Program-made: the position numbers and the translations under genes
Source: Pocillopora damicornis
Lineage: Eukaryota
Direction: 5' to 3'
DNA: 64,000 nucleotides
NCBI RefSeq assembly: GCF_003704095.1
Contig: NW_020846227.1
Coordinates: forward strand, 62,001 to 126,000
The notes under the pieces: generated by a model
Database searches by the model: none
What the model was told of the DNA's origin: nothing
The model's input: the letters and a program-made list of their open reading frames with translations, nothing else
Part shown: piece by piece, positions 1-64,000 of the stretch
How the letters are laid out: each line of letters opens with the position of its first letter
Position numbering within the stretch: position 1 is the first letter of the stretch

Positions 1-413
1 TTTGTAAGCTTGAAAGCCATGACTCGAAGAATGTTTTGAATCAATGTTGTTTGTGATTGTGTGATTTTTTCATGCGCTCAAGACCTTCTATCTATCAAGT
101 TTTTTTAATTGTTACTTTAGAAACCCTCACTTCCGGCTACTGCAAAATTTACCATGAACAGATAAAATAATGTGCATGATAGGTGCCAGTACAGGCATAA
201 ATGGGGTGAGTTTGGCCTGTTATATCTCTTTCAAAACAGACATTGGATAGGAACACTTAAGGAAAGTTTAAAAAAAAAGGTTTGTTAGATAACTTTTTTC
301 CTGAGCAGTCACCTTGATTAATTGCTTATTGTTATATATTCTACTTTCTGCCAATTTGATCAATAACTTGTATGAGGTGAAATTGCCTTAACTTACATGA
401 CCCAGTCCCTTAA

Positions 414-614
414 CCCTATAACTTCCAGAAGTGATTAACATGTAACTTCTCCCTATAATATCCATACATTATCCAGCAAACAGGTAATGAGAATACCCAA
501 ATCATCAGGTAGAAGTTGTTACCTTGATCTAACACCAAATTCATGTAACCAATAAACAAGGATAAGTGTCGCATAGAGGGGAGAATTAACATTCAAATCT
601 TGGGAATTAAAGGG
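414..614. mobile_element. piggyBac-like MITE (family A), ~200 bp, TTAA-flanked
   Basis: TTAA at 410-413 and 615-618; termini CCCT...AGGG with imperfect TIRs; close copies at 13922-14125 and, reversed and partial, ~63300-63475. Confidence 0.75.
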
Positions 615-694
615 TTAACAATTACACGTCCACAAGTGACCAATATGCAATTTCCTTTTACAAAATCAATGCACCTTCAATCTTCAAGGTCATA

Positions 695-937
695 CACAGG
701 ACAAAATCACATGTTTCCGTATTTCTGAAACGTGGCGGAAACATGCAACTCCATGTTTCCGTTATGTTTAACATGCACAAAAAGTGGTCCGGTTCCGTTG
801 TATACACAGCAATGGAAACGCGAGAAAACGTCACGAAACCAGTAACGGAAACACAGGTTATCCATCGTGTTTCCAGAACAGTTTTAACATGTTTCTGCCA
901 CGTTTCCGTTAACAGATTCTTGCAATTTTGTCCTGTG
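695..937. mobile_element. MITE with CAC-terminal TIRs and subterminal repeats (CACTA/EnSpm-like)
   Basis: 13-bp TIR CACAGGACAAAAT (695-707) / ATTTTGTCCTGTG (925-937); ATA on both flanks (3-bp TSD); internal GTTTCC(GT) repeats in both orientations. Confidence 0.6.
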
Positions 938-1227
938 ATAACAAGAAAGCAATTTCAACTAAAGAAAAGTACTGTTTGATTTCACACGATACTCTGGGAG
1001 CCATAGCTCAAAAGCTTCTAAGAAATGTATGATATACAGCGCAGAAAATTGACATGAAGCACCTAGGAGTGAAATGTTAAATAAATCACACTTGCCAGGT
1101 CTGAAATTCAACTTTACTTGAATAGAAGCAACCAGAGCTAACACCATTTGCATGTCAGCCAAGGATTGACCATGACTCTGACCACTGCTCACCAGGATCT
1201 GATGCATAATACATGTCTTAAGACGCC

Positions 1228-4200
1228 TCACTTTGTCTTGGTATCCATTGACTTCTGTATCAGCTGTAAAAATATTTCATCTGTTCCCCCAAAACAGGAA
1301 AGTGTTAAATATACAATTCCAATAATTAAAACATACCATCTCACCATTGCAGACATGTACAGAAGAACTGACGAACAGATTGTGAACAGAAGCCAGAAGA
1401 TGAGCCCTTTTTTAAACAGATAACTCACAGCTAACTGGATCTCATTCTGTTGTTCACTTGCTATTTCAGAAGGAGGGCCAAAATGTTTCTCCTTGGTGTA
1501 AAATTTTCTCAGTCTATCCTCTTTCTGCATCCATTGCTTACAGCACCATTCTTCAAGACCTTGTGTATCTTGTGGAAGTGCATCATTGGAATATCGCTGA
1601 ATGTGAAAATGAATTTCACTTGGTACATTTCCTTTCAGTAGATCAACTTCTTCAAAACAGTAATTTTCAGAATAACCAACGGTGACATCAAGAATAGCAT
1701 CTACATTCCCCTGACGAAGTTTCTCAACACAGTACGTGAAGCCACGTACACGTGGATGTAGAACATAGTCATAAAAGGGAAGATTATTTTTTGTTGCAAA
1801 GGAATCACTTTTCTGTTTGCTAGCCTCCTCAAAGTTGGTACCCTCAGGAAACAAGAGTAGCTGAAGACTATCTGATGAATTGACAAAGTAACTGAGAACT
1901 GAATTAAGGTAGCTTTCATCTCTCTCCCAACGGCGGTGCAAGAAAATGTAAAGGGCATTCTGCATGGCCCAACCTGAAAATAAGCACAAAATTCTTTAAA
2001 ACAATACCTGGCAATTCTACTATACACCAGAATTTACTAATTTAGAAAAAAATGAAGTGTCTCCCCAGCTGTTTGTATAATCATCTTTCCTGAAATCAAT
2101 TTACTGAATATAACTCAGCAACTTAGCGATATAAGTAACATTAACATTGTCACTTAAAGAGTACTTTCTAAACCGAAGAAGAATTATAAAATGTCTGCTT
2201 GAAAACTCGTTTATACACTTTTTTGATAATGAACAGAAAATGTTGAGGACTGAATTTTTCTCAGACTTCTTTTTTCTTTTTCAATCTACACTTTCTCTCC
2301 CAAGATAATTTGCCCTACTGTCTGTAATAAAATTCTTATAATGCTAGTTTGGAGAATTTGGTATTGAATCAACTAATTATCTCCTAGTTGATATACATCT
2401 TTTATAATTCTCATGACCTTTCTGCTTGATATTATATTGATATTGTAAGGAGAAATTATGTCTTGGTCACCCATGGGAGCTTAAGGGTCAATAGCCCAAG
2501 TATAAAGCATAAGATGTTAACTGAACCTTAACCCTTCAACTCCCAAGATCTCATTAGTAAGTCTCCTTACTATCTACCATATAGATCTTCTGATGTTAGT
2601 TTGGAGAATTTGGTATTGGATCAACTAATAATCCCATAAATAAGATTTTTTGTTCTTCTCATGACTTGTCTGCTTGATATTGTATTGATATTGTATGGAG
2701 AAATTCTATCTTAGTCAATCATGGGAGTTGAAGGGTTAAAGAACAAATGCCAGCCATACTGCTCACAAGCAGAAATGTCAGCTATATGGTAAATCACATA
2801 ATAGTACATAAAGAGTCCTTTACTGACAGCCAAATTTCTATTCAATGCAACCATTTCATAATTTTAGGTCCCTAATGGCAACTTTGTTAAAAAAAAAAAT
2901 TTGATCTTGAAACCAAAATTTATAGCAAAATGATGAAAATACTTACCTGGACCAGGAATATGTTTGAGTTCACGTTTCATTATTATCTTCTCGTGCTTCA
3001 ACTCGCCATATCGTGCCACAAAACTCCAAAAGAACATCCAATCAAGTCGGCATCTGTGGTTCATGATGATAACAGAGTTCTCACTCTTTGGAGGCTTGTC
3101 CCCAGTGACTACAATCTTGACTCCAAACATCATCTCTGTGCATTGAGAGAGGAAAATAATTGTCGGTAATTTAACTCAAATTTCTTCCTCTAAAATTCAA
3201 ACCAGGTCAAGTATAGCTATACGCAAGTTGATATCATCACAAAGAACATCCATTAATGGAAAATTTATTTTCATTTTAAGTTCAATGATCTTTTGGCTTT
3301 TACATAAAAAGAAGGTATACTATATCTCAATCAGTGGTGAGGAGACATAAATTGATCCTGAGAAAACTAACAAGAATCTTGGACAGCACATTCCCAGATG
3401 TTTATTTTCTTGTCATATTAGTTAGGGAAAATTTTGTGTTCAACCTGTTTTTAACAGTGAATAAAAAACATGTCTTAGAGCAAAAAAAGAAACATTAACC
3501 TTTCCTGATCTATCACAAAACATATTCAGGTTTGAAACCAATTCAGTTATCTAACAAAGCTGGCTGGAAAGCAACTACAAAAAATTATTTAGAGCAACAC
3601 TAAATCATGAAAAAAAAATGAAAATAACTAGTTCATTAATATGACTACAACATTATTCAGAGTACAAATTGGAACTTGCATGTTTCACAGTTCACTACTT
3701 TGTTTTGTATTGCAGCTGTAAAACAAAACCAAGCACACCTTTCTCAAGCAAAAAAAGCATTGTGAGTTAAGTTAAAAATAGGGCAAAAGAAGGGCTGATA
3801 ATATAATCCCTCTATAAAATAATCAATGTCATGATTAAAAAAAAATCTGATCATCCAATTTCAGGTCACAAAACATGGAGCCAAACAAATCGCAAGAAGT
3901 TTCAGAGCCTCATGTCAAATTGGGCATAGTTGTCATACTTCAAGAAGTACTATTAATTCTTAAGCCAAAACGCCTTTCCAGTGGTACTTAGTTCATCTTC
4001 ATAGGGTGTTGACTGACTTTACAGCATTTACTAACCAGTAAACAAAGAGCAAATTATTATTTCTGCCAGTTTTGGTTTTAGACTGTAACAAGTTTTGATA
4101 AGTCATCATGTTGTGGCATTTGGCAATTGGCAATTGTTTCCTGATGACATAACAGTATGTACTAAATGGTTCAAATTCAGTCTTTTAAAAGCCAGCATTA

Positions 4201-5116
4201 GGAAATATACCCAAGCATGGAAATCTAAGTACTGCAGTTTTGTTTTCCCACAGACACTAAGTGATGTCTCATTCCCTGAATTTTAAAAATTAAGTAATTG
4301 GGCAATCTCCTCGTGATACTACCCTTGAATTACGTTACTTTCTGAAATTCTCACATTAACATATAGAGATGCAACACTAGATGAAAAGATGTCCGCATAA
4401 CCTCGTCAGAATCCATCCCAATTTCACAATTTTTTTTTTTGCTATCAAATAACTGTATACATAGCGAAGTATGTGGTTAGATAGAAATCTTACCTATTTT
4501 TATTACATGCTTATCAATATCATTGTTTTCTTTAGTAACTTGATCATCTCATGAAATAACGCAAAGGACGCCACCCCCTCACAAAAGTACAACAATAATG
4601 TAAATAAACCGTGTTGTCATCAATTATTTAATGTAACCATGAGACATTCAATAATGATACTTGTTTCTAGTGATATCTAGACAGGAATATCTCTCTGAAA
4701 CCATTATAAGCTGAATCAACCCTGGTAATTGAGCGGAAACACTCACCCAGAAGGGCCTTTTGACGCACAAACACGACGTTGAAGGTGGAAGTAAGTTGAG
4801 GAGGGTTGCGATCCGAAAGAAAAAACAGCAAATCCGTTATTCATAAAAAAAGAGACAAAAAAGTTTTCAGATTAACAAAAACTGAATAAAAAAAAAACGC
4901 TCATGAGCTGTAGTAATTTAAAAACTGCTTTCCAACATTCCTCACCGGCGGTAAGATCAGCCATAACGAACACAATCGATCATTTGCCCATCGAAACCAC
5001 TGCGGCCGCAGCCATAACAGCGGAATTGTCGGCCCCATGAGAAACAGAGAGCCGAAAAATGAACAAAAAAAAAGAGCCAAATTGTAGATTAAACCTCCAA
5101 AGAAGTTTCTCAGCAT
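1228..5116 (-). CDS. LCLAT1: Lysocardiolipin acyltransferase 1-like, copy A; exons 5116-4946, 4756-4747 (10-nt microexon), 3135-2947, 1973-1228
   Basis: Acyltransferase motifs NHRCRLDW (HX4D), GWAMQ, FPEGT, YVLHPR, DVTVGY; GT-AG boundaries with consistent phases; the microexon GCCCTTCTGG restores LPP-ALLE-MMFGVK. Confidence 0.88.
2533..2734. mobile_element. piggyBac-like MITE (family B), TTAA-flanked
   Basis: TTAA-CCCTTCAACTCCCA...TGGGAGTTGAAGGG-TTAA; related copies at ~2290-2490, ~53640-53821, ~60214-60418. Confidence 0.75.
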
Positions 5117-6331
5117 TCTTAAAATCCTTAACACTGTTAGTACAGTTAGGGAAAGCGAAGAAAGTATTGATGCGAGAAAGCGTGACACGAGCAAGTATAA
5201 GCGTGCGGCGACACAGACTGCAGCTGGATTGTGAGGTGTGCGGGCTCTAATGAAAGGCTCGCAGTGGATTGTGGGTTGCTAAGGAAGCATGAAGGATACA
5301 TTTTTGTTCATGTCTATTATCGGTGTTATTTTTTCACAGTATTATGCATTTTTTGCTTGATTGTTCGTTTTTTTTACTTTTTTTCTTCTGGAATACCGAT
5401 GGAAGCCTCTCTGAACAAATATTATCATCATCTGCGTTTATTAAGTTGGTAAAATCTGTACAGACATCACACCAACTATTATTATACAAAGATATAAATA
5501 TATATAATACTCAGAAAAAATTAATAAAGTAATTCGGATAGTAATTTCATAACTGTATAATATATATTATGAGAATATAAAATAATAATGCCCAGTGATT
5601 GTTAACTAAATAGGGGAGTAGCTTGGAGTAAAAAACAGCCAAGGAGTTTGACTCAACTGTTTCCGGGGGTAGATTATTCCATAATCTTGTGGTCCTTAAG
5701 AAAAAGGAAATGTTCTTTGTCGCCATATCTTGCCTATATTTATGACGATGACTCCCTCGAGTTCTAACTTCAGATTGGGGTTGTAATTAGTTATTTACAT
5801 CAATATCAATTTGTCCACTGCTCATTTTATATAAAAGGTTTAAACGAGTCAGTTCTTCTGAATTCTAAGCTCGCTCAACCTATATCAAATTTGAAGCATT
5901 TCAGTAATGCTAGCTGTTGGATGATAGTTGTTGGAGCAGAGCCGAACCCCTTTTCTTTTCTCTGTCTCATTTTAATGTTCAAAATAGACGAACACCGATA
6001 AGAGTTAATCTTCTTTATTTGCGAACAACAACAAAACTCGAATAATAACTCTCTGCTCAAAGACACGTGTTTAGCATCATTGGGAATTGCGAAACCCCCC
6101 CCCCCTTAGACCTAAATGTAGCCCAATAACTCGAGTATAGTTTAGAACTTAATTGTCAAGCAACAACTAAGGAATGTTGGGGGTCACCACACCATGGTAT
6201 CTATATATTAGATACCAGTTTAGTTGTGCGATTCCCTGTTCAAGAGCTTCCTTTCCATCTAAAATGATGATTTCAATAGTGTAGCTTCATTTCTTCCCTA
6301 TATTTTGTATAACACTGCATTACTGGGAACC

Positions 6332-6415
6332 CCTCTCTCTCTCGATCTCTCTCTCGATCTCTCTCTCGATCTCTCTCTCGATCTCTCTCTCGATCTCTCT
6401 CTCGATCACTCTCGA
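6332..6415. repeat. 12-bp tandem repeat (CTCTCTCTCGAT)n
   Basis: About 6-7 consecutive units directly visible. Confidence 0.9.
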
Positions 6416-6718
6416 AGACGATCTGTCCGTTTAACTCGAGCTTATCCGTCCGTTTTATTCAGTATATTATTTCAAACCATTCTTTGTAGTAGAATCAGTC
6501 TCATGAGGCTGATTAGAAAACGAATTAATTAATCTTTTATTCCCTTAGAATGACTGGCTTCTAATTTCTCCTTTCAATATCACCCTTGAAATAATTATAA
6601 ATAATAAATAATAATAATAAATAATTATAAAGATCACGAGAATAAAGGAAATGATCACCAATCGAAGAAGCTCCTGATTGTTAGCACCATGGGAAATGTA
6701 AAGATAACAGAGAATATT

Positions 6719-7025
6719 CATAAACGGTTGAGAATATATGGAAAATTACTACGAGGATCACTTTCATTCACGTCTTTATCCGCAGTTCAAATATATGACT
6801 TTCATATATTCTCAACCGTTTATTTCATCACTTCACGGGTTTATTTAGAACCAACATCATGATCAGCTCCCAGTTGGCTTGTTAGCTCAATTGGTAGAGC
6901 GCTGCACCGGTATCGCAGAGGTCATGGGTTCAAATCCCGTACAGGCCTGAATTTTTTTTCAGGCCTTATTTTCACTACTGCCTAAGTAATGCACATTACT
7001 GCGAGGATCACTTCCATTCACTTCA
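6719..7025 (+). mobile_element. tRNA-containing dispersed repeat with terminal direct repeats, nested in a TTAA-type MITE
   Basis: Direct repeats ATTACT(A/G)CGAGGATCACTT(T/C)CATTCAC at ~6746-6771 and ~6995-7021; short inverted segment 6722-6744 vs ~6800-6822; AGAGAATATT on both flanks (6709-6718, 7026-7035). Confidence 0.6.
6876..6948 (+). tRNA. tRNA-like cloverleaf with GGT (Thr) anticodon; probably repeat-borne or pseudo-tRNA
   Basis: Acceptor stem GGCTTGT/ACAGGCC; D arm AGCTC-AATTGGTA-GAGC; anticodon arm CTGCA-CCGGTAT-CGCAG (one mismatch); T arm ATGGG-TTCAAAT-CCCGT; followed by a T8 tract. Confidence 0.55.
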
Positions 7026-8774
7026 AGAGAATATTGATGTTAGCGTAACCAAGAGAAAAGTCGGAAAGATGTTCGGGGGGCTGCAACCTGTATTCAGATC
7101 TTGGTCTTAACACTACACGCAGGCCGAGGCCCCGAGCATTTGGTGGGTTCTTGTTCCTGCTTCGAGGTTATTTTTCACTCCGGAACAGCTGGAAAAGTTG
7201 ACTTTCCCAGTTCCGCTTCGACGCACAACAATTAGCCGTCTCGAGATCTTTCTATTCGTAAACAATTTACAGACAAAGGAGATCGGGAGGGTGGCAATAT
7301 GTTAATACCTGGCACGTGATTAAGCCCAAAATTAAACGCTGTACGAGGCGCGTGAATTTACATAAAGGTGAGGAGATCCCAGGTTATCCTTTAAGCGTAA
7401 ATGAATGTTTAATGTACACGTGACGCGTTTTTTTTTTCGATTTTGTGCGTGAAATTGGATTAGAACCATTTCTCCCGCCCGCTTGAATTTTATAATTGGA
7501 CTTTGGGCATGAGGATCGTGACACTCCTGTTTTAATTATTACACAACAACCTCTTCTTCCCACGCCCGGAACACTGAGCTAAAAATTGCACTTATATAAC
7601 CACAAAAAAAATTAAACAGGTCTCAGTTGACTTCCTTGGTCACGCAAGTGTCTCACAATTACCCAAGGTCGCCATTCTTATGATATTTTAGAGTACGAAT
7701 TGTCCTACAGAAATGCGTTGTATAATTTTTTACATGTTAATCAAGGGCGCAAAAATAATCGTGAATGATGTTATAAGATTCAGAGAGCCAGAGCATGCAA
7801 ATTGACCCAACGGATCGCAAACTTTTATCAAAATAAACGACTCTAAACAATAGTTTGACTCATTTCGTTTGCATGGCTTTCTTTGCTCGTTGAAGTTGCT
7901 ACATTGTTCTTACTTCTAGGTTTGTGATGGCATTTTGAAAAACCTCTTATTAAAAAAAAAGAAGAGGTTTATTGATCGTGCATAAATATTATTACCAGCC
8001 TATATAATATAAAATATAATATTTTTCGTTCCTTCCCAACCATACTATTTGTTTTCAGTGGTGAAAATATATGATTGGCGCGCCAACACTTATTGCCGGT
8101 GTCAAATTGAAACAAGACAAAATCTAAGCTTTGAACTTGTATATCATCACAGAGAACAATAGAAGCCCCGTGGGTCGTCATTTACACTGTACTAAGTATG
8201 TTAATTTTTACTCAATAAATTCGTGGTATAGTCGACAGGTGACTCAATTTAACTGCGAGTGATGTTTAGAGCAAATACCAATTTAACTTAGACTTATTGA
8301 ACATAAACATTTGACCTTTTTTTCCAAAGACAAAGACAAATAAACAGCAAAGCTAACTTAGAGTTGAATGTTTGATATGTAAATCGTTTCGAGGCAATCG
8401 CAAGAGCATAAGCTCACGCCCTGAAGCTCAACAGCTGTTTCGTAGAAGGTTCGCCAAAATAAGTTTTCGGGCATGCGATGGCGATCTTCTGGCGACGAGG
8501 AAGATTGCTTAAGTATGTATTATTACGGATTTTCCTTTACTTAAGACCTATGAACTTCGATCAAGCTGTTGTAAATGGCCATAGGTCGCGACAGTTGTTA
8601 CCGACTGTCGCTCTCGCTTAATTTACAGCCGCACTGAGAAAAATACAGCTGTACGCTTTATGTATTTTGTAAACGAAGTTTAAAGAGTCGGTTGCCCTGC
8701 GACTAAAAATTGGTACCGCGATGGCTGAAAGACAGGTGAATAGCTATCTAAAAACGATTATTAGCTCAACTCAC

Positions 8775-9253
8775 CCAATAACGTCTACGTGATTCCACAC
8801 AACAGCCAGTTACATGAAACAGAGAAGGAAGAATTATTCAAAATATTTTGCTCGAAATGCATAGGAAGTGAAGCTACAAAACTTAACTAAAACAGAGCAA
8901 TGAATTAAGTTTCTACGACCAGCCGAAAATTGTCTCGTTTGATTGCACGCAACTTCAAAAAATCAGTAGCAATATTATCGTGGAATAATAATAGTAAATA
9001 TAGTGATACTAATAACATTAAAACCCAAAAATTAGGGAAGTAAAATATTGTGAACGATATTACTGTGGTAAGTGCTTACCGGGGGAAGAACAAGCCACCA
9101 CACCGTGAGGTGGTCATTAACCCAGCGAAACCACCTCGGCCGTAAACACAGAAGAATTAAAGTCGGGCCCATGATAACGATGGTGCCGAATAAGCCAGTA
9201 TAGTAAAGAAAAGCAAGGAAAATGAATCCCTTCAAACGCTGAACTGTTGCCAT
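8775..9253 (-). CDS. LCLAT1: Additional LCLAT1 first-exon cassette (exon 9253-9080 + microexon 8784-8775); alternative N-terminus for copy A or a truncated duplicate
   Basis: MATVQRLKG...WWLVLPP|GTAAGC is homologous to the other two first exons; AG|ACGTTATTGG|GTGAGT encodes TLL-E and is in phase with the acceptor at 3135; no catalytic exon seen between 8775 and 5200. Confidence 0.75.
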
Positions 9254-10896
9254 GGTCCCAATCCTGCTGGCGCCCGTTGAGAAGTAAACCAATGCAGAGT
9301 TTCAATTCAATCGGCACCGGCAGCGTTACAAAAGCAACTGATTTCAATAACTTGATGCCTTTGGAGTTTTGATGAATAAAATTAAACGTGACATAATGCG
9401 CGATCTGCGTGCACGCAACTGCGCGGCGAATAAGCGTAATGCAACGGTTATGTTAGCGGCTTGATATCAACGAAACACGGTATCATTGCTAAAAATGACC
9501 TGCTGAAATTTCCATAACTTATGGAAAACCATCTAAGCTCTAAAAAGAAACATTTCTGATGATAACATAGTACTTTACCGGTCCAATGATTTTCTTTGAG
9601 GGCAAGCATTAAAAAAGACAATTAAGGAAAAAAGCACACAAAAAAAAAAGGCTAAAAGTCATTTTGACACTTTTGTGTACCTTACTTTTATGGTAATTCA
9701 TGAATAGTACGTTTCCATGTTGACATACGCAACCCAACCCAGGCCTCTCTCGTTTTTTGTGGCTACTGCCTCCTACTGGAGGCGGAACCACAAATGTCGT
9801 CGAGATGAGTGAGTAAATGAGTGTAACAATAGAATTCTGATTTTAACCCAATTTGACCCGATGTTTCCCGGTACCGGCTTATTGTTTTTTTTTTTTCGGA
9901 GTATCTTAGTATTTCGACATTCGCACTCGATACACAGTTGAGTTCTCTCCTTTTGTGATTTCTGGCTTAAAGCCACTAGTGCATTATGTTTTCAGTTCTT
10001 GCCGTGACACTGCGGAAGACAGAAGAGGACGACAACACCCCACAATCATTTCAGGATTGCACGCGACTAAAAAATAAACAAACGTTTTCCAAGCAGAAAT
10101 ATCTTAATAGGTGTGATCGGCACATCGTGAAACTTAGTGGAATTTTTTTTTTTTTTTTCTATAAAGAGAGTGCATTTTACCGTTTAAATCAGCGAGTTAT
10201 GTAGATCCGAAGATACAGTCTTTTCAGTTCTTACCGTGACACCACAAAAGACGGTAAACATCTCAAATGAAATTTCACAGTGGCATCCACCGACGCATAA
10301 CTTAAATCAAACCTTTTCCTCAATGGCAGAAATAGCTCAACAGATGTGATCTATAAATCATTGACGCTTTCTTTAAAAAGGAGGGCATTTTATCGTTTGA
10401 ATCACCGACTTATGCCGAAAAGAGCCGCCAATTAAGCTTCGAAATACGGTGTATCTTGAGATATCTGCAAGGAAACGAATGCCATGAGTAATTCAACAGA
10501 ATGATGGAACGGAGGAACGGTGGGACGGTAGAACGCTGGAACGGTGGATCAGCGGAATAGTGGAATATCTTATGACACGGAATGCCTTTTTGTAAGAAAC
10601 AAAAGTCTAAAATATTGATTTGCAATAAAATAAGAAATTATTTATAGTAAACAGGCGAAATTAAGAGAAGCATAGGTAATCATTGTTTGAACCTAAAGGA
10701 TAAGGGAACAATTAGGCTTAAGAGCTGGCCACTTAAAATTATTATTATATTACTATAGATGTGACGATATACATTGTTATTATGCGTGAAAGGATAAAAA
10801 AATATGATAGAGACATACAGTTTGCTCGTACCTCTGCGGTTTCGGAGCACGCTAACGAAACGGAGCATATTCCTATTTGGTGCAAGGTTAAGTTTA

Positions 10897-11280
10897 TTGA
10901 TCGTGACCCTCACTGGTACACACGTAGGGGTTAAAGAGGCTATCCATATAAGACTTCACCCCAACAACATCAATAAGGATAGTGGACTCGAAATTCACGA
11001 AGCTTGGTTACCCACAATCAAATAACACAACAGCCGATCAATACGGAACTAGGAGGGAACACCATCTAACAACGGGAACAATAATGTGGATCGAAATGCA
11101 CCAATAGTAGCGAAACAACGTGCTGCAAATAGCGACGCGTAAACAATCGATCTCATCGCCTGATGAAGACTAGCAGTATTGCAGTCGAAACGTCGCGATC
11201 AACAAGTGACTCCATGGTGAGAAAAACAAATAAAGTTCATCTCCTATCTTACACTACGATGAACAATAACCACATTTTTT
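10897..11280 (+). mobile_element. Penelope-like retroelement 3' fragment (GIY-YIG C-terminal remnant + hammerhead-bearing terminal region)
   Basis: Frameshifted DRDPHWYTRR/VKEAIHIRLHPNNINKDSGLEIHEAW, typical of the PLE GIY-YIG tail, followed by a hammerhead core. Confidence 0.75.
11155..11199 (+). ncRNA. Minimal type I hammerhead ribozyme
   Basis: Stem I ATCGC/GCGAT; core CTGATGA (11160-11166); stem II GACT...AGTC; GAAA; minimal stem III (CG); GTC cleavage triplet ending at 11194. Confidence 0.75.
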
Positions 11281-11666
11281 ATTACATTATTGTTATTATT
11301 GTTACGTGAGACAAATATTCCGGAACAATACCTTCTAGCGTCATTATACAACCTTTAATTCTTTTCAATGCCATAATATTTTTCTATATCAGTAGGCACA
11401 TGCAGTATTCGACTCCCTATTTTTTCACTTCGCCACCATCGGGGTTCTCTCTCTTTGATTTTTTAACGCACCGAATATTCATTTAGTTTTGGTGCCAACT
11501 TTAGGCTGAGAATATACTTGTTGAAATGATTTCTTAAATTACAAAGAATTGCTTTTAAATTGTTACCCAACTAGCGAGGAAACACATTTAAAGCAGCTCT
11601 CAGGAGTGTTCATTGATACCATTTGTTCTCTCACAACACTCCCCTATATCGAAAAACGTAGAATGG

Positions 11667-14600
11667 TTAGCTTTCAGAAGCATCTAGAGGCGCCGTTTGC
11701 GCATTCAAAAATATTTCGTCTGTTCCACCACATAGAGTTAGAACAAAAAACACAATTCCGAAAAAAAGTAAGCACCATCTCAACACTGACGACGCGGCCA
11801 GAAGAAGACAAACGCAACTACTTGAAAGCACCCAAAAAACTAGCTCAAACTTGTAGAAAACTCTCACTGCTTCCTCCTCGTTGTTATCTACAATTACCGA
11901 CTCAACAACGGGAGTAAAATGTTTTTCATCTTGGCCGTAAAATTTTGATAGTCTTTCTTCTTTTTCACTCCATCGTTTGCTGCACCAATGGTCGAGACCT
12001 TGCGAATCAACCGGCAGTTCATCGATGGAAAATCTCTGAATGTGAAAGTGAATTTCATCTGGTATCTTTCCTTTCATTATATCTAGTTCCTCGAAGCAAT
12101 AATTTTCAGAATAACCCACTGTCACATCGTAAATAGCATCTATTTTATTCCCTTGTCGAAGTTTTTCTACGCAGTGAGTGAATCCACGCACGCGAGGATG
12201 CAAAACATAGTCGTAAAGCGGAAGGTCATTCTTCTTGGCATAATTATCACTCCAGGTTTTTGTTATCTCTTCGAAGTTAGTACCCTCGGGAAACATAAGA
12301 AGATGTAATTTATCTGGTGAACTCACAAAATATCTGAGTAACGAATTCAGGTAGCCCTCGTCCTTCTCCCAGCGTCGATACAAGAAAATATAGAGCGCAT
12401 TCTGCATGGCCCACCCTGAAAATAAGTAGAAACGTTTTAGATACGAGGGATCAAGGGAGCTACGTCACGACTTGCCCATGCACACTGAGAACAGAGAGAC
12501 TATTGCCACCAACAAGCTGTTAGTAGCCTTTGCCGTCGAGTTTCATACCATCTGTTCAAACCTGGAATGATGCGAACACTAAAAGGTCTGAGATGTAACT
12601 CGCATCGAGCTCATTTATTGGTTTCCGGTGATCGTGATGTACTGGACTATTGTATTTCTTTTCAGAATAACTACGAATAAAGGTATTATGTTTGTGTGTT
12701 CTGTTGATTTGCTAATAATGCAGACCTTGTTTTCAACGAGAGAAGCCCTGAAATGTATCTTTGAAACTCACAGGAAACAACTGGAACAAAAATCATCCTA
12801 CATGACAGTAGGTAACCAAACATTTGACTTCAGTTTAACAGCCGCGCGCTCTGCTTCTTGTCGTTTACTACGGAGAACAATAGCGATTTGACAGCGATAA
12901 GAGTCAAACTCACAGCGTTACATAGCCCCTTTAATACTCAGTGTACTCCTCTTTCCCTCCCTTTTCCTATATTTACCCGCGTGCATCTCTCTTGCAAAAG
13001 AAAAACAAATGGGAACGAGTTACTGGCAAAGGCTTATAAGAGTTCTAGTAATCACGACATTTATTTACTACTCGCCTGGGCCAGGAATATATTTCAATTC
13101 TCTTTTCATCAGGATCTTCTCATTTCTCAACGCTAACTCGCTAGATCGCGCCATCACGCACCAAAAGAACATCCAATCCAAACGGCATCTGTGGTTCATG
13201 ATGATTATGGAATTCTCGTACCTCGCTGGTTTTTCACCAGTCAAAATAATTTTCACGTCTAACATATACTCTGTGTGTTGAGAAAGTAGACAATATTTCA
13301 GCTGATATTGTTTGTGGGTAAAGTCTGTGCTCGAGCCAAGTGGCCCATCCAGGCGGAGATTACCCCGGTTTCCATCGCATGAAGCGACTAGGAGTGTGGA
13401 GGAATATTTGGCCCAGTTTCCCAAAGACACTGTAGATTCGCAAGTTGAATCAACAAGGGATTTATTGTTGCGTAAAAACCTCCTAACCATGTCACGGCGA
13501 TGCCCACTAAACTCGCGTCCGGACAACGACTTTTTGAATCACGTGATTCGAAATTCCGGCGAGAAATTAGTATAATTAATAACTTAATAACGAAACGAAA
13601 ATAAAAGTCACAAATTCTTAAAAGCTGTTACGTGCAAGTCACGCAGTCACACAACGTTCTCCACAGGTCACAGTGTGGTTCTAACTCCCCCCTGGATAGG
13701 ATGTTGGTGCATCTCAAGGTCATAATTACCCCCCAGCATTTCACTAGACTTCTCTCGAAATTCCCCAGTCCCCTTTCATACTCCTGGGTGGAGAGAGACA
13801 TTGTGAAAGTAATGAATTTTTTCTAAGAGCACAACACAATCTCCTGGCCAGGCGTAGAACCCAGACCACTCGACCCGCAATAGCCATTGGGTCACCTCGT
13901 CTCTCACGATATCTTAATTAACCCCTTAACTCCCAGAAGTGATTAACATGTAACTTCTCCCCACAATATCTAAACATCATCCAGCAAACAGGTCATGAGA
14001 ATATTCAAACTTATCAGGTAGAAGTTGTTATCTTGATCTAGCACCAAATTCTTGTAACTTAATTACAAGGAAACGTGTAGCAGCCAGAGGGGAGAATTAG
14101 CAATCAGATCTTGGGAGTTAAAGGGTTAAGGTTGTATCGATTCACCGTGTTGTATACAATGAGATGCAGCATCATGTGCTTACTTCGCACGCTGGAAGTG
14201 GCTACATCGTGACACAAAAGAGATCACCTTTTTTCCAGTATTTCAGCTTCCATATTACAAGCGGGAATTCGATGTGCAGAGTTGTCAGACATCCAAAGTT
14301 AAAGTTAAAAACAAATATAAAAGACAAACAACTTACCCAGCATTACCTTGGTAATTCGATGTGACATCCATCGAGATACATAAAAAAAAACAACAAAAAA
14401 AAAGAAATTTATAAAGTTAAAACTTTAAAAATATTTTACCCGCGACTGTGCGACCTTAAGCTCGAAGAATAGTCACTCCAGGCCTGTGTCACTCCCAAAT
14501 TTGGCACGTATTACTCTTGCGTGATTTTAAACGGGACAACGAATTTTGCGACTGGAGTGAATGTTGTTTGGGCTTGAATATTAATGTAAGGTCGATACTA

Positions 14601-15341
14601 GCATCCCGGCAGGCCGGGCTGGCTCGGGCTAGCTCGGGCTGGCTCGGGCTAGCTCGATTGTCATATAATAACGAAGATGCCGGATTTTCGTTGCGTTCAG
14701 CAACAGTGTCATGATCACGGTAAAAACCGGGCCAGCTCGGCTAACTGGGCTTGCCCGGCTCATGTATTCAAGCCCTTAGTCTGTACTAAGATTGATCGTG
14801 AGACAAATATATCGTGACGACATGATTTCCGCCGAGCTTCGCAACCCACTGGGAATATAAACACACTGTAAGATTTTACGCCGTTAACTAACGGCATAAA
14901 TTCTCCCAGTCGGTATAAATACATACTGAGAGATTTTACGCCGTTAGTTAACGGCCTAAAATCTTAAAGTATGTTTATATATCGACGCAGATAGTTAGTC
15001 ACGTATTACGCCGTTATCTAGTTAATTCCTGCATCCCACTCGATCTTTCAGTTTCTATGCATATTAAAACACCAAAACCACACCAAACTGGGAAATCAAA
15101 CCGTTTCTATGAAATGACACGTTTGAATTCTACAACAGTAACGTAAAGAGATGTCATAGAGGCTTACCACAGGCAAACCGAGCCAAACGGTGACTAAACT
15201 GTCGTTGATGAAACGAAACCATCTTGGTTTGAGCCACGATAGTATCAGTGTAGGACCCAAAAAAAGCGGTGTGAAGATCATAGAAGTAACAGCAAGTATT
15301 AGAACAAACAGGAAGCCCTTGATTGATCGAATCGCTACCAT
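11667..15341 (-). CDS. LCLAT1: Lysocardiolipin acyltransferase 1-like, copy B; exons 15341-15168, 14346-14337 (10-nt microexon), 13270-13076, 12415-11667
   Basis: NHRCRLDW, FPEGT, YVLHPR motifs; microexon GTAATGCTGG gives LPV-VMLE-YMLDVK; the third intron needs a GC donor (CAG|GCGAGT at 13075). Confidence 0.85.
13660..13905 (-). mobile_element. tRNA-derived SINE-like repeat (degenerate)
   Basis: Minus strand has a B-box-like GGGTTCTACGCC followed by TGTGTTGTGCTCTTAG; similar heads at ~32040-32135 (-) and ~19160-19290 (-). Confidence 0.45.
13922..14125. mobile_element. piggyBac-like MITE (family A)
   Basis: TTAA at 13918-13921 and 14126-14129; TIR CCCCTTAACTCCCA / TGGGAGTTAAAGGG; homologous to 414-614. 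Confidence 0.8.
14570..14775. mobile_element. Small palindromic MITE (Harbinger-like termini)
   Basis: TIR GGGCTTGAATA / TATTCAAGCCC; internal GGCTAGCTCG-type repeats. Confidence 0.5.
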
Positions 15342-16249
15342 TTCAGTAGCGTTCACTTCTATTTCAGGTATGACAAGTTTGTCCTTTGCTCCGATTTGAC
15401 ATCAATGCCGAATCGAGCACAACGCATAAATTTTGACTGATTATGCAAATCAGAACCATGCTTTTACTCAACATTTGTCACGCAATCTACAGCATCGTCG
15501 AACTGCGTTAGCTTTTGGTTTCAATTTTCAGCAATCATCAAGTGTGACTTTTCACCAAAATATTGACTGCGGCAGGGCTATCAAAGTACCCAGTGACTGC
15601 GTAAAATGATTGAGAAGAGATCCGCTTGGCTAAATTACATTTGGCAATTTTTTTTTCCCCTTTCACTTCCTAAGACATCGTTCATCTCTTTAGTTGGCTG
15701 TAATTCCCTACTCTCATTTCCAAAATGTAATCGGTTTCGGCTAAATAATATTTTCTGATATTCCTGAATTATCTCAGTAGCGGCAGAACTTTAAGACTAC
15801 CGCGATCTAACCGCACAGCGGTGGTAGTATTAGTGTGAGTTACGAAAGCCCCGCTCTTTTGTAAAAACGATCTGCGATTGCTGTTAATCAAAATATCTAC
15901 ATACATTTTCAATTACCAGACAGAACCTCTCGTAACTTGTTCCTTAAGTTGCAAAATTCCTCGCTACGTCGCAATATAAAGATATCAAAACTTCTCTCTC
16001 AAACAAAGTGAGAAACGTTCGTATGAGCTCAACCATTTGAACTTCAAAACTTGTAACGTCACGTCAGCAAGGCAAGCTTCATAATTCGCAGTTGTCAGGC
16101 AAGCAGACGAACAACACTAGTAACAGTACTGTTACAGTAACAGATATCCCCGTGTACAATCCATTGCAAAACTGAAATCCATTCTTCTCAGGAAGAGAGA
16201 GAGTTTTGAATAGGAAAGAAAATCCACAAATCGTCTGAATCAAGTTCGA

Positions 16250-16650
16250 ACAGAGTGCGAGACTGGAGGCCAATCTTACTTAGAATGCGCACTTTCTGTG
16301 TGTGCCCTTTTGTTCGTTTTCTATGCACACCAAATAAAGCGCGAAACTTGAGGCAATCTTACACTTGACATGTGCGTTTCTATGCGTGCCGAGTAGAGCA
16401 CGAGTAGACTTGTGGTCAATCTAACTTTAACATGTGCGTTTTCTGAGCGCGCCGAATAGAGTGAGACAAATCATTCCTACTTGACATGTGAGTTTTCTGT
16501 GATAGCCGAACAGATTGCGAGACAATCTTACTAGACATGTGCCTTTTCTATGGGCGCCAAATAGAACACAAAACTTGAAGGCAATCATACTTGACATATG
16601 CGTTTCTGCACGTGCCGAATGGAGTGCGAGACGTCAGGTCAACCTAACTC
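16250..16650. repeat. Degenerate ~55-60 bp minisatellite, about 7 units
   Basis: Recurring CAATCTTACTTGACATGTGCGTTTTCT...GCCGAATAGAG unit. Confidence 0.8.
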
Positions 16651-19600
16651 GATGATGTTGGGCAAACAAAGACTCTGAAGAAAGGGTTCTATGTTACTTG
16701 GAATACACTAATGCTGAAATTATTCTTGTTCCAAACCAAGCTTTCGTTTTTGTATCCAAACAAAAATCGCTCGAAATCCTCTGCACTATTCATCGTATGA
16801 CCAAAGACGAGAGCCACTATCACTTTATTTAGTGTCATCAGTGACTACTTTTCGAAGTGTTGTTGATAGTTTCCTACCCAAAACCAAGTGAGCCAACAAA
16901 ATTGATTCANNNNNNNNNNNNNNNNNNNNNNNNNNGACCGAATTTATGACAAGAATTTGTGCTCCAGTCCCTAGAGCTAAGGTAATACATGGAAGACCTT
17001 ACCATCTAGAAAGCCAGCCTTAAGGAGAAAACTTAAAAAAGCGAGCGAAAAGAAGATTGGGCCAGTCTCTACCAGAAATCCCCAGATGAACTGCAGGCTA
17101 CCCAGTCGTGCTTTGCATTGGAGGGTAAATATTTCTCGTCCTCTTAAGGAGAATAATTTGCAATAATTTAATTTAGAAAGGCGCATTTTTTTGACTTGTT
17201 TTCGAGCCCAGCTTGATATGCGTGAAGAAAGCTATCAGTTTCACACAGAACTCGGATATGAGGAAAACAGATGGATAAATTCCCTTTTAAATCAACTGTG
17301 ACTAAGGAAGATAACACCTTGAGGTGGTGCCAGAAAACGGCGAGAAACTTTACGCGTAGAATATAAGCTGATGACGTCGTTTCCTCTTCCGCTCCATTTG
17401 CGCTAATCTAGTTTAGCAAATGAACGTCTTTCTAAAACTAACGCTCGCATAAGTGTTTGCTTTAAACACAACAAAAGAGGGATATGTTTGCGCCACATCG
17501 AGAGAAATCGAACTTTCGCTTAGATCAATAATTTTCTCTCTACAGATATATTTTGTGGGCACTCGCCGAGGAAGCGATAACTTTCCTGTTCGTGGAACGG
17601 GAACGCTGTCACTAGGATTCAGTTATGGATAAAGCGTTACTTGGGGACAGAGAGTTAAACATCGTTTACTTTGAAAAAATGGAATGCACTGCGTCTAAAA
17701 TTGAAACATCTATCTGTGGCAGTTAAAAAAATTGAGAGGCAATTTCTAAGATCAAATGAAATGAAGAGATTTGTGGAGACAACTCCTCGAACAATAAGAT
17801 ATGATGGCAATAGTAATTCTGAAGATATGGTCGCGGTGATGCTTGTAAAAAAGCAGAAAATTGATACTAAGAAATTTTCAAGCAGCGCACACTCTTCTGG
17901 CGTCCTGGTAAGTTCCATACTCGTATTGACAAAAAATATACGAAGAGGATTGCCCGCAAATAACTGACGGGATTCTCATTATATCTAAACAACTCAAGCC
18001 AGTTCTAGAAGAGGAACGATATGAATTGCTGTTGCGTTGAAAAGCCAGCAGAATCCCGATATCGTAGGGTGCTAAAAAAAACCACATCGTTGGTAGAGTT
18101 CTTTTAGGCTCCCAATTTATTTCTTTACTGGCTATCACACTCTTCACCTATTCAAACTTTTGTCAACTTTGGAGAATATTACTACATAAGCTTTTCCTAA
18201 TATTTACATTGTCTCTCCCTTGAAAGCTTATTTCGATTACATTACCAAGCAATTTATTACAAAAATAAAATATAAAAATATTAAATAAAATTTTCATCGT
18301 AAGACCTTTTTGTTGGAAAAATTCCTGTTCAATCTCATGGCGACCCGACCAATTTTTGACGTGTGATTGTCGGTTAGTACAACGTGAATCGGTTGAGAGG
18401 ATCTCAATCATCGTGCATCTGTGAGACTGTCTTTTGAATGATGATTTGATCAGTTTGAGTTAGTAGCCGCATGGTAAGGCTAGAATCTAGTCTGAATCTC
18501 TCAGCTCGAAAGCGTGAACGGCTTTAGAGCCGCGCGAGGGCATGGGACAGAGGAAGGGGAAACACACCCGCGTTAATGATACTGTCCGCGAACTCTTAAC
18601 TAGGATTGCCTTACAGGTTTCTTCTCATTAATGTCGGAGTTGGATTCGTTATTAGAAGCGCTGAGTGATGCGATCCGCGGAAGCAGAATAGTGATGTTTG
18701 TTACTCTGATCCATCGCTTGCAACCCATTATATCTAAATTGTTTGAGTTATAAGCTATCAAGGATAGCTTGAGAACTCTAGTTTCTGCTAGATCATAAGC
18801 CTTGGTGTCATAATCAGAATCGGAAAAAATTGCACCGTTCTGATTTTTCCGACTCAGATTCCGTCGAGCTTTTGAGTCCGCTTTCTATTTTCACCGGGTC
18901 GGAGGTAGCTCACTAGTACCGAGATCTTCCACGGCCAAGCGATTGAAAGGTCTAAGTTCAATTACAATCACATGATAGGATCTGGGAACGAGATTAGGTC
19001 AGAAGCGCTCTAACGACTTCGTCTATAATTCCGACCCCGTCTCCGTTGTCAGTGGATCCAGCCTAACGGCTGTGGAGACATTAATCATACAATGAATATA
19101 ACGAATGGTTTTTTCGGCTGAAGGTGGCACTGTGAGAGGAAAACACCTTCTCCAGGCATGAAAAATTATGACTCGACCAGCTGTCAAGCCCAGACCTTAC
19201 TAGCCCACAGTCCCCCGCCCTTACAACCCGGCCATCCCCACCGCGTCTCCCAGTGAGTGATAATCATTGAGGTGTCTTTCCCAAGAACACAACATATACA
19301 ACTTCTTTCCCAGGGTTTCCCGGCTAATCCCTTAAAATTGTGAAAGAGCACATATTTCAGATTTTTTATCTATCCAGGATGTTGTGATTGCTAGAGTGCT
19401 TTTAGTTCCGGTTTCATCACGGAGTTGCGTCTTTGGAGCCGTAAATCCGGAATTTAAAACAAGAACATTTTATCTGAATACATTACACACTTACAATCAG
19501 CTATAGTTTTAGAAAACGTTCAACTATTAGGCAAGAGTCTTAATTTGGGCAAAAATCAAACTCATGACACCGATGTCAGTTGAATTGCTCATAATTATTG

Positions 19601-22600
19601 TATTATTGATATTGTACACGTTGGAGGAAAGTGAGACGCGATAGGAACTTTTAAACACTGTTTTGACAACGCAAGACACGAGGCATATTGGAGACAAAAC
19701 AGCGCCTCGTTGGAGTAAATTTCTATTTATCTGCTGTTACCTTCAGCAAATGGCTTTTCTCAGGAGATAGGAGACTGGCTTCTTGTTTCAGTCAAGTTTT
19801 TATTGTGCGTTTGACCGGATCAAAAGCTTCCACCTTACGAGAGGTGAAATACAGTGTGCACACATACGCTTGTTGTCGCGGTAGTCTGCGCACGGTGTGA
19901 AAATGAAAGATCTAGGTCAAGTGTTAAAACAAGTTGGACGAGGGAGAGACGTGATGATGCTCGCCATATGAGCACTGGAATGCGGAAATTTCACTCAAAT
20001 AAAATACGTTTACATGAAAAAACTTACCCGAGATCCTTCTAGAGAACTTAACCTCAACTGAATTTTTGTCAAGCGGACAGTGGGTGTCTCTTTCAACCTT
20101 TCTAATCGCGAGATATGCACCTTAGTTCCACATTACAAAACAAATTGATAAACAACAACTGTAACATTTTTTTTTTCGACTTTGTGCGCTAAAATAGTTG
20201 CCAGCTGCGGTAATAACCGTACGTGAAAAAAAGTTTTGAGGGACAATTTCGAGTAGTCGCTTACCTAAGAAGTTTGTTTGAGCGTCAGAGTTCATTCTTT
20301 CACCAGCTTTTCCAAGAATTGGTTGCGCAAGAATCTTGAATTAAAGTTGCTAGGTGCCTTCGGCCCAAACAATAAATATTTTCCTTGTCATAGTTTCGCT
20401 TGGATGCATTTTCTATTGTAGCAACTAAAGTATCGTCGAAGCTTCATTGCTCTCCAAGTAGATTCACCACTTTGTTGCCACATGGATTAGAACACTAACC
20501 TCGTTTATCATCTTTCATATCAATTTTTTGTTCTTAATTTCGAATTTTTCAATCAGTTTCAATTTCCTGCCCTTACTGTACGGATTTAACTGACAGGCTC
20601 TCCGCCAATAAAAATAAAGCATGCATGTCAGTTGCTGCCTCATCCAGCGTAAACAAATAAGGCATTGATGTTCGCCCCCCTTATTGTGTGTATTAAAGTA
20701 ATTCGCGCCCACGAAAAACACTTTAGCTTACATAAACAAAACAAACGAGACATGTAATAGTTAATGTAATGGATATTGCAATTGATCGAATGCCATTTCA
20801 AACAGCTAAGGACATGTCCTTTGAAGGAAAACATGGTGCAGTGGTCAAGTTGAGCAACACTCGAGTGAATATCTTTTCGACTTCTTACAATAATGCGAAC
20901 AATTTTGTTTACTTTAATTTGATTAGGAAACTGATCGATTCCAATAATCATAAAATGTAAACAAAATCAGACAAAAGACGTCACTTGTTGGATAAGACAC
21001 CGTCGATCAGAGCACAAAGTCTATAAGGAAATTACTTCGCAGTAAAAATTCCATTTCGCAACGAGAAAGGTTCGAACACTTCTATAGTGCGAAGCAAGCT
21101 TGAAAAAATTCAGGCAAAGCAGGAGGAACAAAAAACGTGAGTACAATCATTTTGCATCCTTATTTTAAATTGAATTCTTAGTGATTGTGCAAAAAAATTA
21201 TATCTCGTTTTCACAGAAGAATTGTAGAGTAAGCAAATAGTTCCATAAACCATCGTTATGATTCCACCGCCGGCAGAGAGTATCAATTCAAACGTTTGAA
21301 AAAGTAAGAGATTGTTTCATACGCGTACTGAAAGAGACGACGTAATCTAAAACGGCTTCTGATAACCTAATGATGGTACAAAGCGCGGTTGTTCGACATG
21401 TGTGCTTCACCTATGGCGATTAGTTTCGAGTGGTCCCCATTATCGACCTCGTCAGTCTTAATCAAGTTCGCCAGAAAATGATGATGAAATTTCGAGCCCA
21501 ATGAAAGAAAATTTCATTTCCAAACGATAGCGGGAAAGTACTCTCTAATACAGCGGAACTTTGATCTTTTAATGATAAGTCACACGGGGGTGTGACTCGG
21601 GTTTAATGACATTTCTCGTGAGTTCTTTAAATAGAAAAAATACCATAGAGTTTGAGGGGTGAACCATAAGATACACGGGTGTTAAAAGGTGGGCGTTTGT
21701 TTGATTTTGGCATCACTGCACTTTCGAAAGCGATGTGAACGACGAATTGACAGTAAAAACGTACTTACTCACGAGGCGATTTCAGTAACAGCTTGAGGAA
21801 GTAAGTTTTTCGTTTCTCAAGGGAATAGGATTGTATCAACGTCAAAAAGCTTCCTGACTGACGGAACCTTGGGGCGATTACAAAAAACATAGAAAATTTC
21901 GAAAGCATAAGTGCGACAGAGAATCTCCAATTACTGTTAGCCTTGATATCAAACAGAATGAAGTCGGGTAGGTTCCATTTAGCACCGACACTTTCANNNN
22001 NNNNNNNNNNNNNNNNNNNNNNNNNNNNNNNNNNNNNNNNNNNNNNNNNNNNNNNNNNNNNNNNNNNNNNNNNNNNNNNNNNNNNNNNNNNNNNNNNNNN
22101 NNNNNNNNNNNNNNNNNNNNNNNNNNNNNNNNNNNNNNNNNNNNNNNNNNNNNNNNNNNNNNNNNNNNNNNNNNGGAAAACAAGATATTACGTCAGCTAG
22201 TTGGAGTTAAAAATGATCAGAGCGGAAAGGAGTGTCTCCTTCTTCAATGCTATGGCCCACTTTGGTTTCGCTTGTTTCGGCAGCCCCCATTTTTCTCAAT
22301 CCTTTACAGTTACGCCCACGGCCCAGAAGTCTAAAAAAAAATTAAATGCTAAAAAGTACCACATAAGGAGTAACCCTCAAAAACTTGCACTTGCACTACT
22401 ACCAACTGCATGCCTTATCTCTATTTTTTATAATATTGTGTCTCCGTATATGCAAACATTTCTCCACGAATTTTGCAGTTGGAATTGGGATAAGCCCGGC
22501 AAACCTTAGCAAAGCAGAACCACCAACAAAATGCGTTACCGAATCAATGAAACGTAATGGCAGAATAGGTATAGTCTGTTTAACGAAGTTTTTCACCTTG

Positions 22601-23697
22601 AGTAAAATGCTTAATTATATGTGGTTTTTACCGCTAAAGGATCTGAGGATTCTTTTCAAAATACAAATGAAATCTAGGTCGCTTTACGCTGTGATCATTA
22701 CGTGATAATGGAACAGGTAACCAGCGGATGTACAGAGCCTTAAACAAACACTGCTTACAAGATTTCATTTGTCGCATCCAAGTGTGTTCATTACGTCAAT
22801 CTACGAAGGAATGATCATAATCTTTTTAATCCACCTTTTCATTTGAATATTTCAATTTGAGAACTTCACTAATGGTCTTAGAACGCCCAGTCTTTTAAAG
22901 GGCGGATAACGCTATCCAGCGGATAAATCGCTATCCAGCGGGCAGGTGTTAGCAAAACCTACTGTGCTTTCCACCTGATACCAACTAAGCGGGTATAGCT
23001 GTGCACCCTTCGAACATCCGCGACAAGGACTAAACAGTCCTCCTAGGTAGAGAATTCTAAAGGGCTCCATCGAAGAAGAGTTTGTCCTTCTGTGTTTTGT
23101 GAAGGAATTTTGTGCAGTATATTGTAAATTCTCTACTGATGTTCACGCATTGATCAGTTTAGGCAAATATGTAAAGAGTTTTAAGGGAAAGTTGAAAGAA
23201 ATTTCCGGTGGTCTAAATTATGCAACTGAACGCAATTTAATGATTTATAGTAAGCATCGCCGTAAGTTCAATGTGACAATGGAAAGTTCAGATTCTTTCT
23301 CCAACGAAAAAAGAGAACTAAAAAAATTGAATTCTAGCATAAGTTACTCCCAGTCAAGGAGTGCTCCACCTTCATTCTTCGGCACATTTTACTCAAAGAA
23401 AGGGCTGTTCTTGGCACGCGGTGAAGTGATCTTCTATAGNNNNNNNNNNNNNNNNNNNNNNNNNNNNNNNNNNNNNNNNNNNNNNNNNNNNNNNNNNNNN
23501 NNNNNNNNNNNNNNNNNNNNNNNNNNNNNNNNNNNNNNNGCTACTAAAGGCGATTTGGCAAAGTAACGATGTAATCTCTCTGCCATGTCGATCGGATTTT
23601 ACTAAAAGACTTTAAATGGCGCGATGTTGTTCAAGATTTAGATATTATTTTGACACAAGAGGTTAATGATTTGTATTGATCTCCTTTTTTCAAACAG

Positions 23698-24936
23698 TTG
23701 TGGCGACAAAGACACCAGTGAAGACCTCGATAACACTTTGTCCTACTCTTGCGCAAATGACAGTATCAAAGAAAGGTTCTCCATTCGGGCCTTTAGGTAC
23801 TATGGAGCTGAGGCAGGTGCCGAAGTTTACTTCCACTGTGTTCTAAGGGTTTGTCTGGCAGACAAGACCCCTTCAGCGTGCGAGTGCCCTTCCGAAAGTC
23901 GGTGTTCTAGTTCCAGGAAAAAGAGGTCAACAGTGGATGAAACGAAAGTGTATCACGTGTCTACCGGGCCTTTTATTTTGGAGAACGACGAGGAAGAGAA
24001 AGAAAGTAAGAGGCATTCATTTTTGTGATCGTTAATTGATTGGTTGCAAAGCTACACGTAGAATGCATTGAGATCCCTTTTAAGGGGCAAGGTCACGTCG
24101 ATCCCAGATCCTACCTGAATTATGCTCTACCACCTGGGCTATCGAGGACTATTCGGCAAGTCTTTCTTTTTTCGTGGGTTTATATACGACGGGCGTCCAG
24201 AAAACTGTTAGGAGCAGCAATGTCGAAAGCACCCCAGGTGAAAACCTTTTCTTTTCAAGCTCGGTTGTTGAAAAGAAAAAGAACGAAAGAAAAAACAAAC
24301 CGGAAGTTTTTATTAAGCAGAGGTTACTCTACAATTAGGTATGAAAACTGTTAGGAGCAGCAATGTCGAAAGCATCCCAAGTGAAAACTTTTTCTTTTAA
24401 AGCTTGGTTGTTGAAAAGAAAAAGAACGATAGAAAAAATAAACGGGAAGTTTTTATTCAGCAGAGGTTGCTCTGCAATTTAGTGTTAAAATTCCAGAGCC
24501 ACTGTTGTCTCAAAGGCCAATCAAGGCGAAGGAAAATATATGTTACAAGCCGATCAAACTGAGTCAAAGTAAAAACGAGCAAATTGAGGAAAAGGGAACA
24601 AAATGCAAGTGGACTTGTTGTAGTTAGTTCTAGTTTTGAATCCGAAAGACACGAGTCTTTTAAAGCAATCACAGAGCAAAGTCAGAAGCAAAACTAACAC
24701 AATCCTGAATGACTTTCGAGATTTAATTGCAAATTGCTCTAATGTCGATTATGTGATTTCTCTTCTCAGCAGGATCAGGTGAAGAAAATGAGTCCAAGTC
24801 CCTCTCAAACGGTACAGTGATTACAGTAGCGATCAGCGGTGTTCTCGCCGTAGCAATTATCTGTCTCACGGCTTACCTGATACTGCGCAGCCGCAACAAG
24901 CGCAGCCAACGTGGCGACATCCACGTTGCTACATAA
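23698..24936 (+). CDS. 3' exons of a ZP-domain type I membrane protein (exons 23698-24005 and 24770/24773-24936); 5' exons not located
   Basis: ZP-C signature RFSIRAFRY...EVYFHCVLRVC, furin site RKKR, EHP-like VSTGPFIL, then a TM helix and basic cytoplasmic tail; assembly gaps lie immediately upstream. Confidence 0.8.
24200..24482. repeat. Intronic tandem duplication of ~143 bp
   Basis: GAAAACTGTTAGGAGCAGCAATGTCGAAAGCA... begins at ~24200 and again at ~24343. Confidence 0.85.
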
Positions 24937-26524
24937 GCAGGCGAACTGTAGCAACTTGCCATTAGTAAAAAGCAGCATGTGTATCTTAAGTATAGATTAG
25001 TTGTTTCTTTCATACATTTTCAACTCAATAAAGTGATCAGAGAAGAAGAAAACCATGTTAACTTCAGTCAGGCTAGAAACTTCAATTTTGCCGGCCAGAC
25101 CTGTTTGGGACAAAAGATGAAAATTAGGGGAATTACAAGTGATTATGTAATTTTGTACTTTTTTTTCTTTTTTTATGCTAAAACGAGTTCTGAACAGAAA
25201 CTGACGCGCCAGTTTTTGTTTTTGTACAAAAAACACAAAACTTTTGTACAAAACCTTTTTAGGATACCCACATGTTGTTACATCATAATATGCTGTTTTG
25301 TTATACCATCTTTTTATAATCGAAATAAAAACTAAATTTAAAAAAGTGGCAAATTTGTGTTTGTTCCTATTCATTGGAAAACGCTTGGTAAAAGAGTACT
25401 GCACAATCAGAATGGAACTTGCTACTATTTAAGTTTGAGTAGCGATATTATGTCTCAAGGTCTGGTTCATAGCATCTTTTTCTTTTAATTCTAACAGAAT
25501 CCGATCCGAAGATAAAATTTTATAGAACATTCGTTTTGAAGTTTCGTTTGAACTGTGTTGCGTTGATCTAATTGTCTATCCTTGAAAGACAATTTTATCA
25601 ACACGGAAGTAGTCGCGTTATGTTTAGCAGTTTCCAGAAGTCGATTAGCAAGTTTTGTAAATGTAACGTGACACTTATTTGTAAAGGGAATGAGTCCTTT
25701 TCTACAACGGACGTCAAAGAGAGAGAATAAAACGTTCTGTGTGGAGGTTTTCCACACAATTTAAAGAGAGAGAATAAAACACAAAAGAGAGATATTAAAA
25801 AGAAAAGGACGGGCAAAACGGGTCGGAAAAACCAAGGAAAGGTGAACTCAAGGGGGGATACTGGGTAAGAACTAATGTACATCGTTGCAATTCTTAGAGA
25901 TTAATCTCTTTTACCGGAATATCTTCGACCACGACCATTTAATCTTCTCACTGCCGCTCGAGACATGCACGTTATCCTATCCTGAGGACGAAAAATAAGT
26001 TCACCTCTCCATTTTGTCTCTAGTAAAACGCTCCTCCAAGTATTTGAAGGGACGTTAATAGAGAAGAGGAAGGATAAACTATCACAACCTTCCCCCTCTT
26101 CACCCTCCCCCCCCCCCTCCAGTGAAGGGGCGTTAATGGAGAGGGGAATGATAAACCGTCACAACCTTCCCCTCTTTCCCCCCTCTCTCCACCTTCCCCA
26201 ACCCCTCCCTCTCCCCCTAAATACAAAGTCAGAGGTAACTGAATTTTACTATATACTCGCGGACTGGGAGAATCGAAGTAAGTTTAGATGAACAGATTCC
26301 TCCGTAGCTTGAATCAAGTCGTGATTGACCGTTTTAATTTGCAGTAAATGAATGAAGTCAATTACCATATCTAAAAACTGACGTAAAGTGTCGTCAGAGT
26401 CATAAGCGAAACACATGCCTTTAGCGTATAAACACATGTCCGCCATTTTCCAGCTGTGTAGCCGAACCTTCACGTGATAAGCGCGGTTACGCTCCCAGAA
26501 TTTCCTTATCTTTTTCAATTCATC

Positions 26525-29500
26525 ATGGCCTCCGAACGAAGTGACGAAGCGGTTTGTGAACAAAACGGGCAACAAAGTAATAGCCAGGTTCAAAATGGAA
26601 CGGCGGGGAACAACGACCAACAAAACAATCAGCCTCAACAGCAACAGCAGCAGCCACAACAAGAACAAGGTTCTATGTGGAAGAGTCTTCTAATTCGAAT
26701 GTTCATCTTTTGGCTCATTTCAAATTTGTTTCGTGGTCGACAGCAACAGGGCACAAACACGAACGTGATCGCCTCTACAAACCTGTTTAAAACGGATCAG
26801 AAAATAGTGAGTTAATCTTGTCCAATAACTGTCAACTTAGATTGATCAATGGTAGTCAAAAGCTGTTTTTTTCAAACAAATTTGACGAGATTTCTAGAGG
26901 AGTCGATGTCGCTCGCGTGCATGCATGAAGCCGGTTGGTACATGATCGGGCATAAATTTTTTTGTGTGTAAGAAGTAAGTGATGTACTTTTTCTTCCAGT
27001 ATTTCCGGGCGGAGATCTTAGAAAAATTAAAATTATATTCCCATTAATTTAGAATTGTTTGATTACGATTCAAAGTTTCATCCGGTGAGGACTGCCTTGA
27101 TATGTACAAGTGAGGTTCGCTTCCTAGGAGGGTGGTTTTTAACGAGTGTGGTATCTTCGGGAGTGTTTCATAATTTTCAACTTAGGCCTTAAATGTAGTT
27201 ATTTCTATTTTTTAGAACGTTTCAAACGAAGTTAGAAAAAGTTTGAAGACCTTAAAAATAACAAATTTAAAATAATTAATCTAATTTAAATCAGCGTTTT
27301 CTTTCGCTTACAAAATTAACAATGACTTAAAGAGTGACCAGCTTCTAATTTCTCCTTACAGTAATACTCCAGAATCATTCATTGAGATCATGAGAATGAA
27401 GGAAATGATCGCTGAAGAGATATGCTTTGGTTGTTAAACAAATTCTCCTTGTGGGTTTCAAAGAAAATGTATAGATTGGAGTATGAAGAATATTAATGCT
27501 GATGTTAGGGCGTAAAGTGGTCTTTTTGTTACTGGTTTTTAATCCCTGTGTTATTATTGATACCTAATTTTTTAATGTTTCAATCTTTGCAGGAACTGTG
27601 GGTCTATTTGGCAGAAGAGCAACATTTTACTGATTTCAACAACAGTGAGAAACTTGTTTGGCATGAAAGAGGTCTTAAGTTTGGGAATTGGACAGATGGA
27701 CCTCAAATGGATGGTTCCCGTCTGTTCAGCACCAATATCCAGGCATCAGAGGTATAAAACCCACTAGGCCAGGACACCCTAAGTGCACCCTCTGTCACGT
27801 TTCCCCTACCTTGATGCATTTTGTCTCATTAAGTGTAACAAGTTCACCTTGGCTGTCACTAGTGTCTCCAAAATGATTTGACTTGTTTCTCAACAAAAGA
27901 ATGAATTCCTCTACTTATTTTGAAATTTAAAACTTTTGAGCACTGCAAAGAGTATTTTCCTGTGACAAAATGAATTATAGCTTTGGAGATAAACTTATCA
28001 ACACAGGGGTAACTTGTTATATCAAATGAGACAAACTTGTAATGATGGGGTAGATTTTACATTGTGGCAAACCCCCTTTTGTCTTTGGGACAATCAATTT
28101 GTGTGCTCTGTTATCAAAACAAGTTGCTGCAAATCAGTCTATCCCACAAATACAAGCTACAATCAGCATCAAAATAAGTTAACACAATATGTTTAATCAG
28201 TTCTTTGTTTTATGAGGAGAGTAACACTNNNNNNNNNNNNNNNNNNNNNNNNNNNNNNNNNNNNNNNNNNNNNNNNNNNNNNNNNNNNNNNNNNNNNNNN
28301 NNNNNNNNNNNNNNNNNNNNNNNNNNNNNNNNNNNNNNNNNNNNNNNNNNNNNNNNNNNNNNNNNNNNNNNNNNNNNNNNNNNNNNNNNNNNNNNNNNNN
28401 NNNNNNNNNNNNNNNNNNNNNNNNNNNNNNNNNNGGCAATGAGATACATTGCTCTTTCAACCTTTTAACCCCCTATGGTGACTAGCATCTGAATTCTCCT
28501 TACAGTATCACTCCTGAATCAAACATCTAGGTCATGAGAATAGAGGAGATGATCACTAACCATAGAAGGTCTTGATTGTGAAACAAATTCTCCTTTTCAG
28601 CACGTTAGGAAATACATAGAGAACAGTTTGGAGAATATGCATACTGATGTTAGGGTATGAAGGGTCAATGGGTGCAGTAATTGAACTTTTGTAATTCTTT
28701 CAACAGAGGATGCAGAACAATGGATCTCTTTACATTCATGTTTATGTAACAAAGACTGGCAGGTCACCTGACCCTATGCATCCAAAATTCAACAAGCTCG
28801 CTGTTGTAAATAGAAGTTTGTGTAAGTATTAATGACTCTAAGAAAAAAATCACTGCAGAAGGCAGATTCTGGAATTTTGATTTCAGGAGGATCCAGACTT
28901 AAATCCAGAAAACACCAAATTTTGTTTTGTTATTATACTAGACCCTAGACAAGCAAACTAAGGAATATTTAAAGTTAAATAAATTTAAATACAAATTAGC
29001 CTGTAAAAAAATAAACACGTTGATTGGGGGAGGTTTTCCTCAACCCTTGCCCCCCCAGATCTGGATCCATCATTGCATGGGTATCAGAAGTGTCTTGTGT
29101 CAGGGGTCTTGTTCATATTGAAATACAACTTAAGAGGCAGACTTAACTTTAAATGGAAGCCTGCGTTATAAAGCAATTGGCTTTTAACAATACATTGGCT
29201 GTCGCAAACTGTAACTGTTTTTGATAGTATCAGTGTTACATCACACTCTTCCCTTGCCAACCAATGGCCTCATTGCTTTGCATGCATGAAGGTGTGTAAC
29301 ACAGCATTCAGAGCCACTAAATTTCCCACAATTTTCTCATGGAATATGCACCCAGTTCCCTTTCCCCCCCTGAGCCCTTGTTCTTAGCATTGTAAGCCCC
29401 TAACTTGCTGGACCTAACCACATTCTCTCTACATGACTGTGAACTCTCATTTTTTTCTTCTATTTCAGTATTGACTGTTTATAGAAAAAAGCGAGTTCAT

Positions 29501-32500
29501 AAGACAGTAAACTTGTTAACTGGCGTGGCTGATGCTAATCCTGACATTGTGGTAAGCTGAGTATGTTTTAGCCAAAACACGGTTGTCATTAGAAGTTGGT
29601 AGGAGGCAGAAACCCACTGATTGTACAACTATTTTGTGAATTCTGATCAGAGACAGAAGAAATGTATCTTTGAACTGATTCTAATATCAATGTCTGGTTA
29701 CCCAGGTTACTCAAAAATGTCCCAGAATGTTGGAAATCATGTCTGAGAGAGTTTCAAATTTCTAATTTTTTGTGGGGTAACATTCCCCTAAACCCCTTGC
29801 GCTCCCTGCTCAGTTCAATTCATATTTTACCACAATTGGCAGTAATGTTGTAATCTGATTGGCCAATTTGTCATCATCAATAAGAGTACAGACAAACCTG
29901 CTTGCATTAACATGTCACACAATGGTCAGGCCATGGAAGAATTGTTTTATTTAATGTCAATATTGTGGTAAAAAAACAAATTGACAGTGGTTTAGCATGG
30001 TCTTTATTCTTATCAATGGCAATATTGGTCAGCACAGTGGTCAAAATTTGTTGCCGACTCACTCAGCTGTGCCCTGTGAGTCCACAACGTTTCAACCACA
30101 GAGGTGACAAATATCTTTGTCAATAAGAGTACAGACCTTGCTAAACCGCTGTTTTGTTAAATATATTACATTTTCTAATGACAACCCTGAAAAATAAGGT
30201 AGCCATTATGTTTCAATGTATTCTTGGCTCAGTTTATGAACTCACTTCCAAACCTTCTCACAGCAAGCACCTGACAGTAAGATGCCTGTTGAAATCATTT
30301 CATACTGGCACCCAAACCTGACGATCAATCTAATGGATGACCAGACTCCTTGGGTGCAGGGCTCTGTGCCGCAGCCAATGGATGAATGTAAGTGTATACA
30401 TAACAACATAGGGGCCAGTTGTTCAAAGGCTGATTAGCATTCACCCAAGGTTAAATTTTAATTTTATTTTTTTTATTAAGTTTATTCAAAAGCCTTTTTG
30501 AGATAATTTTCCCTATTTTTTTAGAGCATTTAATAATCAAATTCCAAACAAAAATTAGTATACTATATTTTTTTCTAAGGCTTTCAGTTGTCAAATCAGA
30601 TTTCACACTAAAACTGAGTCATCTTAACCTAGCTTTGAACAACCCTGTCCAGAGCCTCTTGATATCCTAAAGTCACAAAATGGTCAGTTGAAGTAACATT
30701 CCAGCAACTATAAAAATATCCCAAAGCCTCCGATTACACCACCAATCTTTAAACATGCAATGTGATAGTATGATAACATTGCCAGCTGAATTATCTGACA
30801 AGGAGGGAAGAAGAGGCAGATTTTAACTGATAGAAATCATGGAACATTACATCTTGACCCCCAAGAGTGACTAATAACTAATTTCTCTTTACATCACCCT
30901 GAATAAAACATGAAATTCACGAGAGTAAAGGAAATGGTCACAAACTGAAAAAGCCTTTGGTTACTGAACTTATTCTCCTTGTCAGCACCTTTGGAAATGT
31001 GTAGTGAACAGTACGGCGAATAATTATACATACTGATGTTAGTGTGTAGAAGTTAGTGCAAGGAGAACGGTAAACATAAATGAAAAAAACAAAAACTTCT
31101 TCCCCAAAAAAAAAAATGACATCCAAAGGGTTAAGACCTGTAATGCCCTGTATTAAAAAAAGAGACAGCTTGCAATACAGTCGTGCCTGAGTTAAGCGGT
31201 CACCCACGGGGAATGGCGTTAGGGACCGGTTAATATAGGTTCCACAGGGGTAGACTTATACTTAGGGGTATTGTATAAAACGATACACAACACCAATTTA
31301 TGCCATAATTGACCACTAGTTGTACATAATCTCGCTAAAAAATACTCAGGACTTGGGAGATAAACAAGGAGTTATAGCTGACTGATTCCTCTTTCGGTGA
31401 TTGTTCAACACTGGTGGAAAACTAGAAAAACAAGCTGTTAGGAATTAGTAATGGGTGACCGCGACCACTTAATAGAGGTGAAAATTACATTGATTAAGGG
31501 GAAACACATTCGTGACTTTGACAACTGACCGCTTAATACAGGGGGACCGGTGCTGCATAATACAGGTTTGACTTTATTTGATAACCTAATTTTCTTCCAT
31601 TTTCAGTTCTTGCCTTTGAAAACATAACAGGCAAATACTATCCTGTTCTGTATTTAAACAAGTACTGGAATCTGGCCAGTGACTACATGCCAATCAATGA
31701 AACCACAAAGTAAGTGTTTTAAATATTTCGTGGAAAGTTTGTGAATTTAAGCATGTTGTGACTATTTCTCGGCAGTCATATCGTATGGAGCAATTTCGAT
31801 CGAGTGTCCAACGTAATCCGGGATTGCTGTGTTTGTGCTCTACTTTGCTCTATGATTGGTCCAGAAAACTTGCGTCACCCTCTCTCAACCAATCAGATGC
31901 AGAACTATTACCAATAATTGCTTGGTCGTCCGCGTTTTCCCGCGCTTTAGGCAGTTTGATTATTTTTATTGCGCGTTCTCATTGGCTCTCTGGGTATTTT
32001 CCTTGGGTATTTTCCTGGGTATTTTTCCTTTCCCGCACGTCTCGAGGACACAACGTCTTGCCCCGGCTAGGACTAGAACCCGGGTTGTCCGACTCGAAGC
32101 CCAGTGCACTGACCACTGGACTACTGGACAAAGCCGTGGCGTTAGCGTACCCGCGGTACAGTTGACCAAGCATGTTAAAAGTAGCACCTTGTACGGTCGT
32201 ACATCCAAATTTTTTCGGCTTGATGGGTTGCTACTATTTTGTATAATTATGGGGCTACGCTCTGCGAGCTCCGCTATTATTTTGTGGTACCCTGTGAGTT
32301 CTGCCAACCCTAACTCTGCAGAGTTTAATGCAAGTTAGCTGTAATAACCAATCACATGGCTCGAAAAATCACAAACATGTATATCAAATACAATAAATTC
32401 TTTATGATGGATTTTGCTGTCCAAAGCAACTTACAACAAAGTTAATTTCACGCTCACCTTTTATACAGAGGAAAAAACCTGAGTGTTCGTAGATATGGAG

Positions 32501-35500
32501 TGTTTAACTCGATGTCTCATGAGTGAGCGCAGCGGACGAGTGAGATATCGAGTGGAATACGAAAGAGAAATTTCCTATCTGCACGCCATAGTACTACTTT
32601 GTTTATTACATAAATCCCGTTTGCCTTTCTTGCGAAAGGAAAGTGATGTGTCAGCAACTGATTGGCGATATCAATCATGTGAGAGGTTATCGTTATTTTA
32701 CGCGTGTGCAGTTACGGCTTCTCTCAGGGCTGAAAAGCCTTATAAAACACCACAGTTCATGTAGTAAACAATATAGTTATTTTCATGCTCTTGCAAATTG
32801 GAAATGTGACGTTGACATGCATAAGTTTTTGGGAATCACTCAAACCGAAAAAAGTAACATGTTTTTTTGTTCTTTCGACAGAACCCTCGAGTTACACTTG
32901 ACCTACAGTCCCATATCACTGTTCAGATGGCAAATGTACGAGTCTCAAAGAATGAGACAAAAATGGTTTTCAGTTTTAGGAGATGAACCAGAACAGACTG
33001 AGGAAGAGCAGGATTCTATTAAGGTGTGGTTTAGGTTGTAAAAAGTGTCTCGTTTATGTAGAACAACTTCACGCAAGTGTCTAAGGATATTCAGAATTGC
33101 TCTGGTTTTCGTTTACCTCGCTATGTGATTGTTCCGGAAAACTGACGCCACTTACTCAACCAATCAGTTTTAAGACTTGTTGCCCTTAGAGGAGTTTCCT
33201 TGTGTCTAATTTGCGTTTTCATTGGCTAGAACATATTTTACTTTGTTCTGATTGGCTGTTGTGATTACTATCAATTTGTTTTAGTTTTACGATACTCAAT
33301 CGAAAAGCACTCTAGACAATTAGTAATTTTTTTATTATTAATTTTGCGTATTGATTTTGCGTATTGATTTTGCATATTTAATTTTGCGTATTAATTTTGC
33401 ATATTTAATTTTGCGTATTAATTTTGCAAATTTAATTTTGCAAATTTAATTTTGCATATTTAATTTTGCACATCAATTTTGCATTTGAACACAGAGAGCT
33501 TTGGTGGAAACAAACCCATACCTACTTGGCATCACTATGATTGTTACATTGGTTCACACTGTCTTTGAATTTCTGGCTTTTAAGAATGGTGAGCAATTGT
33601 TTCCAGTTTTATCCTAAAATGTTGACCATAGTGGAACTAGAACAAACAATCCGTCTTGGAGAATTAGATTTGTTGGTGGGAAAGCCGTTTTTCAAGGTCA
33701 TCTTTTCAGTGATTACGATCCAGAGCCAGCTGAATTTGAATGCAATCCCAGAGAAAGGACCAGCATGTTTTCCTCTGCTACTCCTCTTTGATAAGCCAAC
33801 ACATATTTGTAGAGAAGATTTTACCACAGCGGAACATAGTTATTAGATTTCTGTAGAATAAATATGGGAGACGTTTTGGCGTAACTGTTCGGTTGATGGC
33901 TAGGGTATTGTGTTATCTTACTAGACAAGACAATTAAATCTTAAAGTGCAGGAATTGTGCAGTTTTTAGAGCACTCGGCTTTCTTCTCCTTCCTTTCTCT
34001 CCATTAAATCTCTTCTTGATGCTTTCAGACATCCAATTCTGGCGAAGCCGGAAGACTTTAGAAGGCCTGTCTGTGCGTTCCGTGTTCTTCAATGTATTCC
34101 AGTCTGTGATTGTTCTCTTGTACGTTATGGACAATGAGACCAATACTGTTGTGATTATCAGCTGTTTTGTGGGACTTTTGATAGAAATTTGGAAAATCAA
34201 CAAAGCCGTTGACGTTAAGGTAAGTGTTCCAGATTTAAAGGAATGTGCTGATATTGTCACAACGACTGTTCTCAATAAATGCGCTTATTTTCTCTGCCTA
34301 TTTGCTTAAAGAGGAACACTTAAAGCAAAAAAAAAAAAGTCAGTTTCACCGTACCATCTGGTGATCCGATAGCCTGGGCTTGGTCACTGAGTTGTGTTCC
34401 TAGGCAACGAGTAAAGACACCAACGAGTAGGAATAGGTACCGGCCGACAGTCGTCTTAATTATATAGAGCTTTTGAGATAGCTAATGGTGCAATTTACAG
34501 TTGTGTGCTTGGTTGCCAGGCCTTTGAACAGGAGTGAGGCTAATGGTAACCCTGTTATGATACAAACCTTACTGCTTTTCAAATGTAAATTACTTTGTTA
34601 TCATGCCAACCAGATACTGGTCTCCATCACATCATGGTCACCTTCAGCCTCACTCCAAATCAAAGGCTTGGCAACTAAGTACACAACCGTAAAATGGCCT
34701 ATTGATTGAAGGGAGTTGTTTGTCTCCTTTGATAACTGATATACTTTGATTTTTAGGTGGATAGAGAAAATCCTTGGTTTGGTGTTATACCAAGAATTCG
34801 CTTTGATGACAAAGAAACGTACGTGGAGTCGGAAACAAAACAGTACGACATGGTAAGGGGGCTCTCTCATTTCATTTTTCAGTTGAAACGAGAAGAATAA
34901 ATGCATACTGGTGAGGTCTTGTTGTTCCCTTGAAAGTTAAATCCATCGTCAGGCTAAAACAGATCAAGGAAGCTTGCTAAGGAAACGGGATAAGCCTCGT
35001 CAAACAAACTACTAAAACATACTAAGATGTTGTTCTTTTAAAAAGCCTCCACAGTAATTTGAATGTCTGAACTATTGTGGAGCTGATCTAATAGTTTTGT
35101 TTCCCATACTTGCTTCTCAGATGGCGTTCAAGTATTTGTCGTGGGCGCTATTTCCGTTGTTGGTCTGTTACGCAGTATATTCACTGTTATTCGTTGAACA
35201 CAAGGGTTGGTATTCCTGGGTCCTCAGCATGCTTTATGGCTTCCTTCTGACCTTTGGTAAGTGTTTTCCTTTTGGTAAAGAAGCTTTAGCCTGTTCCTGG
35301 CGTTCAGTTGGTTTAAAATAGCGCACTAGTAGAACGGCGGGATAACAGCGGCGAAGCAAATTAAGGAGGGAAGCTTGGGTCTGGTCTCGTGACGAATAAC
35401 CGGCCCAACTTCCCTCCTTTTTTCAACCCGACCCAGACTACCTTTCGTTTTTTCTTGCCGTTGCTTCCATCGTGACTTTTGTCAGAACGCTTTGTTGTAG

Positions 35501-37050
35501 GAAGTGTACGCTTAGCACAGGCCAAGCAACATAGGTAATGTTCATCACAAATAGGTCACTTCTTTTTTAGACTAAAACCAACATGAACTCATTGGCCTTT
35601 GAAAACAAAAAGGAAGTTAAGAAAAGTATCACAAGAAAAAAGTTAGAACTAAGAGATTTTAATTCCTTCAAACATGGCAGATCTTCAAGTGCGCGGGTAT
35701 ACACCAATGATCAAGTTGCAATTGCTGTTAGATCTGTCTGATTGATTATGATAATGGCGCAAGCTTTTTACACCAACAACTCAGCGAAGGAAAGCAAAAC
35801 CAATGCTTAGCACTTTCCATATTTGATTTTAGACCGTTTTAACTGAGCGTCCTCTTTGTGCAACTTTGGAGACGAGGTTTCTGTTATGAAACAAAAGTTA
35901 AATCCTACCTTGTAGACATCATTTAAAAGTTATCAGTTTGAGATTTTTGCCAATAAATTTAACTTTTTAACCTCTAAGATTGATAAGCATTTAAGTTCTC
36001 TCATCAGTGTCACCTTTAAATCAAACATTAAGGTCATGAGAATAAAGGAAATCATCGCGAACTTAAGAGGCTCATGATTATTAGACAAATTCTCCTTCTA
36101 AGAACCATAGGAAATGTATAGTGAACGGTATGGAGAACCTGCATACTGATGTTGGGGTGTAAAGTGTTCATTGTGTACCCTTGTTGAATATCTCCTCAGG
36201 ATTCATTATGATGACTCCGCAGCTGTTTATCAATTATAAGCTAAAATCTGTGGCTCACCTTCCCTGGCGCATGATGACGTACAAGGCTCTGAACACCTTT
36301 ATCGATGATCTTTTCGCTTTTGTCATCAAAATGCCAACTTTATACCGCTTGGGATGCTTCAGAGATGGTAAGTTATTTTCAAGGTGAACTGAACTAAGAA
36401 GACCTTTTTTTGTAGCAGTGAAAACTCGAGACACGTTCTCTGATAAGCATACGATCATGTTAGTCCTATTTATCAAATAAACTGCGGTGTTTTACAAGGA
36501 TTTCCAGCCTTGAGAAAATCCATAACAGCACCTGTGTAAAATTAAAATAATTTTTTACGCGTGTTTGATATCGCCAATCAGCTGATGACACAGCACTCGC
36601 CTTTCGCGCCGCTCCGGCAGGTCGATGAATGAAGAGCAAAATGTTCACCATTCTAAATCTAAGGCCGTCTGTCGAATTTCCTTGTCAGAAAAGGACTATT
36701 GTGTTTATATTAGTAAACAAAATATTACATGGTTGCCTACAGATATGTAATCTCTCTTGTTGTGTTGAAAACTCGAAGAGCAATTGCGCACATGTATTTT
36801 TCTCGAATTAATTGTCAATGAAGTTGAACTCAGCTTTATTTGTTATGTTTCCATCACAGATATTGTTTTCTTCATCTACTTGTACCAGCGATGGATCTAT
36901 CCCATCGACCCGAAACGTGTTAATGAATTTGGCCTAACTGGTGAACCTGTGGATAACACTGACACAGCAGATCCAAATGAAGCAAAACCTTCTGAAGATG
37001 GCGCTGTAACAACTGGTGCTGAAGTCGTGTCAGATAAAAAGAATGATTAA
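26525..37050 (+). CDS. CLPTM1: Cleft lip and palate transmembrane protein 1 homolog; 13 coding exons: 26525-26806, 27593-27751, 28707-28821, 29469-29551, 30264-30387, 31607-31709, 32882-33023, 33495-33588, 34029-34219, 34757-34852, 35121-35256, 36200-36367, 36860-37050
   Basis: Conserved blocks QNNGSLYIH, ISYWHPNLTINL, ETNPYLL, FEFLAFKNDIQFW, GFIMMTPQLFINYKLKSVAHLPWR, YLYQRWIYPIDPKRVNEFG; C-terminal KKND (KKxx ER-retrieval motif). Confidence 0.93.
33340..33487. repeat. 14-15 bp minisatellite (ATTTTGCATATTTA-like) directly upstream of a CLPTM1 acceptor
   Basis: About 10 tandem units visible. Confidence 0.9.
34484..34703. mobile_element. MITE with ~55-bp imperfect TIRs in a CLPTM1 intron
   Basis: ATTTACAGTTGTGTGCTTGGTTGCCAGGCCTTTGA...GGAGTGAGGC mirrored by GCCTCACTCC...TCAAAGGCTTGGCAACTAAGTACACAACCGTAAAAT. 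Confidence 0.65.
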
Positions 37051-37298
37051 TTCCGTGAACTGTATGCAATTTTAAGTAAAATGCGGAGTTATTTAAACTT
37101 CAAATTCAACCATTTTGCTGTAGAAGCGTTCACCTATTGTATGGAAATATTATTTATGTTCCATTACAGTGTTGACGATTTCCGTGTTCTTCAATGTTTC
37201 ATGTATTTATCCAATGCAGTGACGTACCAAAAAATTTAAACTCTAGCATGATCGTTGACATTGTTTGTATGGGATGCAAATAGCACTACGCGTCTTGA

Positions 37299-37501
37299 CC
37301 CTTGAACGCTTAAGAGTGACTGGCATCTGATTTCTCCCCACCATATCAGCCCTGAATCAAACATACGGTCAACGAGAATAAAGGAAATGATCACCTACTA
37401 AAAAAGCTCTTGATTTTTAAACAAATTCTCCTTGTCAGCAACTTAGGAAACGTGTAGAGAACAGTATGGAGACTATGCATACTGATGTTAGGGTGAAAAG
37501 G
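37299..37501. mobile_element. piggyBac-like MITE (family C)
   Basis: CCCTT...AAGAGTGACTGGCATCTGATTTCTCC...TACTGATGTTAGGGTGAAAAGG-TTAA; homologous copies at ~6541-7045 (interrupted), ~27328-27517, ~28469-28665, ~30858-31055, ~35968-36167, ~53845-54034 (rev), ~63155-63290. Confidence 0.7.
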
Positions 37502-39653
37502 TTAAAGAGGAGTTTTTTAGCAGAGTGTCGAAAGGAATCCGGGTTTGCACTGATGTTAATTCCCTTCTCTTTGGGGATCACATGGTTTTTCAGGGGGAGC
37601 AATGGGGGATTGGCCGTCGCCAACAGAGTGTAAATGAGGGGCTATAGAAAATCGGCGGCTTATCAACCGCCAGTGAGTGGCAAACGGGATTGTAAGAATA
37701 TGGGAAAGTCTTATGGGGGAAGGATTAGGTAAGTTTGCTCAAAATACCAAAATACTTCCACCCTACCCCCTCCCTCCCCAAATTAGGTGATGAATAATAG
37801 GTTGTCTTTACTTTGGATATTCATGGCCTTCTTTTGATTCAGTGTAAATCTCTTTATTAGTCGACCGTTACGATGACTTTAATTTTGGTGTAATGGAACG
37901 ATGTGCGATCTACTATGATTTTTGAAAAAAATCGAGTCGCCTGATTCAGTTACTAAGTTTAAACTGATCCACGTTGCAACTTGAAAGTCAGTAATACATG
38001 CGTAATATCGAAAGGGGCCCAAACATTTTGTAAATGCAGTTTTACTTGTGGTAGTGACTAGGCGGTCAGGAAAAATGAAGTCAAATGATCTAAGAGGTGA
38101 AATTTCCCTCAATTAACTCCGAGCAAAAAACAGTTTTGTCTATACCATGATGTCATGAAACGTGGCCTCTGGCCCTTGGGACCCAGTTCACTTGATATAT
38201 CACAGAAAGAGCTTCGCTTCAACACCAGTTTGAATGGCGGAGAAAAAGCGTTGAGCGCACATGTCACTCATATTTCCAAACGTATTTGGACACACGTCAA
38301 TATTCGTCGGCATGGCAACTTCGAGAACGTGCACACAGGCCATGCTCACAGTCTTTGAAGTCAATAACGTCAAGTCGCTCACTGTATGGTCTTTTGTTAT
38401 TTTTTTAGTTTTTTTGCCATGTGTTGTTTTTGTTTTTGTTTTCTTGTATATTTTTGTGTTAGTGGGTTCGCGTCAGCGCCAAGAGAGACTGAACTTTCCA
38501 AATTCATTTTCCAATTGAACAGGTGGAATTTACAACCAGCTTAATTTTAAGGAGGCATCGAATGTCAGTGAATGAACTTTCGATGGAAATTTTAGAAAAC
38601 CGGACATTTTATGTGTCGGATCCCCAATTGAAAAAAACTCACGTTTTGCGTGTGCTAACTCCATAACCAGGAAAAATAGTTTTTTCTGAAAATTCATGTA
38701 AATTAGTGTTTATAGATGGAACTCGTCCGTCAAGCAGACGTTTGGAGAATAAGAGAACGTTGATCAATTTCAGTTGAGACTCTTGGTCCGTGAAAAGTGT
38801 CGTGCATTATGCCATTTTTTTTTCTTGTTGTTTTGACACGCTATCAAGGGAAAATGACAGAGGGAACTAGAAAATAATGCAATGAGATTAAAAAAAACGC
38901 ATGTTTGAAATGTGTCAACGTTAAAGAACTAGATAAGTCTGCGTGGTTAAAGAAGGCAAAATCATGTACGAACAGGGTGCCTATTCGAAATTATTTTTTT
39001 TTCGGTGATAAAGTGGTGTTTAGAACTTTCACCGACTCATAGAATAATTTTTTAAAGTCATCGCTTTCGTTTTTTTATTCAACACTTTAACTCAAGATCA
39101 AAACGAAATATGCAAATGTGTTAGGCGTATGCAATTTACTTAGAACATGTGAAAAGTTAAAAAATAATTAATATGCAAATTATATCAAACTGATGTTATT
39201 TAATTCAAACAGGTTGGGATATCTTTCTCCGTTTTGTCTATTCCAAATGGAATCAAAATATCATTAAGTCACGCTTATTCTCACAAATAATCTAACGGGC
39301 TTGAACTGTTCTCAAGAAACCAAAGTTAGAAATGTCTTTCTAGTTACGAAACCTGAACAAGAGCATCTCGTAAACTGACAAAAGCTGAGTTTGGACGGGA
39401 CGGCTGTTAGGTGTATTTCATCTATCCCTTACGGCTTAACTTGAAAAGATTACTTGTTTTTCTCCTGTTTGATCATCCTTAACTGTGATACATTGCAAAG
39501 CTGCAGTTTGCTTGCAGTACTGGTTAAGGGAACTGCTAGGCTCTCAGATTTGAGCGCGTGTGTACGGTACTTTGCGGTTGGCTGGATTCAGATACGGAAT
39601 TGCGTTGAAAACCGCTCTCGGTCAGCTGTGAAACAGAACAGAAAACATCAGCA

Positions 39654-40580
39654 ATGGAAAACTTAACATTTGTTCTGAGCAATTCAACAAACGAAAGTTT
39701 AATTTCTTCATGTAAAGCGTCTTGCGCAGAACTTGGGTTTACCGAGAAAGTTTCCGGCGGTGTTTTCTATGGGACTGTGTCTGTACTCGGATCGATTGGT
39801 AATTTTCTTGTCATTCTGGTAATTTGCCGGACACCAGGCTTAAGAAACATCTATGGTATTCAGATTGCAAACCTCGCTGTAGCTGATTTCATCGCGTCAT
39901 CCACTGGAATTTCTCTGTTTAATTATGCCATAACCCAGCGTTCATTCTACAATTTTCATCTCGCTCCGCTCAGCATACACATTGGTGCGGCAATTTTTCA
40001 CATGTCCATCGATGCTTCACTTATAGCTCTAGCTTGTCTGAGTTTTGATCGTTTTTTCGCTGTTTACTACCCCTTAAAACATAAATTCTTTATGACTTTT
40101 AGAAAACTAAAAGTTATGATTGTTGTAGTGTGGTTGGTTTCCGTTACAATTATAGTTTTACTTTTTTCCAAGCGCTCAATTTGGCACGCGAAGTTTCTTT
40201 ATGTAGAATCTTCTATTCATAAACTGTGTGTGGTCGTGATCATCGGCACTGGAATTGCCGCCATAGTCAAGGTGTTTAAGAGTTCTTCGAGTGTATCAGA
40301 CATAAACCAAAGTCATAATGGTGGCCAAAATTCTGTACTGCACCAGAGAAACAAGCAAGTTGCGAAAACCGTTTGTTTTGTCGTCCTGTTGTTCGCGTTT
40401 TGTTGGACTCCTTCAGTTCTAGCAAGGCTTAAAAATCCCCTTTTGGATTCTGCTTCGCTCTCTTCGTTAGACTTTTGGCTGACCGCACTCAGATTCGCAA
40501 ATTCTGCCATGAATCCTTGCATTTACTTTTATCGCCATCGCAATTATCGCGAGGCATTGAAAAGAACTCTAGGTTGTTAA
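39654..40580 (+). CDS. Intronless rhodopsin-family (class A) GPCR, 308 aa
   Basis: GN in TM1, NLAVAD in TM2, DRF at TM3, FAFCWTP in TM6, NSAMNPCIY in TM7, helix 8 YREALK. Confidence 0.9.
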   Translation: MENLTFVLSNSTNESLISSCKASCAELGFTEKVSGGVFYGTVSVLGSIGNFLVILVICRTPGLRNIYGIQIANLAVADFIASSTGISLFNYAITQRSFYNFHLAPLSIHIGAAIFHMSIDASLIALACLSFDRFFAVYYPLKHKFFMTFRKLKVMIVVVWLVSVTIIVLLFSKRSIWHAKFLYVESSIHKLCVVVIIGTGIAAIVKVFKSSSSVSDINQSHNGGQNSVLHQRNKQVAKTVCFVVLLFAFCWTPSVLARLKNPLLDSASLSSLDFWLTALRFANSAMNPCIYFYRHRNYREALKRTLGC

Positions 40581-42557
40581 AAGGCAGAAGTTAGAGATAC
40601 TTTGTGAAATCTCTAAAACACTGGTCTGAATATTACCAGACTGGTACGTTTTTATAATGTAATTTTCACTGATTTCAAGCAGGGGCGTTTGAGCGATTTT
40701 GCCGGCAGAGCTAGGCGTTTTAGTGAACACATTGTATAAACGTTTTGCATGAATGCAGTTGTGCATTTTGAATACGGCCGGACTCATTGCATACAACTCT
40801 TATGAAAAATAAAGTAGCTCTGTAATTTCCATTGATGTATGTGATGTTTATGCGACGAACATGTGTCCCCTAGAAATGAAAATATTTTCATCATGATTCG
40901 GAAACAATTTGATCTTCATATAGTTAAAGTTTCTGTTTTTATCAGGCAGGTGAAGATACACGATGTGTATTCAATTTTTTGCCCAGTTACCGTGGTTATG
41001 CTTCATACCTTTGACAGTTCTTCAAGTAATTGACGGATAGTGTCTAATAATCTTCTCACATTAACAATCCATAGCGAAATGATCGATCCTCACCTAATTT
41101 GTAATCATTGATAAAGTTCAGTATCAATAACGTTTGGAACGAGGACTCGCTTTCACAAGCTTCTCTTTACATAACGAGCTATCCGTGTGACGAAATTCTT
41201 TTCATAGATTTTATAATAAGCCGCCGTTCAGACGAAATTGCCCGCGTTGAAAGTTAATTTGAACTCCGGCTTTGACGAATAAATCACCAATATGATGAAA
41301 TCCCCGTTCTTGAAAAGCTCCCCCCCACAAAGAAATTTGGAGGACTCCTGCCACTTCCTGCAATAAACCCCCTTTAATAACAATTCCCCGTAACAAATAA
41401 CTCGCTATTATGAAATCCCTTTTTTTTTGGCTTTCGATCGAAGTACAAAAGAAATTGTGCAAGAGGAAAATAACATTATCCTGGAAATTGCTTAGTAATA
41501 GCTAATCAAATTTCGAGATATCTGTTTTCTATTCAAATGGAAAATGTTATTATGTTTATAGGGGCTGGATCCTAACCTTAAGTCAATATCATGCGGTCTC
41601 AGCTATTACTCGCCAACAAACGTTCAGTTCTATCCACCCGAGAGTTATTTATCCGGTGGATAGCGTCATTCACCTTCAAACAGCTGTGGCCTGACTTAGA
41701 CCTCAGTAACCAAGGTAACCTACCTTGTCACATAAGCAGATCAGAATTTTCACGAGGAAAAATCTTGAGTTGAGTTTGGGAGCCTGGACACAGGCCGACT
41801 GGGCTGATAAACTAATCAGATTCATATATGGAGAGGCTGAGTACCAGCAGAAAATCCATTTGTCACACGTTTCTCCCACATGCAGAGGCTATTTGGAGGC
41901 ACTAGAAAAAGAGACCGTCTGAATTAAAAGGCATTTATCTGACACTAATTGAGATGATTCATGAATTAAGATAAACGTTTTCGGAATTAGCTAAGTAACT
42001 TCAAGGTGTTATTTCAATTTCCGGCGCTAGTTAGCGATTTTTTTGCTCGAAGTTCATGACCTGAAATCCCAGAACAAAGACATTAAAATTTATTCAACAA
42101 TAGGGCTGTCGTGTACTCCAATCGTTCGATCAAAATGTCTTCATTAATGTCACTGTTAACAGAAGAAACTTCATATTCCTTTGATCAAAAAATCCCATCT
42201 GTTGTTGTTCTTTTTTCATTCTTACCACTTCTTTGACAAATCTTTGTCCACGGTAATAAATGAAGGCTTTAATAATTATGTTACTCTATTCAAAGCTTTT
42301 TTAATTTTCCATACCACCTTTCACCTTGACTACAAATTATTTGTCATTTTGAGGTTCTTTTATTTAATGCCCATGAGTATATTGATCATAATTTTCTTTT
42401 AACGTCTACGACTCCTTAAAAGAGCTTACTCATGCACTTCGCATGATCGTTTTTCACAACAGCGTAAAACATTTTGTTTTCAATACGCGTAGGCCGGATT
42501 TTTAACGATCGAAAAATATCAGTTTCATAGAAAAATAACAGTCACTTTATTTCAGAA

Positions 42558-43577
42558 ATGGAAGGTGCGGTTCAGATTTTTCTTTACACCAGCTTTTTAA
42601 TTGCAGCAATTAATGGAAATGTTTTGTTGTTCTTCTCACTTTTCCGCTACAAAGTTCTCCGAACAGTTCATGACGCCCTCATCGCCGATCTTGCTGTGGT
42701 CGATTTTCTAAACTGCGTCGTCAACATTCCTCTGTCCATCCACTTCGTAGTCCTTAAAAGATTTCATGTTAAATCGTTTGTGTGGGCTCTCTCGTTTCTC
42801 CATAGTTTCTTCATCCTGAATTCTCTATCCACCCTGATGTTACAAATGGTGGATAGGTACCTTGCCATATCTTTCCCCGTTACATACAAAGCGAAAAAGT
42901 CCTGGACGAAAATCATAGCGGTTATTTCTTTCAAGTGGTTTGCTATCTTGACAATCACTTTGTCTGTTTACGTCCCAGTCTACCACGTCGATATTGGGAA
43001 ATCAACGGCTTTTCACTACAGAAAAGTTTATGCAAGGGAAACCGAGGAAGCCCTACCGAAATACGTTGTTCCTTTTTTCGTAGTAATAATTCTCATTTTT
43101 GGAGCATTATCACTTAGAAATCTCAAAAGGCTTAAACACCCGCGACAAGTCCGGCACACATCGCGAGTCCCAACGCAAGAGCACTCTCCAAGCTCAAAGG
43201 CTCGCAAAAAATCATTGTATACAATTTTACTCCTTCTGTCCATCACTGCAACCGCTTATTTACTCGCGGCGATCAAGGTTACCGTTTGGTTTGGACTAAG
43301 TGAGGCTCAAATGAGACAGTGGTTAACTTTAGTGATTGCGTTTTTGTTGTTCGTCCTGTTCCGGGTAAAGAAATTTACCGACAAACTGAAAACACTTATG
43401 AATAGTGTCAAAGGAATTTGCTCTCGCAGTAATCAGGTAGAGGATGAAAATGTTGCTTCCCAAAATGTTCATGATGTTATTCAGCAACTCTTTCATCTTA
43501 GTAACCAAAGCCTTGCAGAGGCGCAGCGTGGGGGACTGGGGATAAGGGAGGGGTATCGTGGATGTGCTCATTCTTAG
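42558..43577 (+). CDS. Intronless class A GPCR, 339 aa, with atypical TM6/TM7 (no NPxxY)
   Basis: NGN, DLAVVD and DRYLAI motifs are present; TM6 lacks the conserved Pro; TM7 runs LTLVIAFLLFVLFRVKKF with no NPxxY. Confidence 0.75.
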   Translation: MEGAVQIFLYTSFLIAAINGNVLLFFSLFRYKVLRTVHDALIADLAVVDFLNCVVNIPLSIHFVVLKRFHVKSFVWALSFLHSFFILNSLSTLMLQMVDRYLAISFPVTYKAKKSWTKIIAVISFKWFAILTITLSVYVPVYHVDIGKSTAFHYRKVYARETEEALPKYVVPFFVVIILIFGALSLRNLKRLKHPRQVRHTSRVPTQEHSPSSKARKKSLYTILLLLSITATAYLLAAIKVTVWFGLSEAQMRQWLTLVIAFLLFVLFRVKKFTDKLKTLMNSVKGICSRSNQVEDENVASQNVHDVIQQLFHLSNQSLAEAQRGGLGIREGYRGCAHS

Positions 43578-44691
43578 TGGAAAATGTTGAAAATACTAAA
43601 AAAAAAAAAAATTGGCATGCACTGAGGTAATAGTCTAATACCGTGGCGCTCCCTTTTCTTCCCGACTGCCACCTTTCTCCTCTCCACTCGGTTTAGTTTG
43701 CAGTAACACGGCGTGAGTGATTCGGCTCAATTTCCGAAGTTTTTTGCGGATGCCCACGGCCACCCATCGATCTTCATGGGAAGGAACCGTCTGTTCAGAG
43801 AAGGAGCACGGGCTCACTTCCTGAACAGCGGCTGGTAGTCGAGCGTTCGTGACTACCGTATTACCTCGAATGAACGTCCAGCCTTTAAGGAGCGCCCTCC
43901 CCCGAATAAGCGCCCATACCCAGGCCATATTTTCAAACAAGCTCCCCCTTCGACTAACCACCCTCTTCTCCCTCACTTTCTAAAGTAATAGGGATACAAG
44001 AAAAACCTTTTTTCCATTGCCACTTTATTTGTTTTTAACTTTTAAAGCCTCAACTTCAGGGGTGTGACTGGTAAAAAAAAAAATAATAGAGGGCCGATGC
44101 CTCGAAAACCACTCGTCACCTCGGACTGAAAGTCTGGGATAGGCTATCAAGAAATGGTGGTGACGAGAAACGAAAGGCTCAATGAGCATGGCTGAAAGAA
44201 TTTGTTTCTTCATTTCGAACCAAACCAGCACACATTTTTTTTATGAGGAACAACTTCACCGCTGTAACAAACTGTCTCAGGAGCCCCTGATTTTTGCAAA
44301 GTACGAAAAATTATTTACTTACGTTAAAATTTGTTGCTTTAAAGTGGAATGGTGTATTTAATGAGGGAAAAAATCGAAACATATATTGGCTATTTTGAAA
44401 CTGGAATTTTGTGCGCGCCGCCATATTGGATCAGGTGACGCTTTGTAGTTGATTTCTAGACGAAAGAGCTTTTGTTTGGTGAATATATATAGTGGTACCT
44501 GTACGATGTCATACGATCCAAAATGGCGCCTATCAGGAAATTGCTTCTACTTGTCTCTAGTTTTAATTCATTTTGGTTCTTGTTTCCCTTTTGTTCTAAG
44601 GAATCTCCACAAGAAAAGATATCTTCGTCAGTTCAAAGGCAGTAAGGTCTCCTTTAAAGTTTGTATGACTGTAGACATTCTTCATTATCAA

Positions 44692-47600
44692 CTAACGATG
44701 GCTGCTGTACACTGTAGGCCTCAGCCCCCAAGGATTTTTGCGATAGATTCCCAACGTTGTGTAGATATCTGGCTTGTAGGTCATTCGTGCAGTGATCCCT
44801 TCTTTTCGGAGGTTTTCCTCGACTTTTCTCACGTGTTCCTCATTGGTAAAATCCTCAGTGTACACGCAGATCACATGTGCGTTTTCCTCAGGGTCATGTG
44901 TGCTGACCTTTGCGGAATAACCAAGCTTACCAGCGACGACTGCTTTTGCGACGCGCTTCCATACGTTATCAATCGCTGGCCTATCATAAATTGATGGAAA
45001 AAGAACCGTTTGAAAAAGTCATGCTACAAGGCTCTTTTAAGGTAGCACTGAAATATAACGGGGTAATTAGGTATTATCAACTGAGTTGATAGCATAAGTT
45101 GAACACTGTAAAGAGTTTAAAAGCAGTTGTTTCGAGCGTTAGCCCTTCATAAGAGCGATTGAAGGAATTGTGGGGTTTGTGTCACTGGACGAATGACCTA
45201 CAAGCCAGATATCTACATAACGTTAGAGATCTATCGCAACAATCCTTGGAGGCCGAGGCCTACAGTGAACAGCAGCCATCGTTAGTTGATAAAAAATGGA
45301 TTTTCCATCACAGTAAACAAACACACCACCCACAATTCCTCCAATCGCTCTGACGAAGGGTTAACGTTCGAAACGACAGCGTTTGAACTCTTTACGGTGG
45401 CCAATTTACGTTATCAACTCAGTTCATTATTGATAATATTGAATTACCCCGTTATAGTCTCTTTAGAAACTTACCCCCTTTACTGATATATGAAGGGTCC
45501 ATTTACTAAGGTCACGTTTCGTTCTATTCAAGGTTGATCCCTTACTGTTTACATAAAATATTACAGGTACTCATATTGGCAGAATCACAGGGCTATCAAT
45601 GAGAGCCAGTAACCAGCCAAATCCGTTGACTAGTTGGATCATGAGTATTTAGGGTATCTATCACCTGTCGGTCAAGAATTGGTCGATACTTTCGGTTTAC
45701 ATGTCGGTTGAACAAAGTGGCGACCGACAGTCGGCCGACTATCGGTCGATATGTCCATTGATTATCGACCAACTCTAGGTCGACATGTCAACCGATAGTA
45801 TTCGTTGATACTCGGCTGACAGATGCCTTAATATATTTACCTCCTTTCAAATAGGTGCTGGTGAAAAATCAATCGATAATTATCACACGATCGAAAAATT
45901 TGAATTGCCAACATTTCCCAGTTTGGAGTGGAAACGAAAGATTAAATTACCACTGACAGGTTTAGATGTAAAGATCGATTCGACATTCCTTGTTGTAAAC
46001 CCGAGACATTTTGATTGAAAAGTTCCCAGCCTTTAACTTGGCCGCCTACTAATTGTTATTTCCTTCCTTTTCTCAAACTCATTGAAAGGCCTGCTAGGAG
46101 AAACTAAGCTTCATTCATTGGCTTAAATACTTGTAGTTACTACTACTACTGGTTATAGACAGTTTACTTGGTGGACTTATAACAGACTTGGTAAAGGGAA
46201 CAGACGTGTGATTCCTTCGTGTGATGTGGCATCAATAAGACGTAATTACCCAGATGCAGCCGGAAATTATACAGGCTTCAAAGATGCCGAGGACAATGAC
46301 TCATGGCCGGGACAGTCACGTTTAATCAATAAACTTGTGTTTGTTTTTATTAAACATTCAAGGAGGTCCATGGCGCTATAGGGGTATCGGCTCCAGTTCC
46401 AATCATTAAAATACCTTTAACAGTCTGTTCCAAAAATAGAAAACTAACAATGTAAATTCTAGTGGCATTTTAGGCGGACTATTCGATTTTTGTATTTCTA
46501 TTTTTTTCACTTGCTCAATTTTTTTACAAATCTGGATACATGCCGTGCGAGAAGGTCCTCTTTAGGTGGGCGTGGAATGGGTGCGATGTTTTTTGAGAGA
46601 TCAGGGACTTGAACTTGCTCTGGCTCTTCTCCTGTGTCTCTCATCTCCAACACTGAGCATAGCATTTCCGTAACGTGCGGCTTGGTCTTCTCTTCGAAAA
46701 CAGGCCTTACAACCCAATCCTTCATCCCCTTGGGATAAACATAACGGAATCGTTTCTCCCCACTCGAAGCCTCTGCTTGAGATCGACCAATGCCCGAATT
46801 GTGGTCTAAAGCAGTTAGCTGTGTACGTTCTACCATTCCCAGGAATCCAAAATGTTGCCGCTTGGGCGCGTATTTGTTGTAGAGTGAATGGTACACTTCC
46901 AAGGCCCCTGTATGGATGGTCTTCGTTAGAAGGTCCAAATCCTTTAAGAGTTTCTTCTCTAGCACTACATGTTTTAACGCTTCGTGTGCCGGGGAACCTA
47001 CGATTAGCCATTTCGTTTTACGATGTGCCCTTGGGGAAATAGGTTCGTGTGCACAACGATTGTACAGCACAGTCGAATCCCAATCGTGTTTGTCAGCCGT
47101 GTGGTGGAGGATGCTGACCCACTTCTCTTTAAGGAGCTGGTGATTTCCGTCACATGTCATCGCTGACCACCACATATGGTTTGTCACGGATTTTATCCAA
47201 GGAGAGAGGTCCTTGCATTCTTTCTCGTTGGCTTTCGTGACTAGCTTGGACTTGATGTTCTTAGTCAAGTGCCACACGTCTACCTGGTGCTCAACACCGA
47301 GGTCCTTGTATTCGCTTCTCATGAGTGCTTTGATACCGCTGTGCCTGTCAGTACCTACAACTCCTACAGGAATGCCACTATTTAGTGCGCGGTCAAGACA
47401 AAGCTTAAAACCAAGTTTATTCATTTCCTGTGAACTTGTACTCTGCTTTACATGGCAAACTTCGAAATCGACAATTTTCTCACTCTCTTTGTCCATCATG
47501 GTGTAAGTTCCGTATTTGGCACTATAGCCTGGGGAGTCACAACGTCCATCCCCGAGGAGAGTGACTGAGTTCCTGTCTAAGAGATCGGCGAGGACTGCCG

Positions 47601-48795
47601 CCTTTTCCTGCTGCCAACGATCATTTATAACAGGGAAAAGGTGCTTCTTCAGTCAGTTGCGATAATCCGATTTGCTCAGAAAGGCAGGATTTATTGCGGA
47701 GGCAACTTCTGAAACACGCGAAAACGTATTTCCTGTAAAAAGTACAGCACCTGAAAGCAATACGTTCACGCGGCCGCCCTGTTAACAAGTGGCTGGGAAA
47801 CCAAAAAAAAGTGTCGTTACTTTAAGTGCACTTCCCTTTTTCGATAGCTCCTTTTCCAGAACCTCGTCACCGCATTTAACACAGCGGCCAAATAACTTAA
47901 GCAGTTCTTCCTCAAATACTATGTACTTGGGAGACGAACACATTTTCTCATAAATGGTATCGTGACTGTTACTAACGGGCGGATCAGTCTCCAAATCGCT
48001 TTAGGTGGTGTCCTGGTCCACTTCTTCAAAGCTGATGTTAAACGAACTGTCTTCCCCAGCCTCTTTATCGCAGCTGACTTGAATGGAAGTGTTGTTGATA
48101 TCGTCATCATCAAAGCTGACATGAAGGGAATTGTCGTTCACATCGTTATCTATTGTTACGTCAGTATCTTCTTCCAGGTTAATCGAGAGTTCCAGAAGCC
48201 GNNNNNNNNNNNNNNNNNNNNNNNNNNNNNNNNNNNNNNNNNNNNNNNNNNNNNNNNNNNNNNNNNNNNNNNNNNNNNNNNNNNNNNNNNNNNNNNNNNN
48301 NCATATCCAAGATGGCGTTTTTCTAGTCGCGAAAGTGGTAGATAAGAGCAACTTCTAAGCGCTGTTATCGTAATTGAAAAGCAAACTGGACAAAACGGCA
48401 ATTATTTTCGAATTCCTGTGGAAAAGTTCTATTAATAGAGGTAAAATTTTTCTAGACCGTACTTCCCCTTAAAAATCGTGTCGGTTCTTTCCCTACCACT
48501 TTGAGTAGATCAGCCATTTTCCTGTTTTGTAATCGTATTCCTCGGCCAACTGTAGAATATAATCTGAGGTAATCTTGCCAAAGTTTTCCATGTTACATTC
48601 CCATTCTTTAAGCAAAGAAGCCTTATCGGGAGATTTCATCTTTGAGAAATCAGAATGGCGCCAAACACTGATCCACGAATACTGGGAACACTCGATCTGT
48701 GTTGGTCGGTTTCTCTTCAGAAAATCATCGATTGGCATGTCGCCTTTGTAAATAATCCACTCTCCATCGTCTTTGTTAGGTCGCGATGCAGCCAT
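44692..48795 (-). CDS. C11orf68: UPF0696/BLES03 (C11orf68) homolog, 195 aa; exons 48795-48497 and 44980-44692
   Basis: Exon 1 NRPTQI...SWISV...[15 protein letters not shown]; exon 2 [24 protein letters not shown]...[10 protein letters not shown]...[27 protein letters not shown]; phase-2 intron TG|GTAGGG...ATGATAG|G joins in frame (SKW-PAID). Confidence 0.88.
45054..45456. mobile_element. Fold-back element with ~125-bp inverted arms, each carrying a degenerate hammerhead motif (Penelope-like terminal sequence)
   Basis: 45054-45180 is the reverse complement of ~45320-45456; the right arm has CTGACGA-AGGGTTAACGTTC-GAAAC-GAC, the left arm (minus strand) has CTTATGA-AGGGCTAACGCTC-GAAAC-AAC. Confidence 0.65.
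46151..46310 (+). pseudogene. KolX (P2X7 cytoplasmic ballast-like) C-terminal remnant, convergent with the transposase; not in the ORF track
   Basis: Translates [44 protein letters not shown], matching the YRQF..W...LG...RRVIPSC...IR..YP...G.YTGF signature; 5' part missing. Confidence 0.8.
46507..48200 (-). pseudogene. Kolobok-type DDE transposase, disrupted
   Basis: [55 protein letters not shown]; in-frame TGA near 47652 and frameshifts near 47770-47800; the N-terminus runs into a gap. Confidence 0.8.
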
Positions 48796-49705
48796 CGGCA
48801 ACGTACAGTAGAGCACAAGCAAAACTACAGGCCACTGTCTCCTAGGACTTCATTGAAGAGAAATACATCGCATTTGAGGCAGAGGTCAGCGGCAGCGGCC
48901 ACCTCAGCTATGCTCGATCCTTCGCTTGATCGAGGTGAAGTCCTATTTCCTGAAAGGAGCTAGCATGGTAACAATCCTTAGGCACTGCACGGCTGTGCAT
49001 CCATCACACGACGAATGCAATTTCACTTCGGCTGAAAGTTCCCGTTGAAGTCAGACGCAAGGTTTCAAAACTTTCAAGATATTTTCCCCGCTTTATCCCG
49101 ATTGAAATTGACCTTGTGGAACTAAAAGTGAAAATGAAACGTCCTAAATAATACTCGTTTCGAAAAACAATGAACATGTAATTCTTTCGAGCGACGAAGT
49201 TATTTTTGAGTTGACAATAATTCATTCAAACGCAATGCGAACTATGGCTAAAAACAAATCTAAGCTTTTTGACTTAAATTGTAGCTTTGCGACGTCGGGT
49301 AATCTTCATTAAAGGGTAAATATTATTTTGAAGTGTTGACATGTCCTTATGGTGTTGTTCAGTGTTTTGATATCGTACAATGTTCAGAATTTTCAACACA
49401 AAGCTACGCAATTTTTGCAAGCACACGGGTCTCTTAAATGTACGAAATTTGTAAGTTTTCGGTTCGTTTTTCGAACGGTTGATATTATTTTTAAGTGTTG
49501 ATATTTCTAACAATATATTGTTCATTAGCAGATTTTAATTCTAAAACCGCACAATTTCAGAATTTTAAAAATTTAAATTTAAAAAACACAAACCTACGCA
49601 ATTTTCTGACCGTTAATTGTAGTAAACAACAGTACATGCAAGAAATTCGTTCATATCTCGCTTCTGAGGAGAAAATTCAAAATTCTTTTTCACATCTTTA
49701 CGTAG

Positions 49706-50041
49706 AGAAGCTTTATCGGGAGATTTTATCTCTGAGAAGTCAGAATGGCGCCGACACAGATATACGAATACTGGGAACCCTCGATCTGTGATGGTGGGTT
49801 CCTCTTCAGAAAATCATCGATAGGCATGTCGTCTTCGAAAATAAGCCACTTTTTATCGTCGTTGTTAGGTAGTGAGGCAGCCATCGACGACTCTCAGAAA
49901 AGCGCAAGCAAAATCACGAGCCGCTGTCTCATGAGGACTACAACGAAGATGAATGTACATCAGAAGCCCGATTCCTAGCAGACGTTAGCGGCAGCGGCCA
50001 CGTCAGCTGAGCTTGATCCTTCCCTTGATCGAGGTTAAGTC
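49706..50041 (-). pseudogene. Partial duplicate of the C11orf68 5' region and first half of exon 1
   Basis: Aligns by eye with ~48615-48942; ATG at 49884 gives [39 protein letters not shown], then a 1-nt frameshift and truncation. Confidence 0.8.
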
Positions 50042-50189
50042 GATATTCAATTATCATATTAACTAATGTGTTATATAAGGATTTCTATCCTTGCGAAAAG
50101 CCGCAACGACACACGCGAAAAAATATCGTTTTTTTCGCATATGTTTGATATCGCCAATCAGCTGCAGAACGTCACTCGGTCGGGTTGAT

Positions 50190-50465
50190 GAAGGAACGGC
50201 AAAGCCCTTACTTTTTGTCGGAATTTTCTCGGATTATGGTTGCCAAAACACTGAAAAATCCGTATCGCCTACAGACAATGACGCTCAAACTTTCGAAGAA
50301 AGAGAAAGAAACCAAAATACGAAAAGAAAAACCAAAAGTTACGTATACAGTAGCTTTGGTAATGGCTTTTCTCGCGGCTGAGAACGAAAATCGACTACTG
50401 GAAGATTTGTTGCAGGCCGATTTTGGCCTTACATCTGAAAGATTTCTTCTGTCGGTAAGGACAAC
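50190..50465 (+). mobile_element. Crypton-like (DUF3504-associated N-terminal region) decayed fragment
   Basis: Frameshifted NQNTKRKTKSYV / ALVMAFLAAENENRLLEDL...ERFLLSVRT resembles the N..T.RKT....F..FL....E.R..E.......L..F..SVR region of Crypton/QRICH1/KCTD1-like proteins; the flanking GTTTGATATCGCCAATCAGCTG is repeated at ~36563. Confidence 0.45.
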
Positions 50466-51295
50466 GTCAACATGGGAAAATGCATTTGATTACAAAAACA
50501 ACAATGGGCGTAATTTTTAATAAACAAAATTCTCATTTATTGACTTTGTCCTTACTGACAGAACATAAATGAGTGTTCATGCGATCTTCAAAGCGACAGA
50601 GTGCACTGTCTGTTCGACAACAGAATTCCACGCGGCTCTCATCATTAATATTTCTAAGAAATTTATCCGCCCGCAAAGCATTCGTAATCCTTTCCAGCAT
50701 TAACGAGCTTCAAATCAGTCACATTCTTCTGAAGAATAAGAACACAACACAGGTCATCGAGTCCAAAGTGTTAAGTACAATGAATTGAACGGATTTTTTT
50801 GATAATTGTCCCCGATCGATCTGAAAAAAAAAATAAATGATAATAGTGATAATAATGGTGATAATTATGATGATAATGATGATGATAAAAACAGCGTAAT
50901 AAAGTTTACGGTCGTTACTGGCTTTAGTCTCACCTTAGGGGGAGGGTACGAATACACATGGACTTTTAACCGTGCCAGTTTATATTATCAATTCAGTTGA
51001 TAACTGCTAACTGTCTTGTAAAACCCCTCACCGATGCAGCACCACAGTTTCTTCATAAACTCCCCCTTAAATCAAAATTGTTTGCTAAGGGTAAATAGGA
51101 ACCAAAGAAGAATGAAGAAGCTTAATTAAATGTGATTAGGGCGGAGACTGACAAGGATCACAAATGCGAACCTTGTGACAATCCTTGACGAAACTTCAAA
51201 GCGTGTCATATGTTTCGGTAGGCCGCGTGACTTCTTGCGTTACCTATCGTGACTTTTCAAGCGGGCCGTAGTGTTGAAATTACTCTCCGCTCGCC

Positions 51296-53566
51296 ATGGT
51301 CAATGACTTCTTGCTGTTAAGCGTTGTGTTCTCATTTCAAGGCACCCTTTTACTGATTGCTCTTGTCCTAACTTTGTACATCACTTGTTCCTTTTTTGGC
51401 GATGTACGGGTCTCGAATCTGGAGAAGAAAGCCGTGTTTATCACTGGCTGCGATAGTGGATTCGGCTATGAGTTAGCCAAGAAATTAGATGCGGAGAGAT
51501 TACGAGTGTTCGCTGCTTGTCTCACTTCTGAAGGAGAGGCAAAGCTGAAAAATGAATGCTCTCCGGAGCTTATCACACTAAAACTGGACGTTACCAAGCC
51601 AAGGGATATTCAATACGCTTTACAAGCCGTCAAATCACACCTGCCTTCTCAAGGTATTTCATCGATCGAACTGGATTGAATCTTGTTCATTCCTTCAAGG
51701 ATTAGCTAAGTTAACATCGCTGATGAAATTTGGATGAGACTTAACTCATGTATTGTGTGTCTATGTAAGGTGACTGTTTCCATTGTAAATAATTGTTTTC
51801 TTTTAACTGATTCGAGGGTTTTGAAAATCTTTCCATGCTTACTCGTGAAAAACGGAAAAAACACAGACACAAACCAAACAAGCAAAAATCGGTCTTTTGT
51901 TTTTATAAACTGAAATACTACAAGCAACTTTCAGGTGGGGAATGATGTTAAAAACTTTTTAAAGATTTTACTCCTTGTCAGATCACTGGAGCACTTGATC
52001 ATCTGATGACTGTGAACAAGTGGTAAACATTTATCAGTAAATTAGTAAAGGGGTGGGGTAGGTGGGGAGATACAAGTAATCCCTTAAGCGGGCTTTTTGG
52101 TATGTTAGGTGTGTATTGGTGTGATTCCCCACCCCTCTCCCCTTAATTGTCTGGAATGTGAGGTAGATTTTGCTGTCTGGACCTGAGAACAGGTTAGCTT
52201 TACCACAGACTAAGTATAAATTTTATCTGTGAACATTTGTTTGGGATCCAGTGTAAACTAATGTGAGAAGATGGACTAATTTTGTTTTAAAGCTTGGGAA
52301 AGACTTAAAACCATGCTACCCAGCCTCCCCTCCCATATTTACCTCTGGCTAATGTGGAATGGCACATGTTATCTCTTGATTATTGGTGAAATAAGTTCAA
52401 CTAAAAGCGTCATTTTCAAATTCCATTTTTTCTTATTTAAAACATACTTCTGCATTATTCTAGGTTTGTGGGCTATAGTAAACAATGCAGGCATTGGATA
52501 CCCAGGACCCATTGAATGGCAACCTGTGGAGGAAATGAAGAAGACTTTGGAGGTGAACCTGTGGGGAATGGTGAATATTACGAAAGCATTTCTTCCATTA
52601 CTAAAGAGAACCAAGGGGCGTGTTGTTAATGTTGCCAGTTCATCAGGGAGACTCTCTTATCCTTTTGCTGCAGCTTATTGCATCTCCAAGTTTGGAGTGG
52701 AGGCTTTTTCTGATGCACTACGCAATGAAATGAAGCATTTTGGAGTCACTGTTCACATAATTGAGCCAGGGATTTTTAAAACAGCCATAACAGATGCAGA
52801 GAAGAACATCAAATACCTACAAAGATTATGGGAAAACCTTGATGGAGATACCAAAGAATGTTACGGAGGGGAGTTTTATGAACAAGGTATGGGAAAAGTT
52901 TAGCAATCATGTTATTATTATTGAATGCTCAGGGAAAAGCTTGACTGTGATTGGTGAGGCCTTATAGCAATGTAGTAGCATGTTATTGCCTGCTTTGTTG
53001 TTTGCAAGAAAACTGTTTTGTTATTCTGATTGGTCAATTTAGCAGGCTGTATTTTACTGTACTGCCACCTAAACTCGGCTCTAAAACTGAGTGGAAAAGG
53101 CAAGATCCAAAACTTGCAGACCTCAAGCTCAGTAAGAAGTATTTAACCCCTCACCAATCTAAAAAATTATGCAGGACTCAGAATAAATATTAAGTAAAAT
53201 GAAATGAAGTGAAGAATATTAAAATCTTCCATTGTGGAAAAACCTTAATTTTTCAACTATTGGCTCCTTCTTTGGCAGTGAGTTGCTTCTCTTCCAGTAA
53301 TACAACTAATGTGGTTTGATCTTTTTAAATTATCAGCCAAAGCCAAGTTAAGAGACATACGTCATATTTTTTCACTTAACATTTTCAAAGTGGTTGATGC
53401 CATGGATCATGCAGTGACATCCACACATCCTAAACTAAGATATGTTCTTGGGCTGGACCACCAACTCATTTGGAGAACTCTCTCATTTCTACCATCTGAA
53501 ATACAAGATTTCTTCTTTGGACTGATGTTGCCAAAACCAAAGGGAATTGATGGTCGTGGCACTTGA
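51296..53566 (+). CDS. Short-chain dehydrogenase/reductase of the RDH/HSD17B6/BDH1-like group; exons 51296-51653, 52464-52886, 53337-53566
   Basis: TGCDSGFG cofactor motif, GLWAIVNNAG, catalytic YCISK, IEPG, N-terminal hydrophobic anchor. Confidence 0.9.
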
Positions 53567-54889
53567 ATCAACTGCCATTAATGAGTCAAAAATAAATTGT
53601 TTCTAGAAGATCCACTTTGTGAGCAGATTAAGCCATTAACCCTTTTCCTCTCACATCCTCGTTAGTAATTCTCCTCACCATTTCCTATACAGTTTTTATC
53701 ATGCTAGTGTGGAGAATTTGGTATTGGATTAACTTATGGTCCCCTTGATGAAATTTTTCTGTTTGATATTTCATTATTGTAAGGAGAAATTCTATCTTGG
53801 CCACTAGTGGGAGTTAAAGGGTTAACAGATGTAAAATTCTTAACCTCCCTCACCTTAATACCAGTGTGCATGTTTCCCAAACTGTTCCCCAAACATTTCC
53901 CAAGGTGCTGACAAGAGGATGTTTTTAACGATTGATTGGTGATCATTTCCTTTATTCTTGGGACCTTAATGTGTGATTTAGGGATGATATTGTGAGGAGA
54001 AACTAGATATTGGTTACTCTTAGTGGTCTACAGGTTAATGGTCTTCTTGAAACTTGTTAAAGTATCAAAGCTACTTGTTACAAAGTCTGAGGGACAAAAA
54101 GACACAACTCTGGCTAAGTTTTAAGAGAGCATGAATACTAGAGACCAGAGTTTTTGGGGAGAGAAGATTCATAAGATATCTTAGTATAACTGTTAAATAC
54201 TTTACAGAGAGTAATTAACTTTTATGCAGCGTTTGTTCAATATTCAGCATAATGATCCTGAAGTAGTGCTTTTTAAACATAATGTAATAATAGCATTATA
54301 CTGAACGTCATACATAAAAAGTAATTTGAAAAACAAAAACCTTTTCAGTCTCATGGATTGTTTATTTCGTGAGTTGGAGCTCAACAATGTTATAAGTGGA
54401 ACAAACCAACCTCTTACAGTTGTCAAAAAAAAAATTGTTGAATCTCCTTTACAGAAATATTTGATTCTAACAAAAAATGTCAACAAAAATACTCTCTCCC
54501 AAGGGTGTTTTCAAAGTTCATTGAAATGAAAACACAAAACAGGCATATTGCTTCTTTAAATTGCTGTTTTCATTGATTGCCAGCTTACATCAAACTCATT
54601 CTAATCCAACATGCTAACTGATTTACAATTTAATGGACTATGAAGTCATTAGTGTGAGAAACAATTCTTCCATGCACAATGAAAATCCTTAATATTAAAT
54701 TACCCACAAATTTTCATGAAGATCAACCATGAATATATTGAATCAATGTTATCAATATGCATTCCTCATTGGAAACCACAAAAAACACAAACCCAAGTAA
54801 GCTAAACATGGATTTCTAGAAAGCCTTGTTCTACAAAAGCTTAATAATAATAAAAATATTTTGATATCCATCCAAGGAAGGAGAGATAT

Positions 54890-57800
54890 TTAAATAGCAT
54901 CAATGTCTAGGTCATCATCATCCTCTTCGACTACTTTATTGTCAGCCTGAGCTTTCAGTTGCTGAGCCTTGTTGTCATAGACAACTTCAATCTCTTCCTC
55001 TTCTTCCTCTTCTTCACTAGAATCCTCTTCTTCTGCCTCTTTTAGCCACTTAATGAAAGGAGCCACCTTCTCATGGATCTGAGAGCACACCTCCTTACTC
55101 ACATACTTCTTAGAAACCTGAAAAGAAAACAAAACCCCTATTAGGGTTGGCTTTGAATGCCCCTTAATTTAAATTTTCAGGAAAAAATGCAAAATTTGAA
55201 AACCATACATAGCAGTTTTTCAGTAGTATGTGTCTACACCTATCGGAAAATTAAAGGCTTCAAATGGAATGATATAATTATGTATCCTGAAGAGAGTAAT
55301 GATCTGTGCTCATTTACCTTCTCACCCCACTGCAAGATAACTTCTTCCTCCAAAAGATCTGCATCATAAAGTGCTTTTAGAATGCGAACAGCCTTTGGCA
55401 TCAGGTCTGCAGGAAATGACCGTCCAACAAGCAGTTCAAATGCACCCAGCATATACTTCTGGGCCTTGTGGTTTCCATGTAGAAACTACATTAAAAAAAA
55501 ATGATTGGTGAAAAAGCAAGCCATGTCATTTACACTGAAAAAGGCAAACCCTTTCAGTAAAACATCTCAAAGGGAGTCAAACACTTGAAGATATGACCAT
55601 TAAAGTGACAAAAAGGGTGATGAAAAATGAGAAGCAGAAATGGGTTGATTTGAATTCCAAATTCTAAACGAAACCTCACAAAGAAATCTTCAGAGCATTA
55701 TAACAATTTAAAACAAAAGAGCTCACCCTCAGAAACAGGTTACGAAATTTAGGGATTTCCTCAAGCATGTTCTTATCAAACAGAACTTCACTGAGAGCTA
55801 GTACTCCCTTGTCCTTAATATCTAGCCTGTCTGCTTCTGCAACAATCTCTCCAATAACACTTTTGTCTATGTTAGTTTCCTTCCTTTTCTGAAAAACAAA
55901 AAGTAAATGGAGTGGCATAGATGAGCTGATCTTGCCTATTACCCTAGCAGAGAGCTGTAACACAGTATAAATTGATTTAACAACACTGATATACCAAAAC
56001 AATTATTAGTGAAATAACTTCAACACAAATTTGTCATTCTACAGGACACAAGAGTGAGCAGAAATGTTTGTGAGCAGAACATTAACTGAAAAACATCTTG
56101 AAACTTTTCGCATGGGAATTCCTTACTATTCATTATTATGTATGGTACCTTGACAAAGTTGTAGAAGATATTAAAGCGCTCCTCCTGAGGCTTTTCAGTA
56201 TCATTGGTCAATGCCAAACCTTTCACTCCCGATGTTAGAGTACCCATTCGTTCTTGAACAGCAGCATCACTTGTGTCAACACTCCAATCATCATCAGCTG
56301 CTGCAGCAGCCTATTAACACACATACAACACAAACAAACAGTAGGAATGTTAAAAATGAGGGAGAAACTAGCACAAACAGTGCATTGGTATGGTTGAGAC
56401 AAAGAGTTGCCTCTAAAATTATATGTTGACAGTTTCATCCAATTAACTATTTACATCAAATTTTGAAAATAAAGTGCATAATGTGAAGGCACATACATTT
56501 TTAAAGTCAGGGTTTTCAATTCCATTTTCTCCTGGCTGCATGGGATTATGCGTTGGACTAGTTTCACCATTTTGTTGCCCTTTCTGCTTGTCTTTGCGGC
56601 CTCCTTTTTTCTCTCTAAGATGAGAAAAGAACAAAAAGCCTGTCTGTTAAAGCTGAGTCACACTTAGAAGATTGACAGAGCTTAAATTTTCACCTAAACA
56701 CAGCTAGCTTCAAAAAAAAATTTCTGCCAGGAAAAACAAAAGAAAAATAAACAGGAACAAAAAGATAAGAAACAAAAGACAGTCTATGCTGCTTTCTCAA
56801 ATCAAACACTACAACGCACACACTTCTGTAATGACAGCAGTCTTTTGCAGAAGTTTGTGCAACATCTCAAAACCACCCAAGAAGAAAGACCAAAAAAGAA
56901 AGGGAAAAGAAAAAATATTGTCAATTTGGCTACAAGTAGGGTGATCCAACAACTCCTAGATGGAAAGGTAAATTCTCCTCACTGATATCCATAGCTAACC
57001 CAACGAATGATAATTTTCTTAAAAAATTTAAATCTCTCCCTAGTTGAAAATGAGTAACAATTATATGGATACTCTACTTACCAATCAATAGTCAAAAGGT
57101 TAAAAGTTTTTTCAAGGGTATGCTCTGTTCAGGTGCATTAAAGGATCTGATTTTCCAATTCCTAACCCCAATAAGTACCTAGATTACATATACCTGCAGG
57201 CACAATGTGCAAAACCACTGGTAGTCTACCACTTACTTTTTTGATGGTGTTCCTGATTCATTTGGAGGATTCTTACAAATGAAGGTAATCAGCCGGTGCT
57301 GCATGTGGATGTAACCATTGTATCCACAAGCTTTGCATTTCTGACCGATCCTCTCTTTACGAGCTTCAACCAACTAATATTCAGAAAACAAATGAAGAAA
57401 ATCAAATCTTACTTAACCCCTCTTCTAACTTCAACCAGTTTCTACCTTAACAGTAGCTGGACTGAGAAAGGCAAGAGAAACACATGTACAGTATGTCAGT
57501 GTATGTAGTTTTCCGCATCAAAATCCATTAATACATCACCTAAGAGGTCTCCGTTCTGGTTTGTTCTTAATGGGTAATGCATTGAAGTTGAATGGTTCAG
57601 GACAATTTCTGAAGCAAGATTGCAAATCTTTCAGCATGCCTCTGGCTAACCAAGTTTGAGGTTCATATTGTAAGTTACAGAACAAGGTTTCTTTTGAACA
57701 AGTTTATTTCTGACTTATGGCCCAAGTGAAAAATCCTTGAAATTGTTAACGACAAGCTTATCTATTCAATGAACTGTCACCACTAGCCTATCTTAAGTAC

Positions 57801-59363
57801 CAATGTATTACCAGGAATTAAAGAACAACTCAGCAATCAGCTTACCAGGTCAGTCTCTGGGTTATCACAATCAGGGCATAAAACAAACTTCTCAATAAAC
57901 CCATCAAGAATGTCCTGCAACTTCTCTGCATCATGGGATCCATTTACAATGTAACGCTCATTCTTCAAGTCTATCTGGGTTTGTGCACCCAATTCACAAC
58001 CAAAGTACTTAGTAGGATCTAAAAGGGGACAATTTTTGTATTACAACTTTATCATGTGGCAAGGAGATAGATATCACAAAATCTATGTGTGGTGGATACT
58101 TGGTAATATGCACTTTAATTTCTTTAAAAAATTAGCTTTCTTTTTGCATGCTGACCAATTAATAGCTAAGGGCTAGTACCTGATACAAGGTAAGTTCCTG
58201 TATGACATTTTAAAAGTGCTCTAAACTGAGAAAGAAATTTTTGTTAAAGGTGAGGTGTACCGCTAAATCCATCCCGAGTCTAATTACTTAACACTAAATA
58301 CACATCATAAACTATGTAACTGGTTTTATTTAAAACACCTAATTTAGGAATCTAAAAGAACTCATTTTGCAGCAAAAAAACTTCCTTACATGAGGCTGGT
58401 CTCTGCAAGGCTTTGGCAATTTCTACCATATTCACAATGACTGTTTTGATTCCATTTCCTTTTCCCTCCACCTGAAAATATTTGTGAAGCTGTAAACTCA
58501 GTATCTTATCAGCTTTAGCTTTTGAACTGCGATGATAATAGCAACAAATGACAACCCTCTGCTTATCCATAAATGAACACAATGTTATACTAGCAGGTTT
58601 TTCCCTAAGAGCAGCCCTCCAAGCTGCAAGGAAAATAAAACAAAACAAGGGTAGGGAAAAAAATTAGTGCCGATTTAACAAACTGTCTGTGGCAGTTATG
58701 ATGCCAGCCATCATTTTTGTATTACCTAGTGTTTAAGGTCTAAAATTAAAAAAAAACCAACACATTTTTTTCTTAAAAAAAAAAAGGACAATTTCTTTGC
58801 CTTTGCTTTCTGTGAAGAACAACTGCTTCTTTCTATGTGGTTGTTTGAGTAATAACCTTTAGGATTTCTCATGAATCCCCGAAAAACAATTGCCAAATGT
58901 TCACATTGCTTATTTCATGCACAAGAGATTCAGTCAACAACACAGTTCATAATTTAATATTTGCAAGAATTTTCCTTCCCCTTCTTTTTATTTCTAGTCA
59001 TCAACATTTCTAGGAGCTTGGAACCCAAGGAAGAGTTCCCTCGGAGAAGTTTTCTGTGGTATTATGGGTAGAAAACTCAACGATTTTTGCTTGAAAAATT
59101 TCATTGTTACTCTGGCTTCTCATATGAATAACGAAATTTAATTTTCTAACATTCTAAATAATTGATTCTTCAATAAATAAATAAAATTTCACGAGAAGTG
59201 CCCATGAAAAGTTATCCTTGCTAGTATTTAAGAAGCTTTAGAAACATGCATGAAAAAGTTCCTTTACCTTTGTTCAATAAAATCTTACCTTAGCTAGGAG
59301 TTTTGGCATCTTATACCGGTAATACATATCGGTGTTTTTTCTGTTGACGTTGACGAGAGCCAT
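54890..59363 (-). CDS. EIF5: Eukaryotic translation initiation factor 5; coding exons 59363-59289, 58471-58390, 58018-57846, 57373-57237, 56614-56497, 56310-56149, 55888-55727, 55485-55318, 55117-54890
   Basis: [39 protein letters not shown], zinc ribbon CPDCDNPET...CKACG, W2 domain [15 protein letters not shown] and [13 protein letters not shown]-terminal DLDIDAI. Confidence 0.96.
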
Positions 59364-61375
59364 GATTGACTACTTTTAATAAGTTTCCTCTTTGACAAAC
59401 GCTTGTAATAATTGCAATTACTGCAATAATTATTTCTGCTGTGTATAATTTTCCCTGTAAAATTCATACAAGTTCTATATCTTTTCCGTACTGCGAAGCA
59501 AGGTAGGCGTTTTAGCCCGCTTTTAGTTTCTGTGTGTAAATGAATCTTGAGTTTGCTCAACCGAGTCCAACCTACAAAAGATAATAATATAGTAAAAAAA
59601 AAAAAAAAGGATGATCAATCATTCATACCATTCAATCAGAAGTGGATACCATCAGGTGTTAGGATTTCTATTTACTTTCAATAGATTCATGAATAGGATC
59701 TCAATGCTGAATCAGTGTTGAAGTGTGAGGCTTGTACTTGTAGCCAAATAAATCCATCATGGATATAATTAGGGTTAAATAATATGGTATATTTTTAAAC
59801 TCATTTTCCACCTCTTGATCATTGTTAACTTACTTGTTTGTTGTATCCTATATTAACAATAGAGACTTACTATTATTGTTATCATTATTCACCATTGCTA
59901 TGTTCATGTAAATGCACCAAAACAAATAGAGAAGGTAAAGACATTTTTTTAAAGTACACAACTCAACTCTAAATGAGATAAAACCCCTTTCAATCATGCC
60001 ACTTGAAGTGCTGGATAGTCGAGGAAATGTAAAAAACCAAGTATGGTATCTGATTTCTTGTCCACATGTGCTTCAATAACAGATGAGAAGTCACATGCAG
60101 AAACTTTATCCCTTCTAGATGCATGGGAACAAAGTTCGTTTTAACATTCACCTATGAATTTAAGACTTGATGCTTACCAAATGTAACAATAATAGTTACT
60201 TTTTTTCAGTTAACCCTTCTCTCCAAGATCCTATTAATAACTCTCTATAATATCTGCTTAACAATTCTTATGATGTTCATTTTATGAATTGGTTTGCATC
60301 AACTAATAATCTGCTAATTGACATTTTTCTTCAATCTTATCACTTCTCTGCATCTGCATGATACTGTATTGAAAATGTAAGGAAAATTCTGTCTTGGTCA
60401 CTGGTGGGAGTTTAAGGGTTAACTAAGACAGGAGTACATTCTTCTGATGGGTCATATTGTTTGGACTTTTCTCATTTGAAAGAATGAAATATTTTTGGGA
60501 AACGAAGCCAAGACATTTTCAATATCCCTGGACACCCATGTTGTCAGTCCTGGACAGTATAAAGAGACTAGACTCACTAATTTGGATTTAAACCCTCTTA
60601 AAAAATTCCACATTGGAAACATTTTACTCTAAAAAAATTCACTTAGAATAATGAAGAAGTTCGTGTGTTCAATTCAAGTCTGTTGAGGCTTTCCTTATTT
60701 TTCACATTTTTTTTTCAGTGTTTAAGTATTGATGGATATTTGAACAAACGTGTGTATGTGCTGATTCAAAACATTTTCATTGTTTTGTTTCTCTATTGTG
60801 CAAGCTGAAATAATCAAAATTTTAAATTTGGATGGTAAGTTGTGCTAATTTCCTCGGCAATTCTTTTTGGAAGTAAATTCTGCTTAAGTATTCAAAAACC
60901 TATGCTTGAAATTTGAGGCAAGAACTGTTATTAACGACTAAAAATAATATTGACAACATATTTCTCGTTCAGAGACCCAGTTATTTGGACAATATAGCGG
61001 TAAGGTTTCGGTTTTGGATCTTCCACGTTTTCTAACAGCCCGAGGGCGACGTGTCCAAGGACAAATTTATTTTTAAACTAAATGTTTCGCGATAAAATAT
61101 GTTTTAAAACTCAGAGATGCATAAAAAAAGGAAAAAACTTGCTCGGTCAAAAACTTCGTAAAATTTTGTCTTACAAGAACTTTACCACACACGAGAGTGG
61201 AAGGCAGAGCGATCGATAACACAAAGACAGCAACTAATGAAGAGGAATTCACACACAAACAGATGACGACATTCGACAGGTAAAATAAAAAAAGTAAATC
61301 ACTACTCCGAGAGATTAATTCGTCAAATTATGAGTCACCGGTTGTTGTCTTACCTTCTGAGCACAAAAAAGTCAT
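59294..61375 (-). promoter_or_regulatory. Spliced uORF overlapping the EIF5 start (61375-61354 joined to 59571-59294; 99 codons + stop) with two in-frame poor-context AUGs
   Basis: uAUG1 TTT-ATG-A at 61375; uAUG2 TGT-ATG-A at 59467; donor GAAG|GTAAGA and acceptor TTTTGTAG|G keep the frame open; the stop lies downstream of the main AUG (ATC-ATG-G, strong context). Confidence 0.75.
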
Positions 61376-61589
61376 AAATTGCCCTAAGATGACGAAATCG
61401 TCGAAATCTCCTTGCACAACAGTGGCGCGCGAAACACGCACTTAACAGCCCAAAATTGAGGGAAATACCTAAATATCAAGACAAAATAATTGTTATAAAT
61501 ATGAAGCTTTCAGGAAATCACGAGAAATTTTTTTTCCGCATCGTAACAGGCTTAAAATTCGAGAAAAATCCAAGTGAATGTCTACTCAC

Positions 61590-61660
61590 ACTTCCTCAGT
61601 AAAGATGGCGAATTAGAGTAAAATTTTTCGATCACGTGACTTCTTATGACGTCAAAAGTA
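61590..61660. promoter_or_regulatory. Putative bidirectional promoter for EIF5 and MEN1
   Basis: YY1-like AAGATGGCG (~61602-61610), E-box ATCACGTGAC (61631-61640), palindromic CRE TGACGTCA (61647-61654); putative EIF5 non-coding exon 1 donor at 61590/61589 (AAGT|GTGAGT). Confidence 0.55.
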
Positions 61661-61956
61661 TTCACCAGTTCCTTTCTGCTTAGGAGTTTCATTTTTTTGG
61701 TTCCATTCATTCAAATCTCTCTTTTTCACTTGTTCTGATATGTTTGTTTATTCTTCGATGGTGGTTTGCGTTTATGATCATGCACTTTTAGGATTGAGTG
61801 ATGTACTTTGTCAAAGGCTAGAATCGAAATTCCAGCTATTATTTAGCTAAAGAAACAGATCTAATAGCGAAACTGCAGTGAATTCTATTTTTTTTAGGTC
61901 CTACGTGAAGGAGTAATCTCGAATGCTGTGATCTGAAGTCTTGATTTTGCGTCGAA

Positions 61957-63956
61957 ATGGAATCGGACGTAGATTGTTTTCCTTTGAAAGACGTCTCATC
62001 CGTGGTCGAGGTTTTCAAGACGGAACTTGGGAAAGACGAGCCGAACCTGGCGAAGTTATCGATCATTTTAGGGTTCTTTGAAACGGCCCTAACTTGCAAA
62101 GGTTCCTCGAGTAGCTGCCCAGGATTAGACAAAGAAACTTTCGACGCGTTGTACGGTAAATTTCAGGCCTTGATTCACAAAGATTTTAACGTTAACAAAG
62201 AACAGAAGCCAGCTTCAAGGGACTTCGTCGTCAATGTCGCAGATCTTGTGTGGAGTTGCCTTTCCAAGTCTTATTTCAAGGATAAACCGCATATTCAGAA
62301 TCTCTACAGCTTTCTAACAGGCAAGTATGATTAGCGTGTATCAGTGTTCATTTACTCGTAGGCTGTGATTACATTAATCCTTTTAGACCAAGGTGGCAGG
62401 TGAGGTTTATCATTCGAAGCCCTGCGTCTTTGCAATTTCGAGATGGTCTTCATTTTTCCACCTTATTAATGATCGATCGAATTTTAATTCGTTTTAATTG
62501 TTTGCATTCATATACTGTAAAATTATGCCTGAGAGCAAATTCCATCTAACCTCGCCAGACCATGCCAATCTGTGTCTGTAAATAAAAAGAGCGCTTCTAA
62601 TTAACTATTTCGTGTTTGAAAGGTATATAGGGAAAAATTGTCACTTCTTGGTTCGCTTTTTTTAAATATCTTTGTTTTTATGTCTTTGTTTTTTTTTTGG
62701 CTTAAGTGAAAGCTATCATGTTCTTACAATTTTAAGTGAGTTACTACACTGTGATGTTTAGTTGTTTTTTTTGTGACGCAGATTTTTGAATCAAAATAGA
62801 TCTCATCATTAATTGTGTTATTCTGTTTGCTAACCAACAAGGAAAGTTATGTTACATTTCTAGTGCATCCTATGGTGAGTAGGAAAGAGACACAAAAATT
62901 ATTGAAACAACAAGAATGATTTTCAAAAATAGTCTCAAGACTGAATCAGTTTGTGTTCAGCAGGCATATTTCTTAAGGAAGGTGTTAATGAGGAAAAGTG
63001 TGAATATTTTCAAAATAATTTCAACTGTCTTATATTCCTTTTGGTAAATGTGTACATCTTAAGCCTTTATTCAACCTTTTGGTTTGCTACTTTTTTTTCT
63101 CTTGGGGTGGGGCGGGTGTGTCATGGTAATGGAATTACTGAGGCATTTCAATTAACCATTTACACTCCACAGGTGACCAGCATCTCATTTCTCCTTACAG
63201 TATCACTTCTAAATCAAACATAAAGGTCATGAGAATAAAGGAAATGATTGCCAATCAACGAAGCTTGTTTGACAAATTCTCCTTACCAGCTCTATTATTA
63301 ATTTTCCCCTCTAGTTGCTACACATTTCCTTGTAAATTGGTCATGAGAATTTGGTGTTTGATCAAGGTAATATCTTGTATTTGATAAGTTTGAGTATTCT
63401 CACTACCTGTTTGCTGGATTATGTATGGATATTATAGGGAGAAGTTACATATTTATCACTTCTGGGAGTTAAGGGTTAATCTTTTTTTTTTATGTCCTTT
63501 ATCTTTAATCACAGTTTGTAACCATACATCGAACCAAAATACAAAAATGGTTGACAGGACGGTAGTAGGGGGAAACTAAATTCCCATGCTAAGACATACC
63601 TTCATTAATGTGTAGGCAATCGGCTTGACTGCTTTGGTGTTGCCTTTGCTGTGGTTGCCATTTGTCAAGCTCTGGGCTTCAATGATGTTCACTTAGCTCT
63701 GTCTGAAGACCATGCTTGGGTGGTGTTTGGTGAAAATGCCGCAGAAACAGCAGAGGTAACATGGCATGGTAAGGGAAATGAGGATAAGAGAGGGCGCCCT
63801 GTGGACTTTGACAAGACCACTGGCCAGAGCTGGCTATATCTGAATGGGTATCCTGTGAAGTGCACGCGGCATATGGAGGTGGCATCTATGGTGTCGTCCA
63901 TTAATCCAGGCATCACAAATACAAGTGACAGTATTGAACTGGCTAGTCTACAACAG
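61957..63956 (+). CDS. MEN1: Menin, 5' part; exons 61957-62320 and 63616-63956, continues beyond the window
   Basis: FPLKDV...[90 protein letters not shown]; the first coding intron uses a GC donor. Confidence 0.95.
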
Positions 63957-64000
63957 GTATGGGCATAAATTTTTTATGCCTTTGAATTTTCAGAGATTTT

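Follow-up and report, generated by a model that had tools for sequence, protein, structure and literature searches.

The locus analysed here raises two questions: does a coral eIF5 gene carry the upstream open reading frame (uORF) by which eIF5 limits its own synthesis, and is the intron that divides this uORF a regulatory switch or an inheritance? Upstream AUGs (uAUGs) are near-universal in eIF5, with 867 uAUGs recorded in 337 homologs, and the first of them (uAUG1) has U at position -3 in 98.8% of cases and never G at +4 (PMC3326321). In human cells, a reporter with the eIF5 leader is repressed by eIF5 and induced by eIF1, and mRNA decay has been proposed as a possible reinforcement of this feedback (PMC3326321). 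The animal groups surveyed there are vertebrates, arthropods, nematodes and molluscs, and a term search of main text and supplement of that paper gave no match to cnidarian names. A search of mainly open-access literature, in main text only for PMC7530721, yielded no paper on the eIF5 leader in cnidarians.

In this study, we analysed a stretch of 64,000 nucleotides from Pocillopora damicornis (the window). We propose that the leader of its eIF5 gene very probably contains a copy of the known eIF5 uORF, a likely sensor of start-codon stringency, the feedback itself being ascribed by analogy with the human experiments. The intron within this uORF is most likely constitutively spliced and inherited from the cnidarian-bilaterian ancestor, and not a splicing switch.

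Results

The eIF5 gene and its overlapping uORF

The minus-strand gene is eIF5: Pfam recognises PF01873 in one coding exon (E 2.9e-20) and W2 in a later one (E 5.3e-11), and the eIF5 exon that was probed has a single match in the genome. Its leader and first coding exons are as follows.

61590..61660, minus strand: leader exon 1, without AUG; GT donor after 61590; 3' end exact, 5' end approximate, since RNA contigs cannot show the transcription start
61469..61589, minus strand: leader intron 1, 121 nt; contains an AUG at 61541 (7-codon ORF), relevant only if the intron is retained
61354..61468, minus strand: leader exon 2; its final 22 nt are codons 1-7 plus one base of uORF1
61373..61375, minus strand: uAUG1, poor context (-3 U, +4 A), the same context in the related locus L007
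59572..61353, minus strand: intron within uORF1 (leader intron 2), 1782 nt, phase 1, beginning 22 nt past the A of uAUG1
GT donor after 61354 and AG acceptor before 59571, minus strand: splice sites of this intron, read from the sequence
59289..59571, minus strand: exon 3, with the remainder of uORF1, uAUG2, the main AUG and eIF5 codons 1-25
59465..59467, minus strand: uAUG2, poor context (-3 U, +4 A), in the frame of uAUG1; Met in 7/7 homologous frames
59361..59363, minus strand: main AUG of eIF5, good context (-3 A, +4 G)
59294..59296, minus strand: uORF1 stop TAG, which arises from the codons used for eIF5 Leu23-Ala24; the first coding-region intron lies 5 nt downstream
57846..58471 (58471-58390 and 58018-57846), minus strand: the next two eIF5 coding exons, from RNA joints, frame and PF01873

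A preliminary description of the window had placed TTT-ATG-A at 61375 in a leader exon (61468-61354), followed one stop-free frame across a 1.8-kb intron to 59571, noted a second poor-context AUG at 59467 and ended the uORF at 59294, past a strong main AUG at 59363 and in a different frame. All of this was recovered. Coordinates and splice donor hold, and spliced uORF1 comprises 99 codons from uAUG1 to its stop, overlapping the eIF5 ORF by 70 nt; with respect to the main AUG, it is in frame +1. uAUG1 is preceded by U at -3, -2 and -1 and has A at +4. Reading from uAUG2 gives 57 codons of the same frame. The two uAUGs are the only AUGs in the spliced leader as counted from 61660; further AUG triplets lie upstream of it at about 61690-61710, so that a longer 5' end would bring extra uORFs.

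A stringency uORF is expected to be the longest of its leader, to have at least 50 codons and to block reinitiation by its length or overlap, and uORF1 with its 99 codons and 70-nt overlap is of this kind. Indeed, all sequence features of an eIF5 stringency uORF that were checked are present in the window, on the assumption that AUG contexts have the same strength in this animal as in human.

Metagenome contigs were scanned with an animal-type eIF5 N-terminal pattern, which gave at least 118 loci, with the main AUG present in 117 of those listed. Two of them, L007 and L037, are identical to each other over the leader and share about 85% nucleotide identity with the window in exons. Menin lies head to head with eIF5 in both, as in the window, and we infer that they come from a coral relative.

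In the window, Menin (PF05053) is found at 61600-61960 and 61957-62325 on the plus strand, sharing a short promoter region with eIF5; RNA contigs of the menin side start near 61723-61806. The head-to-head arrangement is kept in L007 together with a promoter block at 61602-61782, in which we take several motifs to be CRE-, E-box- and YY1-like. On the other side, open reading frames outline a multi-exon plus-strand gene at 51278-53566, tail to tail with eIF5, which presumably resembles a short-chain dehydrogenase.

The position of the uORF intron in different lineages

It is seldom possible to align the leader introns of distant lineages, and the position of this one was compared as its offset from uAUG1, which is +22 nt in the window. 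The survey covered those 27 genomic loci, among the matches listed, that have 300 nt or more of upstream sequence. At these 27 loci, 22 is the commonest distance from a poor-context AUG to a donor motif (5 matches: L007, L037, L010, L052 and L066), followed by 19 (4 matches). In L010 and L052, the +22 donor and a predicted acceptor would give overlapping uORFs of 90 and 84 codons. The +22 junction of L066 is backed by transcript L006, from a 91%-like organism. L006 groups with the bryozoan Watersipora in the tree (100/100), and L010, L052 and L066 score best against Watersipora among 17 named proteins. The human uORF1 intron also follows 7 codons plus 1 base, at +22 from uAUG1, as read by eye from primers 2, 5 and 12 of PMC3326321.

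Other offsets occur as well. Transcripts support +19 (L070 compared with L050) and +10 (annelid-like L008 compared with L045), the latter from an AUG with A at -3, and +28 (L003) and +31 (L041) are predicted. All offsets recovered are in phase 1. The uAUG1 exon was not found in 17 of the 27 listed loci, which have short contigs or divergent leaders, and in many arthropod-like leaders among the matches listed, the uORFs stop short of the main ORF. This variation of the offset and these non-overlapping uORFs count against a single inherited element. Nevertheless, the exact recurrence of +22 in three lineages is unlikely to be due to chance under a uniform prior over about 230 possible places, even though the prior may be non-uniform. 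The shared position in the window, in human and in the bryozoan-like loci suggests a single, very old origin, and one inherited intron shifted by whole codons would be the simplest reading of the sequences. Neither the +22 offset nor the shared stop site described below was found in print, and the text of PMC3326321 seen by us does not discuss them.

Beyond the feedback, might the spacing itself be under selection? Exon-junction complexes are deposited 20-24 bases upstream of junctions, and translation of uORFs is reported to peak where a uAUG coincides with the complex (PMC5961209). Sitting on uAUG1, an exon-junction complex could raise or lower the use of the uORF in new mRNA relative to transcripts that have been translated before, and could gate decay in the first round of translation. 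PMC5961209 resembles the present case in that the distance between a uAUG and a leader junction is constant and puts the uAUG at the site of the exon-junction complex. That study, as far as its accessible text goes, compared human and mouse only (Cnot3, Eif4g2), whereas here the offset is common to cnidarian-like, bryozoan-like and vertebrate lineages. An offset of exactly 22 shared by three distant lineages, with 19 in one more, would agree with such selection. The transcript-supported +10 and the predicted +28 and +31 fall outside 20-24 and argue against a strict need; moreover, the short coding stretch restricts indels to whole codons, so that inheritance alone explains a fixed offset. The human intron measures 1056 nt, its boundaries are kept according to the authors, and their reporter retained it at its place (PMC3326321), so that the published work in the parts available does not separate the two readings. 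We therefore consider selection on the spacing conceivable, though doubtful.

Two observations on other loci may be recorded here. In annelid-like L008, L031, L045 and L080, the first in-frame uAUG has A at -3, in contrast to the -3 U reported as almost invariant for uAUG1 of eIF5, and an out-of-frame AUG follows 7 nt downstream. On the L009 contig, the eIF5 N-terminal pattern matches twice at a spacing of about 3.2 kb, which suggests a tandem duplication.

Splicing of the leader

Evidence on junctions comes from contigs of four RNA runs (X1, X5, X6 and X7) belonging to four studies; such contigs lose rare forms, and their depth is no measure of expression level. The preliminary description had proposed RNA confirmation of both leader junctions. 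The joint from 61354 to 59571, which removes the 1782-nt intron, is present in 4/4 runs, placing both uAUGs in mature mRNA whose 5' end is known approximately. The joint from 61590 to 61468 across the 121-nt intron is supported in 2/4 runs: X7 has the joint itself, and in X5 a loose end of 16 nt matches exon 1. It is missing from the joint lists of X1 and X6, and one X1 contig continues unspliced from exon 2 into intron 1, to 61571. Exon-skipping, alternative or frame-closing leader junctions are not listed in the contigs of any of the four runs. Thus, the mature leader named in advance as contrary to the circuit, one that excludes both uAUGs or includes an exon closing the frame, has no junction in these contigs.

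The idea that the split lets alternative leader splicing tune the uORF, the last part of the preliminary description, is not supported. The split is not peculiar to this lineage, since human uORF1 is also interrupted, equally far from uAUG1, and no alternative junction is listed in the contigs of the four runs. To be sure, X5 and X7 splice intron 1, part of which is retained in the X1 contig, and each modelled change would alter uORF content: skipping of exon 2 loses uAUG1, retention of intron 1 adds the 7-codon uORF, and retention of intron 2 closes the uORF1 frame after 15 codons. The X1 contig may also reflect a second leader form. Unspliced contigs may, however, be pre-mRNA or DNA, intron 2 has no inner block conserved between the window and L007, and uAUG2 and the overlap persist in every modelled form. 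Tuning by splicing is accordingly quite improbable to us, and a constitutively spliced, inherited intron remains our preferred reading.

Several features of the introns were noted separately. The third base of the intron-1 AUG (61539-61541, minus strand) differs in X1, the same run whose contig reads through intron 1, and this AUG is not aligned in L007. Contig depth in X1 is flat, so that a dominant retention of intron 1 would not show in it. A short repeat at about 60260-60430 in leader intron 2 attracts very deep contigs with many loose ends and is likely a dispersed repeat. The intron at 58472-59288 (minus strand), which follows the uORF stop, has a contig depth of 19-42 against 0-12 in neighbouring introns in 4/4 runs and a strong-looking cryptic acceptor near 58624. 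Its regulated retention was considered but not adopted, depth being no measure of level and the intron not being conserved in L007. In several introns, box C/D-like motifs noticed on visual inspection were rejected as snoRNAs: the best Rfam match has E 3.5, and no intron-internal block is conserved with L007.

Conservation of the frame and of its stop

In L007, the contexts of both AUGs are retained, as are donor, acceptor and stop of uORF1, and the uORF differs from that of the window by one indel only, of 3 nt. The -3 U and the open frame, whose conservation the preliminary description had proposed to examine, are thus both kept in this presumed coral relative. For the single pair of window and L007, dN/dS is 0.25 over 75 aligned codons upstream of the main AUG, and changes at codon positions 1/2/3 number 5/6/17 (17/28 at third positions, p = 0.003). 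This bias points indirectly to a frame that may be translated, and the uORF would be under purifying selection. A protein search with the exon-3 part of the uORF gave 7 matches among 10 candidates, five of them at 74-76% identity, and all seven share the inner Met and the end.

The stop was surveyed at the 117 listed loci, which form 86 clusters; six were dropped for having less than 150 nt upstream. Among the matches listed, 26/27 clusters with a poor-context +1 uORF through the eIF5 start use the same stop site within one codon, and a +1 stop is found at that site in 5/53 other clusters. Where this stop can be reached by synonymous choice, it is used in 25/27 overlapping loci versus 2/22 other loci among the matches listed; elsewhere in 13 coding regions, such stop-making codons are used in 70/406 cases. 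Fisher p-values for the stop-site contrast are overstated, because the loci are not independent: the overlap label changes only 4 times on a tree of 42 full-length loci. This tree, which places the short N-terminal piece of the window without support, was used only for labelling the loci and for demonstrating that overlapping uORFs cluster on it. The retention of the synonymous stop choice in annelid-like, bryozoan-like, coral-like and other lineages suggests that selection may act to end the uORF at this point.

The constraint on the frame and the stop kept at one site would also be expected if the uORF peptide itself acted, by ribosome stalling or in trans, with repression being constitutive and not dependent on stringency; the dN/dS of 0.25 concerns the non-overlapping part. 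Against such an action, the peptide has no Pfam match, and its relatives are only seven, all of at least 74% identity; the protein clusters of the frame have no informative names. Conservation of the eIF5 uORF peptide between distant groups is scant according to PMC3326321. Human EIF5 is among 17 frameshift-tested uORFs and outside the eight named as sequence-dependent in PMC7530721, the EIF5 uORF used being specified in the supplement of that paper. Finally, the conserved poor contexts would be needless for a constitutive repressor, and we attach little credence to a peptide acting by itself. A likeness exists with plant conserved-peptide uORF group 7 (PMC2075485), in that the eIF5 uORF peptide is conserved within a lineage; that group is from plants, and the intron-position passages seen in that paper concern group 8, not eIF5.

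Long leaders can hold AUGs, and some frame stays open in 234/20000 dinucleotide shuffles of the 227 nt from uAUG1 to the main AUG, yet that of uORF1 is open in 77/20000 of them, and the conserved frame, contexts, intron phase and stop together with the codon-position bias refute an open frame by chance in an AT-rich leader, to which we give next to no probability, unless L007 and the protein matches are misassembled. The two alternative frames of this segment contain 4 and 6 stops.

Discussion

The uORF described here closely resembles uORF1 of human and vertebrate EIF5 as reported in PMC3326321. Both have a poor-context uAUG1 with -3 U and no +4 G, a good main context, a longest uORF of more than 90 codons overlapping the main ORF, a further poor uAUG and an intron at +22. 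They differ in that human EIF5 has three uAUGs and the window two. Overlap with the main ORF is reported for vertebrates only in the parts of PMC3326321 seen; the uORF of the window is known from sequence and RNA contigs.

In the established circuit, eIF5 is tied to eIF1 by a cross-regulation loop (PMC3326321; PMC8892498). The eIF1 gene of the window genome (L121:1326; G000:C1899) likewise has a putative start in poor context, with C at -3 and U at +4 in the genomic frame; the first coding exon after it is short. This genome thus appears to possess both halves of the loop. Of the preliminary claim that the same circuit exists in this lineage, the presence of a probable circuit is supported by its sequence features, the conservation in the relative and the putative poor-context start of eIF1; the role given to the split in splice tuning is not supported.

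The element may work as follows. Under normal stringency, most ribosomes would scan past both weak AUGs, and eIF5 would be made. A rise in eIF5 or a fall in eIF1 would increase initiation in the uORF, whose ribosomes would cross the main AUG out of frame and stop 70 nt beyond it without making eIF5. By analogy with human (PMC3326321), the stop would lie where reinitiation is blocked. Exon junctions downstream of the uORF stop, such as those of exons 58471-58390 and 58018-57846, could add mRNA decay, again as proposed for human.

A more far-reaching proposal is that animal eIF5 genes share a single spliced mini-gene, an orthologous uORF predating the cnidarian-bilaterian split, and that its geometry is functional. 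The intron, kept about 22 nt after uAUG1, would bring the exon-junction complex onto the sensor AUG, and with the stop kept 5 nt ahead of the first coding intron, stringency feedback would be coupled to splicing and first-round decay. As a whole, we regard this proposal as unlikely.

The circuit is established and has already been proposed for most eukaryotes, so that its presence in a coral is expected; what is likely added here is a non-bilaterian animal. Inheritance of the uORF, as opposed to reinvention, is suggested by the common position of intron and stop, and the 22-nt spacing makes it simple to examine whether the sensor AUG is modulated by the exon-junction complex.
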